This document shows, one piece after another, positions 1-64,000 of a stretch of 64,000 bases of DNA (the stretch's first letter is position 1; every line of letters starts with the position of its first letter). The DNA is from Candidatus Heimdallarchaeota archaeon. Lineage in GTDB: Archaea; Asgardarchaeota; Heimdallarchaeia; Heimdallarchaeales; Heimdallarchaeaceae. The notes under the pieces were generated by a model. The model saw nothing but the letters and a program-made list of their open reading frames with translations, had not been told where the DNA came from and ran no database searches. The stretch lies in contig JAHLWR010000008.1 of assembly GCA_019057815.1 (NCBI GenBank), positions 64,001 through 128,000 on the forward strand, in the 5' to 3' direction. The translations under genes were made by a program, and so were the position numbers.

Positions 1-1341
1 ATGAAATTGATTTTCTCTCTGAAAATCAGTCTGTGTCAATGGATCTGTAAAAATATCAAAATGCTCAAAAAGTACATAATACCAAAAACATATATCATTT
101 AGTGCATTTGGATTATATCCCATGATTGATTTTCTGTATCCTCTTTCAATTCTTTCATAATCATTCACTGACACTGGAGTTTTTCCATCAGTTGTGAAAG
201 TTTTTTGAGGTAAAATACAATAGTAAATATCTGAATTGATAATTTTTGTAGTAATAACAACTGATAAATGATAACAAAAATTAATCTTTTGTTCTTTCAT
301 TCTAACAGATGCAACATCTCTAGAATGTAATTTGCTACCCTTTTTCCATCTAACACTCCGTTTTAAATATTTTGGGTATTGTAATGGATAAAACCATCTC
401 CCTTTATTGTCAGTGTAAAGACCTCTATGTCTACAAAGTTTGTTTGCAGTAGTATTCAAAAGATAAATTAGTGTATTATGTTTGTCTCTTTCTTGAATCC
501 AATCTACAATATCTATTTCTTCAATTGATGTTTCATCAACAAAATTAAGCAGGTTATTTTTTCTATTAAAAGAATAAAGTGATATCAGTTTTCCTTCAAA
601 TAGAAGAAAAGGTGGTGCATACTTTATTTTAGAGAAAATTTCATCTTTTGTTCGTATACTAGTATTTGCTTGCCAGATTTTATCAATATTAGTTAACTGA
701 ACTAAATTTGAAATAATATATTCTTCTTTTTTTTCTTGATATAATTCTTCTTTCAAATTCTGATAATTAGAAAAAATGTTGCTTGGATCAAATTCTTCAT
801 TATAAATTTGGTCGATTTTTATTTTTAAGGAATCAATATCTGATTGATAAAGATCAATCTTTCCAAAAAATCCTTTTAAATCATCAATAGTTAAGGAGAG
901 TAGCAGTTCTTTGTCTTTATCATCTTTTGTAAGGGGAATAATCTTAGTTATTATGCTTAATATTTCCTCATTGCTCAATTTATTCAAGAGAGATTTATGA
1001 AATACTTGATTCTTTGTATTTCTTGCAAAAATCATTAATCTGAATCTATCTTCTGGAATTCTATAAAAATAAGATAACGTGTAACCTAAAAATTCCTCCA
1101 AAAAACTGGAATCATTAAAGCTAAAATCTGACCATTTAGCTTCAATCCAAATCTCTCTGTCTATTTCGGTCTCATTATCAATAAAAATCAAATCAGGTAA
1201 GTGTCCTTCAACTTTTGAATCTGAAATAAATCTATGCCCCTTAGCTTCTAGATAAGCTCTAATATATTTCTTATAAGTTTCAGAATTTGCAGTTTTTGCT
1301 TCTCTATCACCAAGTAAATTGTAATAAGGCAGATGTCTCAC
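1..1341 (-). CDS. PD-(D/E)xK nuclease-APAZ fusion (short prokaryotic Argonaute effector-like), 3'-partial, >=447 aa
   Basis: Hand-translated: open frame from GTG at 1341 to the window edge, no stop. N-terminal YLEAKGH..LPD50LIF..WIE67AK69; C-terminal EYIISNL, PPFLLFEGKLISLYSF, LCRHRGL..WFYP, YHLSV, ILPQKTFTTDG, YNPNALNDICFW resemble APAZ consensus blocks. Confidence 0.75.
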   Translation of the reverse strand, partial: MRHLPYYNLLGDREAKTANSETYKKYIRAYLEAKGHRFISDSKVEGHLPDLIFIDNETEIDREIWIEAKWSDFSFNDSSFLEEFLGYTLSYFYRIPEDRFRLMIFARNTKNQVFHKSLLNKLSNEEILSIITKIIPLTKDDKDKELLLSLTIDDLKGFFGKIDLYQSDIDSLKIKIDQIYNEEFDPSNIFSNYQNLKEELYQEKKEEYIISNLVQLTNIDKIWQANTSIRTKDEIFSKIKYAPPFLLFEGKLISLYSFNRKNNLLNFVDETSIEEIDIVDWIQERDKHNTLIYLLNTTANKLCRHRGLYTDNKGRWFYPLQYPKYLKRSVRWKKGSKLHSRDVASVRMKEQKINFCYHLSVVITTKIINSDIYYCILPQKTFTTDGKTPVSVNDYERIERGYRKSIMGYNPNALNDICFWYYVLFEHFDIFTDPLTQTDFQRENQFH

Positions 1342-1673
1342 TTCCCTAATGTGTCTAATATAAAAAATAAGTCATATAAAAATATAAACTTTTACTCTGA
1401 GTAATTATATTTTCGAGAATTTTCATTTTACTGCAAAGAGTACTATCTTCTCATATAGAGGAAGTTCCAAGAAGTAGACCTTGATATAAGGATTTAATAT
1501 TAGTAGAACACAAAAATTAGTTCCATACGTAAATGTTTGAGATAAAAACTGACCCTATAAATTCTTAATAGAAAAAACGCATAAAATTTTAATTTTCTAT
1601 AAATAGAAGCTATAATGATATTAAATACTTCAAGCTCTATGTTTAAGAAAGGTTTTATAATTAAGATGTTTCT

Positions 1674-2750
1674 TTGTTTTTAATGATAAAAGATCTGATT
1701 ATAAAAAACTTCAAATCTGTAGAAAATCTTGAATTAAGTTGTTCAAAGTTCAATGTATTCATAGGAGAACCTAACGTAGGTAAATCAAACATTTTAGAAG
1801 CTTTAGGTATTTATTCATCACTTCTTTATAATAAACACACTAAAGATCAAAAGCTAATAAGTAAAGAATTTGTCAGATATGAAAATTTATTAAATTTATT
1901 TCACAACAATTTTATCCAGAAAGATATAGAGATAATAACAGACAAAAGTAAGATTTTGATAGAAGCTAAAGAAAATTACTTCAAATACTCGGTCTGTAAA
2001 ACAGAATTAGGCATAAAACAGGACGAAAATCAAGAGATGTACAGAGACATAATAAAATCACAATTACTCTTTGAAGCTGAATTAGAAAATGATGGAAAAT
2101 ATCATTCAGGTCTCCATAAGGGTAGAATAAAAGAAGAAGAAAAATTGAAAACCTTTTTACCTAATTTTAAAATGTATAAACATATCGAATTAAATCAATT
2201 TTTATCCAAAGATTTTGCATTTTTAAATCCACCTTCTGGAAATAATCTTCTTACAATTCTACAAACACATGAGGATTTATATGAATATTATAATGATATT
2301 TTGCATCCTTTTAATCTACGTTTGATGCTCAGAGAGATTGATGGAAAAATCGAGTTTTTAAGAGATGCAAAAGGTAAATTGATTCCTATTCCTTTTAGCT
2401 TGATTGCAGAAACTTTTCAGCAACTTTTTCTAATATTAGCATCAATAGAAACAAATGAAGATTCAATTATAGTAATTGAAGAACCTGAAACTCATGTTTT
2501 CCCTAAATATACTAAAAAAATTGCTGAAATGATTGCAAAAAATGAGAAATCAAATCAATTCTTTATCTCTACGCATAACCCCTATTTTTTGATATCTTTA
2601 ATTGAAAAAGCAAAAGAAAAGGATGTTAGCATTTTTGCTGTTGAATTCGTAAACAATGAAACACAAGTTAAGAAACTGGATAATGCTGATATTCAGCTAT
2701 TATTAGAGGGTGAAGATCCTTTCTTTAATATTAGAAAATATTTTGAGTAG
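1674..2750 (+). CDS. ABC-type ATPase of the AAA_15/AAA_21 (OLD/AriA-like) group
   Basis: IKNFKS, Walker A GEPNVGKS, Walker B/D-loop IIVIEEPETH, H-loop STHNP; likely start ATG 1683. Confidence 0.9.
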   Translation: MFLMIKDLIIKNFKSVENLELSCSKFNVFIGEPNVGKSNILEALGIYSSLLYNKHTKDQKLISKEFVRYENLLNLFHNNFIQKDIEIITDKSKILIEAKENYFKYSVCKTELGIKQDENQEMYRDIIKSQLLFEAELENDGKYHSGLHKGRIKEEEKLKTFLPNFKMYKHIELNQFLSKDFAFLNPPSGNNLLTILQTHEDLYEYYNDILHPFNLRLMLREIDGKIEFLRDAKGKLIPIPFSLIAETFQQLFLILASIETNEDSIIVIEEPETHVFPKYTKKIAEMIAKNEKSNQFFISTHNPYFLISLIEKAKEKDVSIFAVEFVNNETQVKKLDNADIQLLLEGEDPFFNIRKYFE

Positions 2751-2757
2751 ATTTCCA

Positions 2758-3243
2758 ATGATCTTAGTTGAGTGCGATCCTGATGAAGTACTAGTAAAAA
2801 CTTTGATTCCCAATCTTACAAAAAATGATTATTCACATGCAGGTAATAATACTGGAGTTATTAAAAGGTTAATTAAAAAAACCGAAGGAACGGGACATAT
2901 TGGTATTATTGATAAAGATTCTGGATCAATACCACCTGGGTATTTTAATAAATTTGATTTAGTTCAAGAATGGGAATCATTAAACATTGAGCTCTTGAAA
3001 GCACCAAATAATGCAAAATTAATCGTTCTTTATCCCAATTTGGAAGGGTGGAGTATAAATGCAGCTCACTTCATCCATATAAAACTTAAAGACTATAGTT
3101 TACCTGAATCAGAAAAAGAATTGCATAAAATAATAAATGAAAAACCGAATCTAATGAAATTTGAAAAACTTATAACAGATTTAGAAAAAAAGAGTAAACA
3201 CATACAAGAATTAAAAGCAATCTTAATGGAATATCATAAATAG
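2758..3243 (+). CDS. Stand-alone TOPRIM-like protein partnered with the ATPase
   Basis: First strand with acidic residue ILVECDPDE and DxD motif IGIIDKD; ATG 7 nt after the ATPase stop. Confidence 0.65.
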   Translation: MILVECDPDEVLVKTLIPNLTKNDYSHAGNNTGVIKRLIKKTEGTGHIGIIDKDSGSIPPGYFNKFDLVQEWESLNIELLKAPNNAKLIVLYPNLEGWSINAAHFIHIKLKDYSLPESEKELHKIINEKPNLMKFEKLITDLEKKSKHIQELKAILMEYHK

Positions 3244-3391
3244 TTTAGAATTTTTAACATCCTCTTTATAAGAAGAATTGCAGGCTTGCATTAAAATGAA
3301 AAGAGAAAAACCATTTAATATTATTCCTTTTGACTCTTCATTCTTGAAGATTAAGATTCGAACTTTGAACTCCGAGCAATCTGTTTTTTAT

Positions 3392-3640
3392 TTAGATTTT
3401 TCTTATCATATCAATTAGTTTATCTTTTGGAATATTATTCCAGATTGATATTTTTGATAATATGTCAGTTAATGTTCCTTTTGCAATTTCAGGGTGTCTA
3501 GGGACGGTAATATTATGTTCCCCAGCTTCAGTTGTTTTTCTTAGACTCACGTGACTCCCCCTTTGCTTAATTATCTTGTAACCTAATTTCGATAACATCT
3601 TGATTAAGTGATTACCGCTAATTACTGGTAACTTTGGCAA
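3392..3640 (-). CDS. hicA: HicA family mRNA interferase toxin
   Basis: LP.ISG..LIK.L..LGY...QRGSHV..ITVPRH.EIAKGTL motif. Confidence 0.9.
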   Translation of the reverse strand: MPKLPVISGNHLIKMLSKLGYKIIKQRGSHVSLRKTTEAGEHNITVPRHPEIAKGTLTDILSKISIWNNIPKDKLIDMIRKI

Positions 3641-3842
3641 CTGAACCTACCTCAATTTCTGAAATTGAAAGGATTCTTATCTCTTCTCCTTTGTTTAAAA
3701 TATCTTCAAAATGGACTTCTACTGCTTCTTTAATGTTATCCATCAAGTTATCTAATGTATTACCTTGAGTAAAAATATCTACTCCAATTCCTCTTGCACA
3801 CCAGAAGTCTTCATCTTTATATATCTCAAATTTGACTAACAA
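3618..3842 (-). CDS. hicB: HicB family antitoxin
   Basis: IFTQG.TLD.LM.NIKEAVEVH motif; overlaps hicA. Confidence 0.85.
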   Translation of the reverse strand: MLVKFEIYKDEDFWCARGIGVDIFTQGNTLDNLMDNIKEAVEVHFEDILNKGEEIRILSISEIEVGSVAKVTSN

Positions 3843-4095
3843 TGAGTTTCACCTGTTTTATTCTTTCATTGCTACTTATTAATGATTTTCGTTAAGCATC
3901 TTTTCTACTGGCGATGATTAATGATTAGTTGCTTCTATTTTGATAGTTATTGTTTTTTTGTAGTACTTTCAATGAACTCGTATGAGGTAAGTCTATCCAA
4001 ATTTTTCCATTTTGATTTCATCACAATTTTTTCTGAATCCTTTAGACCTATTGTAGCATTCCAGATGTAATTACTTACCCAGCTTTTTCCTGAGA

Positions 4096-4308
4096 ATGGT
4101 TGCATTATGGTTACGATTAAGAGCTGTAGAAGGATGGAGTGGTTTTGCGATATACTCATTAATCGCAGCAATCATATCATTGGTACTTGTTGCTATTTCA
4201 GCAATCTTTATCACTAGCAATTATATGGGGTTAATCGAAAGATTCATGGTTAGTTCCTATCAGGTCTACTACTTTGTTATCGGACTGATGGTGTTTCTAA
4301 ATAATTAG
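4096..4308 (+). pseudogene. C-terminal relic of a membrane protein (DUF998-like)
   Basis: Two hydrophobic helices with W..FA.YS and GLIER motif typical of the end of DUF998 proteins; no N-terminal part. Confidence 0.4.
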
Positions 4309-4445
4309 CAATTTGAGATGGAGTTGAAAAAATGAGAAGAAGACTAATATCAGTTCTTCCTATTATTCATGATGAAATTAATAGCAGGTTTTAGAAAACC
4401 TAAAGCAAAGATCTCAAGGAAAATTTAAATAAAAACCAGAAGTGA

Positions 4446-4865
4446 ATGTATAACATGTGGCATATACTATTTGGCATTCTTCTCATACTTCATGGATTAA
4501 TATTTATTTTATTTCTAATTTATGTTAAACTACCTGAGAATGAAGGATATTTTGGATGGTCAAGAAAATCATGGTTATTAGACAGAGTCCTTAATGAGAA
4601 AATAGTAAAGATTGTTGGAATCGTACTTTGGATTTTAGTATTGGGTGGTTTCTTAGGTTCTGGAATAGTGATACTCGTTAAGCATGAATCATGGAGAATT
4701 ATAGATATCATCGCATCCTTTATCTCACTATTCGCTTTTATTCTCTTCTGGAATGAATTGAAACCAAAACCAATAAGATTCATTCTAGGCCCAATTATAG
4801 CAATCGTTAATATCATAGCTCTATTGATTGTTAAGTGGCCTACAGACACAGCTATTTTTGGTTAA
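4446..4865 (+). CDS. Small 4-TM membrane protein
   Basis: Four hydrophobic segments, HGL and SWLL motifs. Confidence 0.7.
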   Translation: MYNMWHILFGILLILHGLIFILFLIYVKLPENEGYFGWSRKSWLLDRVLNEKIVKIVGIVLWILVLGGFLGSGIVILVKHESWRIIDIIASFISLFAFILFWNELKPKPIRFILGPIIAIVNIIALLIVKWPTDTAIFG

Positions 4866-5353
4866 GATAATAAACTTTAGACAAGAGGATTGGAATCTGT
4901 ATTATAGATGAAACAGTAAATTAATTGTATAATTTCATGACAGGTTCTACAGTTACACATACTGTATGAACAACTCTTCTATCTGGATAATCTTTGAAAA
5001 TTGCTGTAAAAATATATACTCCTGTTTCAATAATTAATAATTCTACATCAATAATTATTAGAACGTTTGATTGCTAAGGCTCTTCTATTATTTGAGTAAA
5101 ATTTACGAATAATAACCATTCCCAAGGATCAATTCACAATTTATTATAAGAAATCTTAAATTTTCCATAAAGAAGAAACATTATTATGATATAATAAGAG
5201 CGAAAGAAAGATTTCTTTTCTTTGTTTTTAACAACTATTTTCATTATATTTTCCCTTGATGCTCGTGTTAAAACAGTATTCCAACTTAGAATTAGGAAAT
5301 ACCTTTTGGAAATTCTACTGTACCTTTTGGATATGAAAAGGAAGATCGAATTA

Positions 5354-7156
5354 TTAGATATTCTCTAAAAAAATTGACTCTGCATATGATTCTACTTGTT
5401 CAAATGTAGATTTATCCAAACCTTTTAGTGTAGTTTTATAGTTTTCAAAATTCGACAGAATATCCTCATTCAATATAATGATATTAAGAAATTTTTCAAG
5501 TTTCTGAATAGCATGATAAGATTGTCCTTTATAGACATAACAGAATAGAAATTTCTCTCTTTGTCTTATTAGGATTGTGTAATCTTGATGTTTGATTGTT
5601 TCAATTGAACCAGAAACAGCAAAAACCTCTGCGCCAAATGTATTGATAGCACTTAAGAAACCACTAACTAGGAGACTGTCAATTTTGATTGTTTCATCAA
5701 ATAGACTTGTAAAAAGGCTTATTCCATCATCAGATACTATCGTTAATAAAATTGGGAATTCAGGAACAATATCAGAACTTTTAAGGTATCTACTATCAAC
5801 CATAAAATCAAATAGATTTTCCATTCTAGCCATTTCTATTCTTTTACTGAATGGTATTTCATCCAGTATGACTTCCTTCCATTTCTTCTTTTGGTTTAAA
5901 AGATTATCCTGTTCAATCGATATTAATATAGTTAGACTAGTTAACCCTTTTGATTGAGCTATTGTTAACGCATTTGAAATTTCAGTTGTTGCTTTTTCAA
6001 AGTTCATTTCGAGGAGAGATAGCTTAGATTCAAATAAACTGGTTTTAGCTAATAGTGAGTATGAGTTCTGTTTTTCAGCAATTTTTTGAAGTTTCATTAA
6101 TAAATTCTTTACTTCATCTAGAACATCAATATTTCCAGACAAGCTTAACTCATATAGAAGAGATTCCAGAAGATTGAACATTGCAAGTATTGAAACCTCA
6201 TGATCTATTATCTCCTCCTCTGCTATTTCTTTAAAAATCTCCTGAGCTTTCATTCTAGAAAGAAGTCTAGAACTGTCTTTCAAAACGATTCCTTGTGCTA
6301 CCTTATATCTTTGTTTAATTATTTGAAATTCATTCTCTTCTTGAATTGAGTTAAGTTTGTTGAGAAATTCAGTTGCTTCATCAGTCGATTTCCCATCAAC
6401 TAGTAAGATAATTAAATTTAATAGGATATTAGAAGACAATAATTTATTTTCAATTTTTTCAGCTCTTGCTAATGCTACTTTATAATAAATTGAAGCATCT
6501 TCAAGATCTCCAGTCACATGATAAACCTTGCTAATTTTATACAGTACAACTATTACGTCTATCTCCCATCTAAGTTCATCATATATACCAAGACTGGTTT
6601 CATAACAGTTGAAAGCTTGTTCAACTTCACCTTTGTAAATGTAAATATCCCCTATTCCAATTTTAACAGATGCTATGCCAATTTTATCCTCTATTTTTTC
6701 AAAGAAACTTAATGATTTTTGATAGAGAAGAAATGCTTGTTTTAGTTCCCCCCTTTTGTAATTCATTACACCTTGTAGGTGATAAATAGCTGAAATACGT
6801 TTCTTGACTTCTATTGTTTTTTTACCTTTTAGACTAATATGATCAAAACAGGTTTGTATTAGATTCTCAGCTTTAGTTAACTCACCTAATAAAGACAGTG
6901 TTTTTACCTTTGCTAGAATTGAATCGACAATAAGATTTTTGTTCTTTATCTCTATACTTTGTTGAAGAGCAATCTTAGCAATATCTAAACTCTGTTTATA
7001 ATTACTCTGATAATTTAGTATCTCAATCTGAAGTATCCTAGCTTTTATTACATCTTCTTGAGATAGGAAATTGTCACCAAAATTCTCTTCTAATAATTGG
7101 AGAGCTTCGCTAAAATCCCCCTTCTTTAAATAAGTTTGAACCTTTGAGAATTTCAA
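5354..7156 (-). CDS. TPR-repeat protein with C-terminal longin-like domain
   Basis: Repeated TPR helices (IG.IY...GE.E.A..CYE.SL); C-terminal GISLF..F / LVSGFLSAINTF / FCYVYKG. Confidence 0.8.
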   Translation of the reverse strand: MKFSKVQTYLKKGDFSEALQLLEENFGDNFLSQEDVIKARILQIEILNYQSNYKQSLDIAKIALQQSIEIKNKNLIVDSILAKVKTLSLLGELTKAENLIQTCFDHISLKGKKTIEVKKRISAIYHLQGVMNYKRGELKQAFLLYQKSLSFFEKIEDKIGIASVKIGIGDIYIYKGEVEQAFNCYETSLGIYDELRWEIDVIVVLYKISKVYHVTGDLEDASIYYKVALARAEKIENKLLSSNILLNLIILLVDGKSTDEATEFLNKLNSIQEENEFQIIKQRYKVAQGIVLKDSSRLLSRMKAQEIFKEIAEEEIIDHEVSILAMFNLLESLLYELSLSGNIDVLDEVKNLLMKLQKIAEKQNSYSLLAKTSLFESKLSLLEMNFEKATTEISNALTIAQSKGLTSLTILISIEQDNLLNQKKKWKEVILDEIPFSKRIEMARMENLFDFMVDSRYLKSSDIVPEFPILLTIVSDDGISLFTSLFDETIKIDSLLVSGFLSAINTFGAEVFAVSGSIETIKHQDYTILIRQREKFLFCYVYKGQSYHAIQKLEKFLNIIILNEDILSNFENYKTTLKGLDKSTFEQVESYAESIFLENI

Positions 7157-7496
7157 TATCTAAACAAAGGTGTTTATCTATATAAACATTACAATGATTT
7201 TGTTCCTCTATTAGAAAGTAATCACAGCTTAGAGTAGTCATATACTTTTAGTAAACAATTTATCAATCTCTTTTGGAACTCACATAAAAGATTCAAAGCT
7301 TCTAATTCATTTTCTATAGAAAGTACGGCCTCGATTTACTCATAGTTGCAGTTATATTTATTACTAGTGCAGAGAATATCTACATCATTTGTATGATTTT
7401 ATCTACAATAGGGTTTGTTTAGACATTCTTTTTGAAAGATATCAACAAAACACATATATCTGATGAATGAAATATTAATAAAATAAGGAGATTACA

Positions 7497-7850
7497 TTGG
7501 TTCAGACGGTAAAAATACTATTAGCAGATGATAATGATGAATTAAGAATGCTATATAGAATTATGTTATCAGAATTCACCGTAATACAAGCAGTAAACGG
7601 AAATGAAGCAGTAGCTTTCTATAAGAAACACAAACCCGATTTAGTTCTGATGGATATTTTAATGCCAATAAAAGATGGGATAGAAGCTACAAAAGAGATC
7701 ATCGAATTTGATCCTAAAGCTACAATAATAGCGATTACAGCATATTCTTCAAAAGCAGAAAATATTTTACTAGCGGGAGCAAAACAAGTAATTAAAAAAC
7801 CCTTCAGAAGAATTGAATTAATTGAAATAATTGTGCAAGAATTGCAATAA
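7497..7850 (+). CDS. Stand-alone response regulator receiver (CheY-like)
   Basis: LADD, LVLMDILMP..DG, ITA, KP motifs intact. Confidence 0.95.
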   Translation: MVQTVKILLADDNDELRMLYRIMLSEFTVIQAVNGNEAVAFYKKHKPDLVLMDILMPIKDGIEATKEIIEFDPKATIIAITAYSSKAENILLAGAKQVIKKPFRRIELIEIIVQELQ

Positions 7851-7984
7851 GTTTTTAAGAATAAACAACTAAGTCTGGGATATATACATAACTCCAAACT
7901 GGATTAAATTAGTCAGTACAGAAATTTCATACGATAAATTTACGCTTAATTTGATTCAATTTGGCTTCAGATCAGAATTAAGGA

Positions 7985-10080
7985 TTGCTGGAAATGTCAA
8001 GTTTTTTGTCAATTAATGTAAAAATTTGGGCTGTTATTGGAGGAGTAGTTATTGTTGGAGGAAGTCTTACGGGTTTTCTCGTCTGGTATTATGTCGGTGG
8101 TGGTCCTGGTACTCCACCTGGACCTGTCGAGGAGGTTTACCAAGAAGCACCAATGCTTGAGGAACTTGTTGAAGCAGGATTACTTCCACCTGTTGAAGAA
8201 AGACTTCCTGTTAATCCGATGGTTGTTCAACCGCATGATGAAGTAGGAATCTATAATGGAACATGGCGGATGGGATTGGTTGGGGTTGAATCTGGCACCT
8301 TACGAACCACTACTCAATATGAAAACCTACTACGATGGGATCCTGAATGGTCCAGAATTCTACCGAATATAGCTCAGTCTTATGATGTTAGTGAAGATTC
8401 CCGCGAATTTACTTTTCATTTACGTCGAGGGTTAAGATGGTCAGATGGTGTTCCTTTCACTGCAGATGATATTGTTTTCTGGTATGAAGCAGATTTTCTA
8501 AATACAGAACTCCATTCTTCCTATTCATCTAAATATACTCAAAATGGTGTTCCAGTAATTGTTGAAAAAGCCGATAATTACACGGTAATTTTGAGATTCT
8601 CTGAACCATATGGTCTATTTCCATTCTTTCTTGCGGAAATGGTAGGAGATTGGATTACAAACAGACCGATGCATTATATGAAGCAGTTTCATAAAGATTA
8701 CAATCCAGAAATTGAGGAGTTGATTGAAGAAGCTGGAGTCGAAAACTGGGTTAAATTGTGGAAATCGAAGGCTAGTGAATGGAACAATCCAGACATGCCA
8801 ACTGTGAATCCTTGGATATTAACAGATCACTATAATGTGAACTCAACTCATGTTTGTTGGAACGAAATCCGTATTATTGGAAGATAGATACAGAATATAA
8901 TCAACTACCATACATTGATAGAGTTAATTTTACTATATACTCAACAAATGAGGAATTAAAACTTGCAGCACTTGCTGGTCAAATTGACATGCAACACGAA
9001 CTTTCTATTATTCCTTATTATGATGAGTACGTAGCAAACATGGAAGAAGGAGAGTACGATCTTCACACATTGATTAACACAAATTCCAATGATTTAGCTA
9101 TTCATCTTAATATTGTGCATGAAAATCCAATTCTGAGAGCTGTTTTCTCGAACAAAACATTCCGTATAGCTCTATCTCACGCAATTAATCGAACAGAGAT
9201 TATTGAGCAAGTGTATGGTTTAGATCTAGAACCTATTCAACCAGCTCCACGAAGAGAATCACCATATTATAGGGATCTCTTGGCTACTCAATACACAGAG
9301 TTCAATCTCACATATGCAAATGAGCTCTTGGACGCAGCAGGATATAACGAGAGAGATACGGAGGGATATCGTCTCACCCCAGAGGGACATCGTATCAATT
9401 TTACAATAACAGTGACTTCCCACTGGGATTACGACCCATTGAACGGGTCTCTAATGTTATCAGAATATTGGGATGAGCTGGGGCTCATAGTAAATGTAGA
9501 AGATTTGAGTCGCAGTGAAAGAGATTCTAAAATCATTGGTTTGAACCAACATGATGTGACTGTACATGGTACTAAGGGAGGATATTATGTAGTAAGGGAA
9601 GCAGGCCCATACATACCATTTGACAAATACAATTCATTCTTTGCTATACCGTGGGCTTATTGGTATATGAATAGCAGTGACAGTAGAGCAGAAGAACCAT
9701 CCTCTGCAGCACAAGAACAAATGCTTCTTTATAACCAAATTTTAGCTAGCAATAATGTCGAAAAAATAGTTGCTCTGATGAATCAAATATTTGTAATCGC
9801 AGAGGAGGAGTTCTATATAATGGGTATCTGCACTCCCCCAGATCTCTATTTCATAAAAAAAACAAACTTCCTCAACGTCCCACTAGTAATCCCGAGATCT
9901 TGGTCCTATGCTACACCAGGACCTACTAATCCTTGTCAGTACTATATAGAACAACAGAATGAATCACAAGAGATACCGAAAGCGATTGTAAATAATAAAC
10001 AACTAAACGATAATGTGCACCAAAATTCAAAAAATCCACAAGATTACTTAATATGTTCTGTAGTTAGGAGATTTAGATAA
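7985..10080 (+). pseudogene. Family 5 (oligopeptide/sugar) solute-binding protein, split by a 1-nt frameshift at about 8853-8855
   Basis: EAPML..LV..G.LPPVEERLP, LR.GLRWSDG.PFTADD, then LERNPYYWKID...NQLPYID in the -1 frame; one extra T restores HVLLERNPYY; N-terminal TM anchor. Confidence 0.85.
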
Positions 10081-10139
10081 ATTAAATTAAAAGGAATACT
10101 CCTTTTGAATCATGAAAGAGGGAAGTCTTTTTATTTAAT

Positions 10140-11126
10140 TTGTCTGTAACTATAAAAAGGATGACTCAAATGAAACAATTCTTTAAGAGTTTGACATTTA
10201 AAATTGGTGTACTTATAATCATCGCTGAAATCATTGTTTTGGGAGTAGTGGGGGTAGTTTATATCAATCGATTTTCTAATGAAGTAGATAGAAGAAGTAT
10301 AGAACGACTTCAATTACCAGGAAAATTGATGAGAGCAGGATTATTAGATTATGATGCTGTAGGTGATGAAAATATGATGAGGGAACTTGTTGGGGAAAAT
10401 CTTGTTAATGGAATGGTTGTTGGTATAAATCATATTATCTATTATTCATTGAATTCTAGTCTTTTAGGTTATAGTATATCTGATTTGGACTTTATAAATC
10501 TAAATTGGTTTAATGTTGATATTTCTTATGATCAAATTATTGAAGAAGGTGGGCATTTGATTAGTGTCTCAAGAGTATATTATCCTGATGGTTATACACC
10601 TCAATGGTTTGTTTACATGGAAATTGAAACTCATGAAAGTGTAGTAGAGAAAAGAAACATTTCGATTCTTTTTATTTTAGGCTCTTTAATAGCCTTAATT
10701 CTTACTTCCATTATTATTATTCTTTCATTTAGATTTACAGTGCTAAAAAGAATGAAGAATTTACTTGGTGTTTTAAGAGATGTTCAAGATGGAGATTTAA
10801 AAGCTAGAGTAGGGGAACCAATTTCAGAAGATGAGATAGGTGTTCTACAGAAGGGTGTCAATTCAATGACAGAAGAGCTTCAAATGAGTCAGATGAAAAT
10901 CAAACAATCTCTTGAACAGATTCAAAGAAATATTGAGCAGTTTGGATTCTTGATAGATTCTATACGTAATCCTTTAGCAGTTATGTTGGGTTATTTAGAA
11001 CTAGATTCTCTCGATAGTACAGAACCTTTAATTAAACAGTTAAAAGAGGTTGAAAAGATTCTCAAGCAAATTGATCAAGAATGGATAATCTCTGAAACAA
11101 TAAGAGAATTTCTCAGAAAATACTAG
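10140..11126 (+). CDS. 2-TM sensor with HAMP and degenerate HisKA-like helix pair, no HATPase domain
   Basis: Two TMs, HAMP (GDLKARV..DEIG.L...VN.M), H-box-like DSIRNPL, ORF ends about 50 aa later. Confidence 0.8.
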   Translation: MSVTIKRMTQMKQFFKSLTFKIGVLIIIAEIIVLGVVGVVYINRFSNEVDRRSIERLQLPGKLMRAGLLDYDAVGDENMMRELVGENLVNGMVVGINHIIYYSLNSSLLGYSISDLDFINLNWFNVDISYDQIIEEGGHLISVSRVYYPDGYTPQWFVYMEIETHESVVEKRNISILFILGSLIALILTSIIIILSFRFTVLKRMKNLLGVLRDVQDGDLKARVGEPISEDEIGVLQKGVNSMTEELQMSQMKIKQSLEQIQRNIEQFGFLIDSIRNPLAVMLGYLELDSLDSTEPLIKQLKEVEKILKQIDQEWIISETIREFLRKY

Positions 11127-11223
11127 CTATTGAATTATACATGCGAATATCTTTACTTGAAATTTTTACGCAAAGTATTTTAGTAAGGAAGTGGATTGTT
11201 CTTCTAGCTTTGTAGTGATGTAA

Positions 11224-11589
11224 ATGAAGATTTTGATTGTTGATGATAATGAAGATATAAGATTGATTCTAGGATTAATGCTTAAGGAACAACTGGATTT
11301 AGTATTACTTGAAGCAGGTAATGGTTGTGAAGCAGTCAAGATGTTTATCAAAGAACTTCCTAATCTGGTGATAATGGATATTGTTATGCCAAGAAAGGAT
11401 GGTATTGAAGCAACGAAAATTATTTTGGATAAATTTCCAGATGCAAAAATTATTGGTCATACAGCTTATGCCTCTATTAAAGGTGAAGAGATGTTACGAG
11501 AGGGTGCACTTGAAATTATGTCAAAACCAATAATGAAAAGGGATCTACTACATACGATTTCAAAATATTGTAATGAAGCTGTAACATAA
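11224..11589 (+). CDS. Stand-alone response regulator receiver
   Basis: IVDD, MDIVMP..DG, TA, KP. Confidence 0.95.
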   Translation: MKILIVDDNEDIRLILGLMLKEQLDLVLLEAGNGCEAVKMFIKELPNLVIMDIVMPRKDGIEATKIILDKFPDAKIIGHTAYASIKGEEMLREGALEIMSKPIMKRDLLHTISKYCNEAVT

Positions 11590-11806
11590 TTTAGTGCGAT
11601 CTGTGAAAAGTTTTAGTTTTCTAAAATCTCTGAAAGTTAGGTAGAGATTGTTTCAATTTATCATTCATTATTTCTGGTTTGAAATTTGGTTTAATTACTC
11701 TACAATCTAACTCATTTAACTATATATTTTCAATTATATCAGCGATTGTTTTTTGTCCATTTAGTAAGCTTAAAAAGAAGTGAAAATATTAGCATCACGA
11801 TTATAA

Positions 11807-13000
11807 ATGGTGAAAATAACTAGATTATTTGGAACTCCTTGGTGTTCTGATTGTAAGCTATCAAAATCCTTTCTATCTGAAAATCTTATAGATTACAAGT
11901 ATATAGATATAGTAGATGATGAAGAAGCAGCGAAATTTGTTGAAGGGATAAATGACGGTAAGAGAAAAGTTCCAACGATTGAATTTTCTGATGGAACCTA
12001 TCTAACAGAACCTTCGAATGTTGAGCTTGCAGAGAAACTAGGATTAGTTTCAAAACCCACTAAATCTTCTTATGATGTTCTTATTATAGGGAGTGGTCCT
12101 GCTGGATTGACAAGTGCTATCTATACAGCTCGAGAAGGATATGATACAATTGTTGTCGAAAAGAGTGCATTAGGGGGAAGGATGAATTTTACTGAAAAAA
12201 TAGATAACTATCCAGGTTTTCCAGTAGGTATTAAAGGTGAGAATCTCGCTTCGAATTTTACTAAACAAGCTGAAAGGTTTGGAGTTGAAATAATAAAAGC
12301 TACGCTTGCTACTGAAATTGAGAAAAAAAATCATTATTTTGAGGTAAAAACTTCTCATGGGGGTGTTATTCAAGCAAAAACAGTTATTATAGCCACAGGA
12401 AGTGACTATCGAACTCTTGGTGTCGAAGGTGAAAAGGATTTGATAGGTTATAAGATCCATTTTTGTGCAGTTTGTGATGGACCTTTCTATAAAGACAAGA
12501 AAGTTCTGGTAATTGGAGGTGGAAATTCTGCTCTTGAAGAGTCTCTTTTCTTAGCTCGTTTTGCTTCTGAAGTAGTCGTTACTGAAATCATGGATCAATT
12601 AACAGCTTCAAAGGTTATTCAAGATCAAATCTCTGCTGAACCCAATATTAAAACTCTTACTAGCTATAAAATTAAAGAATTCATTGTTGGAGAGAAAAAG
12701 AAACTAGAAGGTGTAAGGTTTATTGACCTAACTAATGAAGAAGAAGTTGTGCTCAAACCTGATGGAGTTTTTATATTTGTTGGACTAAAACCTAATGTTA
12801 CAATTGTCGAAAAGATTGTCAATTTAGATGAAAGGGGATTTATCAAAACTGATGATAAAATGATGACAAGCCTTCCTGGTTTATTTGCAATTGGTGATTG
12901 CCGAAGTGAATCCACATGGCAGGTTGCTTCAGCTGTTGGTGAAGGAGCGATAGTAGCCTTAAGGATTAGGAATTATCTAAGAAGTTTGCAATCAAATTAA
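11807..13000 (+). CDS. trxB: Glutaredoxin-like domain fused to thioredoxin reductase
   Basis: N-terminal WCSDC and VPTI; IGSGPAG, CAVCDG, GGGNSA, GLFAIGD. Confidence 0.9.
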   Translation: MVKITRLFGTPWCSDCKLSKSFLSENLIDYKYIDIVDDEEAAKFVEGINDGKRKVPTIEFSDGTYLTEPSNVELAEKLGLVSKPTKSSYDVLIIGSGPAGLTSAIYTAREGYDTIVVEKSALGGRMNFTEKIDNYPGFPVGIKGENLASNFTKQAERFGVEIIKATLATEIEKKNHYFEVKTSHGGVIQAKTVIIATGSDYRTLGVEGEKDLIGYKIHFCAVCDGPFYKDKKVLVIGGGNSALEESLFLARFASEVVVTEIMDQLTASKVIQDQISAEPNIKTLTSYKIKEFIVGEKKKLEGVRFIDLTNEEEVVLKPDGVFIFVGLKPNVTIVEKIVNLDERGFIKTDDKMMTSLPGLFAIGDCRSESTWQVASAVGEGAIVALRIRNYLRSLQSN

Positions 13001-13015
13001 TTCTATTTTTTTCTC

Positions 13016-13504
13016 TTACAGCATTTTAATGTTTTCAAGTAGTACTTCTAAATCATCTTCATGTTCAATTTCATCTTCTAGAATTTCTAGAACCATGTTA
13101 TATGTTATTATATCTTTCCCAGATGTTAAATCTACAAGTTTTTGGTATGTAGTAATTGCGCATTGCTCTCCCTTAATATTTTGTTCTAGAATTTTCATCA
13201 CTAAGAAATCCTCCGGTGCTTCATATCCACAATTGGTTTCCTTGTACCAGTCTTCAGGTTTCAACAATGGAGTTCCGCCTAGTTTGACAATTCGATTAAC
13301 TAGCATTCCAGCATGACGAAATTCATCACCAGCGTGTTCCATCAATTCTACTATTACTGCACTGCTCATAGGTCCTTCGATAACTTGTGCTCCTATCCAG
13401 TATTGATAATAAGCTAACCATTCATCCGCTAAAGCTTTGTTGAGCAACTTTATCAATTCATTTATATCCAAATCTTTGATTATTTTTCTTCCATATGTTC
13501 CCAT
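13016..13504 (-). CDS. Dps-like ferritin-family protein (DpsL/thioferritin type)
   Basis: ADEWLAYYQYW, DEFRH, GEQCAI, EDEIEH di-iron motifs; two Cys; start ATG 13504 after GGTG. Confidence 0.9.
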   Translation of the reverse strand: MGTYGRKIIKDLDINELIKLLNKALADEWLAYYQYWIGAQVIEGPMSSAVIVELMEHAGDEFRHAGMLVNRIVKLGGTPLLKPEDWYKETNCGYEAPEDFLVMKILEQNIKGEQCAITTYQKLVDLTSGKDIITYNMVLEILEDEIEHEDDLEVLLENIKML

Positions 13505-13554
13505 TATAAATACACCATACAAAACTCTACCTTAGATTATTAAATTTTACTATA

Positions 13555-13649
13555 AAAAAAAGGAATTGTTATGTCAACCCACATAGGTAACAGTTAAGAA
13601 GGTGGGGACACTGGGGCATGTAATTACAATGAACCGCGTCCGTGATCCC
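13555..13649 (-). ncRNA. Candidate structured small RNA (about 95 nt)
   Basis: GC-rich island with TATA-like TTTATAAT about 22 nt upstream, T8 tract at the end, pairings GGGAU/AUUCC, GGACGC/GUGUCC, CCAC/GUGG. Confidence 0.4.
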
Positions 13650-13904
13650 GAGCTTATAGGAAGCTTTCGATTATAAAGATAAAGAAATATTTAGTTTCAA
13701 AAAAGTACTAATCAGATTATTACCTCCTTTAAATATCACAAGTGATGTATTACTTTTCTTACACAACAAATTTCCCAAGTGCTTAAATCTATTTAAAGTA
13801 TTAAGACATTCATCAAACACCTTAAAAGTTAACTTTCTTTTCTCTATAATTTTTCAGTAATTACAAAACAAGGTTTATTTAGTAAAAACTCTAGTAATTC
13901 CATA

Positions 13905-14090
13905 ATGGTAAGTTCTCTCAAAGTTAACAAAGAAAGAATAAAACAAAGAAGGCGAGAAGTAATGGAAGCTGCGTACCGAGCACGTAATTTCACATCAGAG
14001 CAGCTGACCAAGGAAGCAGCAGACTTCATTGAATTCTGTTTATCTTTGGAGAAAATAAGAAAGAAGAGAGAAAAGGAAAGAAACAAATGA
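13905..14090 (+). CDS. Small helical protein, possible antitoxin/partner of the nucleotidyltransferase
   Basis: 61 aa, ATGA overlap with the next gene. Confidence 0.55.
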   Translation: MVSSLKVNKERIKQRRREVMEAAYRARNFTSEQLTKEAADFIEFCLSLEKIRKKREKERNK

Positions 14091-14656
14091 CCAATCCAAT
14101 TTCAAATAGTCTGATGTATCTTGCACAATATTTCAAAGAACATTCTATTCCTTATGTTATTGTTGGTGGAGTAGCTGTGATGATTACAGGACGAACTAGA
14201 ATGACTCAAGATATTGATATTATTCTAGACCATACTATAATTAATAGAGGGAATTTTCTTGCCTTTTTACAAAAAAATGGTTTTGATGCAACATTGTCAG
14301 ACTTTGAGGGTTTTGATGAAAAATCTCACTGTACCATATTCTTCAAGGAAGGGATGTTCAGAATTGATATTAAAGGGATTTATTCAGAATTAGATCAAGA
14401 AAGTATTGATATGGCAATAGATGAAATATTCAATGGTGTTCACTTAAAAATCAATCATCCACTTAATACAGTAGCATTTAAATTAAAATTTGGATCTGAA
14501 CAAGATTACGAAGATGCTTTAGCTGTATATATAAAAAATCTGGAAATAATCAATAGAGAAGAATTAGTGAAAAAAGCCAGTAAAATGATGATAAAGAATG
14601 AACTAAAAGTGTTCTTAAAGGAAGTTGATGAATTCTTAAAAGAAAAGATGGAATAA
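14087..14656 (+). CDS. Nucleotidyltransferase (DUF6036/AbiEii-like superfamily)
   Basis: GGVAV...GRTRMTQDIDII, KL..GSEQDYED. Confidence 0.8.
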   Translation: MTNPISNSLMYLAQYFKEHSIPYVIVGGVAVMITGRTRMTQDIDIILDHTIINRGNFLAFLQKNGFDATLSDFEGFDEKSHCTIFFKEGMFRIDIKGIYSELDQESIDMAIDEIFNGVHLKINHPLNTVAFKLKFGSEQDYEDALAVYIKNLEIINREELVKKASKMMIKNELKVFLKEVDEFLKEKME

Positions 14657-14918
14657 AATAGCACAAGAATATTTTTTATATTGGAATAGAAGTTTTTCTC
14701 ATATGAATGCTAAAGTTAAGGAAGAAATGGACAAAATGGTGGGATGAAAATAAAATGATATTCAATCTCACAAACAACTAAGACTTTGAAAAATCTTCAG
14801 ACAGAATTTTTTCAATTATGTAACTCGCCTTGTTGCGCAAGAATCAGCGTTTCATCATTTAAGGTCAATTCTATACCAATAATTTCAAAACCTAGGGGTT
14901 TGTTTCAAATGGAAAAAA

Positions 14919-15329
14919 TTAAGTGCATAATTCTAAATCTAAACTATCATCTGTTATGACTTCTCTAATCATTTTGTCAAGATTTCTAAGTTCTAATGGT
15001 TTCATAATATATTTTGATACCCCTAACTCTGATGCTTGATTTTGAAGATTTGACGTAGCTGTAATCAGTAGAATCTTTGTTTTCTGATTATAATTTAGTT
15101 CTTGTAAATCCTCAAGTAATTCTAAACCTGTTTTGTTGGGCATATTATGATCTAATATTATAATATCTGGAGGATTAGCGCTATAATTACAGAATAAGTC
15201 GATTAGAGCCTCTTCTCCATCATATGAATTTCCTACAATTTCATGACCCATTTTCGACAAATATAGTGTATATAAAACATGCAAATCCTTGTCATCTTCA
15301 ACAATATACACTCTTGCCATTATAATCAC
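14919..15329 (-). CDS. Stand-alone response regulator receiver
   Basis: IVEDD, IILDHNMP..TG, ITA, KP. Confidence 0.92.
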   Translation of the reverse strand: MIIMARVYIVEDDKDLHVLYTLYLSKMGHEIVGNSYDGEEALIDLFCNYSANPPDIIILDHNMPNKTGLELLEDLQELNYNQKTKILLITATSNLQNQASELGVSKYIMKPLELRNLDKMIREVITDDSLDLELCT

Positions 15330-16558
15330 TCTATTCTATTTGATACGCTTCTTAATTGATTTTTTGATACTTTATCATCAATATCTTGAATGACTTTGTC
15401 ATACATCCAATCCCCATCGTCACGCCACTTTTGTTTATCTATGTTATAATTATGAACGTAAAACCTGTATTTTACAGCGTTATAACCAAAACTATCTAAA
15501 AGATAGGTTGAGAAATTCTCATATGATAACTTCATTAAATAAGCAAATTGTGTTTGATAATATGGTGGTAATGATATAGAGAGGTACAAATCCTTACCAA
15601 AATCTTCTAGATATACACTAAATGGTGGTCTTTCATTTCGAAGTAAATTAAAAATATCTGATTTCTCGTTCTTTGATATTCCTGATATAACATATGCAAA
15701 CCTAATGAACATCGAGAAATATTTCCTATTTACATCTAACCAATAATTTTCAACGTGGTTATCGAGTATTGAATGATATTTCTTTTTGAAGTCTATATAA
15801 ATTGCATTTTCTGTTTTTTCTTCTGAAAAATAATCCTTTATATGTGGTTTGAAACCCTTGGGCAGTCTATGAAATGCTTCTTTATCTTTAGATATATCCA
15901 AATAACTTTTGTATCTTTCTAATAATTGGCTCATTGGAGTTCTCATATTTGTTGTTATGTCTCTCAAAATAAGCAACTGAATCGGGTGATATTCTATCGA
16001 AGAAGATAAATTATTTTTCTTTTGAGTATTGCTATCTTTTTCGCTTATTTTCTTTGAAAAGTAACTTTTTAGATCAAATTCATCGATATCCATTATATTA
16101 TTACAATAAGGCTGAGGATAAAAAATTCTATTTCCTTCCGATTTATACACGAAAAATTTATCACAATATTCCTTATTATTCACCATTTCTAGAAAAGATT
16201 TGAAATGATTGTATGATCCTACTGGAATGTCAAATCTCGCATATAATCCATATTCACTACCGAATATTCTATTTCTAGATGATGCATATGGATGAATATC
16301 ACATGATAATTCTAACAAACTAACTTGACTTAAAGAAGAAACAAGGAATATAACAACATATCTTTGTAAAAGCATACTTTCAGGATTCAGGGAGGAATGT
16401 ACTGTGCGGATAATGTTTCGTGATTCTAAATCCTTTACACGTCGAATAAGAGTTTGTGTTGAAACACCAATTTTTTCAGCTAATACACTATAAGATTTTA
16501 ATGGGTAATTCTCCAATAATCGCAATATTTCAATTGAGTCTGTAGAGAAACCTTTCAT
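15326..16558 (-). CDS. Large Lrp/AsnC-like winged-helix transcription regulator
   Basis: N-terminal SYS.LAEKIGVSTQT..RRVK.LE HTH, second degenerate HTH (QLLILRDI..NMR.P). Confidence 0.7.
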   Translation of the reverse strand: MKGFSTDSIEILRLLENYPLKSYSVLAEKIGVSTQTLIRRVKDLESRNIIRTVHSSLNPESMLLQRYVVIFLVSSLSQVSLLELSCDIHPYASSRNRIFGSEYGLYARFDIPVGSYNHFKSFLEMVNNKEYCDKFFVYKSEGNRIFYPQPYCNNIMDIDEFDLKSYFSKKISEKDSNTQKKNNLSSSIEYHPIQLLILRDITTNMRTPMSQLLERYKSYLDISKDKEAFHRLPKGFKPHIKDYFSEEKTENAIYIDFKKKYHSILDNHVENYWLDVNRKYFSMFIRFAYVISGISKNEKSDIFNLLRNERPPFSVYLEDFGKDLYLSISLPPYYQTQFAYLMKLSYENFSTYLLDSFGYNAVKYRFYVHNYNIDKQKWRDDGDWMYDKVIQDIDDKVSKNQLRSVSNRIE

Positions 16559-16607
16559 TTATGTCACTCACGGTTGGTGTATCACTATTTGTACTATTGA
16601 CACGTTT

Positions 16608-17066
16608 TTATGGACCTGGAGATAACCCTCCATCTGGGGGGTAGTCTGGATCTCCACCAGGAGGATCAAAAGGTTTTATACTAATTAGGAAAGCACTTTG
16701 ATCTCCATTCACAATCTCAAACCAAACTCTGAAAATATACATCCCACTTTCATAAGCTATATTAATAAAGTAGAATTTGTAAACAATTTCCGTTTCCGTC
16801 CTTATATGGTTATCTCTATAAATAGAGTAGAGTAAATCTCCATGGAATATTACTGAAGCTTCAAGTGTTAAGAAATTAGTTCCTTCCCACATTCTTAGGT
16901 ATACTTCAGCATACACATCATCGAATTTCCCATCACCATCTAAGTCGCAATATCCCACATATTCAATTCTTATTCTGGGATTTAGCGCACTGACATTGAA
17001 AACTTGGAGAAATAAAAACGCTACAAGCAGTACAAATAACCCTTTTAGTACTTTTTTCAGTTTCAT
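16608..17066 (-). CDS. Secreted beta-rich protein with DxDxDG loop and Pro/Gly/Asp tail
   Basis: Signal peptide MKLKK..VSA, DLDGDGKFDD, C-terminal FDPPGGDPDYPPDGG. Confidence 0.7.
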   Translation of the reverse strand: MKLKKVLKGLFVLLVAFLFLQVFNVSALNPRIRIEYVGYCDLDGDGKFDDVYAEVYLRMWEGTNFLTLEASVIFHGDLLYSIYRDNHIRTETEIVYKFYFINIAYESGMYIFRVWFEIVNGDQSAFLISIKPFDPPGGDPDYPPDGGLSPGP

Positions 17067-17245
17067 ATGTACCAAGTGACTATTAGTTCCATACGTTATA
17101 TAAACATATAGAAATGTTGGTCATTAAATCTATTTGTTTATAGGATTATGTTGATTTTCATCATAGTGGCTTTAGCTTCACAGTTTTAAAATAGATAAAT
17201 TACAGGACCAAAAGTATATTTATTGAAGACTCAATACTTAAAATA

Positions 17246-18199
17246 CTAACCTAACGATTTTTCATTTTTCCTTTTTCTTCTTTCAATAATATAAATAACG
17301 ATTATTGCTATACCAACTGCTGATATATTGATTACTTCATCTTTTAAAGTATCAACGATTTCACCTGGTTGTAAACCGTATTCAAACAATTCCCAGAGTA
17401 GATGGCCTCCTGCTACTATTACTCCAGATATCCATTTATTCCTTATAAAACTCCATAAAAGCAGTACAATAACTACACTCATCATGAAATGTAAGAATTT
17501 GTCGAATGAATACCAAGATTGTCCATATAGAAATATATCTAGATAGCCACCTGGAAACCAAGGAAATCCTGCTATGGTTTCAAGAGTCATAGTACTGAAA
17601 ATTATACTGTAAAGCAAAGGTGTTGTACAGAATTCATATGCCCTCTCATTTAGTTTTCCACCTTCTTTCATACTTGAGTAGATAACAAAGAATAATCCTG
17701 ATAAAATGAAAGTTACAGAAAATTGAATCTTGTGATAGATGTCTATGTACCAAGTTGGATCCACGAAATAGGGAACAGGATTAGAAAAAAAGAAACTTAC
17801 TATCAGAATAGCTGCTACTGGTATAATGATCATAACAATTCCCCACCATGATTTAGGCATCTTACGTAGATTTCTTCTTTTTCGACCATGATTAATTGAT
17901 AGAGTTAGAAATACAATAAAGAAAAAGAAACCAGCCATTATCCAATGTTTAAAGACATAATAGTGAATTGTCTTCCCTAGAACTATCTTCAAGAGAGAAT
18001 CTGGAATGGATGTATATTCATAGATACTAGATAATCCTTTCAATATTGGTTCAGGTTCTGTAGCGGTTGACATAATAGATAATGTGTCAACAAGAGTTGC
18101 TAGCCATTCTATTATGAAAAAGAAAGCAAGCGTTATTTTCAGTACTAATAAAGCTATTGAGAGGATTCTTTTCCAGTCTATTGGTTCCTTTTCAGTCAT
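17246..18199 (-). CDS. Polytopic membrane protein with VanZ/DUF2238-like C-terminus
   Basis: About 8 TMs; FDKFLH, WELFE, DTLKD..N motifs. Confidence 0.6.
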   Translation of the reverse strand: MTEKEPIDWKRILSIALLVLKITLAFFFIIEWLATLVDTLSIMSTATEPEPILKGLSSIYEYTSIPDSLLKIVLGKTIHYYVFKHWIMAGFFFFIVFLTLSINHGRKRRNLRKMPKSWWGIVMIIIPVAAILIVSFFFSNPVPYFVDPTWYIDIYHKIQFSVTFILSGLFFVIYSSMKEGGKLNERAYEFCTTPLLYSIIFSTMTLETIAGFPWFPGGYLDIFLYGQSWYSFDKFLHFMMSVVIVLLLWSFIRNKWISGVIVAGGHLLWELFEYGLQPGEIVDTLKDEVINISAVGIAIIVIYIIERRKRKNEKSLG

Positions 18200-18244
18200 T
18201 TCTTAACACTAATCTGTTGTTTGTAAAATTCAAGAATAACGGTG

Positions 18245-19417
18245 TTAACTAGTAGATTTTTTAAATTCTTCTGTCATCTTTTTCACAAGCTCAGAATCAG
18301 TGAAAACCTCTATTGCTGTCATTGCCAGTGCTTTTGCTGCTGTTAGCATTGCTTTTTGTCCCTTTTCTGAAATAGATGCTTTAGCAAATTCTCTTGAATG
18401 TGCTGCAATATCCTCTTCTGCGATTGCTATATAAGGATGGATAGTTGGGCATTCGTGACTAACATTACCTATATCGCTAGATCCTAGACCGCTTTCAGGA
18501 GATATAGGTTTTATAGGTTCTCCTAAAGTTTCAAGGTTTTTTAGAAAAGAGTGTCCCAAGGTTATATTTACATTTCTTGATTTGTAAGGCTGTCCAACTC
18601 TCTTAAACTCCATCCTCGCTCCTGTACTTAGAGCTGCTCCTTCAGCGCATTTTTTCACTTTTTCAATTAGTTCCTGACAATAGTTATTATCAAGTGCACG
18701 AACATAAAATGAAGCAGTGGCATAATCGGGGACAATATTTGGTTTTACACCGCCATGTGTAATAATTCCATGAATTCTAGCATCACTTGTTATATGTTGT
18801 CGTAGAGCATTGATGGAGTTAAAAGTCTGTATGACTGCATCTAATGCATTAATACCTTTTTCAGGGACAGCAGAAGCATGAGCTGGTTTACCAAAAAATT
18901 CTATCGCTATCTCAGTTACTGCTAATCCTTTTCTTCCTACCATCGTATGATTAGCTGAAGGGTGAAACATCATAGCAGCATTAACACCATCAAAAAGACC
19001 AGCGCGAATCATGTAAATTTTTCCTCCTCCCCCCTCTTCAGCTGGTGTTCCCATGAATATTAGTTTTCCTGGTAATTCAGATTTTATTGAACCTAGAGCT
19101 AAAACCGCACCAAGAGCAGATGCAGCAATTAAATTATGACCACAAGCATGATCAATCTCAGGTAAAGCATCATATTCCCCTAGAATGGCTACAGTTTGAC
19201 CTTCAGATTTATCAGGATGAACAGCGTAAATAGCTGTTTCCAAGTCAGCTACACCCAATTTTGTTTCAAAACCAGCGTCTTGAAGCTTATTAGTAAGAAG
19301 TTTAGATGCTTTAAATTCTTTAAAAGCAACCTCAGGATTGTTGAAAATCTCTTTGCTAACTTTAAACAACAAATCCTTATTCTTATCTATGTATAAACAA
19401 ACTTTTTCTTTCAACAT
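18245..19417 (-). CDS. M20 family amidohydrolase (ACY1L2/AbgB-like)
   Basis: EYDALP..HACGHN, GTPAEEGGGGK, GSSDIGNVS. Confidence 0.93.
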   Translation of the reverse strand: MLKEKVCLYIDKNKDLLFKVSKEIFNNPEVAFKEFKASKLLTNKLQDAGFETKLGVADLETAIYAVHPDKSEGQTVAILGEYDALPEIDHACGHNLIAASALGAVLALGSIKSELPGKLIFMGTPAEEGGGGKIYMIRAGLFDGVNAAMMFHPSANHTMVGRKGLAVTEIAIEFFGKPAHASAVPEKGINALDAVIQTFNSINALRQHITSDARIHGIITHGGVKPNIVPDYATASFYVRALDNNYCQELIEKVKKCAEGAALSTGARMEFKRVGQPYKSRNVNITLGHSFLKNLETLGEPIKPISPESGLGSSDIGNVSHECPTIHPYIAIAEEDIAAHSREFAKASISEKGQKAMLTAAKALAMTAIEVFTDSELVKKMTEEFKKSTS

Positions 19418-19600
19418 AAAACTCTATATTGCTTATTTTGCTAGATTATAAAAATATGCTTTCGTTTTTATTCATTTAGCCATCAAGATCCTAAATAATA
19501 CTATTTGCAAACATTGTAAAAATCTAGTGAAAAGCAATTTGAACATATCTTATACGAAATTCTATCTAAACGTTTATAAAAGCTCTCTACGGCACTTATA

Positions 19601-21709
19601 TTGAGTAAGTTGATGGAACTGGCAAAATACATTCCTTTTCTTACTTCTACAGATAAGGAGGTTCTAGGAGGGCAACTAAATCCAGATGATTATAGTACTC
19701 TTTATGAGTATTATACTTTTGTAATTGATAATTGGGAATCTATTAATTCAATAGAACTCCCTTCAATTTATCAAGCTATCTTATCTTATGTTTTAACGAT
19801 ATATTTTGATTTTCAAAAATTAGGAGAATTTTACTACAAATATCCAACAATAGAAGTAGCAGCAACTTATTTGAGGATTTTAACAAGACAAAGTCAAAAA
19901 GAGAAAATCGATGAAATCATAAGTAAATTTCCTATAAATGAAATGGTAGAAGCACCAATTTATTCTCAATCAGATTTACTAATTTGGAAAATATATTTCC
20001 ATGTTTATAATCATGATTTCGACAAAGCAAGAGAACTTATCTTAATAGCTGAAAATCTTTTAAACAAGATAAATGAAAAAGAGGAATACTCAATACTATA
20101 CAAACAACAAACATCCCTGCTTTTCTATGTTAAAGCACTACTCTATAATATGACAAAGAAGATTCAACAGTCTCTAATAGATAACATTCAAGGAATTAAA
20201 ATTTTAGAAGAAAGTAAAACCTACGATAGTTTCATTCTTGGAACTTTATATAATATGTATGGTGGTACCTTAATGGGAGCAGGAGACCCTATAGCGAAAG
20301 ACAAATTTAAAACAGGGCTTAGTTACTTTTCTCAAAATAAAATTGAGAGAGGAATGGCAGTATGTCAAGCTAATATTGCGTCATTGTTAATACAAGAAGG
20401 AAGATTTGATGAAGCTTTGAGCTATTTTTATGATTTTGTAGAAATAATGGAAAAATATCAGGATCAAAGAAATATATTAGTGATATTTAATCATATATAT
20501 TCTTGTTTGAAATCATTAGGAAGAATGAACGAAGCTGAAGAATATTTAAACGAAGCATTCAAACGAATGGAGGAGCACAATCTAGAAAATGATGACATAT
20601 TCCTTGACGCTTCTGAATTCTATGCAATCGAGGGAAATTTCAAATTAGCAGAAAAACATTTAGAGAAATATGCTGAGGTATTAAAAGTAAAAGAAGAGGA
20701 AGAAACATTAACAAGTGCAACTTGTTTAATACATAAGGGATTTATTGAGCTAAAAAAGAAAAACATGTATGAATCTGAGCAACATTTACTTGAAGGAATT
20801 CAAATTGCTAAGAATAACCTTTCCGCTCCATTAAGCTTACAAGGTATAATATATCTAATTGAATTATTAATCAGTAAATACCGAACAGAAGAAGATAGTC
20901 TATCAAAACAAAAAATCATAGATGATATTGAATTATATAGTCAAGAGTGTGTAATTCTACTTCGAGAATATAAGTCTAATTTTCAAATGGTAAACTACGA
21001 ACTACTTTTAGCAACAACATATATTTTATCAAGTAAACTTGAACTTGCTTGGGATGTGTTGAAAAGAACATCTCAAGTCTGTAAACAATATAATTTTCAA
21101 AATCAGTTAGAAAAAGTTGAAAAAAATATTAGAATTGTACAAGAACTTAAATCAAATCAGAAAAAGTCTGAATTGGGAAAAGATATAATTAAGATGCGCT
21201 CTGATATTGAGCTCTCAATGGTAGATTATTCTGCAAAAGGAGTCAAAGATATTACTATTCTTACTGAAACGGATGAGAAACCACTACTTATATTTTTATT
21301 AGTTATTCTACCATCTGGTTTACCTTGTTATTCTTACAATTTCAAGACAGATAGAATTAGTGATAATGAAATTCTGATAGCTGGGTTAATAAATGCAATA
21401 CAGAATTTTAGTTCCGAGATATCCTTGAAGAAGGGAGTTTTTAGAATGCTGGAACACTCAGATTACATAGTATTGCTTGAACCTAGAGATAATTTTTCTA
21501 TTGCTATGTTTACAGACAGTTTCTCATATGAACTCAAAAAACATGTACTTGAATTCGCAAACAATGTAGAAAAAATCATTGATATTTTAGCTAAAAAGGA
21601 TTTTGTGAAAGTAGAGGAAGTTGAAGTAATAACAATCAAACTAGACAAGCTGATAAGAGAGATATTTCAATCTACTGAAATACCTATTCTTAATAGTAAA
21701 CACAATTGA
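19601..21709 (+). CDS. TPR-repeat protein with C-terminal longin-like domain
   Basis: TPR helices; C-terminal SGLPCYSYNF / LIAGLINAIQNFSSE. Confidence 0.75.
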   Translation: MSKLMELAKYIPFLTSTDKEVLGGQLNPDDYSTLYEYYTFVIDNWESINSIELPSIYQAILSYVLTIYFDFQKLGEFYYKYPTIEVAATYLRILTRQSQKEKIDEIISKFPINEMVEAPIYSQSDLLIWKIYFHVYNHDFDKARELILIAENLLNKINEKEEYSILYKQQTSLLFYVKALLYNMTKKIQQSLIDNIQGIKILEESKTYDSFILGTLYNMYGGTLMGAGDPIAKDKFKTGLSYFSQNKIERGMAVCQANIASLLIQEGRFDEALSYFYDFVEIMEKYQDQRNILVIFNHIYSCLKSLGRMNEAEEYLNEAFKRMEEHNLENDDIFLDASEFYAIEGNFKLAEKHLEKYAEVLKVKEEEETLTSATCLIHKGFIELKKKNMYESEQHLLEGIQIAKNNLSAPLSLQGIIYLIELLISKYRTEEDSLSKQKIIDDIELYSQECVILLREYKSNFQMVNYELLLATTYILSSKLELAWDVLKRTSQVCKQYNFQNQLEKVEKNIRIVQELKSNQKKSELGKDIIKMRSDIELSMVDYSAKGVKDITILTETDEKPLLIFLLVILPSGLPCYSYNFKTDRISDNEILIAGLINAIQNFSSEISLKKGVFRMLEHSDYIVLLEPRDNFSIAMFTDSFSYELKKHVLEFANNVEKIIDILAKKDFVKVEEVEVITIKLDKLIREIFQSTEIPILNSKHN

Positions 21710-23026
21710 AATACGTTTTTTTTGATTTTCATTTTTCTTTCTTTTTATTTTAACAATGAATTCTTATCAAGTAGCTAGAAAATACTAATTCTTGAGTTAT
21801 AAATTTATATACACTATTACTTTAGGGCAATAACAATGGAACAAGAGAATGATAGATTTTTACTCTCAGATGAAAAACTTCAAACAATCCAAGATTTATT
21901 AAAGGAAAACCAAAGAGATGTTCCAGCTTTTACAGATGAAGGAATATGTGATGAGTTCTATGTTCCTGTCAAAGATGGAGAGTTAAGAGTATTTCATCAC
22001 AAACCTGAAAAAATTGAAGTTAAAAGACCTATACTCTTTCTTCCTGGTTTTACTGCTAATCCTCTAACTTGGGTAGATTTTCATAAAACACACCAAGGTT
22101 TTACAGAGTATTTTTACATTGAGTCACGTGAAAAAAATTCTAGCAGATTAAAGAAGAGCAAAGATACTTTATTTACAGTTGATCAATGTGCTCAAGATTT
22201 ACGAGATGTTATCAAATACCTTGGATTTGCAAATAGAGATTATGTATTACATGGTTCAAGTTATGGAGGAGCTATCGTTTTGCAAAGTCTTATTAGAGAA
22301 TATATTAATCCTCCAACAGCTATTGTTTTTGACCCTATAGCTTTATGGGTTTATGGAGGTCCTATAATACACGCTATAATTCAAATTATTCCACCGAAAA
22401 TATTAGGGAAATTGCGTTTACTTATCACTCATATAGCATTAAGATCTATGAAAAATAAAAATCAAAAGAAAAGGATGATAGAATTTATTAAAGGGGGAGA
22501 TATCAGTAAATTTCAAAAAAGTACAAAACAAAATAGGAAATTTAATATCATCGACAAACTTCAAAAAATCAATAATGAAGTTTTCGTTTTTACTGGACCT
22601 TTGGACAAATATCACCCTAGAATAGCCTATTATAGTTATGCTAAAGAAATACCAAAAGGAAGATTCTTCTTCATGGAAACAGAAGAAAAACAACGACAAC
22701 TCCTTGCTGGGTTAATAGCTACAGCTTTTTCCAAAGTATCAAGTGACGAGGGTGTCCCTCAGATATTACTTCCCTTTGAAATTCCCATAGATAGAAGTAA
22801 AGGGGAAAAATAACAGATTGAATTCTAAAATCTGGTTTACTTATTATTGATTCATTAAAGAAACTGCCAGATATAATTTTTCACTATTGCTATGTTTACA
22901 GAGAGTTTCTCATATGAACTTAAAGAACATGCACTTGAATTCGCAAACAAAGTCGAAAAAGTCATTGATATTTTAGCTAAGAAGGATTTTGTGAAAGCAG
23001 AGGAAGTTGAGGTAATAACAACCAAA
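21498..23026 (+). repeat. Diverged direct repeat, 143 bp (21498-21640 and 22884-23026)
   Basis: Manual alignment: 11 mismatches in 143 nt, no gaps; second copy is a relic of the TPR gene 3' end. Confidence 0.95.
21836..22813 (+). CDS. Alpha/beta hydrolase-fold protein
   Basis: ILFLPGF oxyanion loop, GSSYGG nucleophile elbow. Confidence 0.8.
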   Translation: MEQENDRFLLSDEKLQTIQDLLKENQRDVPAFTDEGICDEFYVPVKDGELRVFHHKPEKIEVKRPILFLPGFTANPLTWVDFHKTHQGFTEYFYIESREKNSSRLKKSKDTLFTVDQCAQDLRDVIKYLGFANRDYVLHGSSYGGAIVLQSLIREYINPPTAIVFDPIALWVYGGPIIHAIIQIIPPKILGKLRLLITHIALRSMKNKNQKKRMIEFIKGGDISKFQKSTKQNRKFNIIDKLQKINNEVFVFTGPLDKYHPRIAYYSYAKEIPKGRFFFMETEEKQRQLLAGLIATAFSKVSSDEGVPQILLPFEIPIDRSKGEK

Positions 23027-23099
23027 TCGACTTATCTTATCGTATTTATTGGATATCTTACTTTGTTATCAACTAGATTATAACTTACAAAACAATTAC

Positions 23100-24326
23100 T
23101 TAACTTCCTAATGCTATAACATTCAAATGATTAACAATAAATTCGATAATTCTTTCCTTGTCTTCTAGTTCCTTTCTATTATTTATTTTCTTGATAAAAG
23201 AATCAAAACCTTTTTCCCATGAAACACGCTTATAAAGCATCCATTCTAAATTTTTAGGTATCACAACAGTTAACACAATATAACTTCTACCTTTATATCG
23301 AATATCTTTTTGTTTCTCATCTTTAATCCAGCTACTAAGAATTAATCCTGTATATCTTTGGTTATATAACATTGGAATAATTGCGGATCCCTCTATGTAT
23401 TCTTGACCTGCACCTAAAGTTGTTATACTCATTAAACTTTGTTTAAACACATAATCTTCCCTATGGTTTTCATCTTCCACAAATTTAAAACCATAAAAAG
23501 TGACTATTGCTGGTCCCTCTAGCTCAAATCGAATCATAGAAAAAGAAATTTCTTTGTTTTCAGTAAGATTTTGAATAACTCTACTCAGAGAAAAAATACA
23601 TTTAGGATCAAGTACACCAGCAAGTAATATTAACGTAACTCCTGTTAATGCAAGTAACCTAGAACTGATGAATAATGCAATTTTTAAATACAAATTATAT
23701 TCAAAATAATCCATAACTCCTTCTATAGCAAATAATAGAAATCCAGAAAGGGATATTATAGCTCCTGAAAAATACATTTTAGATACTTTTTTCTTAACCC
23801 ATAAGCGCTTTTTTGGATGTGAAAATAATGTAGACATTTGGAGCAAAAATAACATCATTAAACACCAACTAGTGATAAGAACCCCAAAAAAAATGTTAGC
23901 TTTAAATTTTATAACATACTCTGTATGTTCAATCCAGAAAAATTTCGCTCCAGTTTCATAGTTATATTGTGATAATAATAAGCTAATTAGGATTATACTA
24001 AAATATGTCATTATTTTCTTATAAGGAGGAAAATAAGAAAAACGTGGAACCATAGTATAAGATGAGAGATTTAGTAAAGCTGCAATAATGATTGTAGAAA
24101 AAAATATAGGCGTTATATAATGTTCATATTTGGATAGATCTTTGATATAGATATAGGCATTAGATGTATATAACCAGAAAGCAACAATGTCTATAGCTAA
24201 AATACCCAAGAAAAATCTTCTCCCTATTCTTTTTTTTAAGATAAAAAAATTGATTACAATGACTACTATAATTAAAAGAGTAGATATAACGAATCCCAAT
24301 AAAAGAAAAAACTCTATAAGATTCAT
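23100..24326 (-). CDS. 7-TM membrane protein fused to a cytoplasmic uDENN/longin-like domain
   Basis: Seven hydrophobic helices from MNLIEFF (ATG 24326), then soluble FSMIRFELEGP..GAGQEYIEG..IPM..D....DIR domain. Confidence 0.6.
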   Translation of the reverse strand: MNLIEFFLLLGFVISTLLIIVVIVINFFILKKRIGRRFFLGILAIDIVAFWLYTSNAYIYIKDLSKYEHYITPIFFSTIIIAALLNLSSYTMVPRFSYFPPYKKIMTYFSIILISLLLSQYNYETGAKFFWIEHTEYVIKFKANIFFGVLITSWCLMMLFLLQMSTLFSHPKKRLWVKKKVSKMYFSGAIISLSGFLLFAIEGVMDYFEYNLYLKIALFISSRLLALTGVTLILLAGVLDPKCIFSLSRVIQNLTENKEISFSMIRFELEGPAIVTFYGFKFVEDENHREDYVFKQSLMSITTLGAGQEYIEGSAIIPMLYNQRYTGLILSSWIKDEKQKDIRYKGRSYIVLTVVIPKNLEWMLYKRVSWEKGFDSFIKKINNRKELEDKERIIEFIVNHLNVIALGS

Positions 24327-24688
24327 TAATACATTAAATATTGTTTTATTATAAAAACACTTTTGCCATAATATCTTAAAAGAAGAAGAATTTGAGTAAA
24401 AATAGTAATTTTGTGGGGTATTACTCTTTGTCATTACTGTAGAAGGAAAAAGAGCATGTATAGCGCTTACTGACCTAATTTCGGTTCATTTAGTTATTAA
24501 TATAAATGAGTTCTTACAATAGACTATTTAACCGAAGTTGGGATAGATTCAGATGCCTCCTCTAAATGATTTAATGCCTTTATTATTATCAGTTTTTCAA
24601 ATTTTCTTAGGAATTGGTTTGTTTACATGGTTAGTAATAGAATATAAAAAGAGTAAATACCAAACAATTAAGTATCTTCTAACTGCAA

Positions 24689-24920
24689 CAACAATTTCCT
24701 GACGCAGTTCAGGTAAACCTGAGCTAGTAGAATACCCTCCAACAAGCCCTTTTTCTATAGCTTCAATTGCACCTTCTTTGATATGGAGAGGAGTGTCAGA
24801 TGTTGGTTTCGCCCAAGACAAAAAGGCTACATCATCAATCGTACTTGACAATCTTGTCATTTCATGAATAGCTGATTTTGGAATTTGCTGAACACGTCTA
24901 GAGAATTTGTTATTTTTCAT
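24689..24920 (-). pseudogene. Truncated class I/II PLP aminotransferase (first ~77 aa only)
   Basis: FSRRV..IPKSAI..TP.HIKE.AIEA..YSTSSGLPELRQEI then unrelated sequence. Confidence 0.8.
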
Positions 24921-25080
24921 TTTTTATCATAACCAATTTAAAGATTTTAAGAGAGTCATTTTAAAGATTTCGTAAATTTTTCTCTTCATAATAATGGGAA
25001 TATCATTAAAAATAATGAAACAAAAAATGAAACTATCCAGATGAGCAGTTTATTGAAAAGAATAATAAACTTAAAAATAA

Positions 25081-26208
25081 ATGAAAGAAATGAAAGAAAT
25101 GAAAACTCGGAAACTTTCAAAAATAGAAGCATTAGATTTAGTAATTGGTGCGAAAATTTTAGCTTGTGGTGGAGGAGGGAGTGAAACTGATGCAATAATA
25201 AACATTAAGAAAACATATGATGATGGAAGATTCTTTACAATTGGCGATTTATCAAGTTTTAAATCAAAGGATTATATCTGCATAATTGGGATGGTTGGAG
25301 GGGGAATCACTGATGAAGATGCTAAGTTAATTGAAAATTTAGATGTGATTCAAAAGAATCCGATGGTTGCAGCTGTAAAGGAGTTAGAGGAATTTCTAGA
25401 AATTAATTTTCAAGGTTTTATTGCTACAGAGCTTGGACCAAATAATAGTATCATTCCTTTAATGGTAGCTGCTCAAATGGGTAAAATAGCTATTGATGGT
25501 GATTGTTGTGGTAGAAGTAAACCAAAGATTTCAATAAGCACAACAAAGATAACTGATATTTCTATTTCTCCCTTCTCAATTGTTAATTGTTATGGAGATG
25601 TGCAAATTGTAAAAAAATCTGTAGATGATACACGTGGAGAAATTATAGCAAGAGAAATTGCTAGACTTTCTGGAGGTTCTGTGAGTGTTGCTAGATGCCC
25701 TATGACAATCGAAAAAGCAAAAGCAGCTGTTATTCCAGGAACTTTTTCATTGGCAATTAAACTTGGAAACAAAGTGAGAGAAGCAAATGAGAAGAAAGAA
25801 AATCCAATCAGAGTCATTAAAAAAACCTTACCTGATGCCAAATTCATCTATACAGGTGAAGTAAAAGAGTTTTCTCGTGTAGAGGAAGGAGGTTTTACTT
25901 CAGGGGAAATAATATTACAATCTAATGAAACTAAAAATCAATTGAAAATTTGGTATCAAAATGAGTACCTTCTATCTTGGATAAATAACCAACATTATGT
26001 CACGTGTCCTGATGGATTTTACATAATAGACTCTCATACAGGATATGGTCTTACTCCTTGGGAAGAGGATTTCGAAGAAGGGAGAAAGGTCACTGTTTTT
26101 GTTCGTGATGCTCCTGAAATTTGGAGTAAGAAGAAAGGATTAGAGGTTTTTGGACCACAAGTATTTGATGAGAATTGGTCGGAATATAAAAAATCAAGTT
26201 CATTCTAA
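25081..26208 (+). CDS. DUF917 family protein
   Basis: GA.ILACGGGG, ELGP.N, DGD..GRSKP, QNEYL, CPD. Confidence 0.88.
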   Translation: MKEMKEMKTRKLSKIEALDLVIGAKILACGGGGSETDAIINIKKTYDDGRFFTIGDLSSFKSKDYICIIGMVGGGITDEDAKLIENLDVIQKNPMVAAVKELEEFLEINFQGFIATELGPNNSIIPLMVAAQMGKIAIDGDCCGRSKPKISISTTKITDISISPFSIVNCYGDVQIVKKSVDDTRGEIIAREIARLSGGSVSVARCPMTIEKAKAAVIPGTFSLAIKLGNKVREANEKKENPIRVIKKTLPDAKFIYTGEVKEFSRVEEGGFTSGEIILQSNETKNQLKIWYQNEYLLSWINNQHYVTCPDGFYIIDSHTGYGLTPWEEDFEEGRKVTVFVRDAPEIWSKKKGLEVFGPQVFDENWSEYKKSSSF

Positions 26209-26289
26209 GATGAACAACTCTCCATCTGTCGTTGCTTAGAGTAATATTGTATTTATAGTATTTATGAGTGATTTTCCCACTTTTCCCAC

Positions 26290-26646
26290 TTAAGGGTAGT
26301 GGCAAATAGTTTTTTCAGATACTTCCCTTTGCCTAATTGTTGACAAATGCGATATAGCTCTTTTTCCCTTTGAAGTTAGAATAAAGATTTTGTTATCACT
26401 CTCACTAGAAGAACAGTTGCTAGAAAATGCGCAAAATCTACAAGAAAGTGATAACAATCCTCTTCTTGGTGAAAATTTGCTTTGAACTTGTTTTTTTGTA
26501 TCATTAAGTTGCTCTTTAATGTATCCAACATTTATACAATGTTCGATTTTAGATTGTATTAGATCAGTGTTGATACTTAGTTTTAATGCCAATTGTTGAT
26601 TTGTTATAGCACCTTCACTAAGACTACTTAACAACTTTAGCATCAA
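26290..26646 (-). CDS. feoC: FeoC-like winged-helix protein with Cys cluster
   Basis: LA.KL.I....IQS..E....GYI plus CRFC....C; last gene of the feo operon. Confidence 0.6.
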   Translation of the reverse strand: MMLKLLSSLSEGAITNQQLALKLSINTDLIQSKIEHCINVGYIKEQLNDTKKQVQSKFSPRRGLLSLSCRFCAFSSNCSSSESDNKIFILTSKGKRAISHLSTIRQREVSEKTICHYP

Positions 26647-26678
26647 TATATATTCACCATCTTTCAGTAGTTTTTTAT

Positions 26679-27179
26679 CTAACTTTGCTGTAATTGTTCC
26701 TTTCTCCTTCTAAGAACTGTAAATCCCCCATATTTTATGGCTAAGAATATTGGTATTGGTGATAAAAATATTATCCATCGTAAGCTAGCTAAAGCAGTCC
26801 AATCTTCATAATCTTCTAGTTTTAAAGCATAAGCATTGAATACATCAGTTAGTAGAATAACGATAAATAAGAGTATGAAACCCAAAGCTATTACAATACC
26901 AACTGAAAGGTACCCTTTTGCATTCTGCTCCCTAATAGAAATAAAGTAACCTGCTAGCCATACTAGACCAACAATAAGAATTGATAATCCAGGAAAAATT
27001 CCAGGAGGGAAAGGAATTGCATTTACCCAATGTTCTTCTAACTCTTTTATATCAGCATATATCTTAAAAGCACCTAGTACTATTTCAGCTAGAGCTACCA
27101 TTAAGAAAATAAGACTCCCCAAAAGTAGGGAAGTTTTAATATCTTTTGAAGTATTTTTCACTGTTTCCATTCTTATCAC
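26679..27179 (-). CDS. 4-TM membrane protein within the feo operon
   Basis: Hydrophobic segments; abuts the feoB stop. Confidence 0.7.
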   Translation of the reverse strand: MIRMETVKNTSKDIKTSLLLGSLIFLMVALAEIVLGAFKIYADIKELEEHWVNAIPFPPGIFPGLSILIVGLVWLAGYFISIREQNAKGYLSVGIVIALGFILLFIVILLTDVFNAYALKLEDYEDWTALASLRWIIFLSPIPIFLAIKYGGFTVLRRRKEQLQQS

Positions 27180-29222
27180 CTATAATCCAAATCCCATTAG
27201 AGATCCTATTTGAAAAACTGCGAAAGCGAACAACCAAGCAATAACAGTGCTATAAACCATTGTGAAGATTGTCCATCGCCAACTACCCGTTTCTTTTCTC
27301 ATTACACCTACGACTGCTGCACAAGGAAAATATAGTAGAGTGAAAACCATTAAACTCAAAGAATTTAAAGCATAGAAACCTCCATCAGCTAAAATAGCAG
27401 ATTTAATGCCTTCGTCACTTTCACCACCACCAACAATAGTACCTAATGAACCTACAATTAGTTCCTTTGCTACAAAACCAACAATTAGAGCAACAACAAT
27501 CCTCCAGTCGAATCCAAGTGGTTTGAAGATAGGTTCAAAGAATGTACCAACAGCTGCTAACCATGTTTCGGGACCACCATACTCTACACCACCAAAAGGC
27601 ATTGCTGCTAAAAACCATACAAAAACGACACCTATCAGAATTATTGTTCCTGCTTTTTTCAGGTACATCTTTCCTTTGTCCCACATTGCAACTGTAGCAG
27701 ATTTTAGCTTTGGTGAGTGGTATGGAGGTAATTCCATAATGAATGGTGCAGATGTACCTTTAAAGAAGGTCTTTCTTAAAAGAAATGCAGTAAGAATTGC
27801 AACTACAATTCCCAAAATATATAGAGTAAAAATAACTGTTCCTGCTGTTGCTCCAAAAAATAATCCTGCAAACAAGATAAATACAGGCATTCTTGCACCA
27901 CAAGACATGAATGGATTTATCAATATTGTAATCATCCTATCTTTATTATTCTTTAAAGATCTAGTACTCATAATAGCTGGTACATTACATCCAAAACCTA
28001 GTAGCATTGGAATGAAGGAATGACCGTGTAAACCGAATTTTACCATTAATTTATCCATAACAAATGCTGCACGAGCTAAATAGCCTGAGTCTTCAAGAAT
28101 TGATAATATGAAGAACATTGTGAAAATCGGAGGTACAAAAATCAACACTGCACCTAAACCCCCAACAATCCCGTCGCCTAGTAAAGAACCTAACCACTCA
28201 ATTCGGATACTATCGACTAGAAGTCCCGCTAACCAACCAAAAAACACATCTACCAACTCCATAAATGGAACTGCAACAGCAAAAACAAATTGAAATGAAC
28301 CCCACATAATCATAAGAAAAATTGGTATTCCAAGCCATTTGTGTGTAACAACTCTATCTATTAAATCAGAACGGGTTACTTTAGTTTCAGCTTTCTTCCA
28401 AGCCTTTGAGGTAACTTTTGAAATATATTCGTATTTTGAATCAATTATTTCAGCCTCATAATCTTCTTTACTAAAAGAAGTTAGCTCTCCAACAATCTCG
28501 CTTTTAACGTTCCAACGCTCCAGAAGTGTTGGAATCTCTGAATTATTTTGGAGAATTTGTGTAGCTAACCATCTCAAATTGAAATCAGAGGGAATTGAGG
28601 GTATTGTCTCTAGTATTTTTTGAATTTTCGAAAGTGCGTTTTCAATTTCCTTTGAATATTTGATTCCCATGGGTTTTTGATCCTCTTGATAAACAGATTC
28701 AATTGCATTTTCAAGATCATCAATACCAATTTTTTTGTTAGCAATCATAGGTACAACAGGAATACCTAGCTCTGTTGAGAGTTTTTGTACATCAATTGAT
28801 GAACCATTTTTCTTTAATAAGTCCATCATGTTTAAAGCTATAACTACTCTAGCACCTAACTCTCTTAGCATTGTAGTTAAATAGAGATTACGTTCTAAAT
28901 TCGAAGCGTCTACTATTTGTACAACAACTTCTGGATTTCCATTGATAATATAATCTCTTGCAATTTGTTCATCTAGTGACGAAGCAGATAAAGAGTAAGT
29001 TCCTGGTAAATCAGTAATAGAGAGTTCAAAATTGTTAAAACTTCTTTTACCCTCCTTTTTCTCAACAGTAACTCCTGACCAATTACCAATTTTCTGCTTT
29101 AAACCTGTTAAAGCATTAAAAAGTGTACTTTTTCCAGTATTAGGGTTGCCTGCCAATGCAATATTAATAGCAATTTTACTACCATCAGAAATGTTTTTTA
29201 TTTTTTTAGCTTTAATAGTCAT
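27180..29222 (-). CDS. feoB: Ferrous iron transporter B
   Basis: GNPNTGKS, NWSGVTVE, DLPG, NMMD, GFGCNVPA, PFMSCGAR, YFPC. Confidence 0.98.
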   Translation of the reverse strand: MTIKAKKIKNISDGSKIAINIALAGNPNTGKSTLFNALTGLKQKIGNWSGVTVEKKEGKRSFNNFELSITDLPGTYSLSASSLDEQIARDYIINGNPEVVVQIVDASNLERNLYLTTMLRELGARVVIALNMMDLLKKNGSSIDVQKLSTELGIPVVPMIANKKIGIDDLENAIESVYQEDQKPMGIKYSKEIENALSKIQKILETIPSIPSDFNLRWLATQILQNNSEIPTLLERWNVKSEIVGELTSFSKEDYEAEIIDSKYEYISKVTSKAWKKAETKVTRSDLIDRVVTHKWLGIPIFLMIMWGSFQFVFAVAVPFMELVDVFFGWLAGLLVDSIRIEWLGSLLGDGIVGGLGAVLIFVPPIFTMFFILSILEDSGYLARAAFVMDKLMVKFGLHGHSFIPMLLGFGCNVPAIMSTRSLKNNKDRMITILINPFMSCGARMPVFILFAGLFFGATAGTVIFTLYILGIVVAILTAFLLRKTFFKGTSAPFIMELPPYHSPKLKSATVAMWDKGKMYLKKAGTIILIGVVFVWFLAAMPFGGVEYGGPETWLAAVGTFFEPIFKPLGFDWRIVVALIVGFVAKELIVGSLGTIVGGGESDEGIKSAILADGGFYALNSLSLMVFTLLYFPCAAVVGVMRKETGSWRWTIFTMVYSTVIAWLFAFAVFQIGSLMGFGL

Positions 29223-29500
29223 TTTTCCACCTTTCGTTCTCTAGATTCTGTAAGTATTTTCACTGATATCCCTCTTCCTAAAGCAAAACGAGTCTGTCCA
29301 ATAGCAATAATAACAGGACCAAAAGAATTTTTGATGACTGTTACATCTATTCCCTCACGAAGACCCATCTCATTAATACGATTACGTAAACGAGTACCAC
29401 CGCTAATAGAAACGATTCTTACTTTCTTACCTTCAGATACAAATCCGAGGGGAACAAGAATTTCATTGTTCATAGTTTTAATGACCTCTTTAGTTAACAT
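29219..29500 (-). CDS. feoA: Ferrous iron transport protein A
   Basis: R..EMGL..G..V.V....GP......RFALGRG. Confidence 0.92.
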   Translation of the reverse strand: MLTKEVIKTMNNEILVPLGFVSEGKKVRIVSISGGTRLRNRINEMGLREGIDVTVIKNSFGPVIIAIGQTRFALGRGISVKILTESRERKVEK

Positions 29501-29730
29501 TCAACAATCACCTTGCTTGCTTCTTCCTTCCGAAGAGTCAAATTGTAATTCCTAAATTTGTACTCTATTGGGTCACCAAGAGGAGCTTTTCCAATTACTC
29601 TGATTTCTGTATTTCGTGTTAAACCCATTTCCATGAGCTTGCGTCTCAAATCGCCTGATGTACCTATTTTTACTATTTTAGCTACATCTCCAACTTCTAG
29701 TTGATCCAATGTAATTTCTTTATCAGTCAT
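29494..29730 (-). CDS. feoA: Ferrous iron transport protein A
   Basis: RRKLMEMGL..APLGDP..LRKEEA. Confidence 0.95.
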   Translation of the reverse strand: MTDKEITLDQLEVGDVAKIVKIGTSGDLRRKLMEMGLTRNTEIRVIGKAPLGDPIEYKFRNYNLTLRKEEASKVIVEC

Positions 29731-29756
29731 TAAATCACTTCAATTATTGTAAAAAT

Positions 29757-29791
29757 TTCGGTAGACCGAATATTTATTTCGGTAGACCGAA
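29757..29791. promoter_or_regulatory. Tandem palindromic operators TTCGGT-AG-ACCGAA x2 (putative DtxR-family sites)
   Basis: Identical 14-mers at 29757-29770 and 29778-29791, 21 bp apart, just downstream of the minus-strand TTTATATA box (about 29803-29810). Confidence 0.8.
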
Positions 29792-29820
29792 AAACTGTCT
29801 AGTATATAAAATTTGTCCCA

Positions 29821-29840
29821 TTTTGGGTTATAACCCAAAA
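29821..29840. promoter_or_regulatory. Perfect 20-bp palindrome TTTTGGGTTATAACCCAAAA
   Basis: Direct observation, between feoA and the regulator. Confidence 0.55.
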
Positions 29841-29946
29841 GAATTTAAAATGTAGCTGGATTTATAGATAACGAAGTACAAAAGTAATAAGCTAACTATA
29901 AAAACAAGTAATTCAATATTTATATGTTTAACTCTGGCGAACTCAT

Positions 29947-30399
29947 ATGACGACAGTTAGAATAGAAGAATACATCGAAATAATTTATATTATTTGTTCA
30001 GGAAAAAAAATTGCGAAAATTAGTGACATAAAGAATAAAATGAGACTAAATAGCCTTGCTACAGTAACAGAAATGGTTCAAAAACTGGATGATGAAAAGC
30101 TAGTCAAGTATGAGAAGTATAGGGGAGTTACTTTAACTAGAAGGGGATTTAAACTAGGAAAACAACTTATAGAAACGCACAAATCTATTGAAGAGCTTTT
30201 TAAAATTATTAATATTAGAAGTTCAATTGCATCAAATGATGCTTGTTTGGTTGAACATATAATTTCTAAGGAAACAGCAAAAGCGATAAAAAAATTCGTA
30301 GAATTTGCTCAGAAAGAGGAGAATAAAGATATTTTAGAAAGGTTAGATGATTACTATTCAAAATCAAGCAAAAAGAGAAAAAGAGAAAATACAAGGTAA
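29947..30399 (+). CDS. DtxR/MntR family metal-dependent repressor
   Basis: EEYIE.IY, TVTEMVQKL, YEKYRGVTLT, H...E, DACLVEH. Confidence 0.92.
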   Translation: MTTVRIEEYIEIIYIICSGKKIAKISDIKNKMRLNSLATVTEMVQKLDDEKLVKYEKYRGVTLTRRGFKLGKQLIETHKSIEELFKIINIRSSIASNDACLVEHIISKETAKAIKKFVEFAQKEENKDILERLDDYYSKSSKKRKRENTR

Positions 30400-30480
30400 A
30401 AATACTTTTACCCAAATGAATTTGCTCTTTTGATCATTTCTTCTTGTTTGTTTATACAATGAATCAAAAAACAGAGAAAA

Positions 30481-31149
30481 ATGTTTTATAAGAAAATTGA
30501 TTTAATTGTTATTATGAGTATTAAAGATCTATATCGGCTTAATAGGAAAGACGTTTTACGAGCTGCAAATGTGCATGCAAGAGCGTTCCATAATGATCCC
30601 TTAGTTTGTCTTATGTATCCTAATGATGAAGAAAGAAAAAAACTATCTCCTTATCTTTGGAAATTTCTCATACTCGATGGTCTAAGATATGGTGAAGTTT
30701 ATGCACCCACTAGCAAATTGGAAGGAGTTGCTAAATGGTTACCGCCTAAAAGAGAACACATTGGAATTTGGCGTGCTATTAGAAGTGGAGCTCTTACCAT
30801 GGTAATAAAAACGGCTAAACAAAAAGATGAGAGGAGAATTTCAATAAGAAAAATAGAAGAAATAACAGATTACATTACAGATATCCACAAAAAACTTGTA
30901 TCTGAACCTCATTGGTATTTAGCATCTATTGGTGTAGATTCAGATAATCAAGGAAAGGGTTTTGGAAGTAAGCTAATGAAACCAATGTTAGAACGAATTG
31001 AGAGAGAGGGATATCTAGTATACCTAGAAACTAACCATGAAGGAAATATTGACCTGTACAAGCACCTTGGCTTTGAAGTAACTGATGAATGTTTAGTACC
31101 AGAAACAAATATGAAGAACTGGGCTATGATAAAGTACCCTAAGTCTTAA
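30481..31149 (+). CDS. GNAT acetyltransferase
   Basis: HWYLASIGV...QGKGFGSKL, YLET, LY..LGF. Confidence 0.92.
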   Translation: MFYKKIDLIVIMSIKDLYRLNRKDVLRAANVHARAFHNDPLVCLMYPNDEERKKLSPYLWKFLILDGLRYGEVYAPTSKLEGVAKWLPPKREHIGIWRAIRSGALTMVIKTAKQKDERRISIRKIEEITDYITDIHKKLVSEPHWYLASIGVDSDNQGKGFGSKLMKPMLERIEREGYLVYLETNHEGNIDLYKHLGFEVTDECLVPETNMKNWAMIKYPKS

Positions 31150-31197
31150 TATTCTGTTCATTCTATTTTAAACATTTTATCTTCTATTTTATTTTGT

Positions 31198-31734
31198 TTA
31201 ACTTGTCTTCTTAAAAATCAAAATTCTCTTCGATTCTTCAACAAACTCAAACTTACCATCTTTTGTAATTTCCTTAATTATTCTACCCTTAGATAGCCTT
31301 GATCTCTGTATTGAAATAATTCCTTCATCTTTTAAGATTCTATGCATCTCAGCAACTACTTTGTCAATAAATTTTACTAGTGAATGAATAACACCAAAGA
31401 AGAATACTAAATCAATACTATTATCTTCTAAAGCTGATTGGGTAACATCATCTAACAAGACTTTAACATTCTTGACTCCTGCATCTCTAATCTTCTGCTC
31501 GACTTTTTTTGCTGCAAAAGAATTAATATCAGTAGCGTAAACAAATCCTTCTTCCCCTACTATTCTAGCTGCGGGAAGAGTAAAGAAACCTGGACCACAA
31601 CCTACTTCTAAAACATGCTGTCCTGATTTCAATCCTGCTGGAATAAGCAGTTTATTTGGTTTCATGAAAATACCATACATTTTATCATGTATGAAGGAGA
31701 TAAAAGCAAATTCGATTCTATCATGTAAGGACAT
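31198..31734 (-). CDS. Class I SAM-dependent methyltransferase
   Basis: VLEVGCGPG, YATD, SIDLV, RILK..G. Confidence 0.9.
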   Translation of the reverse strand: MSLHDRIEFAFISFIHDKMYGIFMKPNKLLIPAGLKSGQHVLEVGCGPGFFTLPAARIVGEEGFVYATDINSFAAKKVEQKIRDAGVKNVKVLLDDVTQSALEDNSIDLVFFFGVIHSLVKFIDKVVAEMHRILKDEGIISIQRSRLSKGRIIKEITKDGKFEFVEESKRILIFKKTS

Positions 31735-32085
31735 ATTTTATCGAGATATTTTGTACATACATCAATAAAAATGCTCTTATTCGTTTTGAATCAATAAATT
31801 ACATATACTAATATTAAGATGAGAAATTGTAAATCCTTTTAGAAATCTGCAATAAACAAAGAAAAAAAGATACAGTTATCACTGATAGTATAGTGTGATA
31901 AATACACTAAATAATTTTATAGGATAAATATCTACGTTGTACTTATGCTCTTTTAGATATAAGGAGAAATAAATTGCAGATAGAAAAAGATTATCTGTAT
32001 AGTGCATTTACAGAAGATTGGTATATAGAACAGAAATTAATTAACTCAAGATATATTTTATAAACTACATACATTTTTCTAAATT

Positions 32086-32979
32086 ATGGATCAAAATACT
32101 AATGATATGGAAAAAAAACTCGATAAAAATTTCCTTAAGTTGACATTGTTTTTTATATTGGCTTTCATTATTTCGTGGTCAATTTGGTTGCCAAATGTTT
32201 TATCATCTCGAGGAATAATAGACATACCTGAATGGTATGGTATAGCAAGTAATTTAGCAGTATTTGGTCCATTTATATCTGCATTTATTATAGTATTAAG
32301 TTTCGAAGGGAAAAAGGGTGCAAAGAATTTATTAAAGAAAGGTTGGAAAGTAGGTTTTAATAAAAAATGGTTTATTCCATTATTATTGCTACCATTTATT
32401 ATTTCAGGTTTATCCTTTACCTTTGGAGTCTTAGTTACTGGAGACACTTGGTCAGCAGTTTATCAAGATTCCAGTTTTGCAAATTCTATGTTAACTATCC
32501 TAATCATGTTCTTTCTAGGAGGACCTTTAGGTGAAGAATTCGGATGGAGAGGATTTGCATTAACAAGGCTTCAGAAGAAATGGAATGCTGTAATTTCAAG
32601 CTTAGTGCTCGGTTTAATATGGGGATTATGGCATCTTCCTTTACATTTTATAACAGGTTCAATTCAGGAATATATTCCAATCTGGGCTGGTATTGCTATG
32701 ATAAGTGTGAGTTCTTTTATTTATACATGGTTCTACAATAATACAGGAGAGAGTGTCCTCATAGCTATGTTATATCATTGGTTAAGTAATGCTGCAGCAA
32801 TCTTAATACCTTACTGGCAAAAAGGAGATATATGGGGAGGATTTGACAATCTTCCAAATTATCTAATTCCGACAATTGGTATGCTCGTAGCTTTTGTTTT
32901 ATCCACAATCATAGTAGCAGTCATTGTAAAAATCTGGGGATCAACTAGCTTCCAAAAAAAGGAAATAACTGTATCTTGA
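32086..32979 (+). CDS. CPBP family intramembrane metalloprotease (CAAX protease type II)
   Basis: EEFGWRG, WGLWHLP, H...N. Confidence 0.93.
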   Translation: MDQNTNDMEKKLDKNFLKLTLFFILAFIISWSIWLPNVLSSRGIIDIPEWYGIASNLAVFGPFISAFIIVLSFEGKKGAKNLLKKGWKVGFNKKWFIPLLLLPFIISGLSFTFGVLVTGDTWSAVYQDSSFANSMLTILIMFFLGGPLGEEFGWRGFALTRLQKKWNAVISSLVLGLIWGLWHLPLHFITGSIQEYIPIWAGIAMISVSSFIYTWFYNNTGESVLIAMLYHWLSNAAAILIPYWQKGDIWGGFDNLPNYLIPTIGMLVAFVLSTIIVAVIVKIWGSTSFQKKEITVS

Positions 32980-33113
32980 TTTACTAAAAACAATTATTAT
33001 ATTCGCATCTTTGTGATTACTTGAATCTAGTTGAGAAAATTGTAAACATTTTTATAAATCCGCAAAAAATAATGAAAAAATATACAGTAATTGCTGAATA
33101 ATAGGTTATTCCT

Positions 33114-34208
33114 ATGATTAAACAACCAGAATCAAATTATGAAATCGAACAATTTACTTTAAAAAAGGAAAACTTCAGTAATTTATCAAAGTTAATTACT
33201 GGGGCATTCCTAAACGATTCAACAGCACTAGTGGAAGGAGCAAGTGTTGCATTCACTGAAGAGACATTTAATACAATTTTTGGTGCTCCATCAGTTGATA
33301 GAAAACTCTTCATTAGAGCAATATTCAAACCAACTAATCAAATTGTAGGATTTTTAGGTTCAATTCCTCGAGACTTGAAAATAGAAGGAAAAGTATACAA
33401 ATTTGCGATCCCTGCTTGGTTAAGTGTTCATTCAAAACACCAAAGAAAAGGAATAGCTAAATTAATGGGAAAGAAGCTTTTTGAAATCGGTAAAGCAGCT
33501 GGTTATGATGGAGGTTTTTCGCTTCATGAACCAGAACAACATGGTATAGATATTTCCAAAATTGTTGCACTAGAAGAAGACATACCTTTAGAAAGACTTG
33601 TAGCGCTTGATAAATTCATTGTTCGTGTTTTCGATGCTGAGAAAATAGCTTCTGTTGTGAAGATAAAATGGTACGAAAAACTATTATTCAAATTGCTTCA
33701 AAGCGTAAAGGGAGTGAATAATCCTAGAGTAAGAAAATACAACTCAGAAGATATTGACCATATGTTAGAAATAATAAAAGAACAGGTTGATAAAAACCAA
33801 ATAGCTATAGTACCTAACGCAGAAGATTTAGAATGGATTTTGGGAAACCCTAATGTTAACTGTGTAGTTCACGAAAATGAGGAAGGCAATGTAGATGGAT
33901 TTATTTTAGTTTGGGAATTTAACTTAGCAGGTTTTGGCAATAAAATCCCTTTTGGTTGGTTAGATATGATTCATATACATCGACTATCATTGAAGGAAGC
34001 AAGAGATTTATGTAAACTCATCTGTATCACTTCTAAACAAAAGGGTTGGGCAGGATTACAAACACCATATATTCCATACTTCGATTCCAAACCTTTTAAG
34101 AAAGCAAAATTCATTTTCTTCCCCAAAAAAATATCGATTGATATTTTCAATTTAAAGAACATTCCATTGCCTAAAAATGTTCAAGGTTTCTATTTTGACT
34201 GGAGGTAA
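33114..34208 (+). CDS. Tandem-GNAT acyltransferase resembling N-myristoyltransferase
   Basis: IVGFLGSIP..L.I, WLSVHSKHQRKGIA; second GNAT VRKYNSEDI..VHENEEGNVDGF. Confidence 0.6.
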   Translation: MIKQPESNYEIEQFTLKKENFSNLSKLITGAFLNDSTALVEGASVAFTEETFNTIFGAPSVDRKLFIRAIFKPTNQIVGFLGSIPRDLKIEGKVYKFAIPAWLSVHSKHQRKGIAKLMGKKLFEIGKAAGYDGGFSLHEPEQHGIDISKIVALEEDIPLERLVALDKFIVRVFDAEKIASVVKIKWYEKLLFKLLQSVKGVNNPRVRKYNSEDIDHMLEIIKEQVDKNQIAIVPNAEDLEWILGNPNVNCVVHENEEGNVDGFILVWEFNLAGFGNKIPFGWLDMIHIHRLSLKEARDLCKLICITSKQKGWAGLQTPYIPYFDSKPFKKAKFIFFPKKISIDIFNLKNIPLPKNVQGFYFDWR

Positions 34209-34266
34209 GAGAGAAAGCATTTTTAAACAGTCTAGTGTTTTCTTTAAAATTAACTGAGTATCTTTT

Positions 34267-35145
34267 TTATTTTATTTCTTCCCATTGCTCTAATATGTAA
34301 TAAACAAAACCTACAGCTAAGTCTAGAACGATTTTGTTTGATCTAGTAAATCTTGCTTCGACAATGTCAACATATTTCGCTTTTGGTAGGATTAGAGAGA
34401 GAATTTCAAGCACGAGTTGAGGTGTTAAGCCAAAAGGTTCTGATGTTGCTAAAGTAGGAACATAAGAATGATCTAAAACATCTAAATCTATACTAAGATA
34501 AATTCTTTCGAATTTGGAGATATACTCTTCTATGAATTTTAGTCCTTCTTTAGAATTTGTTAGTAGCTGTTGAGCTGACAGAAACATCACTTCTTTTGAT
34601 TGGATTTTTTCATATTCTCCTAATGTTTGAGTATACGCATGTCCTCCGATTAGTAACATTTGTTCACTTTTAAGATTTTTTTTTGCCTTTAAATTTGTAA
34701 AAACTGTCCCATGAGACTGAAAAACACCTTCTGGATATTCATCAGCTAAGTCAGCATGAGCATCTAACCAGATTACAGCTGTTTTATCGTCATAGTCAGC
34801 TTTTGAGAGAGTATCAAAGGTAATACTATGATCTCCTCCCAACACAATTAATTTAGCATCAAGTTCATAGATTTTTTCCCATATTTGGCCTATTTTTTTC
34901 TTTTCTTTTATTGGGTGAATATCACCTAGATCGAAATAATCAGATTCGCTTATAGATGCACCATAAACAGCAGAAACACCAGAAAACTCTTCAGATTGTC
35001 TTCTTATAGCTTTAGGTCCTTTCCTTGAACCGCCCTTTGTGGTTTTAACCCTTTCAAATGGAATACCATATAAGAAAACGACATTCTTTTTGTTACATTC
35101 ATCGAGATCGTTTAGAGTAAAGAATCCAGAAAAAGTTGGTTTCAT
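34267..35145 (-). CDS. Agmatinase/ureohydrolase family
   Basis: GP.AIR, GGDHS, DAHAD, SHGT, DLDVLD. Confidence 0.9.
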   Translation of the reverse strand: MKPTFSGFFTLNDLDECNKKNVVFLYGIPFERVKTTKGGSRKGPKAIRRQSEEFSGVSAVYGASISESDYFDLGDIHPIKEKKKIGQIWEKIYELDAKLIVLGGDHSITFDTLSKADYDDKTAVIWLDAHADLADEYPEGVFQSHGTVFTNLKAKKNLKSEQMLLIGGHAYTQTLGEYEKIQSKEVMFLSAQQLLTNSKEGLKFIEEYISKFERIYLSIDLDVLDHSYVPTLATSEPFGLTPQLVLEILSLILPKAKYVDIVEARFTRSNKIVLDLAVGFVYYILEQWEEIK

Positions 35146-35222
35146 TATCAGTTTCTCCTCATTTCTGTCAAAATATGTTCAGTTTCCCAAACAAATCAAT
35201 AAAATTGTTAAGAAGACAAGAA

Positions 35223-35831
35223 TCACTTCTTTACAATGTATTCAATATATCCATCAGTGTAATGTTTAGAACCATTGTTAACTGTAAATGTTCGCTTTTC
35301 TTTGAAGATTATCGTAGTATCTTTGAAATAACTATCTGGTTCGTTATCACTATAAATAGAATGTATGACATCTTCGTCTTCAATTTTCATCCAGAATTCT
35401 CCAGGATCTTTTTCTTCTCCCAGATCAGTTCTCCCCTCAATATTCAGGATAAAATTGATGTAAAGAAGTCCATCTTTCTTCAGAACTCTCAGCATTTCCT
35501 TAATAGCTTCTTCAGTATCTCTCTTAGTTAGGTGAATACTGGAATTATAAGTGAAAACGCACCCAAAAGATTCGTTTTGAAAGGGAAGATTTCTCATATC
35601 AGCTTTTTTAATGTCAAGTTCCATCTCGTAAACTTCTTCAAAACCTTTAGCTAACTTAATTTGTTCATCAGAAATATCAATGCCTGTCGCTTTAAAACCG
35701 TGCAAATAAAATAATGCTAATGGTGGTCTTTTTCCACCAGCTCCACAGTCTAATACAGTCTTTTCAACATTTTGTTCTTTAGCAATTTTAAGAAATTTAT
35801 ATAACGATGTGGGATATATTACAAAACTCAT
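35223..35831 (-). CDS. Class I SAM-dependent methyltransferase
   Basis: VLDCGAGG, GIDIS, ADMRNLPF, RVLKKDG. Confidence 0.9.
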   Translation of the reverse strand: MSFVIYPTSLYKFLKIAKEQNVEKTVLDCGAGGKRPPLALFYLHGFKATGIDISDEQIKLAKGFEEVYEMELDIKKADMRNLPFQNESFGCVFTYNSSIHLTKRDTEEAIKEMLRVLKKDGLLYINFILNIEGRTDLGEEKDPGEFWMKIEDEDVIHSIYSDNEPDSYFKDTTIIFKEKRTFTVNNGSKHYTDGYIEYIVKK

Positions 35832-35937
35832 CGTGAATGTGGTTGATATTTATACTAAAAAACATATCGAAATTGTCTTTAAAGAATGAAATTTATCGGA
35901 AAAAATCACAAAAAAAAATAGAATAGGTAATGTAATC

Positions 35938-36912
35938 TTAACTTTTTAGGCATTCATCCAGTTCTTTCTTTAATGAATCAGCTTCCATTATAATATTGAG
36001 AGTACGCATTACATCCATTATCATTTGAAAATCTTTGAAAGAGCTATCTTTTATTAACCTAGAGAGTTCATTATTACTTTCTTTTGCCATTTCTAGGAAT
36101 TTTTCTCCAGTATCATCTTCAATACGTCTCAGTAGCTTCCCTAAACATTTTACAGGAAGAGTTTTATTATGTGTTAAAGTAAAAACCTTAGAAATAATTT
36201 CTAATTGTTTTTTAGCCTCATCACAAGTCCACCAGCTTTTGTCCTCAATTTGTAGTAGAAATATTTTTGCTGCTCGACAGAATAGGGTTTCTGTTGCTGT
36301 TTTACCAAAAACCACACGTTGTCCAGCTTGAGCTATTAAACCTTGTTTAGTTAAATCTTTCAGATAACGGTAAATAGTCTTATCTGAACGCTTGTGCTTT
36401 TCAATTAAAAATGATTTAGCTTGTGTTTTTAGTTTAATATTATCCTCTTTACTAAAACTCTTCTTCTTCTTAACTTTCTCTTTTAAATCGGAAACAAAAC
36501 TTTGAAATTTAATCTGTTTTTCAAGAAATTTATACGCTTCTTCATCACTTTTAGAGATCTTTAATTCTTTCTTTTTTTCCTCAAGTTTAAATAGTTCTTT
36601 TGCAGTTAAACTAACTTTCCTTAAGATAGTAAGAATACTTTCTTCAGATGACTCTTTAAAAATATCTTTATCCAATTTTCTTTCAATTTCAGGTCCAACT
36701 ATCTTCTCTACTATTAGGTTGGCGTGCTCGGTTATTTCTTTGACAGTTAAAGGTCCAGATCTTAGAGCACTCAAAACTGAGTTATATCCTTTCTCTCTAA
36801 AAAGAGCTATTTTCTCTTTATCTGTTATTACTCGTACAGCTTCTTGCTCATATTCTACTAAGTCTTGATAACTCATCACTATTCCATCTCTACCTAATAA
36901 TATTATATTCAC
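35938..36912 (-). CDS. ArsR-like winged-helix regulator with long helical insertion
   Basis: LR.GPLTVKEI ... RSDKTIYRYLK.L...GLI..AG.R....TATE.L. Confidence 0.7.
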   Translation of the reverse strand: MNIILLGRDGIVMSYQDLVEYEQEAVRVITDKEKIALFREKGYNSVLSALRSGPLTVKEITEHANLIVEKIVGPEIERKLDKDIFKESSEESILTILRKVSLTAKELFKLEEKKKELKISKSDEEAYKFLEKQIKFQSFVSDLKEKVKKKKSFSKEDNIKLKTQAKSFLIEKHKRSDKTIYRYLKDLTKQGLIAQAGQRVVFGKTATETLFCRAAKIFLLQIEDKSWWTCDEAKKQLEIISKVFTLTHNKTLPVKCLGKLLRRIEDDTGEKFLEMAKESNNELSRLIKDSSFKDFQMIMDVMRTLNIIMEADSLKKELDECLKS

Positions 36913-37009
36913 AGAGCATTATAAATATTTCTATGGGACTAAGAGTTCTTTCGCAGTTACAAATATCTTTATATATGGATGAGAGAATGTATTCTCAACA
37001 CATGAGAAT

Positions 37010-37198
37010 GTGTTCATGAAGGTGTTGAAAAATGAAGAAAACAGTCAGCAAACAAAAAGAAAAAAGGATAAAAAAATATGGGTTGCAGGAATTAAGAACC
37101 CGTATAGAGACCAGAATGGCAGAATATCGGCTAATGAATTATTAACTAATACTAAAAAGGAGTTGGTAAAATATGTTAAAAATAGAATTAAAAAGTGA
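37010..37198 (+). CDS. Small basic hypothetical protein
   Basis: 62-aa ORF downstream of TTTATATA box, overlaps the next ORF. Confidence 0.45.
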   Translation: MFMKVLKNEENSQQTKRKKDKKIWVAGIKNPYRDQNGRISANELLTNTKKELVKYVKNRIKK

Positions 37199-37424
37199 AT
37201 TTATTAAAGCTTTCAAAAACTTACAGCAAATAAAAAATATTGAATTTACTGAGGAAGAAAGTATTAACAGATTGTTAACTCAAGTTGCTGAAACACTCGT
37301 TCATCAGAGTGTTGATCATGATTCCACCTTTGAATGCAGAAAGTACAAGAATTATTTACTTAAAACTCAAATCCAAAAAGAGAGAATCAAAGCTCTAGAA
37401 TTAGCAATCTTACATACAGGTTGA
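37173..37424 (+). CDS. Small hypothetical protein
   Basis: 83-aa ORF preceded by AGGAG. Confidence 0.55.
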   Translation: MLKIELKSEFIKAFKNLQQIKNIEFTEEESINRLLTQVAETLVHQSVDHDSTFECRKYKNYLLKTQIQKERIKALELAILHTG

Positions 37425-37576
37425 ATCGTTAAATAATTCTCTTCCTCTCTTTCTTTCTTATCTTAACTTATATTCTCTTTTTAGTTTTTTTTCAAATGTT
37501 TTAACCCAGAATTGTTCTTGTATCCTTACACTTTAGTACAAAATTCTGTTTGTATTTCTAGCAATGTTTTAAAATA

Positions 37577-38788
37577 GTGACAAGGCTTTCCAAATTAATA
37601 ATGAGCTCCACTACTAGATTTGGGATAGCTTTTGCATACCCTAGTGACGAAATATTCTTAGATTCAGCAACATACGGTAAAATGCCTGTTTCATCTATAG
37701 AAAAAATGACAGACACTTACACAAAGGGATTAGTTGCCACTAAAGCCATGTACCAAGAAGCTAGCAAAGCAAATGCGAAATTGGAGAGTTGTAGAAAAAC
37801 TCTTTCGACTATTTTCCATACTGAATCTTCGCAGATCTCATTTCTACCTTCAAAAGAATCTGCTATTATAAACCTTCTACACTCATTTAATTGGACTGAT
37901 AAAGGTAAAATTATCACTAGTGTATTAGAAGACCATTCTCTTTTAGCACCTTTAATAAATATCAACAACCTACATGGTAACGAAATTGACTATCTTAGCT
38001 TAAAAGATGAGGAAAATCTGCTGGATGCCCTCAGCGAGAAATTTACTTCCAATACAGATGTGGTTTTACTTTCTTCTTTGACTCCAACTATTGGAACAAA
38101 CAGAGAATGGGGAAAGATATCTAAAATCTGTAAAGAAAACGATGCAATTTTCATTCTAGATATTAGCAATTCAGTTGGTCATGAACATATTCTGTTGGAT
38201 AACGATTCCCCCGATATTGCTGTTGCAACGGGAATTTCAGGAGCGCTTGGTCCGCAAGGCATAGCTTTTCAGATTTTGTCAAAAGAAATCAACGAGCAAG
38301 TAGACCCAATTTTGGTAGGCGGAACATCCGTTTTAGCATTAGAGGAAACGATGTATCACTTGAGTTCAAATGCACAGAAATACGAAGCAGGAATCATCAA
38401 TTTAGCGGGTATCATAGGACTTACAAACAGTTTAGAAATACTCTCAGATTTTGGATTTAACAAGATTGAAAAGCATGAAAAGAGACTTCATACTATTATA
38501 AGAGAAAAACTCAGAGATTTACCCAATGTTGATTTATATGAAATAGAACAAACTGATTTCAAAACAATAACAACTTTTGGAAGTAGGGAGGTAAATGCCC
38601 ATGATATCGCTCTTGCTATGGAAGATAAAAAAGGAATTAGAGTTCTAAGTGGAGCACTGTGCGCCCACCTCTTCATATATGATCTGCCTTATAATTCTGT
38701 GATACGATTATCAACTCATCTATACAATACAGAAGAAGAAGTTAAAGTATTTCTGGAAACGTTTGAGGAATTAATGAATCAACTTTAA
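37577..38788 (+). CDS. SufS-like class V aminotransferase-fold protein lacking the PLP lysine
   Basis: FLDSAT, LEDHS, LDISNSVGH, YEAG..N, SGALCAH, RLS.HLYNT; SGHK position reads TGIS. Confidence 0.8.
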   Translation: MTRLSKLIMSSTTRFGIAFAYPSDEIFLDSATYGKMPVSSIEKMTDTYTKGLVATKAMYQEASKANAKLESCRKTLSTIFHTESSQISFLPSKESAIINLLHSFNWTDKGKIITSVLEDHSLLAPLININNLHGNEIDYLSLKDEENLLDALSEKFTSNTDVVLLSSLTPTIGTNREWGKISKICKENDAIFILDISNSVGHEHILLDNDSPDIAVATGISGALGPQGIAFQILSKEINEQVDPILVGGTSVLALEETMYHLSSNAQKYEAGIINLAGIIGLTNSLEILSDFGFNKIEKHEKRLHTIIREKLRDLPNVDLYEIEQTDFKTITTFGSREVNAHDIALAMEDKKGIRVLSGALCAHLFIYDLPYNSVIRLSTHLYNTEEEVKVFLETFEELMNQL

Positions 38789-38892
38789 TATGTTAATATT
38801 CGTCTAAATTCCTTCGATTGGTCAAAAAAGAGAGAATTTATAAGTATTAGATATTTTTAATGGAATAGCATAAAATTGAGGTGTTTGTTTAC

Positions 38893-38961
38893 ATGAGAAT
38901 CAATTCTGTGAAAGAAATTTTTGTTATAGATGAAAGTAAACAAGCGCGGAAGAGTGTCTAA
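38893..38961 (+). CDS. Candidate 22-aa small protein MRINSVKEIFVIDESKQARKSV
   Basis: GAGGTG 9 nt before the ATG; TTTATAAG box at about 38838. Confidence 0.4.
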   Translation: MRINSVKEIFVIDESKQARKSV

Positions 38962-38985
38962 TTCTAAGAACTCACTTCATTCTGT

Positions 38986-41900
38986 TTGTTTTTAACAAAA
39001 CTTACATTTTCTTTCAATGTCTCTAATAAAACTACCATTAACAAGAAAAGATGTGAAAACAAAATGAATAACAAAGAACAAAAAATAATTAAAAACAAAA
39101 ATAAGAAAATCATCTTTCCTAAAGATGAAAAGTTAGCATTAATACGAACTATTGAGTACAGTAAACAAGATTGCGCAGCATTAGCAAGATGTTACAACTC
39201 ATTCAAAGATTCAGACAGTTGGCCAGATGGTTTCGGAGGTTCATTTGTTTTCACAGGAGAATTCTTTGAAAGTCGACTTGAAAACAAAGATCTATCAGCG
39301 TGGTTTATTGCTAATACTCCAGATGATAGCACAAAAATTATTGGTGTAAGTCTGTGCAATAGAAGTTGGGACATACCTAACGCTTGGTATGTTGGAATGT
39401 TAGGTGTTGATCCTGCATATCAGGGGCAGAAATTCGGGAAAGCCTTACTGCTCCTTTCAACACAGTTTGCTATGGAGAATAAAGCTAAATTTATCTCTCT
39501 AAACACTTGGGGTGGAAATTTAAAAGCGATGCCACTTTACAAGAAGCAAGGCTACAAATGGCGACCTGATACTTCTGTTTATATGGAAAATTATATCCCG
39601 CAGATTCTTAATTTCTCTATGTTCCAAGAATTTTTTTCAGAAAATTATTGGTACGATGTTTTCAAACCCAATATAACACAAGAACCTGACTTGGAATTTA
39701 CGGACAAAATGGCTACCTACGAGTATAGCTTTGAGAAAAACGATAAGGAATCAATTAGAATATGGATTGATAGTTCTATAGCTAGAATTAGTGGTTTCCA
39801 CATCATAACACTGAATGAGGATTTACTAATAAACGCTAAAACACCAAACTCTGATGCGTTCATAGGAGTTGAGAGTTTTCCAGTTCTTCTTGAAATAGAT
39901 AATCAAGGAAAAAGCTCAAAGAAACTATCGATACAAATAAGCTCAAGTGAACAGATAGAGGTTGAAGGTACTACAACTTATGAAATTGAAGTGGAACCAT
40001 CAGTTAAAAAGGAAATAGGAATCATTGGTATTTTCAAGGAAGAAACGGAAGAAATAGATACAAAAAGTCATCAACCAATCTACAGCAAACACGAAATTAC
40101 ATTTACTATAAAAATGAATGAACAGGAGTTTCAAGTCAAGATTGGAAAATATCCACAATATGCTTTAGATATCGATACTTATCCTTCCCACCTAATACTA
40201 GCTTCAGGCTGTAAAACAGCTATTCCCCTTGAAATCAAAAACAATATAAAAGAACAAAAAGCTGTTCGAGTTGAGCTAACTGATGGAAACTTAATCTCAT
40301 TTGAACAACACAAATACTCCATCAACGTTTCAGCTTACGATACACAGCTTAATATCACTGCTAATATTCAGAATACATCTACAAAAGTTGATTATGTAAA
40401 CATGAAAGTTTACTCTGAAAGTGGAGAAAAAATTCGTGATAAAGATGTTCCTATCCCAATTTTCAGCGAAAATACCGCAGTTACATATGAAACTAGCCAA
40501 AAGATACTTGTCGAAAACAAAAATGTTAGAGTATATCTATACAAAGAACCTAATCCTGGGGCTAATAATGCTTTTATTGTTCATAAAAGAAGAAATGTTG
40601 AAATTGAAGGTAATAAATTAGTTCTAGGCTATCCTTTTGATGAAAGCGGGTCAGAATTTAATACAAAACAATTAGAGCATTCGACTTTAAAAGATCCAAA
40701 TGGAATTTGGCTCACAGGTTCTGCTAAATCTGATGAAAAAGAAGGAGTTAGAATTATTCGTAAGGTTTTTGTTTCAAATGATGAGGATCTAATAGGAGTA
40801 TGTTTTGAACTTGAGAACTTAACTGATGAGAAAAAAGACAATCTTGGTGTTGAACATGTATTTTGGTGGTGGCGTGGAGCTCAAAAATTGAAAAAGCAAA
40901 TTTTTCCTCTAAAAACAGGAATTGTCCATAGAGCTATCCACGAATTAAAGGCTGATCTTGGGAAAGACCCTTCTAGCTTCACAGAAGGATGGAAAGCTCT
41001 AGTTTATCCTTCAGTAGTTCTGGGGATATTATTTGATATAAATAAAATTGAAAAGATTAGTGTTGACTCGAATTTCCCACATATCGAAGCCAAACTTGAA
41101 ACTCTTGAACCTGGAAAGGAATACAAGTTCCCAGCAATGTGGTTCTACTTCACAGACAAGTGGCAGAGCGTTAGAGATAAATGGAGAGAACTATATTCCC
41201 AAGATCCTCATAGAACGCTAGAGTACTCATATCAGACATCTCCAATAAATAAGATTGGTCTATCTATTCAAGAAGGAAGACAATCCATTGCTAGAAGTCT
41301 GATAGTAGATAAGAATCAGATGACAGTAGATGTTGTTATCGATACAATAAAAGAATCTACAATGAAAGGAGAAATTGTTGTTGATTTTGATAAAATAAAT
41401 CATAAAGCAAATTATATCCTTGACAATATTAAAACTTATCAATGGAGAAAGGAGATATCACTTCCTCAGATAGATAAAAACATCATTTCAGGTTCGATTG
41501 AATTCAACACTTATACTCGAACATATTCACTTCAAACAGCTGTTGGATACTATGATAAATCACAAAATGTTAAAATTCTGACAAAATCTGAAGATTCCAG
41601 AGAATATCTAGAAGTAGATAATGGATTTCTAAAATTTAGAGGTTCAAAGAATCATCGAGGAAATATATTTTATCTATCAATAGAAAATAGCGAAAATTAT
41701 CTTATAAGTCACTTTCCAGAAGTCAAACCCTTTTTGTGGAGCAACAAATATTTTGGTGGTATAGGTAGCTCTATACGTGAAATAAACGCCTGGCAACTTG
41801 AAGACTATAATTTGTTAAATTTTGAATCCAATCAGGTACAAAAAGGTATATGGAAAGGAATAAGCTTTAAATCTGAGATAATTGAGTATTCACCCAAACT

Positions 41901-42390
41901 TAAAGGATTACAGAATACTACAACTTATTTAACACTACCAGACGCACCTTTCTTACTTGTTCAACAGGAAATTACAAATCACTCGGAAACTACAAGAATA
42001 CTTGACGCTACGCAAATAGGATGCTTTGCTACATCGAAAACAGATAAAGATGAATATTATGTTTCAGTTGATGGAAAATTAACTAGATACAACATCCAAG
42101 ACCATGAATCTCAAGTGTGGAATCAATCAGATACAGATACAAGTTGGATAGCATTCAAGAATCATGATAATAAGTTTGTTATTGGAATGATTAACCAACC
42201 AAGTAATAGATTTATAGAGCAAGTGGATCCTTATTCGCCTAATTTCTCGGTATTTGAGTTCTTTAAAATACTAAAATTTGTCAAAATTAAACCTAAAGAA
42301 ACAATAAATACCCATGTTCTATACGTCTTTGCTAACAGTACCGATGAGATTGAACCATTTACTCAAAGCAATTTAACAGACTTACTCTAA
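38986..42390 (+). CDS. Large protein with N-terminal GNAT domain and beta-rich C-terminal domains
   Basis: LGVDPAYQGQKFGKALL, TWGGNLKAMPLYKKQGY; likely start ATG 39064. Confidence 0.8.
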   Translation: MFLTKLTFSFNVSNKTTINKKRCENKMNNKEQKIIKNKNKKIIFPKDEKLALIRTIEYSKQDCAALARCYNSFKDSDSWPDGFGGSFVFTGEFFESRLENKDLSAWFIANTPDDSTKIIGVSLCNRSWDIPNAWYVGMLGVDPAYQGQKFGKALLLLSTQFAMENKAKFISLNTWGGNLKAMPLYKKQGYKWRPDTSVYMENYIPQILNFSMFQEFFSENYWYDVFKPNITQEPDLEFTDKMATYEYSFEKNDKESIRIWIDSSIARISGFHIITLNEDLLINAKTPNSDAFIGVESFPVLLEIDNQGKSSKKLSIQISSSEQIEVEGTTTYEIEVEPSVKKEIGIIGIFKEETEEIDTKSHQPIYSKHEITFTIKMNEQEFQVKIGKYPQYALDIDTYPSHLILASGCKTAIPLEIKNNIKEQKAVRVELTDGNLISFEQHKYSINVSAYDTQLNITANIQNTSTKVDYVNMKVYSESGEKIRDKDVPIPIFSENTAVTYETSQKILVENKNVRVYLYKEPNPGANNAFIVHKRRNVEIEGNKLVLGYPFDESGSEFNTKQLEHSTLKDPNGIWLTGSAKSDEKEGVRIIRKVFVSNDEDLIGVCFELENLTDEKKDNLGVEHVFWWWRGAQKLKKQIFPLKTGIVHRAIHELKADLGKDPSSFTEGWKALVYPSVVLGILFDINKIEKISVDSNFPHIEAKLETLEPGKEYKFPAMWFYFTDKWQSVRDKWRELYSQDPHRTLEYSYQTSPINKIGLSIQEGRQSIARSLIVDKNQMTVDVVIDTIKESTMKGEIVVDFDKINHKANYILDNIKTYQWRKEISLPQIDKNIISGSIEFNTYTRTYSLQTAVGYYDKSQNVKILTKSEDSREYLEVDNGFLKFRGSKNHRGNIFYLSIENSENYLISHFPEVKPFLWSNKYFGGIGSSIREINAWQLEDYNLLNFESNQVQKGIWKGISFKSEIIEYSPKLKGLQNTTTYLTLPDAPFLLVQQEITNHSETTRILDATQIGCFATSKTDKDEYYVSVDGKLTRYNIQDHESQVWNQSDTDTSWIAFKNHDNKFVIGMINQPSNRFIEQVDPYSPNFSVFEFFKILKFVKIKPKETINTHVLYVFANSTDEIEPFTQSNLTDLL

Positions 42391-42432
42391 TTCACTTTTT
42401 TTTCTTTTTAACAATAAAACTCCAGTTCCCGC

Positions 42433-43200
42433 TTATATCACTTTAAATTTCTTTATCCTTTGAACTACTTGTTCCATGAATACACCCGCTTTCTCGTATA
42501 TCCTAGTATCAGCTAACTTATCCATTTTTGTAGAATCAATGTTAATTATAACTATTTCAGCTCCATTATCATGTGCCATGCGAGGAAAAAAAGCTGCAGG
42601 ATTAACCGAAAGACTTGATCCTATGACAAGCATCAAATCGCACTTCAATGAATGTTCTCTTGACAATAACATTTCTTTTTCTGGCATTGAATCATTAAAA
42701 TTAACAATAGAAGAGATAATCCTACCATTACATTTAGGGCATTTTGGTTCATTTTCTTGGGAAGGCTCAGTTCGAAAGCCTCTACCATGTTCATCACAAT
42801 CCCATCCTATTTCTGACTTTTTATATCTTGCATCACAATCCAGACATTTCATTATTGAATAATTTCCATGTAATTCAGTTAATAGTTCAGGAAGTATTCC
42901 TGATTTTAGATGGAGATTATCAACATTCTGTGAGATTAAAAACTTTAGAATCCCCAACTCTTGCAGTGTTAATAGAGCCAAGTGAGCAGTATTAGGTTCA
43001 GCTTCATCAAAATGTTTTCCTTGTTTAGGGGGTAATCCTTTATCCTTCCTGGTCCATATTCCATCTTTACCTCTAAAATCTGATATTCCAGATTCAGTAC
43101 TTATTCCAGCTCCTGTAAAAGCAACAAGATATTTTGACTTTAGTATCATTTTAGCTACACTTTCAACTGTTCCCTCATTTTCTGATATCTCTTTCACCAC
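42433..43200 (-). CDS. Sir2 family NAD-dependent deacylase
   Basis: GAGISTESG..DFRG, QNVDNLH, ELHG, two CxxC, GSSL.V.PAA. Confidence 0.95.
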   Translation of the reverse strand: MVKEISENEGTVESVAKMILKSKYLVAFTGAGISTESGISDFRGKDGIWTRKDKGLPPKQGKHFDEAEPNTAHLALLTLQELGILKFLISQNVDNLHLKSGILPELLTELHGNYSIMKCLDCDARYKKSEIGWDCDEHGRGFRTEPSQENEPKCPKCNGRIISSIVNFNDSMPEKEMLLSREHSLKCDLMLVIGSSLSVNPAAFFPRMAHDNGAEIVIINIDSTKMDKLADTRIYEKAGVFMEQVVQRIKKFKVI

Positions 43201-43528
43201 TTTCCTTTGCTTTCTTTGTTCAATATCTATTTCATATCTTAAAAATGGTTCTAATTAAAAAAATACAACTTCTTTGTCAAATTGGAATATAAATAGCGAA
43301 AAATTTTCAGAAAGTTGTATTTAGAAGGCTTTGTTGGAAAAAAACTAAAATTCTTGACAAAAATGAATAGATAAAGGAAGAAAAGGAACATTGTTTAGAT
43401 GCAGGATGCAAAAATCTTAGATGGGATGATAAAGATCACTAGTTACAACATCCAAGTGGATTTAGTATTCACTTCTAAGAGAAATAGAAATGAAGATTAA
43501 AAATAAACTCCATTTTAGATATCACTTA

Positions 43529-45514
43529 CTAAATCTGGATTGAGAAAAGTTTCTTAGAAACTTCTTGTTCTCTTGAAACTGTTTTAGTTAAACTAGTTTT
43601 CTTAATATCTTTAACCATGTCTTCGAGCTTAACAACTGACATTCTATGAGAGAGTGGTGAAGATGTTTGTTCTAAATTCTTTAGGTCTATAGATTGTTCA
43701 GTTAAGTCTTCCTGCTGCTTTAGTAGGTCTAGGACTAATCTATCTAACCCATTCACTTGTGCTATATTTTGTGCTTTGAGTAGAAGAGTTCTAGCATTTT
43801 CTACATCAAATTCTAGAAGTGCCAATTGTGCTTTTAATCTCAGAGTTTCAACTAATAAAAATTGAGATTTGTTCTTTACAGATAATTCTTGAAGTTTATT
43901 AACATGTTTGTATATTTTCTTTAATACCTCAAGATCATTAGTTTCTTTCATCTCAAGTAGAAGAATATCACATAGATGTAACAAAACTTGAATTAATACG
44001 GGATAGAGAATGTCTTCTTCAACTAATTGCTCAAATAGCAACTCTGCTTTAATTCTATCCCGTAAATTTGAACTTGTTTTAAAAATTAAAGCTTCTGAAT
44101 ATTTATGATATTGACTGACATGTTTATTTTTTATTTCTTTATTAATCAAGTCTAAAGATTCGAGGTGTCTTTTAGCTTCTTCTATGTCGTTTAATTCTAC
44201 ATTAAACTGAATTAAATATGACAGACTAGCTGCTTCAAAAACTTTGTTACCTATCTTTTGTCTTATCTCTAAGCTCTCTTGAATGAAGGATAAAGCCTGT
44301 TCTTTCATTCCTTTTTGCCAGTAAATCAATCCTTGCTCTGAGAGTACAGATGAAATACCAAGTCGATTCTGCAGACCTTTATATATTGTCATCAATTGAT
44401 CTAAGAATTCCAGTGCTCTATCTAATTCTCCTTTTTGTATATAAACAGCAGCAAAACCAGAAAGAATGTTATGCCAATTTTGAGGTTGGTTTTCTTTTAA
44501 AACAGGATAAGCCTTGTTATAAAATTCTAGTGCTTGATTAGAATCTCCCTTTAGGAAGTAGGCATAACCACATTTTTCCTGAGTAAGTGCAATATTATTC
44601 TCTCTATTTATGTTCTGGTAAATTTCAAGACTACGATTATGGTAGTTTAATGCTTCATCATATTCTCCAATTACTAAATAATAGAGACCTATATTGTTGT
44701 TAATATAAGCTATCATACCCCTATTTTCTAATTCTTCTGCAATAGACAGTATCTCTTTGTTTAATTCATAAAACGTCTTATAATCATTTTTCTGATAGTA
44801 AACCTCAGCTAGATCATTTAAAGCATGAGCAATAGCTAAATTATTCTTAGATTCTTTACATAGATCGACCGTTTTTTTACTTATTTCTAAAGCTGAATCT
44901 AGTTCTCCTCGATTTATCAGAATGAATGTTATATTCATAAGAATAGTCATTTGATAAATCGACAGATTATGTTTCTCACAAAATTTCTCTCCTTCAATTA
45001 AAATCTGAAAACCTTTTTCTAGTTCCTCTTCTGTAGCGCGCGCTCCGGTATAAATTCTTAGTGCTGGGAGTATTCCTTTAAAAATAAAAATTTTAGCCTT
45101 TCGTATTAGATAATCCAAATCCTTGCTAGGTTCAAGTTCATCAAACATTGGTATAGTTTCAGCATGTAATTTTTGTAATTCTTGCCATTCATTTAAGTAA
45201 AAATAACTTAATTCTAAGTTTAGAAGAGAATCAAATTTCAGATTCTTATCTTTAATATCTCTGCTTTCTTGTATTACTTCCTGAGCTAATTTCATCCCGT
45301 AGTCGTAAGAGCTATGTTCATAACCAACAGAGGTAAGAGCATTGACTACTTGGCTTTTAAGTATTTTAGCTTTTATTCTCTCTTCTATCGTAATTTCTTC
45401 TTTTTTCAGCAACTCATCTAGTTCAGCTATTGAATTCAGGAAATCACCCTTCAAGTAGTCCTGCTGAATTCTTTCTAACTCATCTTGAATGGAGGAGGGC
45501 ACATAATTCACCAA
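43529..45514 (-). CDS. TPR-repeat protein
   Basis: Multiple TPRs (NNIGLYY...GEYDEALNY..RSLEI); C-terminal helical block shared with 5354-7156. Confidence 0.85.
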   Translation of the reverse strand: MVNYVPSSIQDELERIQQDYLKGDFLNSIAELDELLKKEEITIEERIKAKILKSQVVNALTSVGYEHSSYDYGMKLAQEVIQESRDIKDKNLKFDSLLNLELSYFYLNEWQELQKLHAETIPMFDELEPSKDLDYLIRKAKIFIFKGILPALRIYTGARATEEELEKGFQILIEGEKFCEKHNLSIYQMTILMNITFILINRGELDSALEISKKTVDLCKESKNNLAIAHALNDLAEVYYQKNDYKTFYELNKEILSIAEELENRGMIAYINNNIGLYYLVIGEYDEALNYHNRSLEIYQNINRENNIALTQEKCGYAYFLKGDSNQALEFYNKAYPVLKENQPQNWHNILSGFAAVYIQKGELDRALEFLDQLMTIYKGLQNRLGISSVLSEQGLIYWQKGMKEQALSFIQESLEIRQKIGNKVFEAASLSYLIQFNVELNDIEEAKRHLESLDLINKEIKNKHVSQYHKYSEALIFKTSSNLRDRIKAELLFEQLVEEDILYPVLIQVLLHLCDILLLEMKETNDLEVLKKIYKHVNKLQELSVKNKSQFLLVETLRLKAQLALLEFDVENARTLLLKAQNIAQVNGLDRLVLDLLKQQEDLTEQSIDLKNLEQTSSPLSHRMSVVKLEDMVKDIKKTSLTKTVSREQEVSKKLFSIQI

Positions 45515-45714
45515 ATTGTTAAAGTTCGATAAAAACCTCTAACAACAAGTTATTCGAATTCATATTAATAAATCTAATTGAAAAGTAATAAAAGAAGAAA
45601 AGGAAAACTTTCTTTATTTTCTCTTGATATAAATACAGTACCACTACTAACTGATTGGTATAATGCATTTGATAACCTTTCGACAGAATCAGCAACTTCA
45701 ATTCATTACACATA

Positions 45715-46500
45715 TTAATCTAAATCTGGTTGATACTGACCTTCTTTACGAATGAGGTTCGTAATTTCTGTGTATGCTGATTTTATTTTTTCTTCTTCTC
45801 CTTCCATCAAGAAATGTACTGACCCTTCTGCTTTTCCAACACCACCAGAACCTATGTGAACAAAGTACAGATCTGGGTAAAGAAGTTCCAGTGCATCAAG
45901 TTCAGTGAAGACTTCTCCAAGGATAGGCATAATTCCTATTGGTAAACCTTGAACATATTCAGAATCAAAAGTTTGGATTCCCATAATCTGTGCTAGTTCC
46001 CATACTCCCAAGTCTATGCTCTTTATTAGACTAACTGGAGCAATTATTGGGATTCCACGTGCAACAGCTACAGGCATCACAGTTCCTATAGTTCCAGCAG
46101 CAGGATGAGCTAAATAAACACCTGCTATCCCATCTGAACCCAACACATTTCCACCTTTAATTATGATGTCATTACTTGTAAAACTAGTTATATCATATTC
46201 TCCAGGCTTGACAACTTTTTTTTCTCCTTTTTCGAGAATAATTTCAGGAAGTCTTTTTTCAGCATTCAATACACCATATCTGAACAGTTTATCCTTATCA
46301 CCGGTTACTTGACCAGCTATATAATGAGATTTTTCGAATGATTCTTCCAATAATTCTTCAAGAAAATAAGCATTTGTTGAACCTCTTGCTACAAAGATTT
46401 TACCACTTTTAAGGGCTTCTTGTACGAGTGGGTGTTCAACTAAACCTTTTGCAATAATTCTTTTTGATTCTGACTGTGTTAAAATAATTAAGGAGCGCAT
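45715..46500 (-). CDS. Conserved hypothetical enzyme-like protein
   Basis: ESKRIIAKG, GSTNAY, IKGGN, GTIG, GSGGVG.AEGS. Confidence 0.7.
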   Translation of the reverse strand: MRSLIILTQSESKRIIAKGLVEHPLVQEALKSGKIFVARGSTNAYFLEELLEESFEKSHYIAGQVTGDKDKLFRYGVLNAEKRLPEIILEKGEKKVVKPGEYDITSFTSNDIIIKGGNVLGSDGIAGVYLAHPAAGTIGTVMPVAVARGIPIIAPVSLIKSIDLGVWELAQIMGIQTFDSEYVQGLPIGIMPILGEVFTELDALELLYPDLYFVHIGSGGVGKAEGSVHFLMEGEEEKIKSAYTEITNLIRKEGQYQPDLD

Positions 46501-46544
46501 GATTTTTACATAGATGTCAATGATAAAAAGATTATGATTTGGTT

Positions 46545-47339
46545 TTAGAGCACATCATACAACTCTTTTCTTCTGTCATCAAATAGATGATTCCTCTCAT
46601 TTATCCATTTATTTCTAGCAAGACTGATATCAATATCGACGAATCTAATCTCCTCTTGATTTGTTGATGCTTGGGTCAAGATCTCCATTTCTGGTGAAGT
46701 TATTTGACTTTGACCTGTGAAAGTTAAGCTAATTCCGCTATTCTCTTCTTTACCAATTCTGTTCGCAGTTATTGTGAAAACCTTATTTTCAATCGATCTA
46801 GCTAACATAGCTGTTTGACTATATGGAAGTACCAGGTTTGCAGGATGAGCAATTATCTCTGCGCCCTTTAAAGCTAGTATTCTAGCTGATTCAGGAAATA
46901 TCCAGTCAAAACAAATCATCATCCCAACTTTTGCTTCTCTTATTTCGAATACTTCGAAAATATTAGATCCAGGTTCAAAAAACAGCTTCTCTCGGTCAAA
47001 CAGATGGATTTTCCTATATTTACCAATGTAACCATCAGGTCCTACAATTACTGAAGAGTTGAAAAAAATTGATTCTTTCTTTTCACAGACACCACTTATA
47101 ATGTAACCGTTTTTTTGGTTGGCTAATTCAATGAGTTTCTCTACAAAATATCCTGAAGGTATTTTTTCAGCAACTTTTTCCATTTCGCTTCTCTCAGTAA
47201 AAACGTATCCAGAGTTCGCTAGCTCTGGGAGAACAAGCAAATCAAAACCTTTCTCTTTCTCAACAAAAGAAAGTATCTTGTTTTGATTCTCTTCAACATT
47301 ACAAAATATTGGTTGAAATTGTAAGAAACCAACTTTCAT
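46545..47339 (-). CDS. Carbon-nitrogen hydrolase (nitrilase family)
   Basis: Triad LPEL, YRKIHLF, ICFDW.FPE. Confidence 0.95.
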   Translation of the reverse strand: MKVGFLQFQPIFCNVEENQNKILSFVEKEKGFDLLVLPELANSGYVFTERSEMEKVAEKIPSGYFVEKLIELANQKNGYIISGVCEKKESIFFNSSVIVGPDGYIGKYRKIHLFDREKLFFEPGSNIFEVFEIREAKVGMMICFDWIFPESARILALKGAEIIAHPANLVLPYSQTAMLARSIENKVFTITANRIGKEENSGISLTFTGQSQITSPEMEILTQASTNQEEIRFVDIDISLARNKWINERNHLFDDRRKELYDVL

Positions 47340-47388
47340 ATTTAAAACAATGGACAGGTATTTTTAAGTTTGTAGTCTTCTTATTACA

Positions 47389-48054
47389 CTACTTTTCTAA
47401 TCGAATTTGTTCAACAAGTATTTCGATTTCATCAAAACTCCTAATTTGATAGTCTGGTTTTAGTTCTAGAACTTTTTTTGGTTGAGTAGTCCCATACATA
47501 GCCACAATGCTAATAACTTCTGCTTCTTTTGCACTTATTATATCAAATTCTGTATCGCCTATCATCACAGTGTTTTCCTTGCTTATAGAAAGTTTTTCAG
47601 CAATACGTAAAATAGCTTTTGCTTTACTGTTTTCTAGTGTTCCTATTATTACATCAAAAAAATCAGCTATTTTGTAATAATCTAACCATTTTTCTAGCCT
47701 ATTTTGACTTTTTCGAGAAACTATGCCTGTGTAGTATCTCTGATTAATGCTGAATAATGAAGCTTTAACCTTAGGGAAGAGCTTTCGTAAACTCGAATAT
47801 TCATCGGTTAAACTAATATAGGTTTGGATAGCTTGACTTATTATCTCAGCATCTTCTGTTTTCAAAAACTCTATGAAATCACTTTTTTGATCTGTATTTC
47901 CAACTCTTTCTTCAAAAACGTGTTTATCAATTTTTATTCCACTTACTTTTTCAATTGTATCTTGCATTTGCAGTGCATAAGCTTCTTTGGAATCTACTAT
48001 TACACCATCAAAATCAAAGATTATCAGAAAATTGTCCTTTGTTTTAGTCTTCAT
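47389..48054 (-). CDS. HAD family phosphatase
   Basis: FDFDGVIVDS, MIGDT.FD. Confidence 0.92.
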   Translation of the reverse strand: MKTKTKDNFLIIFDFDGVIVDSKEAYALQMQDTIEKVSGIKIDKHVFEERVGNTDQKSDFIEFLKTEDAEIISQAIQTYISLTDEYSSLRKLFPKVKASLFSINQRYYTGIVSRKSQNRLEKWLDYYKIADFFDVIIGTLENSKAKAILRIAEKLSISKENTVMIGDTEFDIISAKEAEVISIVAMYGTTQPKKVLELKPDYQIRSFDEIEILVEQIRLEK

Positions 48055-48092
48055 TTTATAGTCAACTGCATCAAAAATATGATGAATCGGTC

Positions 48093-48839
48093 TTACTCAT
48101 CTTTTTGTCTCTTTAGAGGAGCATTGCAACCAGAGCAAAACAGTGCATCTTTATGATTATCTTTTGAGCAATTCCAACATAACACTCCTGAAACATGTTT
48201 CTTTCTTAAATCTTTTAAATGCTTTTTAACATCAAATCCTTGAGTGTCTATTGCTTGTTCTTCTCTCTTTTTAGCAATTCGATTAGAAACACTTTCAAAA
48301 CGAGAATAAAAACTATCAATTTCTTCAGTTCTCGCTTTTGTTCTTTTATGATCGCGTTCCCTTCTTTTTCTGTCGAATGAATATCTAAAATATTCAATCA
48401 GATTATTTTGACCTTTGTCTTTTATATAATTTCTTATGAGATATGTTATAGATAGTAATTGTAGAACTCCAACAATAATAAAGACAGTAATTGTTATCCA
48501 TTTACTTTCAGGTTTTAAGACGAGAATAATAATAGAAACAGGAAGATAGCCAGCTGCAATAACGCCTATTGGAATACCAAGAAACAGGTACACGAATTCA
48601 TTTGCAACAGCAGCAACCGCAGAACCTCTATGTGCTATTAATGCTAGAAGGTAGTGTGCAACAACTATGGTTACAACAAGCCCTACAGCAATGCTTGCAA
48701 GTGTTTTAATTATAGAACTAACATTAGGCGCTATGAAAGCATATAATAAACATGCTACAACTACTGCTCCAATGAAGAGTTGTTGAATAAGTTTTGATCG
48801 ATTAACAAGACTTTTTTTACTTTTAGGTACTGTTTGCAT
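48093..48839 (-). CDS. 4-TM protein with C-terminal zinc ribbon
   Basis: Four TMs; CWNC..FCSGC..PL. Confidence 0.75.
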   Translation of the reverse strand: MQTVPKSKKSLVNRSKLIQQLFIGAVVVACLLYAFIAPNVSSIIKTLASIAVGLVVTIVVAHYLLALIAHRGSAVAAVANEFVYLFLGIPIGVIAAGYLPVSIIILVLKPESKWITITVFIIVGVLQLLSITYLIRNYIKDKGQNNLIEYFRYSFDRKRRERDHKRTKARTEEIDSFYSRFESVSNRIAKKREEQAIDTQGFDVKKHLKDLRKKHVSGVLCWNCSKDNHKDALFCSGCNAPLKRQKDE

Positions 48840-48963
48840 TTAACTCATTCCACCAATTATTGATGAATTTATGTACTTTCTCATTCAAGCATACATAAAT
48901 TCTAAATTTACAAAAGAATGTTACCAATAAAAAATAAAAAAGAGAGAAAGAAGATCGAAACAA

Positions 48964-51636
48964 CTACTTCTCTTCGTTTTTCTTATTCCTTCTTCTGAAT
49001 ACTACAACAGTTTGTATAAACACTAATAATCCACCTAACATTAACAATGTTGTTCCATCAAAACCGGCTGCTATTGTTGATTGAGATATGTATGAGATTT
49101 CATATATTGGGATGGATCTATAAATAGTCCCATTTGTATCCATTACAGTAATGTAGTATCTAATTATTGTTCCTGCAATATGAGTACCTAATTCTTCATA
49201 AATGTATTTGTAAGAAGTTTCATTGTAATATAAGAGAGCTGAATAGTTATTAGTACTATCATCGATTGGACTATATAGTTCATAACTTATATTTACCTGT
49301 CTTTTTCCTTCAACTACCATGACATCCTCTCTCTCGGTAATTGATACTTCTATCCAATATTCTACGTTTTCAAAGAATACAATAGATGATGCGATTACAA
49401 CCTCATTTTCATCATTGATATATTCGTAATACACACGTGGTGTGTTGATTATGAAAGGAGTATTTGCTGTTTGACCTACAGTGTAAGTGTAATTTACAGA
49501 TATTACGCTGAATGATGATTCGGTAAAAGTTGTATAATTTACTCTTATTCTGTAGATAATTGTATAGTCATAGTCAAAAACAGGTATATATCCATTGTAA
49601 GAAAATATCGAACCTATACTACCGAAACTTGTATTTGTGTAGGAGATATCCTGTGTGATGAATTCATTTACTAGTGATGGAAGATACTCAAGATATACTT
49701 GAACTTCTAATCCTTGTGGTTGAAAAATTTGTGTTTCAACTGAGACTTCATCTACATCTGTTGGTTTTACTACGCCTTGAGTCACGAATTCTATAGTAGG
49801 AGCGGGTTGGTAAGGAATAGTTCTTGTTCCATTATCATATATATCATATGATTTTCCTTCATATGTTGCTACTGTGATGAAAACTACGTCATCAAGATTA
49901 TCTTCATAGTAATTTCCAGATATTGTTCCATTATCCCCAATAATATCAAAATCACCTAAACTTTCTTCGATTTGAGCTATATTATTGACATCATTCATGA
50001 AATTATTATCATATACTTTGAAATTAACACTGTTTTTAACAACTATGGCATCAATAACTATTTGATCAAAAGTGTTTCCAATCACTCCTGCATTGATACA
50101 TTGGATGATTTGTACACCATAATCAAGAACCTTGAAATCACCATCTTTTATAATTAGACCCAAGGAATTTCTTCCAACAACACCAATATCTGAAGTGTTG
50201 AGGATGTTACCACTTAATGTTACTAATTCTGAGAACCAAATACTAATTCCATAAGTTGATTCAAAAACTCCATTTGAAGCAATTTTAACTTCAGGCGATG
50301 ACCATATACTTATTCCAAATGTTGCATTTATTGCAGTATTAGCTGTAATAATAGAAGATTTACTTTGTTCTATATAAATTCCTGAGACAGTGTCCTCAAT
50401 AGTATTTCCTAATACTTCAATCTGTCTTCCTCCAATAATGGCTATTCCTTCATCCACACCAGTTAAAGAATTCCTTAATACAACATCATACCTTCCTTCC
50501 GCTATCGAAATTCCTCTTAAGGCGTCAGTTATTATGTTTTCATAAACTTCTGTTCTTTGCGATTCCTCAATTTTTATAGCAATGTCACTGACTTGATTGA
50601 AAGAATTTTCATATATTTCTATTACATCTGAATCGAAAACAAAAATACCTGTTGTAATGTTGTCAAATGTATTAGAGTAAATTACGAATGGAGTATTTGT
50701 CAAGAACAGACCTAGGTTTAGATCATTGAATTCATTATCAAAAACTAGAGTACTACTGGAAGACACACCTTGAATTGCCATATCATGAATATCATTGAAG
50801 ATATTATCTTCAATTGAAGCTTTTGTAACAGAAATTAAATCCATTGCAATAGAGGCATTAGTGATAGTATTTTGATAGATATATGGACTTGTTGAAGTTA
50901 TTGTCATACCCAGAACAGCATTCTCAATTGTGTTATCTTGTATTATTGGCAGTTTAACTGTTTTCATACGTATGGCATACTCAGCTATTTCGTTGATGTA
51001 ATTCGATTTAATTGTAACGTTATCAGATTTCTCTGTATCAATTGCAAAATTCATGTTGACAAAATCATTATTCTCGAAAATACCTGTCGTAACATTAATA
51101 ATATCCCATCCATCTTCTAAGTCTATGAATTCACTGTCAGTTACAGAAATGAAAACAGAAGAGATAGCATCTATCTCGGGGCTATAGTATATTTCAGTTT
51201 GATCTATTGTAATATTTGAATATCTTAATTTGAAACTTGTAAAAGATATTTTGCTTCCTTCAATGTTAATGGAAGTAACATGTTTTGAATTTGCGTCAAT
51301 TGTAAGGGTATAATTCGCATCTACAACTGATATATTACTATTAAAAATTTCTAATTCTCCATCAACTATTATTTTATGTCTTTTGAGTAGAGTTGAATTA
51401 AATGTTAAATCACAATTCTGTATTGTTAGTTTTGCTCCAGGCTCAATTTCAATGGATCCATTCATTATATAAGTTGCATCCTGAAGAACTTCATCAGTTG
51501 AAATTATCCAATCTCCATCTGCAGGAGGTTGAAAGAACACATTATGTCCACTTATTGTCCACGGAAATCCTGTACTTACTAAACATGTTATAAACATTAA
51601 TGTTAAGAAAATTTGCGCATTTTTAGAAACTTTCAT
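48964..51636 (-). CDS. Cell-surface right-handed parallel beta-helix (NosD/CASH-like) protein
   Basis: Signal peptide, repeated GI.I....I..N motifs, GNYY, C-terminal TM plus RRRNKK. Confidence 0.85.
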   Translation of the reverse strand: MKVSKNAQIFLTLMFITCLVSTGFPWTISGHNVFFQPPADGDWIISTDEVLQDATYIMNGSIEIEPGAKLTIQNCDLTFNSTLLKRHKIIVDGELEIFNSNISVVDANYTLTIDANSKHVTSINIEGSKISFTSFKLRYSNITIDQTEIYYSPEIDAISSVFISVTDSEFIDLEDGWDIINVTTGIFENNDFVNMNFAIDTEKSDNVTIKSNYINEIAEYAIRMKTVKLPIIQDNTIENAVLGMTITSTSPYIYQNTITNASIAMDLISVTKASIEDNIFNDIHDMAIQGVSSSSTLVFDNEFNDLNLGLFLTNTPFVIYSNTFDNITTGIFVFDSDVIEIYENSFNQVSDIAIKIEESQRTEVYENIITDALRGISIAEGRYDVVLRNSLTGVDEGIAIIGGRQIEVLGNTIEDTVSGIYIEQSKSSIITANTAINATFGISIWSSPEVKIASNGVFESTYGISIWFSELVTLSGNILNTSDIGVVGRNSLGLIIKDGDFKVLDYGVQIIQCINAGVIGNTFDQIVIDAIVVKNSVNFKVYDNNFMNDVNNIAQIEESLGDFDIIGDNGTISGNYYEDNLDDVVFITVATYEGKSYDIYDNGTRTIPYQPAPTIEFVTQGVVKPTDVDEVSVETQIFQPQGLEVQVYLEYLPSLVNEFITQDISYTNTSFGSIGSIFSYNGYIPVFDYDYTIIYRIRVNYTTFTESSFSVISVNYTYTVGQTANTPFIINTPRVYYEYINDENEVVIASSIVFFENVEYWIEVSITEREDVMVVEGKRQVNISYELYSPIDDSTNNYSALLYYNETSYKYIYEELGTHIAGTIIRYYITVMDTNGTIYRSIPIYEISYISQSTIAAGFDGTTLLMLGGLLVFIQTVVVFRRRNKKNEEK

Positions 51637-51829
51637 CTAATTAACCTCTTAAACGTGGCATATACACTACTTTTTCGTGATGTTTGTGCATTTTTAAAGT
51701 TTCTGTATTAGTCTTTTAATGAAAAAGTGTCCAAAAACATTAAAATCTCACAGAACCAGTATATATGATATGTATGGTAAAAAAAACTTGTTCACAACAT
51801 TTTTGTAACGAGAACAAAACTATCGCTAA

Positions 51830-53077
51830 ATGACTGAACATCGCGATTCTACTCAAGACACTGATTCGAACTCTAAAAAAGATGAGAAGCGACAGAAAAC
51901 CTTAGCTAAAGGAATCTCAATTACACAAAGCACAGCATTACAACTCTACTTCAATTATGGGACATTACTAGCTATTAGAATTGGTGCTGAACCCATTCAC
52001 ATGTCTTTTATAACAGCTATCCAAAATCTAGGAACAGCTTTATTACAAGGATTGTTCGGTCAATTATCTGATCGTTTTGGAAGAAAGATTGTACTCTCAA
52101 TTGGTTTTTTAATTACTACAATCGCAACAATAGGTCTTGCATCATTGTCAAATGTTATTGTTTTCATGATAATTATAGGTTTGTACTCAATTGGAATGAG
52201 TATGATAGTTCCTTCTTGGAATGCTTTAATGGGAGATTTAAGCACAAAAGAGACCCAAACAAAGCTTATTGGAAAATTGAGTATGATTGGAACTCTCTCA
52301 TCCTCAGTCATAATGTTAATTTTAGGTTTTACATCTGATTATCTTCCACTAGATCAAACAAACAAATTTCGAGTTATGATGTTTCTAGGTGCACTTATTC
52401 TTGCTCTTGCCATAATTCTTGTAATTAAGATTAAGGAAACTAATGTAGAGAAAAAATCAGCAAGAAAATCATCGCTCTTATTACCTTTTAAAAACAAAAA
52501 ATTTAGAGTTTTTCTCATTTCCACATCTTTTTGGTGGTTTACAATGAGTTTTATGTGGCCATTAGGTCCCTTTGTTATAAGTAGAGTAAACCCAAACAAC
52601 TTTCATGTTGCAATCTTCGCTGCTGCTTTTGCAGTAGGTATGTTTGCAGGACAATTTTTAGCAAGTAAAGTAGCTGATAAAATTGGTAGAAGATTCACGC
52701 TTGTTCTGAGTTTTCTTGCATTAAGTTTTGTTCCAATTTCGTACAGCTTCGTTTATGATTGGTATTTCATTATCCCAGCAAATCTTCTTGCAGGTTTAGG
52801 GAACGGACTTTTAGGGGTGACTTTAAGTTCTGAACTGCTATTTTTAGCTGGTATTAAAGACCGAGGAGCGTTCTCAGGCTCATATAATTTAGTATCAGGA
52901 ATTATAACATTTATTGGGTCTTTAACTAGTGGGATTATATTCCAGCATCTAACAAAGTTTTACGATTTAAACTACATTTTGACAGTCTATCTTGTTATAA
53001 TGACTTGTGCTAGATTTATTGCACTAATACCAACGCTACTTCTTTCATCAAAAGAGAAACCTAGAAAGGAAATCTAG
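51830..53077 (+). CDS. MFS transporter
   Basis: GQLSDRFGRK and ADKIGRR motifs, about 12 TMs. Confidence 0.95.
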   Translation: MTEHRDSTQDTDSNSKKDEKRQKTLAKGISITQSTALQLYFNYGTLLAIRIGAEPIHMSFITAIQNLGTALLQGLFGQLSDRFGRKIVLSIGFLITTIATIGLASLSNVIVFMIIIGLYSIGMSMIVPSWNALMGDLSTKETQTKLIGKLSMIGTLSSSVIMLILGFTSDYLPLDQTNKFRVMMFLGALILALAIILVIKIKETNVEKKSARKSSLLLPFKNKKFRVFLISTSFWWFTMSFMWPLGPFVISRVNPNNFHVAIFAAAFAVGMFAGQFLASKVADKIGRRFTLVLSFLALSFVPISYSFVYDWYFIIPANLLAGLGNGLLGVTLSSELLFLAGIKDRGAFSGSYNLVSGIITFIGSLTSGIIFQHLTKFYDLNYILTVYLVIMTCARFIALIPTLLLSSKEKPRKEI

Positions 53078-53110
53078 TATACTGTGCTTTCTTTTCGAAA
53101 GAGTTAAAAC

Positions 53111-53617
53111 ATGGATTTTAAATCTTCTTTCATGGAATTTCTTAATAGGAATCACTATTGTAAAAAGTGTGATAAGAGAGTTTCCTATTTTCGCTTTACA
53201 ACTAAGAAATTTGTACAAGAAGATCTTCAATGTCCAATTTGTCAGGAAAAAGTAGTTTCATTTTGGGAAAAGCTAAGATACAAATATATAATACCCTATT
53301 TTTTTGCGTTTCCATTCTATGTGATGTCTACAATTTATATCTTATGGAAATTCGCGTATAATAGCCCATTAGAAGCAGTGGACAGATTTATAACAATTTT
53401 CAATGTTTTCATCTGTGCGTTCATAATAATTATTTCAACTCTTAACAACAAGAAAGCTACTCCCCCTGAAACTTCTGATAAATCTCTTGAAAAGTTAAAA
53501 GTGTTCAAACAGCAAGTCATTTGGGTTATAATATTAACTCTACTAGGATTATTAGTAGCAGCACTTACAAACTATATCGAATGGCTTATTTGGAAAGGGA
53601 TCGAATCCTTATTCTAG
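53111..53617 (+). CDS. Zinc-ribbon membrane protein
   Basis: CKKC..CPIC then 3 TMs. Confidence 0.65.
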   Translation: MDFKSSFMEFLNRNHYCKKCDKRVSYFRFTTKKFVQEDLQCPICQEKVVSFWEKLRYKYIIPYFFAFPFYVMSTIYILWKFAYNSPLEAVDRFITIFNVFICAFIIIISTLNNKKATPPETSDKSLEKLKVFKQQVIWVIILTLLGLLVAALTNYIEWLIWKGIESLF

Positions 53618-53714
53618 AGATTCTACAATTGTTTTGTCAACTTTTTTCAGATTACTGAATGATAAACTACTCCTGATTGGCAGTTAAAAAGGCAGAAGAG
53701 AAAAAAGAGAGATT

Positions 53715-54917
53715 CTAATCAAGATAAAGACTTTTCTCTTTTTGTATTCCTTTTGTTGCAAAACGAACTAGAACAGCCATTAAGCCTAGAATCAATACCA
53801 AATACAGAATTATTTCATAGTTCCATACACCAGAGATAATCAAAAGGCCGATTCTATAGCACCAGAAGAATGGATTGATCATTAAACCGGTAGATGTTGC
53901 CAAAGGATTCATCAGAACAACGAAGTAAAAGAACATTGCTAAACCTATCGATACGAGGGGGCTAAGTCTTTCAGCTGCTTCCCGGGTCAAATTACAATCA
54001 ACAGCCATTGTAATCAAAGTTGATATCAGTAAGGCAACTACAACAGCTATAAAACCGATTATTATGTCCCAAACAGTAAGCACAGACATATTGAACCCAA
54101 AAGCATCTAATAATACACTAGTCCTTGCTGAACCAAGAGATGTTCCTACCACGATCCCCAAAACATAGGATAATGTAGAACCCACACTTGCTATTATCGC
54201 AGTAATCGTTTTTGATATTATCAAAAAACTATGATTGTGAGTATAAGAAAGTAATAATTCTAGTGTTCTCATTCTTTTTTCTCTTGCAAAGCCTATCAAT
54301 GAATTTGATGAAGAATTTAGAGCGATTAATAGAAACAACATGTAACCCAAGGGATAAGCAATAGCGGTAGCTTTAGGTCCATAAATAATCTCTTCTCCAG
54401 AAGATTGAGGTTGAAGAGGGATAGGATTAATGTCTGGAACAGTTCGATTTGCTAAGAAGGTTATCATAACTTTTTCAGCAATAGTAAGGATTCCTTGAAA
54501 AACACTATTTGTCTGCATGGTATTAACAGCATCAACAGTATAAAGGATGGGTATAGAAAAATATGCAAATTCACTGAAATTCTCGGGAATGTATAACCCC
54601 AAATCTTTTGTTTTAAAGACACTTGATGAGTTATCAACTAACTCAACTTTGATTGATGAACTATCTAAATAATATTCTGATAAATTGCCTATTATAGCAT
54701 CACCTATTACGTTTCCACCATATCCTAAATCATCACTATAAACTAGTAAATTAAAAGATTGCTCACTTCCAAAAAGAGAGGGTAACCCAATCATAAGGAA
54801 CATAAGCAAAAATGGACCACCGAAAATAAGTATGGCTACACGCTTTCTAAATAGCAAGGATATATCTTTTTTCAATAAAGCTTTAAGCTGGTAGAAGTAG
54901 AGGTTTTTTTCTTTCAA
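53715..54917 (-). CDS. ABC-2 type exporter permease
   Basis: REKRMRTLELLLS motif, 1+5 TM layout. Confidence 0.88.
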   Translation of the reverse strand: MKEKNLYFYQLKALLKKDISLLFRKRVAILIFGGPFLLMFLMIGLPSLFGSEQSFNLLVYSDDLGYGGNVIGDAIIGNLSEYYLDSSSIKVELVDNSSSVFKTKDLGLYIPENFSEFAYFSIPILYTVDAVNTMQTNSVFQGILTIAEKVMITFLANRTVPDINPIPLQPQSSGEEIIYGPKATAIAYPLGYMLFLLIALNSSSNSLIGFAREKRMRTLELLLSYTHNHSFLIISKTITAIIASVGSTLSYVLGIVVGTSLGSARTSVLLDAFGFNMSVLTVWDIIIGFIAVVVALLISTLITMAVDCNLTREAAERLSPLVSIGLAMFFYFVVLMNPLATSTGLMINPFFWCYRIGLLIISGVWNYEIILYLVLILGLMAVLVRFATKGIQKEKSLYLD

Positions 54918-55729
54918 AATATAACCTCCTGAATAGCATTCTTATTTTGTAATGGAGTTTTGAATGCGTTTACGATTGCGTCTTCAAAATCTTTCGTATC
55001 TGAAGCATATTGATCTATTATTGCATCTTTAGTACCTTGGAAAATAAGCTGTCCTTCCTTCAATATTCCACAGTATTCAGCCAACTCTTCTAGATCAGAA
55101 ACTATGTGGGAAGAAAGAAGAACTGTTTTCCCTTCCTCAACTAAATCTTTAATGATTTGACGTATATACTTAGCTTTTGTTATATCTAAGCCACTTGTTG
55201 GTTCATCCAAAATTAGAATGTCTTTATCTGTGATGATTGCCATTATAAAACTAAATGCTCTTTGTTCTCCCCCTGATAATTTTGAAAACTGTTTATGAAC
55301 TAAATCTTCAGTTATTTCTAATTTTTTGAAGTATTCTGCAAGTTTAGGTTTTGCTTCTTCAAAACTCTGACCATTTAATTTGAGAATAAACTTAATATTC
55401 TGCATTGGAGTAAGATCAACATAAGCTGAAGAATATTGAGGTAGCAATCCAATCTGTCCTCTAATCATTTTTGGATCAATTGTAATTTCTACTCCATTCA
55501 CAGTAACAGTTCCCTCTGTAGGTGCTAATATACCTAGAATCATCCTAATTGTAGTTGTTTTTCCAGCACCATTGGGGCCTAAAAGAGCGTAAATTGACCC
55601 CTTTGGAACTAATAAATTTACACCTCTAACAGCAACTTTCTCCTTGAAAACTTTAGTTAAACTACTTGTTTCAATCATATAATCGGTCATTGTGTTAGTG
55701 AAAACGATTTGTTTCTTAAAACTTCTCAT
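54914..55729 (-). CDS. ABC transporter ATP-binding protein
   Basis: GPNGAGKT, LSGGE, LDEPTSGLD, SSH. Confidence 0.97.
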   Translation of the reverse strand: MRSFKKQIVFTNTMTDYMIETSSLTKVFKEKVAVRGVNLLVPKGSIYALLGPNGAGKTTTIRMILGILAPTEGTVTVNGVEITIDPKMIRGQIGLLPQYSSAYVDLTPMQNIKFILKLNGQSFEEAKPKLAEYFKKLEITEDLVHKQFSKLSGGEQRAFSFIMAIITDKDILILDEPTSGLDITKAKYIRQIIKDLVEEGKTVLLSSHIVSDLEELAEYCGILKEGQLIFQGTKDAIIDQYASDTKDFEDAIVNAFKTPLQNKNAIQEVIF

Positions 55730-55782
55730 TCACATTTTGTAAAAGATGACATAGGGAGATATTTTTTTATTCAATAAAGTCA

Positions 55783-56772
55783 TTGATTTTTCTAATGATT
55801 GATTACGCTATTTGTGGAACACGAAATTCAAATGTTGGATTACCAAAAGGTCGGAAGATTTTAGCTGAAGGTGGAACTGCATTAGACGCAGTAGAAGAAA
55901 GTATAAAATTAATAGAAAATAACCCTTATGATATATCAGTAGGCTTCAACGGTTTTCCCAACTTGCTTGGCATTGTAGAATTAGACGCGTCTATAATGGA
56001 AGGAAAGACTCTAAAAGTAGGAGCTGTTGCTGCAGTAAAAAATTATAGACATCCTATCTCTATTGCAAGAAATGTAATGGAAATCACTCCCCATGTTATG
56101 TTAGTAGGTGAAGGTGCAGAGAAATTTGCAAAAGCGATTGGATTTCAAGAAGAAGAGATTATCGATGAGCTTGGAATTAAAAACTACAAGAATGTGATGG
56201 AAGGGAAAAGTCTAGAATTGCCTTTAGAAGCAGAGAATTTAATCAGAGAGCTTTTTATGAATTTTGATAAACATTTAAAGGAAGTTATGAACAAATATCC
56301 CATCAAAGCGTGGTACAAGAAATTGAGTTTTGACAAACATGGTACAACCAATGTAATTGCATTAGATAAAGATGGAAATATGGCTGTTGGAGTATCAACT
56401 TCAGGAATAGCAATGAAATTTCCAGGAAGAGTCGGTGATTCACCCATACCAGGAGCAGGAATTTATTGTAACAATGTTGCTGGTTCTGCATGTACAGGCA
56501 CAGGAGAAATCGCAATACGTTTATCTCTTGCACGCATGGTCGTTAATAGAATAGAAAATGATATGACTCCAGAGCATGCTGCCGAGATTGGAATCTTAGA
56601 TGTAATCAAACTTAATGAAGATGGCGTAATTCATATCTTAACAATGGATAAACAAGGAAATTCAGCAGGAGTTACCAATAAGGATGGTTTGTTCTATTAT
56701 CATACTGATTCTACAACAGAGAAATTTATTAAAAGAAGTAGTACGTACTTATATAGAAAAAAAATAGCGTAA
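55783..56772 (+). CDS. Ntn-hydrolase asparaginase 2 family (isoaspartyl peptidase/glycosylasparaginase)
   Basis: ELDASIM, HGTTNVIALD, STSG...K.PGRVGDSP, CTGTGE. Confidence 0.92.
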   Translation: MIFLMIDYAICGTRNSNVGLPKGRKILAEGGTALDAVEESIKLIENNPYDISVGFNGFPNLLGIVELDASIMEGKTLKVGAVAAVKNYRHPISIARNVMEITPHVMLVGEGAEKFAKAIGFQEEEIIDELGIKNYKNVMEGKSLELPLEAENLIRELFMNFDKHLKEVMNKYPIKAWYKKLSFDKHGTTNVIALDKDGNMAVGVSTSGIAMKFPGRVGDSPIPGAGIYCNNVAGSACTGTGEIAIRLSLARMVVNRIENDMTPEHAAEIGILDVIKLNEDGVIHILTMDKQGNSAGVTNKDGLFYYHTDSTTEKFIKRSSTYLYRKKIA

Positions 56773-56856
56773 TCCAAGTCTCGTGTTTTACTTTCTCTAT
56801 TAGTTGATGAAATGAAATGAGAATAGAAGAAAAGAAAAATAGAAGAAAGATGAGAG

Positions 56857-58614
56857 TTAAGTGAAGAAGTAACTAACTATAACGTCGAATATAAACCACG
56901 TAAATGTCCCAATATATGCTAATACAATTAGCACATAAGTAAGGATTTTAGCGGTCTTATAATCTTGATCTGAGAGATGAGGTACTACGATTGAAAATAG
57001 TAATGGTACTATAACAACAAAAGTCACAATAATCACAAATAACCATATACTTTCTGATAGTATATATTCAAAACCTAAAATTTTTCCTAGTAGACTTCCA
57101 AATACTGCCGCTATTATAATGAATACTTCTATAACTAAAATATATATCATGCTTTTTTTATAAAGGTCTAAATTCTTGATGGAACGGTTTTCATCAGTAT
57201 TTCTTTGAAGCAAAACCATTGATTGAATTATCACAGGTAGAACTAGTAAAGCTGACATCCACGTGAATGCCTTTAAAACAAAAATATTCGCTTTCGATAG
57301 ATCTCCAATAGTTAAAATTCCACCAAGTAAAAATTGAACTATGATGAAAATAACAGATAATATCATAATTCCTCTATAGGCAGAATCTATTGTTGATGTT
57401 GTTCTGATCTCTGTAGGGAAGATTTCTTCATCTTTTTCTAACTCATAGATAGCATTGAGTTCGTATCTATTGTATTTGAGTTGTGAATACTCATATGAGA
57501 CAATAAGAGCAGCAAAGATAAGAATCCCATCATGAGCAAAAAGATTCCAAGGTAAAATAAAAGCAACAGGAATTATTGTTATAAATAGTGTTATCCAGAT
57601 GCTGTTGATAACTAAAGGATTAGGTTTTTTATCAAGATTTTTCTCTAAATCTTTAGGGTCTTTTCTGAATTTATACCTGATATTTTCAAAAGATGTTTTT
57701 ATTCCGAAAATCAGACGTTTTATCCAGTTTTTGTCATAAATGAACTTTTCTCTTCTCTTGAATTCAGCTATCCTAGCATCTTGTGATGACAGCTTTTCTC
57801 TTTTTGTTTTTTGAGTAGTATAAAGAACTGCTCCCAAGAGGAAAGCAAAAATTAAAGGATATGTTATACTCCAAGTTATTTGTTGAGTGTTAAATGGAAA
57901 ATTTGTTTCAATTATTACTGAGAATAGTCCCACTATTATCTCTAATGTCCAAATGAACATAGCGGGTACAAAAGTAAGAACTAATATCCTTCCACCCATT
58001 CGTGGAGAATAATCAGGTCCTTTACTAGACCAGAATCTGAAGGTTAATGCCATAGCAAGTAAAATTACACCCAAGATAAGTTCTTGCCCGATAATGTAGC
58101 CATAATTATTTCTACTTGAAACTAAGAAAACACCAAATAAAGATGCCAGAGTTGCCATTATTTGAATAATAGAAAACATAATTTTTTGCATAACTAGCTT
58201 CTTTTCATCTTTTGTGTTTGTCTCTGAATCTTTGTATCCAATCTCCATCAATTTATACTTATGATCATTTTTTGCACCAAAGAGGAATGTAATTATCTTC
58301 ATTGTCATGAATATTGTCATAGCTACGAGCAACATGCGGAAACCAAATGTTGCAATTTGATACAGGATAATAATTCCATCTTTATATGGATCAGAAAGTA
58401 ATGGTAGGGTTGGTATACCAAATATTAAAACAAAGCCAAATAAAACTTTTAGCCAACTTTTCATCCCTGTACTTTTGTTAATTATACCTCCAAGGGCTTC
58501 AAACTTCTTTCTTTGTCTAAACATCTTTTCAGCTGATAGTTCTACTGAAGTCATATTGAACAAACTTTGTTTTATTTGGGTGTTTATAGATTTTTCGCAT
58601 ACTAAGTAAAACAA
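56857..58614 (-). CDS. Polytopic membrane protein, unknown function
   Basis: About 13 hydrophobic segments. Confidence 0.7.
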   Translation of the reverse strand: MFYLVCEKSINTQIKQSLFNMTSVELSAEKMFRQRKKFEALGGIINKSTGMKSWLKVLFGFVLIFGIPTLPLLSDPYKDGIIILYQIATFGFRMLLVAMTIFMTMKIITFLFGAKNDHKYKLMEIGYKDSETNTKDEKKLVMQKIMFSIIQIMATLASLFGVFLVSSRNNYGYIIGQELILGVILLAMALTFRFWSSKGPDYSPRMGGRILVLTFVPAMFIWTLEIIVGLFSVIIETNFPFNTQQITWSITYPLIFAFLLGAVLYTTQKTKREKLSSQDARIAEFKRREKFIYDKNWIKRLIFGIKTSFENIRYKFRKDPKDLEKNLDKKPNPLVINSIWITLFITIIPVAFILPWNLFAHDGILIFAALIVSYEYSQLKYNRYELNAIYELEKDEEIFPTEIRTTSTIDSAYRGIMILSVIFIIVQFLLGGILTIGDLSKANIFVLKAFTWMSALLVLPVIIQSMVLLQRNTDENRSIKNLDLYKKSMIYILVIEVFIIIAAVFGSLLGKILGFEYILSESIWLFVIIVTFVVIVPLLFSIVVPHLSDQDYKTAKILTYVLIVLAYIGTFTWFIFDVIVSYFFT

Positions 58615-58851
58615 TAGAATGAAAAATTAAAAGGTTAAAATCTTTCTAAATATGTTATGAAAACCTAAGAGTTATTTTTAAGAGATTAAACAGTAGTAGC
58701 CATCACTTAATCGAAAATAGAAGTTTAAGCTCTTTGATATTTTGATAATTCAATTGCATTTCTTACTAATTTACAATCCAAGGATCAACAAAAAAGTTAG
58801 TAATAGAAGAATTTTCAAAAACGTTTTTTATTCCAGAGATGAAAGTTTCAT

Positions 58852-59367
58852 ATGAATAAAAAACAAATAGCTGTAATAGGTTCAGGAATGATTCGAAAGG
58901 AAGAAATAAGAAATTTAACCGAAAATTTAGGTGAAAAATTAATAGATAATGATTTCCGCATCATTTGTGGAGGGAAAGAAGGAGTAATGGAAGCAGTGTG
59001 TAAAGGTGCCCGAAGATCTAAAAACTATAAGGAAGGTATGATTGTTGGAATCCTACCTTCTCTTGAACGGTTAGATGCCAATCCATATGTTGATATTGTA
59101 ATTACAACAGGGATGTCATATGCTAGAAATCAAATAATTATTTCTTCTGCAGATGTGGTAATAGCAATTCAAGGTGGAGCGGGAACGCTATCTGAAATAG
59201 CTTTTGCTTGGCAGTACGATAAACCAATAATTGTTCTCAAGAACACAGGTGGTTGGGCAGAGAAATTAACTGAAGTTAGATTAAATGAGAGAAAGAGAGA
59301 ACCAATAATCGGAGCTAATAACGTTGAGGAAATAATAACTTATTTAAAAAATACTTTCAAAACTTAA
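58852..59367 (+). CDS. LOG/SLOG family protein (TIGR00725-like)
   Basis: CGG.EGVMEA, ARN, GGAGTLSE, TGGW. Confidence 0.92.
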   Translation: MNKKQIAVIGSGMIRKEEIRNLTENLGEKLIDNDFRIICGGKEGVMEAVCKGARRSKNYKEGMIVGILPSLERLDANPYVDIVITTGMSYARNQIIISSADVVIAIQGGAGTLSEIAFAWQYDKPIIVLKNTGGWAEKLTEVRLNERKREPIIGANNVEEIITYLKNTFKT

Positions 59368-59464
59368 TAAAATATCCATCTTAACAAGTAAGAAAAGCAT
59401 AGAAACTTTTAAATTGAAACAAAAGCCAAGAAAACAGAAAACAGCTTTAAATGAAGCGATGAAA

Positions 59465-59572
59465 GACCAGGTAGTCAAGCTTGGTATGATACATGCTTGG
59501 GGACTTGTTTGATTGTGTATCCTCAAGCTATCGTGCATGTGACCCGGGGTTCAAATCCCCGCCTGGTCACCA
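59465..59572 (+). tRNA. tRNA-Pro(GGG) with 31-nt intron (59503-59533), CCA encoded
   Basis: Acceptor GACCAGG/CCTGGTC-ACCA, D stem GTCA/TGAT, anticodon stem CATGC/GCATG, T arm CGGGG-TTCAAAT-CCCCG; anticodon 59499-59501; intron at 37/38. Confidence 0.9.
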
Positions 59573-59828
59573 AATCACTTTTGAGCTTTAATTTCTATCT
59601 TATATCTCGAACTTTTTCTTAAGATTGTAAGTTGGATAAGAGGCATTTGCACATAGCTATCCATCTACTTCCATCTTTTCTCAATTATTTATTGCTTTTC
59701 AATTTTTTAACATTTCAGTTACATTATTGTCTGTAGCTGTGTAAAAGTAAAATCTTATCCCTTTATGTCGTTTAGATGAACTTTTAAATACATAAATATC
59801 TTGCAGTTTACACATTGTTGGTGATAAC

Positions 59829-60062
59829 ATGGTTCAAACTGCTTATATACTTATTAATGTTCATCCTGGTATGCTTGACACAGTTAAAAATGGTTTAATT
59901 GCGATGGAAAGAGTATCTGAGGTTTATGCCGTTTATGGTATCTATGATTTAATTGCTAAAATTGTTTTTGACACTATGGATGAGCTCAAAAACAAAGTTT
60001 TGAAAGACAGTGTAATTACTGAAGGTGTCAAGAATTCTATGACAATGATTTGTGTCAACTAG
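59829..60062 (+). CDS. Stand-alone Lrp/AsnC ligand-binding (RAM) domain protein
   Basis: AYILINV.PG, VYG.YDLIAKI, GV..S.TMI. Confidence 0.9.
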   Translation: MVQTAYILINVHPGMLDTVKNGLIAMERVSEVYAVYGIYDLIAKIVFDTMDELKNKVLKDSVITEGVKNSMTMICVN

Positions 60063-61267
60063 TCTAGATTATTTTCTCTAATCTTTTTCTTCAGAATAGT
60101 TTCTATACGCTCTAGTAATACAGAAACAGGTATGTCAAGAATAGTTATTTGAGCTCTTCTTCCTCTTTTTCCTTGTGCTATAGGTCCTACTGATTTCCCT
60201 AACATCCCGACCTTGTGGAGCGTTTCTATTGCTGCTCTAAATGTTGACTTACCTCTTGATTCAATTTCATATTCTTCGCAAGAAAGAAGATAGTCTTCAT
60301 AGCTTTCATCTATGGTAGTTGAGGTTAATCCTTCCACTTTTAATTTTCTAGCAACGCCCATAATTGATAAAAGCTCTTGTACTCTTAGCTCCTCAAGTAC
60401 ATCTCTTCGCAATTCAGGATATACATCAGCTTTTGCTGCTCTAATATATTCGGCACTGATGAAGGATTCTAGTTTTAAATCTGCATTTTTTCCTCCTCTG
60501 TATAGAATTTCTAATCCTAGTCTTGCATTCTGAGATGGAGCTGAAATATCTGCAATTAAATTAAGAGTATCATCAGAATAAGATGTTGGAACAAGAGCTA
60601 GATGTGCTCGATATTTCAGAATCTCTAAAATTTGATCACGTGTGTATCCTGGAACATCTAACTGATCATGAATATGTCCAGAAAGAGGTACATTCAACAA
60701 AGAACGCCACTCAATAGGTCTAGAAATAATTATTGTTGAAATCAAACTTTTTTCTGAACCAAAATATTCTCCTGCGTGGAATATCGATAGAATATCATCA
60801 GAATTGAGCATATTAGCTTCATCTAAGGCAATAATTAACCTCATATCGTCTCTAGAGAGTCTTTTAACCAACATATCAAGAATTTCCTCGTCACTAAAAC
60901 CCCTAGATTGAATTCTGAAGTGCTCTGAGAGGATATTTCGTAAAATTGCGGTCTTACTCCTAAACGAGTGGCAATTATAATACAGAAACTTAACATTAAT
61001 ATTTCTAGAACTAGCTGCTTCTGCGAAATGTTTCATGGTATATTTGCAAAGTGCAGTTTTACCTATACCTGGCTGACCAACAATTGCAACATTGACAGAA
61101 AATGACCCTTCCTTTCCCAACAAAGATCTAAAATTCTTTGCAAGTCTTGTAATCTCTTTTTCTCTTGTAGGAAGTTCAGGAGGGACAAATTCAGGAAATA
61201 ATGTTGACTCGCTTTTGAAAATAGATTTTCCGAACATAGAATCAATAACGCGATCATAACCAGACAT
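60059..61267 (-). CDS. cdc6: Orc1/Cdc6 replication initiator
   Basis: FVP.ELP.RE, GQPGIGKT, LDEA, NAR..LE.L, C-terminal wHTH GKRGR; likely start ATG 61267. Confidence 0.93.
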   Translation of the reverse strand: MSGYDRVIDSMFGKSIFKSESTLFPEFVPPELPTREKEITRLAKNFRSLLGKEGSFSVNVAIVGQPGIGKTALCKYTMKHFAEAASSRNINVKFLYYNCHSFRSKTAILRNILSEHFRIQSRGFSDEEILDMLVKRLSRDDMRLIIALDEANMLNSDDILSIFHAGEYFGSEKSLISTIIISRPIEWRSLLNVPLSGHIHDQLDVPGYTRDQILEILKYRAHLALVPTSYSDDTLNLIADISAPSQNARLGLEILYRGGKNADLKLESFISAEYIRAAKADVYPELRRDVLEELRVQELLSIMGVARKLKVEGLTSTTIDESYEDYLLSCEEYEIESRGKSTFRAAIETLHKVGMLGKSVGPIAQGKRGRRAQITILDIPVSVLLERIETILKKKIRENNLD

Positions 61268-61392
61268 AACAAATAAACACAAAATCTTTTTGATAAAAAG
61301 TATTTCTGTTGAAAAATGAATCACACATGAGAAAAAACTAGTTTGGCAGTATCAAAAATATTTAAAATGATTCGAACATAATTCTAATGTAA

Positions 61393-61845
61393 ATGAACAT
61401 TGATGGGTCTTCTAACGATGATATTATGGTACATATAATTGATTATGATGAAGTACCAGATTCGTTATTTCCTTTTTTTACTTCGTATAGAATTCAATTT
61501 GACCCTTATATTCGATGCTATGGTTTTTTCCAAGCAAGTGAATTAGTAGCAGTTACAGCAGTTATACCTGAAGAAAGTGATTTCCAAGAAGGATTTCAAT
61601 CTGTAGGTTGCCCCATTATTTATGTTTTTGAAGTCAGGACAGACTTACAGTTAAAAGGATTGGGAACAAAATGTGCAGAAATTTTAGTTAACAGTATACT
61701 AAACGAAAATACTATTCAGTTATGTTGTATATCTTCCATCATTCCTTTTTGGTCTAAATTGGGTTTTGAAGTCAAATCTATTGACCAAACCTTTAATTTC
61801 AATAAGATGATTCTAAGAAAAGAAGAAGATAGAGAGAAGGATTAA
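61393..61845 (+). CDS. GNAT acetyltransferase
   Basis: FEVR..LQ.KGLGT, FWSKLGF. Confidence 0.8.
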   Translation: MNIDGSSNDDIMVHIIDYDEVPDSLFPFFTSYRIQFDPYIRCYGFFQASELVAVTAVIPEESDFQEGFQSVGCPIIYVFEVRTDLQLKGLGTKCAEILVNSILNENTIQLCCISSIIPFWSKLGFEVKSIDQTFNFNKMILRKEEDREKD

Positions 61846-63404
61846 GATTCTACTCTTGGACCAGAAGCAATTCTCTTTAAAATCATACCTTCATGGAAAA
61901 AAGGTTTTAAGTTATGTGCTAGATTCAAAGCTTCTGTCAATCTTCCTTCACTATTTGAGTAGATAGTCATAAATTTATCTCCCTTTTTGCAGAATTCACC
62001 TGTTTTCTTATGTAGATAAACTCCTGCTTCTTTATGTCTTGGTGTTCCAGCAGCATTAGCAATTTTCTTTACTGCAACATTTGAGATTTTAACTATATAA
62101 CCATCTTTTGGAGCTTCAACATCTACTGTGTATTCTCCAACAACAACATCTTCAGGTTTGACATTAGGGTCTCCACCTTGAACTCCTATAATTTCTTCCA
62201 TTTTTGCTTGTGTCTTTCCTTTCAGAACATAATCTGAAGCTAGTGCACCACCTTGTCCTGGAGGGGATAAACCAGCCATTTCAAAGAGAATTCCCGTAAG
62301 TTCAACGCTTTTTTCAAACACACTCGTTGGACCTTTTCCTTGTATAACTTCCAAAGCTTCACGAGCTTCAAGAGCAGGACCAATAGCTCGCCCTAAAGGT
62401 TGTTCACCAAAGCTTAAAGCAGCTTCAACTTGCAATCCAAGTCTTCGACCTAGTTCTGTAGATTCTTGAGCATAACTTATAGCATCTTCACGTGTTGGCA
62501 TTTTTGTACCTTCACCTGTGGGAATATCAAGAACTAGATAATCAACACCAGTAGACAATTTCTTACTGAAAATACTAGCAAGCATTTGACTATGAGGATC
62601 TATTCCTAAAGGTTGTTCAACTTTGTGAATAACAATTTCGTCTAATGGTGATAGATCCAGAGTCCCACCCCATACAAGCATTCCACGGGTTTTTGGAGCA
62701 ATTTCCAGAATTTCATCAGCAGAGAAATTAACATCACATAAAACTTCCATTGTATCAGCTGTTCCTGAAGGACTAGTGATAGCTCTTGAACTTGTTTTAG
62801 GTATGAGCAAACCTGCAGCTGCTACTGTCGGAACAATAATAAGCGAAACTTTATTGCCTGGTACACCACCTATAGAGTGTTTATCATAAACTGGTTCATC
62901 AAAATCCAAAGTTGTTCCAGATTCTGCCATATACTTTGTTAGAGTTGTTATTTCATCCATATTTAACCCCAAGTAATATTGTGCTAGAGTAAACATTGCT
63001 ATCTCTAGTTCGGTGTAGTTACCTACAGTTATATCATTAACAATTGTTCGAATTTGGGAATCATTCCAAACGCTTCCAGTTCTTTTATTTTTTACATATT
63101 CTAAAGATGCAGGACGCCTTCTTATGAAAATATTAACCTTCTGTCCTTCAATAACATGTAATGATTCAATATCTAATCCTTTTAATCCAACACTATTTGG
63201 AGGGACAAGATCGCTAGAAGAAACGACTTCACACATTAATTCATAAGATTCATTCTTAATTTTAATCCTTGCAGAATGTTTAATCTTAAGTTCATCCAAA
63301 GTTTTTGAATTGATAACTGCTAATGGTTTTTCTATTTCTAAATCTATTTTTTTGACTACCAGATTTGTCATTTTTATCATCTTTACAATTACAAGGGAAG
63401 ACAA
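61842..63404 (-). CDS. AMP phosphorylase (archaeal thymidine phosphorylase family)
   Basis: DKHSIGGVPGNK, PKTSSRAITSPSGTADTME, GPALEA; N-terminal barrel extension. Confidence 0.95.
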   Translation of the reverse strand: MSSLVIVKMIKMTNLVVKKIDLEIEKPLAVINSKTLDELKIKHSARIKIKNESYELMCEVVSSSDLVPPNSVGLKGLDIESLHVIEGQKVNIFIRRRPASLEYVKNKRTGSVWNDSQIRTIVNDITVGNYTELEIAMFTLAQYYLGLNMDEITTLTKYMAESGTTLDFDEPVYDKHSIGGVPGNKVSLIIVPTVAAAGLLIPKTSSRAITSPSGTADTMEVLCDVNFSADEILEIAPKTRGMLVWGGTLDLSPLDEIVIHKVEQPLGIDPHSQMLASIFSKKLSTGVDYLVLDIPTGEGTKMPTREDAISYAQESTELGRRLGLQVEAALSFGEQPLGRAIGPALEAREALEVIQGKGPTSVFEKSVELTGILFEMAGLSPPGQGGALASDYVLKGKTQAKMEEIIGVQGGDPNVKPEDVVVGEYTVDVEAPKDGYIVKISNVAVKKIANAAGTPRHKEAGVYLHKKTGEFCKKGDKFMTIYSNSEGRLTEALNLAHNLKPFFHEGMILKRIASGPRVES

Positions 63405-63501
63405 AATTGCTCAAAGGTCTTTATATACATTTATATTAATCGAATTCTGTTGATTGATAACTTAAGTTAATTGAAAATAAAAAGAAGGAGAACAGATAGG
63501 T

Positions 63502-63999
63502 CTACTCTCTTTGTATTAATTTTCTTGCTTCAAAGTACAATTTTATTTTCTGGAATAATCTCATTCTCAAGGCTACCACCAAAAACACAAAGAATATTAT
63601 TATAGGTATCCAAACTACTAGTGTTGAAGTATAATAAAGTAATCCCCATCCATGAGTTTTTATCAGTGTAAAATTCGCACTGTATGGTACACCATTGATA
63701 GAATAGCTAGCACTATAGTACATTTCATTTAGAATGCTCGTTTCAATATCGTAGATGAGTGTTATGAAAGTAGTATTGTATATTTGAACCCATAATTGTT
63801 CTGTTTCATTTAAAGAGCCGTCCACAAAATAAGTTGTACTATCTATGGTATATTTTGTAGTGTTAATAGTTGCTATTCCTGCATCTCTGTCAAGATCCCA
63901 TATAGAAGCATTAACCCAATCAAAGTACCTTATCACAGAGTAGTTGCTTGGACCGCCTAACGTAATGTTTAATGAGTAGGGCGTGATGAATCTGTATAA
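63502..63999 (-). CDS. Extracellular protein with C-terminal TM anchor, 5'-partial
   Basis: Frame stays open to the window end; NxS/T sequons, C-terminal TM plus basic tail. Confidence 0.7.
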   Translation of the reverse strand, partial: LYRFITPYSLNITLGGPSNYSVIRYFDWVNASIWDLDRDAGIATINTTKYTIDSTTYFVDGSLNETEQLWVQIYNTTFITLIYDIETSILNEMYYSASYSINGVPYSANFTLIKTHGWGLLYYTSTLVVWIPIIIFFVFLVVALRMRLFQKIKLYFEARKLIQRE

Positions 64000-64000
64000 A

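Follow-up and report, generated by a model that had tools for sequence, protein, structure and literature searches.

A nuclease–APAZ effector gene coupled to a short Argonaute gene: a probable two-gene defence system in an Asgard archaeon

Introduction

Short Argonaute systems are major guide-triggered immune switches with biotechnological uses such as nucleic-acid detection. To our knowledge, the effector types dissected so far are only TIR, SIR2, DREN and HNH, all of them bacterial. The DNA analysed here (the window; 64,000 nt, C27:64001–128000) begins inside a minus-strand open frame of 447 codons (1..1341), which starts with GTG at position 1341 and crosses the left edge. A preliminary description had read this frame as a nuclease–APAZ fusion, probably a SPARDA-like effector of an Asgard-like archaeon. 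Does it belong to a complete short-Argonaute system, and to which kind? We conclude, with a probability of roughly 0.8, that the locus is a two-gene short-Argonaute defence system, consisting of a PD-(D/E)xK nuclease–APAZ effector and a non-slicing short pAgo.

Effector gene and partner Argonaute

The contig sequence left of the window was inspected for the end of the gene and for a partner. It adds 56 codons to the frame, which indeed runs off the window edge, and gives a gene of 503 aa (L001:11830–13341, minus strand) whose end, C27:63830, lies 170 nt beyond the window's left edge. GTG 1341 is the sole canonical start between an in-frame TGA (1374–1372) and the invariant E14; the TATA-like box upstream of it (Table 1) is possibly an archaeal promoter that would leave the transcript little or no leader. 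The protein matches the PADLOC model Aga_REase_Archaea with 102.4 bits (residues 31–450 on model positions 1–383 of 416), while Pfam and NCBIfam return no family match for it or for its 47 aligned relatives. An exhaustive protein search yielded 279 representatives at E ≤ 1e-3; a word-index protein search gave two close relatives and none further, and two back-translated pattern scans of a species-representative genome collection found no relative.

Entirely beyond the window's edge, at C27:62371–63858 (corresponding to L001:10371–11858) on the minus strand, is a gene encoding a short pAgo of 495 aa. The effector gene comes first and the pAgo gene second; the two overlap by 29 nt, and a GGAGG stands 6 nt before the pAgo ATG. 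The preliminary description had anticipated a MID-PIWI gene on the minus strand just left of position 1, and this is what the contig holds: the protein matches PADLOC pAgo_I over the whole model (E 3.3e-128, positions 1–455 of 455). Its fallback, an orphan or trans-acting APAZ effector lacking an Argonaute of its own, had nothing in its favour beyond the window edge that conceals the neighbour; the overlapping pAgo gene refutes it, and we give it practically no chance.

The partner has the reduced Argonaute content of MID and PIWI without N/PAZ, and its length falls within about 450–510 aa. NCBIfam gives no match for it; because Pfam Piwi also gave none, either on this protein or anywhere in the genome, we used PADLOC and PDB sequence matches instead. 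These include the solved pAgo of SPARDA, aligned end to end (9qbp_B, residues 3–483; E 3e-60), and that of SPARHA (9om4_B, E 3e-58), and by sequence the protein is closest to these solved S2B pAgos. The MID 5′-end pocket residues H191, K195, Q206 and K248 are conserved in 12/12 short pAgos and align with Y/G-K-Q-K of Asgard long Agos. Aligned with three Asgard long Agos carrying GxD, RDG and YAD, the protein has S269, K347/S348 and R471 at the three slicer positions occupied by D, D and D, and it keeps E294; three of the four slicer residues are thus lost. These residues suggest that the pAgo can hold a 5′-phosphorylated guide and cannot slice.

Table 1. Features of the effector gene and its neighbourhood (window coordinates; residues numbered from the GTG start)
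Feature	Position	Strand	Basis
REase-APAZ effector gene, codons 1–447 of 503	1..1341	minus	ORF; PADLOC Aga_REase_Archaea E 9.8e-30
APAZ domain, residues 200–447, continuing to about residue 470 outside the window	1..744	minus	Full-length model, Foldseek, phmmer
Strand I207–V213 (IISNLV, N212 47/48)	703..723	minus	Predicted pairing with pAgo residues 379–384 at the interface
PD-(D/E)xK nuclease domain, residues 1–190, alpha-beta core and helical subdomain	772..1341	minus	Domain model, fold matches
Putative catalytic core, D50 (1192–1194) ... E67-x-K69 (1135–1143)	1135..1194	minus	48-member alignment
Conserved acidic residues upstream of the core, E14 and E21	1300–1302; 1279–1281	minus	48-member alignment
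TATA-like box (TTTATATTTTTATAT)	1372..1386	minus	31–45 nt upstream of the GTG start, read from sequence
AbiLi-like ABC/AAA ATPase, divergent	1674–2750	plus	PADLOC AbiLi E 7.3e-23; Pfam AAA_21, AAA_15
177-aa partner overlapping the AbiLi-like gene	2710–3243	plus	Weak PADLOC mad4 match, E 1.7e-3
HicA toxin	3392–3640	minus	Pfam HicA_toxin E 1.8e-13
HicB-like antitoxin	3618–3842	minus	Pfam HicB_lk_antitox E 1e-5, narrowly missing the cut-off

Nuclease domain

The restriction-endonuclease-like core that had been proposed is present as P49-D50...E67-A-K69 and is conserved across 48 relatives: every row of the family alignment has D50 and K69 (48/48 each) and 47/48 have E67, accompanied by E14 (44/44 non-gap rows) and E21 (42/48). 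Judged by these residues, the D...(D/E)xK catalytic site is intact. The segment described earlier as a helical linker (residues ~112–183) is part of the nuclease domain instead, as alignments with Cap4-, LmuA- and HamA-type structures cover residues 15–189.

The model of the isolated domain (pLDDT 92.2, pTM 0.87) was compared with solved nucleases over the range 15–189. VIA-align gave HerA-DUF4297 9c1m_G (Z 9.1, rmsd 4.1, 149 aligned), LmuA 9nxx_B (Z 9.0, rmsd 4.4, 153 aligned) and Cap4 6vm6_A (Z 8.1, rmsd 4.2, 143 aligned), and structural alignment also gave HamA (Z 8.0, rmsd 4.1, 149 aligned) and Avs3 (Z 7.9, rmsd 4.5, 156 aligned); Z scores of 8–9 are borderline, barely over the level that the tool calls common. 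FokI-type nucleases are also among the structural matches listed for this domain. An Atlas shape search returned Cap4_nuclease clusters carrying PF14130 (TM 0.59–0.63, 154–160 aligned). Pfam scans of the family found neither PF14130 (Cap4_nuclease) nor DUF4365 (PF14280) in any of the 48 members at E ≤ 0.05. Searched against PDB sequences, the N-domain profile found nothing meaningful and no DREN chain at E ≤ 10, and SPARDA DREN chains are missing from the best-50 structural lists for the isolated domain, which is compatible with a distant kinship. Among the structural matches listed, the modelled nuclease head comes closest, at borderline scores, to Cap4/DUF4297-, LmuA- and HamA-type defence nucleases; by sequence it is not the DREN/DUF4365 domain of SPARDA.

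Assignment to a SMEK- or Mrr-like-APAZ class was also considered. An Atlas feature search, which provides leads only, scored 0.93 for a cluster with Mrr_cat on 23% of its members and 0.87 for SMEK. This class was rejected: SMEK_N (PF21941) is found in 0/48 family members, Mrr_cat (PF04471) in 1/48 at E 0.026, and NCBIfam has no match.

APAZ domain and predicted heterodimer

The ordered C-terminal blocks reported from about residue 207 are all there: EEYIISNL (205–212), APPFLLFEGKLISL (241–254), LIYLLN...RGL...WFYP (291–319), YH (357–358), P378..FTTDG (382–386) and YNPN..FWYYVLF (410–425). Within these blocks, N212 (47/48), H358 (46/48) and G386 (47/48) are among the residues conserved across the family. 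The PADLOC PNTD1–PNTD2 models match residues 201–454, and phmmer detects the HNH-APAZ chain 9om4_A at E 1.2e-5. In the full-length model (pLDDT 86.7) a disordered tail follows from about residue 470 to 503, outside the window. The best 50 Foldseek matches of this model consist entirely of SPARDA, SPARHA and SPARTA APAZ subunits; together with the Aga_REase_Archaea match (E 9.8e-30) they uphold the proposed nuclease–APAZ fusion.

Do these matches make the system a SPARDA in the strict sense, that is, DREN/DUF4365-APAZ with a short pAgo? Foldseek does rank SPARDA DREN-APAZ chains first (9qcc_A, E 1.4e-15), and the best solved match of the pAgo is a SPARDA pAgo. However, the structural matches concern the APAZ half: APAZ-only TMt is 0.70–0.76 (9qbl_A 0.74, rmsd 4.5; 9qbp_A 0.70, rmsd 3.2; SPARHA 9om4_A reaches 0.72), whereas the full-length rmsd is about 20 Å. 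The lack of DUF4365 in the family and of DREN chains among the profile matches argues against strict SPARDA, as do the nearest APAZ relatives with other heads, which carry Schlafen or TIR and no DREN (SLFN_AlbA_2 in 8/10 APAZ-only matches). We regard this assignment as very improbable. The earlier label "SPARDA-like" stands for the architecture and the probable mode of action and should be limited to these two, since SPARDA is defined by DREN/DUF4365 and the nuclease here is a different domain.

Co-folding of the pAgo with APAZ residues 200–503 supports a predicted heterodimer. The ipSAE is 0.79, against 0.00 for the best control; of 80 solved complexes 58 reach the mark applied, as do 2 of 110 mismatched pairs, and a pass may reflect memory because similar complexes are already solved. 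At least 68% of contacts are shared between runs, and the partner has a pLDDT of 78 or more. The contacts of lowest expected error (0.7–1.1 Å) pair strand I207–V213 with pAgo residues 379–384.

Distribution and genomic context

A whole-genome HMM search for the effector family across the phylum found a patchy distribution, with hits in 22/400 genomes; the same search did not find the family in a genome of the same genus. We compared 25 other loci, from 21 other genomes of the phylum and 3 metagenome contigs. The preliminary description had made its reading depend on homologues co-occurring with a PIWI protein, and all 25 loci have such a gene: in every one the pAgo gene immediately follows the effector gene on the same strand, and it is the sole conserved neighbour. 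The contig of the closest homologue has an rve integrase gene upstream.

Near the effector locus, PADLOC also finds PARIS-like AriA/AriB genes. Together with the AbiLi-like pair and HicAB (Table 1), these annotations mark the context as a defence island. The PARIS-like pair was rejected as part of the system itself: tblastn (E ≤ 1e-3, which distant analogues could escape) of the other fetched loci, five of them extended downstream, found no AriA/AriB-like or AbiL-like sequence beside the operon.

A role outside defence, for example in mobile elements or DNA transactions as suggested for HrAgo2-type Asgard short Agos, would fit the adjacency of some Asgard short Agos to transposition and replication genes (PMC11217426) and the integrase gene mentioned above. 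The neighbours here, however, are defence and toxin–antitoxin genes, no neighbour except the pAgo is conserved across the 25 loci, and pAgo systems that act by abortive infection have this architecture. We thus consider such a role quite unlikely and prefer a defence system.

The host was correctly surmised to be Asgard-like: its genome has a 446-bit match to eukaryotic Actin and two Snf7 genes. A profilin search of the genome gave no match, but its controls matched nothing either.

Proposed mode of action

In silico, the two-gene reading is carried by domain identities, active-site conservation, slicer loss, a heterodimer interface supported by the co-fold and the strict linkage of the two genes in one operon. 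Guide loading, activation, assembly into oligomers or filaments and DNA cutting are taken over from the relatives SPARDA, SPARHA and SPARTA (bioRxiv 10.1101/2023.06.08.544223, PMC12738770, PMC12205087, PMC9097488). By this analogy, we hypothesize that the heterodimer takes up small guides, most probably RNAs, and that pairing of the guide with invader DNA would displace the C-terminal tail of APAZ. The displacement may lead to assembly into oligomers or filaments that bring the nuclease domains together; these would then cut DNA indiscriminately, so that the infected cell dies or stops growing (abortive infection). Our literature search found no biochemical or genetic characterisation of the REase-APAZ family, and the kinds of guide and target, the substrate and the oligomeric state are therefore extrapolated. 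Guide preference may differ, because the MID pocket has H-K where R-K has been described in SPARDA.

Nor is collateral activity certain, since a SMEK-APAZ system reportedly cuts the guided target itself and not collateral DNA (cited in PMC10810196). REase-APAZ could stand in for the lost PIWI slicer, cutting guide-paired nucleic acid only, with neither collateral damage nor cell death. Nuclease-APAZ partners were originally predicted to cut in this target-specific way (PMC6299218), and the intact nuclease site and the SMEK-APAZ/short pAgo pair agree with this. Against it, the well-characterised S2B systems SPARDA and SPARHA, whose pAgos are closest to the one described here, are all collateral and activated by filament assembly, and Cap4, LmuA and HerA-DUF4297, which the nuclease resembles in fold, act as non-specific effectors once they oligomerise. 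We therefore hold target-specific cutting to be a minor possibility, though the most plausible of the rivals, and retain collateral DNA cutting as the probable outcome.

As its head appears to group structurally with the Cap4/LmuA type and not with DREN, the locus is a test candidate for extending SPARDA/SPARHA filament or oligomer activation to another nuclease class and to archaea. We tentatively lean, at slightly better than even odds, towards a wider proposal: archaeal REase-APAZ would be a fourth nuclease class of short-Argonaute systems, a Cap4/DUF4297-type nuclease under Argonaute control that elsewhere answers to CBASS, Lamassu, Hachiman, HerA or Avs sensors, in an APAZ lineage in which REase, Schlafen and TIR heads are freely exchanged; target-induced oligomerisation would be the trigger, and guide or substrate preferences may be unlike those of SPARDA. 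If so, a guide-triggered suicide nuclease would join the Argonaute repertoire of Asgard archaea, the closest prokaryotic relatives of eukaryotes. A literature search on APAZ with Cap4 found no paper describing such a fusion.

Comparison with known systems

Archaeal Schlafen-APAZ + short pAgo operons contain the nearest APAZ with a different head; theirs is of the Schlafen RNase type, whereas the head described here is a putative REase of the DNase type.

The best structural neighbours of residues 15–189 are Cap4 (CBASS), LmuA (Lamassu), HerA-DUF4297, HamA (Hachiman) and the N-terminal nuclease of Avs3. These Cap4/DUF4297-type effectors have the same D...ExK site, and their modules are switched on by oligomerisation. 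They differ in their sensors (SAVED, SMC-like, HerA or STAND, as opposed to Argonaute/APAZ), and the sequence here does not match PF14130.

SPARHA (short pAgo + HNH-APAZ; PDB 9om4; PMC12738770) provides the sole solved APAZ detectable by sequence and a pAgo matching at E 3e-58; its effector too is a nuclease, which becomes active when the target induces filaments. Its head is HNH (beta-beta-alpha-Me), as distinct from PD-(D/E)xK.

SPARDA (NbaSPARDA, XauSPARDA; PDB 9qcc, 9qbp, 9jsz, 9vx6) combines a short pAgo with DREN/DUF4365-APAZ. It shares with the present system a short inactive S2B-type pAgo, the APAZ fold with its C-terminal tail, a PD-(D/E)xK head, the effector-then-pAgo operon order and, by analogy, a probable collateral DNase outcome. 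In contrast, DREN has Hjc-like topology, while the head here includes a helical subdomain and resembles nucleases of the Cap4, LmuA and FokI types; the APAZ domains share only 12–17% identity, the MID pockets differ as described above, and the host here is archaeal.

The two PADLOC models Aga_REase_Archaea (PDLC02417) and pAgo_I (PDLC02376), which define a Class I argonaute system, are both matched nearly end to end, in identical two-gene order and with no structural difference; Lu et al. 2023 (PMC10810196) use the name "REase-APAZ" for this type. With this family already in PADLOC and the enrichment of Argonautes in Asgard genomes known (PMC11291487), the locus opens no new category; it exemplifies the archaeal REase-APAZ type in clean, intact and translationally coupled form.

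Effector Gene and Its Short Argonaute Partner

The preliminary description reported a 447-codon open frame running off the window edge, a nuclease-APAZ fusion expected to have a minus-strand MID-PIWI gene left of position 1. This feature is real, intact and was rightly interpreted. The frame runs stop-free on the minus strand from GTG 1341 to position 1, and 56 further codons in the fetched left flank L001 (C27:52001–68000) complete a 503-aa effector. The source genome comprises 3.7 Mb in 48 contigs; the window is C27:64001–128000, and a window coordinate equals the L001 coordinate minus 12000. GTG 1341 is the sole canonical start between an in-frame TGA (1374–1372) and the invariant residue E14; a TATA-like element, TTTATATTTTTATAT, lies 31–45 nt upstream of it and is a putative promoter of the gene.

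The expected MID-PIWI gene was found on inspecting the contig, immediately downstream on the same strand. Its likely ATG, spaced 6 nt from a GGAGG motif before it, lies 29 nt ahead of the effector TAA, so that the genes overlap. The 495-aa product (pAgo) matches the full PADLOC pAgo_I model (E = 3.3e-128) and aligns end to end with the solved short pAgos of SPARDA (9qbp_B, E = 3e-60) and SPARHA (9om4_B, E = 3e-58), as well as NbaSPARDA (9jsb_A, E = 9e-57); SPARTA and SPARSA pAgos match more weakly. It was compared in an alignment to eleven short relatives and to three long, Pfam-Piwi-positive Argonautes of the same phylum bearing canonical GxD, RDG and YAD motifs. The 5′-end pocket is retained (H191, K195, Q206, K248; conserved in 12/12 short pAgos), while the three catalytic aspartates of the long Argonautes correspond to S269, K347/S348 and R471, leaving the catalytic glutamate E294 as the sole slicer residue. 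Guide binding without slicing is therefore expected of the protein.

Coordinates of the effector operon and other features
Feature	Position	Strand	Remark
Effector gene (REase-APAZ)	L001:11830-13341	minus	503-aa ORF
pAgo gene, likely start	L001:11858	minus	ATG
PARIS-like pair	L001:8034-10299 (C27:60034-62299)	minus	co-directional with pAgo, 71 nt after it
AbiLi-like AAA/ABC ATPase and overlapping 177-aa protein	window 1674-3243	plus	divergent from effector; PADLOC
HicA toxin and HicB-like antitoxin	window 3392-3842	minus	overlap 23 nt
Serine-hydrolase gene (Pfam Beta-lactamase)	L001:5189-7548 (C27:57189-59548)	plus	two ORFs
tRNA gene	window 59465-59569	plus	105 nt
rve-family integrase gene	L002:8-949		JGI metagenome contig

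Effector Family, APAZ Half and Predicted Heterodimer

The effector matches the PADLOC model Aga_REase_Archaea (E = 9.8e-30; residues 31–450 on model positions 1–383 of 416). Its family comprises 279 cluster representatives at E ≤ 1e-3 in an exhaustive HMMER search, most of them 460–500 aa long and matching end to end. The sequence blocks listed in the preliminary description are present and, judging by a 48-member alignment, real and under selection: among the nuclease residues D50 and K69 are invariant, followed by E67 (47/48), E14 (44/44) and E21 (42/48), and in the C-terminal half N212, H358, G386 and P469 are each at least 90% conserved.

The assignment of this half to APAZ holds. It matches the PADLOC REase-, SIR2- and TIR-"PNTD1-PNTD2" (APAZ) models, and for the AlphaFold model built from the 48-member alignment (pLDDT 86.7) the top 50 Foldseek matches among PDB structures are all APAZ-bearing effector subunits. 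The top match is SPARDA DREN-APAZ (9qcc_A, E = 1.4e-15), followed by SPARHA HNH-APAZ (9om4_A) and many SPARTA TIR-APAZ chains; the APAZ-only chains 9qbp_A, 9qbl_A and 9qcc_I give TMt 0.70–0.76 at rmsd 3–4.5 Å. Sequence comparison detects a single solved APAZ, that of SPARHA (E = 1.2e-5). The model shows disorder over the final ~30 residues; in SPARDA the corresponding tail is proposed to occupy the guide-target cleft before activation. Of the closest APAZ domains bearing another head, 8/10 tested carry Schlafen and 2/10 TIR, so this lineage swaps its effector modules.

Co-folding pAgo with APAZ residues 200–503 predicts a heterodimer. The ipSAE of 0.79 (three controls, at most 0.00) passes a mark reached by 58/80 solved complexes and 2/110 mismatched pairs; since similar complexes exist in the PDB, this indicates likeness to solved complexes and is no proof of binding. 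At least 68% of contacts are common between runs, with partner pLDDT of at least 78, and the most confident ones join the conserved effector strand 207–213 (IISNLV) to pAgo residues 379–384.

Nuclease Head

SPARDA is defined by a DREN (DUF4365) head, whose Hjc-like topology sets it apart from those of the Mrr-like type (bioRxiv 10.1101/2023.06.08.544223). Searches of the head in 48 members with DUF4365, Mrr_cat, SMEK_N and Cap4_nuclease (Pfam/NCBIfam) gave no match except one to Mrr_cat (E = 0.026), and the head profile matched no PDB sequence. The earlier label "SPARDA-like" thus stands for the architecture and the probable mode of action but not for the head.

Folded alone (residues 1–190; pLDDT 92.2, pTM 0.87), the head has Cap4 6vm5 (E = 2e-4) and LmuA 9nxx_D (E = 5e-4) as its best Foldseek matches, and an independent ESM Atlas shape search returned clusters with PF14130 Cap4_nuclease (TM 0.59–0.63, 154–160 aligned). 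All VIA-align matches cover residues ~15–189, so the part previously described as a helical linker is instead the helical subdomain of such a nuclease. As the structural scores barely exceed the tool's "common arrangement" level, we rate the Cap4/DUF4297-like assignment as probable.

VIA-align matches of the isolated head
Structure	Z	rmsd	Aligned
HerA-DUF4297 9c1m_G	9.1	4.1	149
LmuA 9nxx_B	9.0	4.4	153
LmuA 9hr5_A	8.8	5.1	164
Cap4 6vm6_A	8.1	4.2	143
HamA 8zue_A	8.0	4.1	149
Avs3 8dgc_A	7.9-8.1	4.5	156
FokI 2fok_A	7.5	4.1	134

Host, Distribution and Neighboring Genes

Three full-length actin-family proteins (best score with the eukaryotic Actin model, 446 bits) and a pair of adjacent Snf7/ESCRT-III genes that pass the Pfam cut-off, reached by 0/14 control prokaryotes, support the suggested Asgard host. 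An HMM search detected the effector family in 22/400 genomes of the phylum, including this one, and in 6/90 high-quality genomes; a same-genus genome gave no match. Such patchy distribution is typical of defense genes.

All 21 other genomes (22 loci) and three metagenome contigs, those of the two closest homologs (56% and 35% identity), have a pAgo gene as the next gene downstream, in the same orientation; the possibility that homologs never co-occur with a PIWI protein therefore fails decisively. In one genome of the same taxonomic order (G055:C139, L017/L027) the homolog matches in two pieces (query residues 6–190 and 234–447) within one 504-aa frame, for which an alignment or local assembly effect, or else a divergent linker, may account; pAgo follows as usual. 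Upstream of the closest operon (56%/68% identity) a divergent integrase gene suggests that mobile DNA may carry the module.

The PARIS-like pair consists of an AriA-like ABC ATPase (466 aa, PADLOC E = 5e-30) and, from an overlapping gene, an AriB-like TOPRIM/DUF4435 protein (295 aa, E = 3.6e-22). The AbiLi-like ATPase (358 aa, E = 7e-23) adjoins a protein whose one family match is a weak one to MADS mad4 (E = 1.7e-3); together they may form a split OLD/PARIS-like ATPase and small-nuclease pair. Searched for by tblastn (E ≤ 1e-3) as possible system parts, both ATPase pairs are absent beside the operon at all other fetched loci, including five extended downstream regions, and are therefore island neighbors rather than components of the system. 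HicA matches Pfam at E = 1.8e-13 and the HicB-like protein at 1e-5, slightly below the cut-off. The serine-hydrolase gene is split, its two ORFs covering model positions 1–107 and 148–313, ~390 nt apart. With 105 nt against the 71 positions of the Rfam model (52 bits), the tRNA gene fits an archaeal tRNA that contains an intron.

Proposed Mechanism and Comparison with Known Systems

In silico, an intact nuclease-APAZ protein is co-translated with a guide-binding, non-slicing pAgo and predicted to pair with it. Cap4, LmuA and HerA-DUF4297 nucleases are likewise turned on by oligomerization, which fits an assembly-activated effector. By analogy with SPARDA, SPARHA and SPARTA (PMC9097488, PMC10810196, PMC12205087, PMC12738770, PMC12774872), the complex would load small 5′-phosphorylated guides, probably RNA, and change conformation on pairing with complementary invader DNA; tetramer or filament assembly would bring the heads side by side, and their indiscriminate DNA degradation would lead to abortive infection. 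In the main alternative, cutting would be confined to the target, as was reported for a SMEK-APAZ system in work that PMC10810196 cites. Between the two, we favor assembly-activated, indiscriminate degradation.

In PADLOC the system falls within a catalogued family, Aga_REase_Archaea, which Lu et al. call "REase-APAZ". The literature searched held no paper characterizing this family or describing a Cap4-type head on APAZ; enrichment of Argonautes in Asgard genomes is already known (PMC11291487). The system differs from SPARDA proper in missing the DREN feature, and by analogy may work like SPARDA or SPARHA, whose S2B-type pAgos are, as sequence matches rather than a phylogeny, the best solved matches of this one.

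Follow-up and report, generated by a model that had tools for sequence, protein, structure and literature searches.

Longin domains fused to sensors have already been published from Asgard archaea, where NPRL2-like longins are joined to signalling domains of two-component systems (Liu et al., bioRxiv 10.1101/2020.10.19.343400; Traffic 2025, PMC12290439). According to a survey (PMC12290439), the GAP longins FLCN, NPRL2 and SMCR8 and one class of Asgard longins are distinguished by a GP motif next to an arginine finger, and both features are missing from the longins of TRAPP, adaptins and DENND proteins. Folliculin-FNIP2 (Lst7-Lst4 in yeast) and the NPRL2-NPRL3 pair of GATOR1 (6nzd, 6ulg, 4zy8, 7t3b) are longin GAPs for Rag GTPases. 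LYCHOS (GPR155) is described as a GPCR-like seven-helix sensor that controls the longin-type Rag GAP GATOR1 (PMC11525196; bioRxiv 10.1101/2024.11.21.624772). In the 7TM-RGS proteins of Naegleria, a seven-helix receptor-like module is described as fused to a GTPase-inactivating domain (PMC9283941). Asgard genomes encode dozens of small GTPases together with longin and roadblock proteins, and the signals that control these GTPases and the pairing of regulators with them are unsettled (PMC10933270).

Here we describe a Heimdallarchaeal gene that encodes seven predicted membrane helices and a predicted longin domain in one chain. Judged from the models presented below, the 7TM-longin protein is a candidate receptor that may act directly on an Arf/Rag-like GTPase. 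The longin as a sensor-fused output is already known. What is new is the 7TM fusion, for which we found no description in archaea in the literature searched. Neither 10.1101/2020.10.19.343400 nor PMC12290439 mentions a 7TM or transmembrane longin fusion.

The gene lies in a window of 64,000 nucleotides, the whole stretch of DNA that was analysed. The GC content of the window is about 30%, and the source genome is 3.7 Mb in size and 95% complete. The minus-strand ORF at 23100-24434 encodes 444 aa and is the sole ORF there; no competitor of at least 60 aa was found to overlap the gene. ATG 24326, which gives a protein of 408 aa, appears to be the better start. The homolog with 90% identity is also 408 aa long, and in most of the 23 distinct family members the protein begins no more than a few residues away from this ATG. 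When compared with an 87%-identical relative, the 31 residues upstream of ATG 24326 are about 68% conserved, with radical changes, versus about 89% in TM1. We prefer ATG 24326 because the lengths and starts of the homologs agree and the upstream extension is poorly conserved. The 444-aa reading (start 24434), whose extension is missing in nearly all homologs, is less likely. The TATA-like box TTTATAATAAAA would yield a leaderless or short-leader mRNA, a weak indication in a genome of 30% GC. The coordinates of all features are collected in Table 1.

Table 1. Features of the 7TM-longin gene; coordinates are positions in the window and were verified by translation.
Feature	Coordinates	Strand	Basis
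7TM-longin gene, 408 aa (stop codon 23100-23102)	23100..24326	-	ORF and homologs; translation checked
In-frame upstream extension, 36 codons, probably untranslated	24327..24434	-	Missing in nearly all homologs; low conservation
TATA-like box TTTATAATAAAA	24344..24355	-	Centre ~24 nt upstream of ATG 24326; direct sequence reading
Seven-helix membrane module, residues 1-239, N-terminus outside (predicted)	23610..24326	-	AlphaFold2, hydropathy, K/R bias
Trp51 in TM2	24174..24176	-	Top-conserved membrane residue, 22/23 members
Extracellular beta-hairpin between TM4 and TM5, residues 130-143 (predicted)	23898..23939	-	DSSP strands in model; translation FWIEHTEYVIKFKA
Arg223 within TM7	23658..23660	-	Kept in 19/23 members
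D240-P241 and short linker helix 246-256, TM7 to longin	23559..23609	-	Model; Pro241 in 17/23 members
Cytosolic longin domain, folliculin/NPRL2 type, residues 259-408 (predicted)	23103..23552	-	AlphaFold2, VIA, Foldseek, hhalign
GP motif Gly271-Pro272, strand 1-2 loop	23511..23516	-	Conservation; predicted GTPase interface
D341-x-R343, strand 4-5 loop; R343 a candidate arginine finger	23298..23306	-	Conservation; alignment; predicted interface

The neighbours of the gene encode an alpha/beta hydrolase, a TPR protein and an S-Me-THD-like protein. The tail of the TPR neighbour was considered as a possible relative of the longin module and rejected; BLASTP gave E values above 2, and the module profile had no match there.

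A full-length AlphaFold2 model was built from a 26-row alignment (pLDDT 81.9, pTM 0.77). It contains seven long helices at residues 3-30, 36-60, 68-87, 100-119, 145-169, 179-208 and 212-239, and a hydropathy scan concurs. An earlier note, made from the sequence of this DNA, had staked its reading on a count of seven TM helices, and the model bears this out. The beta-hairpin that the same note had placed between TM4 and TM5 (FFWIEH..YVIKF) is also present in the model, where DSSP assigns strands 130-135 and 138-143 (FWIEHT and VIKFKA). So are the DP after TM7 (D240-P241) and a soluble domain of about 150 aa with a GP motif (residues 259-408, G271-P272). The predicted inner face carries 17 lysine and arginine residues and the outer face 6, which predicts an N-out, C-in topology. 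The model has no extracellular domain, and the only well-conserved membrane positions are Trp51 (TM2), one Gly in TM4 and Arg223 (TM7).

The membrane part was compared with known families. None of the 26 aligned full-length members matched a Pfam family at E up to 1, those of GPCRs and 7TM receptors included, and no transporter or enzyme family in Pfam or NCBIfam matched. When a TM-only profile was run against 83 genomes of the class, only 7TM-longin genes were found, with no other output. An ESM Atlas feature search with the TM part returned only Promethearchaeota clusters without names, at 0.91-0.92, which is a lead only. One of these clusters is auto-named after the histidine-kinase 7TM region. 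No sequence relatives of the 7TM module were found outside its own family.

The soluble alpha/beta domain (residues 259-407 in the full-length model) opens with ISFSMIRFELEGP. We also folded this domain alone with AlphaFold2 on 47 module sequences. The resulting model has a pLDDT of 90.5, and its element order, b-b-a-b-b-b-a-a, is that of a longin. The best VIA match was 8yqg_B, the longin domain of a Lokiarchaeal Roadblock-Longin protein (Z 12.6, 134 residues, 3.1 A). It was followed by Lst4 (Z 11.5) and by FLCN in the FLCN-FNIP2-Rag-Ragulator complex 6nzd (Z 11.2), and these top three matches extend over 127-135 residues. Npr2, NPRL2 and SMCR8/C9orf72 scored Z of about 9, whereas TRAPP, Mon1-Ccz1 and AP sigma subunits had Z of 7-9.6. 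Among the weaker matches were the classic DENN proteins DENND1A and DENND10 (Z 6.7-6.8) and PAS, LuxR-type ligand-binding and GAF domains (Z 6.2-6.5). Foldseek ranked the same families first. The earlier note had proposed a uDENN/longin domain. The longin fold stands, with folliculin, Lst4 and NPRL proteins as the best matches. The DENN part does not; the classic DENN proteins match less well, and no DENN, dDENN or other C-terminal domain follows, because the protein stops at the end of the longin. No gene for a second longin partner was found near the 7TM-longin gene among the ORFs of the window.

The GP motif is located between strands 261-268 and 271-278 of the full-length model. Gly271 is present in 23 of 23 family members and is invariant in all 47 module sequences. 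Pro272 is present in 17 of the 23 members and replaced in 6. R343 is kept in 20 members, replaced in 3, and present in at least 90% of the 47 modules. Searched at E up to 1, the protein and all 26 aligned members lacked a match to either Pfam Folliculin (PF11704) or NPR2 (PF06218), and PF11704 had no match anywhere in the source genome. Pfam and NCBIfam returned nothing for the 7TM-longin protein or for 13 longin modules, and a search of PDB sequences with the module profile gave only chance ferritin rows (E of about 1). When the module was aligned by hhalign with Heimdall proteins that pass Pfam Folliculin, the probability was 85%, with E 5.8e-6 over 123 columns. In this alignment GP falls on GP, and R343 falls on the Arg that is invariant within the ARGG motif of Folliculin-type Heimdall longins. 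The link of the module to Pfam Folliculin is thus seen only at the level of profile-profile comparison. By its predicted structure, the soluble domain is a longin fold of the FLCN/NPRL2/SMCR8 (GP-motif) type. Taken through AlphaFold and Foldseek as the earlier note had proposed, the two halves of the protein came out as a folliculin-type longin and a seven-helix bundle with a weak GPCR ranking.

One homolog has 90% identity, one has 44% and about 20 more have 15-27%, and the named homologs come from MAGs of Heimdallarchaeaceae and Kariarchaeaceae. Full-length members occur in about a dozen of 301 sampled Asgard genomes, all in the class of the source genome and most in its order. Some genomes carry up to 5 7TM-longin paralogs, and a large protein library holds about 25 clusters of the family at 50% identity. 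Mean identity across the family is 17% in the TM part and 27% in the longin part. As far as sequence comparison can tell, a fast-varying membrane part joined to a steadier longin is the pattern of a sensor, in which the input would be varied and the output kept. In a tree of the modules, the 7TM-linked longins form one group with support of 91/91, which fits a single fusion.

The longin module is not limited to the 7TM protein. A profile search of the source genome found nine module loci: the 7TM protein, two PAS proteins, one receiver-domain protein (Response_reg E 1.3e-16), one TPR protein, three proteins with an N-terminal module and a ninth, weaker match. In relatives, the module also forms the tail of single-pass receptors that consist of a signal peptide, an extracellular NosD-like beta-helix and one TM helix. 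Since it ends PAS, receiver, TPR and beta-helix proteins, the longin module behaves as an output domain of signalling proteins.

Paralogs of the module are found beside GTPase genes. The source genome has 41 Arf-family matches, and about ten of its GTPases are long Arf-roadblock forms. Two of its nine module genes adjoin Arf-family GTPase genes. One PAS-longin gene sits in an island of six small-GTPase genes, four of which are long Arf forms with a roadblock- or longin-like tail, and the pair of a PAS-longin gene followed by an Arf gene also occurs in another genus. A gene for a longin protein of 256 aa closes an operon after two Arf-roadblock GTPase genes, from which only a few bases separate it. 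Roughly counted, a position drawn at random has a chance of about 2-3% of falling within 1 kb of an Arf-family gene. At this background, two of nine is unlikely by chance (about 0.03, a rough estimate). No Arf or other small-GTPase gene was found on the contig of the 7TM-longin gene itself, and none was found beside its orthologs in five other genomes or beside the 7TM-longin gene P0040. Around 7TM-longin genes we found no recurrent small-GTPase, roadblock or longin partner.

Two copies of the longin domain were co-folded with the G domain (residues 1-185) of an Arf-type GTPase, GTP and Mg. The GTPase was the neighbour of this PAS-longin gene and was chosen by analogy. The score was 0.85, versus 0.02 for the best of 3 controls; 58 of 80 solved complexes and 2 of 110 mismatched pairs attain that mark. 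The co-folding with a GTPase of the genome that had been proposed earlier was positive for this one Arf-type GTPase. Between runs, contact agreement was at least 91%, and the pLDDT of the partner was at least 86. On the longin side, the interface (domain numbering) consists of residues 13-15 (GP), 41-53, D84 and R86-87, where R86 is R343. On the GTPase side, it consists of residues 19 and 24 (P-loop), 38-49 (switch I) and 61-81 (switch II). The Pro of the GP motif contacts the residue that occupies the catalytic position in switch II.

Complexes of GTPases with longin or roadblock dimers have been solved for FLCN-FNIP2-Rag, GATOR1-Rag, C9orf72-SMCR8-ARF1 and MglB-MglA. Because such complexes are solved, and because close cousins of a true partner pass as well, the co-fold shows likeness only. 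It shows that the predicted longin domain keeps a GTPase-docking face; the co-folded GTPase is not thereby its partner. The link to small GTPases that the earlier note had drawn is therefore upheld indirectly: paralogs lie beside Arf-like genes and the co-fold falls on the switch regions, but there is no GTPase gene near the 7TM-longin gene or the orthologs checked.

We propose that the protein is a membrane sensor that works as a dimer, and that its paired longins act on an Arf/Rag-like GTPase, probably with GAP activity. Taken whole, this statement seems to us slightly better than an even bet. That the protein regulates a small GTPase deserves more confidence than the whole; that it is a GAP, or that it is gated by a ligand, deserves less. 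The seven-helix bundle, which is specific to the family, would most likely sense a small ligand or a membrane state. The DP hinge and the short helix would join the bundle to the cytosolic longin. The platform would consist of two longin domains, and therefore the receptor is probably a dimer. The longin pair would dock on the P-loop, switch I and switch II of an Arf-family GTPase, whose likely kind is the long, Rag-like Arf-plus-roadblock form. The platform would most likely accelerate GTP hydrolysis, and if it is a GAP, a membrane signal would directly set a small GTPase on or off. The analysis itself yields the gene, its topology, the fold, the motifs, the output role of the module and, in silico, a surface suited to docking a GTPase. 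The identity of the partner, a GAP rather than a GEF or scaffold activity, and any ligand are what we infer here. A bolder version of the proposal is a one-chain, ligand-gated regulator: an archaeal 7TM receptor with a folliculin-type longin tail that switches an Arf/Rag-like GTPase off or on directly. We put this version forward tentatively, as a possibility that falls somewhat short of an even chance.

Several observations count against a GAP-receptor. There is no GTPase gene on the contig or beside the orthologs, there is no match to Pfam Folliculin or NPR2, and Pro272 and Arg343 are not universal. To our knowledge, every known longin GAP has a DENN or other C-terminal domain or a second longin subunit, whereas the 7TM-longin protein has no DENN and no known second subunit.

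The main rival is a membrane anchor or platform without ligand control. The seven helices would serve just to keep the longin dimer at the membrane, and the dimer, acting as a GEF or scaffold much like Ragulator, TRAPP or Mon1-Ccz1, would bring in or activate a small GTPase there. Most longin and roadblock platforms are indeed GEFs or scaffolds (PMC10933270). The longin domain also matches TRAPP, Mon1-Ccz1 and AP sigma subunits at the Z scores given above, the protein lacks an extracellular domain, and the co-fold geometry over the switch regions suits a GEF as well as a GAP. However, the combination of GP and an aligned Arg is reported to be specific to GAP longins; TRAPP, adaptins and DENND proteins are said to lack it (PMC12290439). 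The module is also fused to regulated inputs (PAS, receiver and extracellular beta-helix), and a plain anchor would have no need of seven helices, a conserved Trp51 and Arg223 and a conserved hairpin. We consider the anchor or platform unlikely, at roughly one chance among several.

A second rival leaves GTPases out. The longin would act as an adaptor or a regulatory domain, and a seven-helix transporter, channel or enzyme would either be under its control or control it. It could be SNARE-like, coat-like or a binder of small molecules such as PAS or GAF domains. Some longins do work outside GTPase control (SNAREs, the SRX domain and coat subunits), the PAS, LuxR-type and GAF domains are among the structural matches, and the 7TM-longin gene has no GTPase neighbour. 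Against this, the top structural and profile matches are GTPase-regulating longins, paralogs are operonic with Arf-like GTPases, the co-fold interface falls exactly on the conserved GP and Arg, and the membrane part matches no transporter or enzyme family. A role outside GTPase control is improbable in our view; it and a true GPCR ancestry, taken up next, are both less likely than a constitutive platform or GEF.

The membrane module resembles two kinds of seven-helix protein in shape. In an ESM Atlas shape search, it matched prokaryotic 7TM sensors with PAS, kinase, GGDEF or LuxR outputs at TM-scores of 0.45-0.53 over 250-275 residues. The HisKA_7TM sensors among them, matched by shape only, had TM-scores of 0.50-0.53 over 269-275 residues. 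The earlier note had likened the membrane layout to that of HisKA_7TM-type sensors. At these scores the likeness is one of shape only, and sequence does not bear it out. PF16927 had no match to the 26 members, nor any match in the source genome or in 20 relatives, and hhalign of the membrane module with Asgard HisKA_7TM modules gave a probability of 1.9%. On these sequence grounds, membership in HisKA_7TM was excluded.

A wide VIA search with residues 1-242 gave top matches that are all GPCRs (classes A, B2, F and T). The seven helices align in order over 211-232 residues, with Z 11-13 and rmsd 3.4-5.1 A, where unrelated helical bundles commonly reach Z up to about 13. Foldseek with the TM part also ranked GPCRs first, at E 3e-3 or weaker, with TM-scores of 0.3-0.5 and rmsd of 7-11 A. 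As judged from the model, the GPCR likeness of the membrane module is one of shape only, at the level of any seven-helix bundle. True homology to eukaryotic GPCRs, which would make the protein an archaeal cousin of the receptors in G-protein signalling, is very improbable: GPCRs do rank first, and the hairpin in the second outer loop and the short helix after TM7 recall class A receptors, but Z scores of this size are common among unrelated bundles in the VIA calibration, the Foldseek TM-scores are low and the rmsd large, no Pfam GPCR family was found in the 26 members, and HisKA_7TM-PAS, 7TM-GGDEF and 7TM-LuxR proteins are about equal in shape. Because the HisKA_7TM sequence tests are negative and the GPCR likeness is at the level of unrelated bundles, we read the membrane module as a sensor-type seven-helix bundle of its own family, outside any named one.

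The proposed GTPase-regulating sensor would bear on a wider question. The protein names one concrete candidate input-output pair for the control of Asgard GTPases. Its longin domain is small and soluble, G271-P272 and R343 are its obvious targets for mutation, and there are about ten Arf-roadblock candidate partners. If the GAP reading fails, the protein still sets limits on the nature of the sensor-longin fusions that are widespread in Heimdall archaea. If the one-chain receptor reading is true, the protein would be the first case in prokaryotes of a 7TM receptor coupled to a switch of the Ras superfamily.

The closest systems differ from it in distinct ways. Prokaryotic 7TM sensors such as HisKA_7TM (PF16927) proteins have a comparable layout, with a cytosolic output after a seven-helix input. 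Their outputs are kinases, PAS, GGDEF and LuxR domains, whereas the module described here was found only with the longin output among the 83 genomes of the class. With the Asgard longins of the FLCN/SMCR8/NPRL2 type, the protein has in common the fold, the GP motif between b1 and b2, the aligned Arg and the Heimdall-group lineage. It also shares with them the position of the module at the end of signalling proteins, and the source genome has PAS-, receiver- and TPR-fused copies. Unlike the published Asgard sensor-longins, its input is a seven-helix membrane module, and Pfam Folliculin and NPR2 do not match it.

With FLCN-FNIP2 and GATOR1, the protein shares the fold (Z 9-11.5), the GP motif and the position of the Arg, and in the prediction its longin pair sits in a similar way over the nucleotide-side switch regions of an Arf/Rag-like GTPase. 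Those GAPs are soluble heterodimers with a DENN or other C-terminal domain after the longin. In contrast, the 7TM-longin protein has a single longin and lacks a DENN domain; it probably forms homodimers, its longin is covalently joined to a membrane module, and a GAP role is only proposed for it.

Compared with LYCHOS and GATOR1, the proposed logic is the same. LYCHOS, however, is a sensor that has transporter and DEP domains besides and leaves the GAP role to a different protein, whereas the 7TM-longin protein is one chain; no sequence relation between the 7TM-longin protein and LYCHOS was found. The 7TM-RGS proteins, which plants have too, resemble it in that a receptor acts on a G protein with no intermediate, as we propose here. 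Their GAP domain is an RGS domain that acts on G-alpha; the 7TM-longin protein carries an unrelated longin domain with a presumed Arf-family target. If the one-chain receptor reading is true, the logic of a membrane sensor that controls a GAP, as in LYCHOS-GATOR1 (where the GAP is a longin) and 7TM-RGS, was already in place in those archaea that are most closely related to eukaryotes. Should the GAP reading hold, the protein would be a direct archaeal counterpart to the coupling of eukaryotic membrane nutrient sensors with Rag/Arf switches.

The longin module that ends the 7TM-longin protein was also found joined to other inputs. As shown in the table, one such protein in G000, the genome that holds the window, carries a receiver domain of the response-regulator type, which Pfam identifies at E 1.3e-16; the joining of this domain to the module implies that phosphorylation controls the module. 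We also found a protein at locus L012, with about 15 relatives (P0003, P0005, P0008 and others). These proteins, each of about 595 aa, run from a signal peptide through a NosD-like beta-helix and one transmembrane helix (413-431) to KKRR and the longin module. They resemble single-pass receptors that share their output domain with the 7TM-longin protein.

Features in the window and at other loci (L; C, contig of G000)
Feature	Location	Strand	Length
TPR protein gene	window 19601-21709	+	702 aa
ORF fragment read in the ~140-bp repeat	window 22892-23083	+	63 codons
ORF immediately upstream of the 7TM-longin gene	window 24597-24920	-	107 codons
Receiver domain + longin module protein	L026 1105-1968 (C1)	+	288 aa
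Beta-helix longin protein	L012 127-1926	+	~595 aa
Island of six small-GTPase genes around a PAS-longin gene	L035, C36:110500-119500		458 aa (PAS-longin)
Tight operon: two long Arf-type GTPases, then a third protein	L036 2105-4899 (C35)	-	338, 335 and 256 aa

When the ESM Atlas was searched by shape with the whole predicted model of the 7TM-longin protein, the matches included a cluster of proteins of 376 aa, most of them from Thermoplasmatota, with TM-scores of 0.59-0.64 over 320 residues. By this model comparison, an architecture of a seven-helix module and then an alpha/beta domain may also occur outside Asgard archaea.

In the window, Pfam gave no hit for the upstream ORF, and the genome contains no other copy of it. 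Its middle part may resemble an aminotransferase N-terminus. Just downstream of the 7TM-longin gene, positions 22886-23025 (+) share ~92% identity over ~140 bp with 21506-21645 (+), in the 3′-terminal part of the TPR gene. Because this repeat reads as an ORF fragment, it is a partial duplication or gene remnant.

The C-terminal ~150 residues of the TPR protein look like a longin or roadblock domain. This tail is not the GP-motif longin module; it resembles only weakly (BLASTP E 0.006) the tails of the long Arf-type GTPases, in which an Arf-family G domain is followed by a roadblock- or longin-like tail.

Longin genes also lie beside small GTPases. The small-GTPase genes of the L035 island are one Ras-like gene, one Rab-like gene and four genes for Arf forms of 298-318 aa that end in a roadblock-like tail. 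In the L036 operon, the 256-aa protein starts at its N-terminus with a GP-motif longin domain. We aligned ten long Arf-type GTPases from L035, L036, L037, L038 and L020 (alignment A5). One of them (L036 2882-3886) has degenerate switch motifs. In six of the ten, the switch II catalytic Gln of Arf and Rag is replaced by His (D-x-G-G-H).
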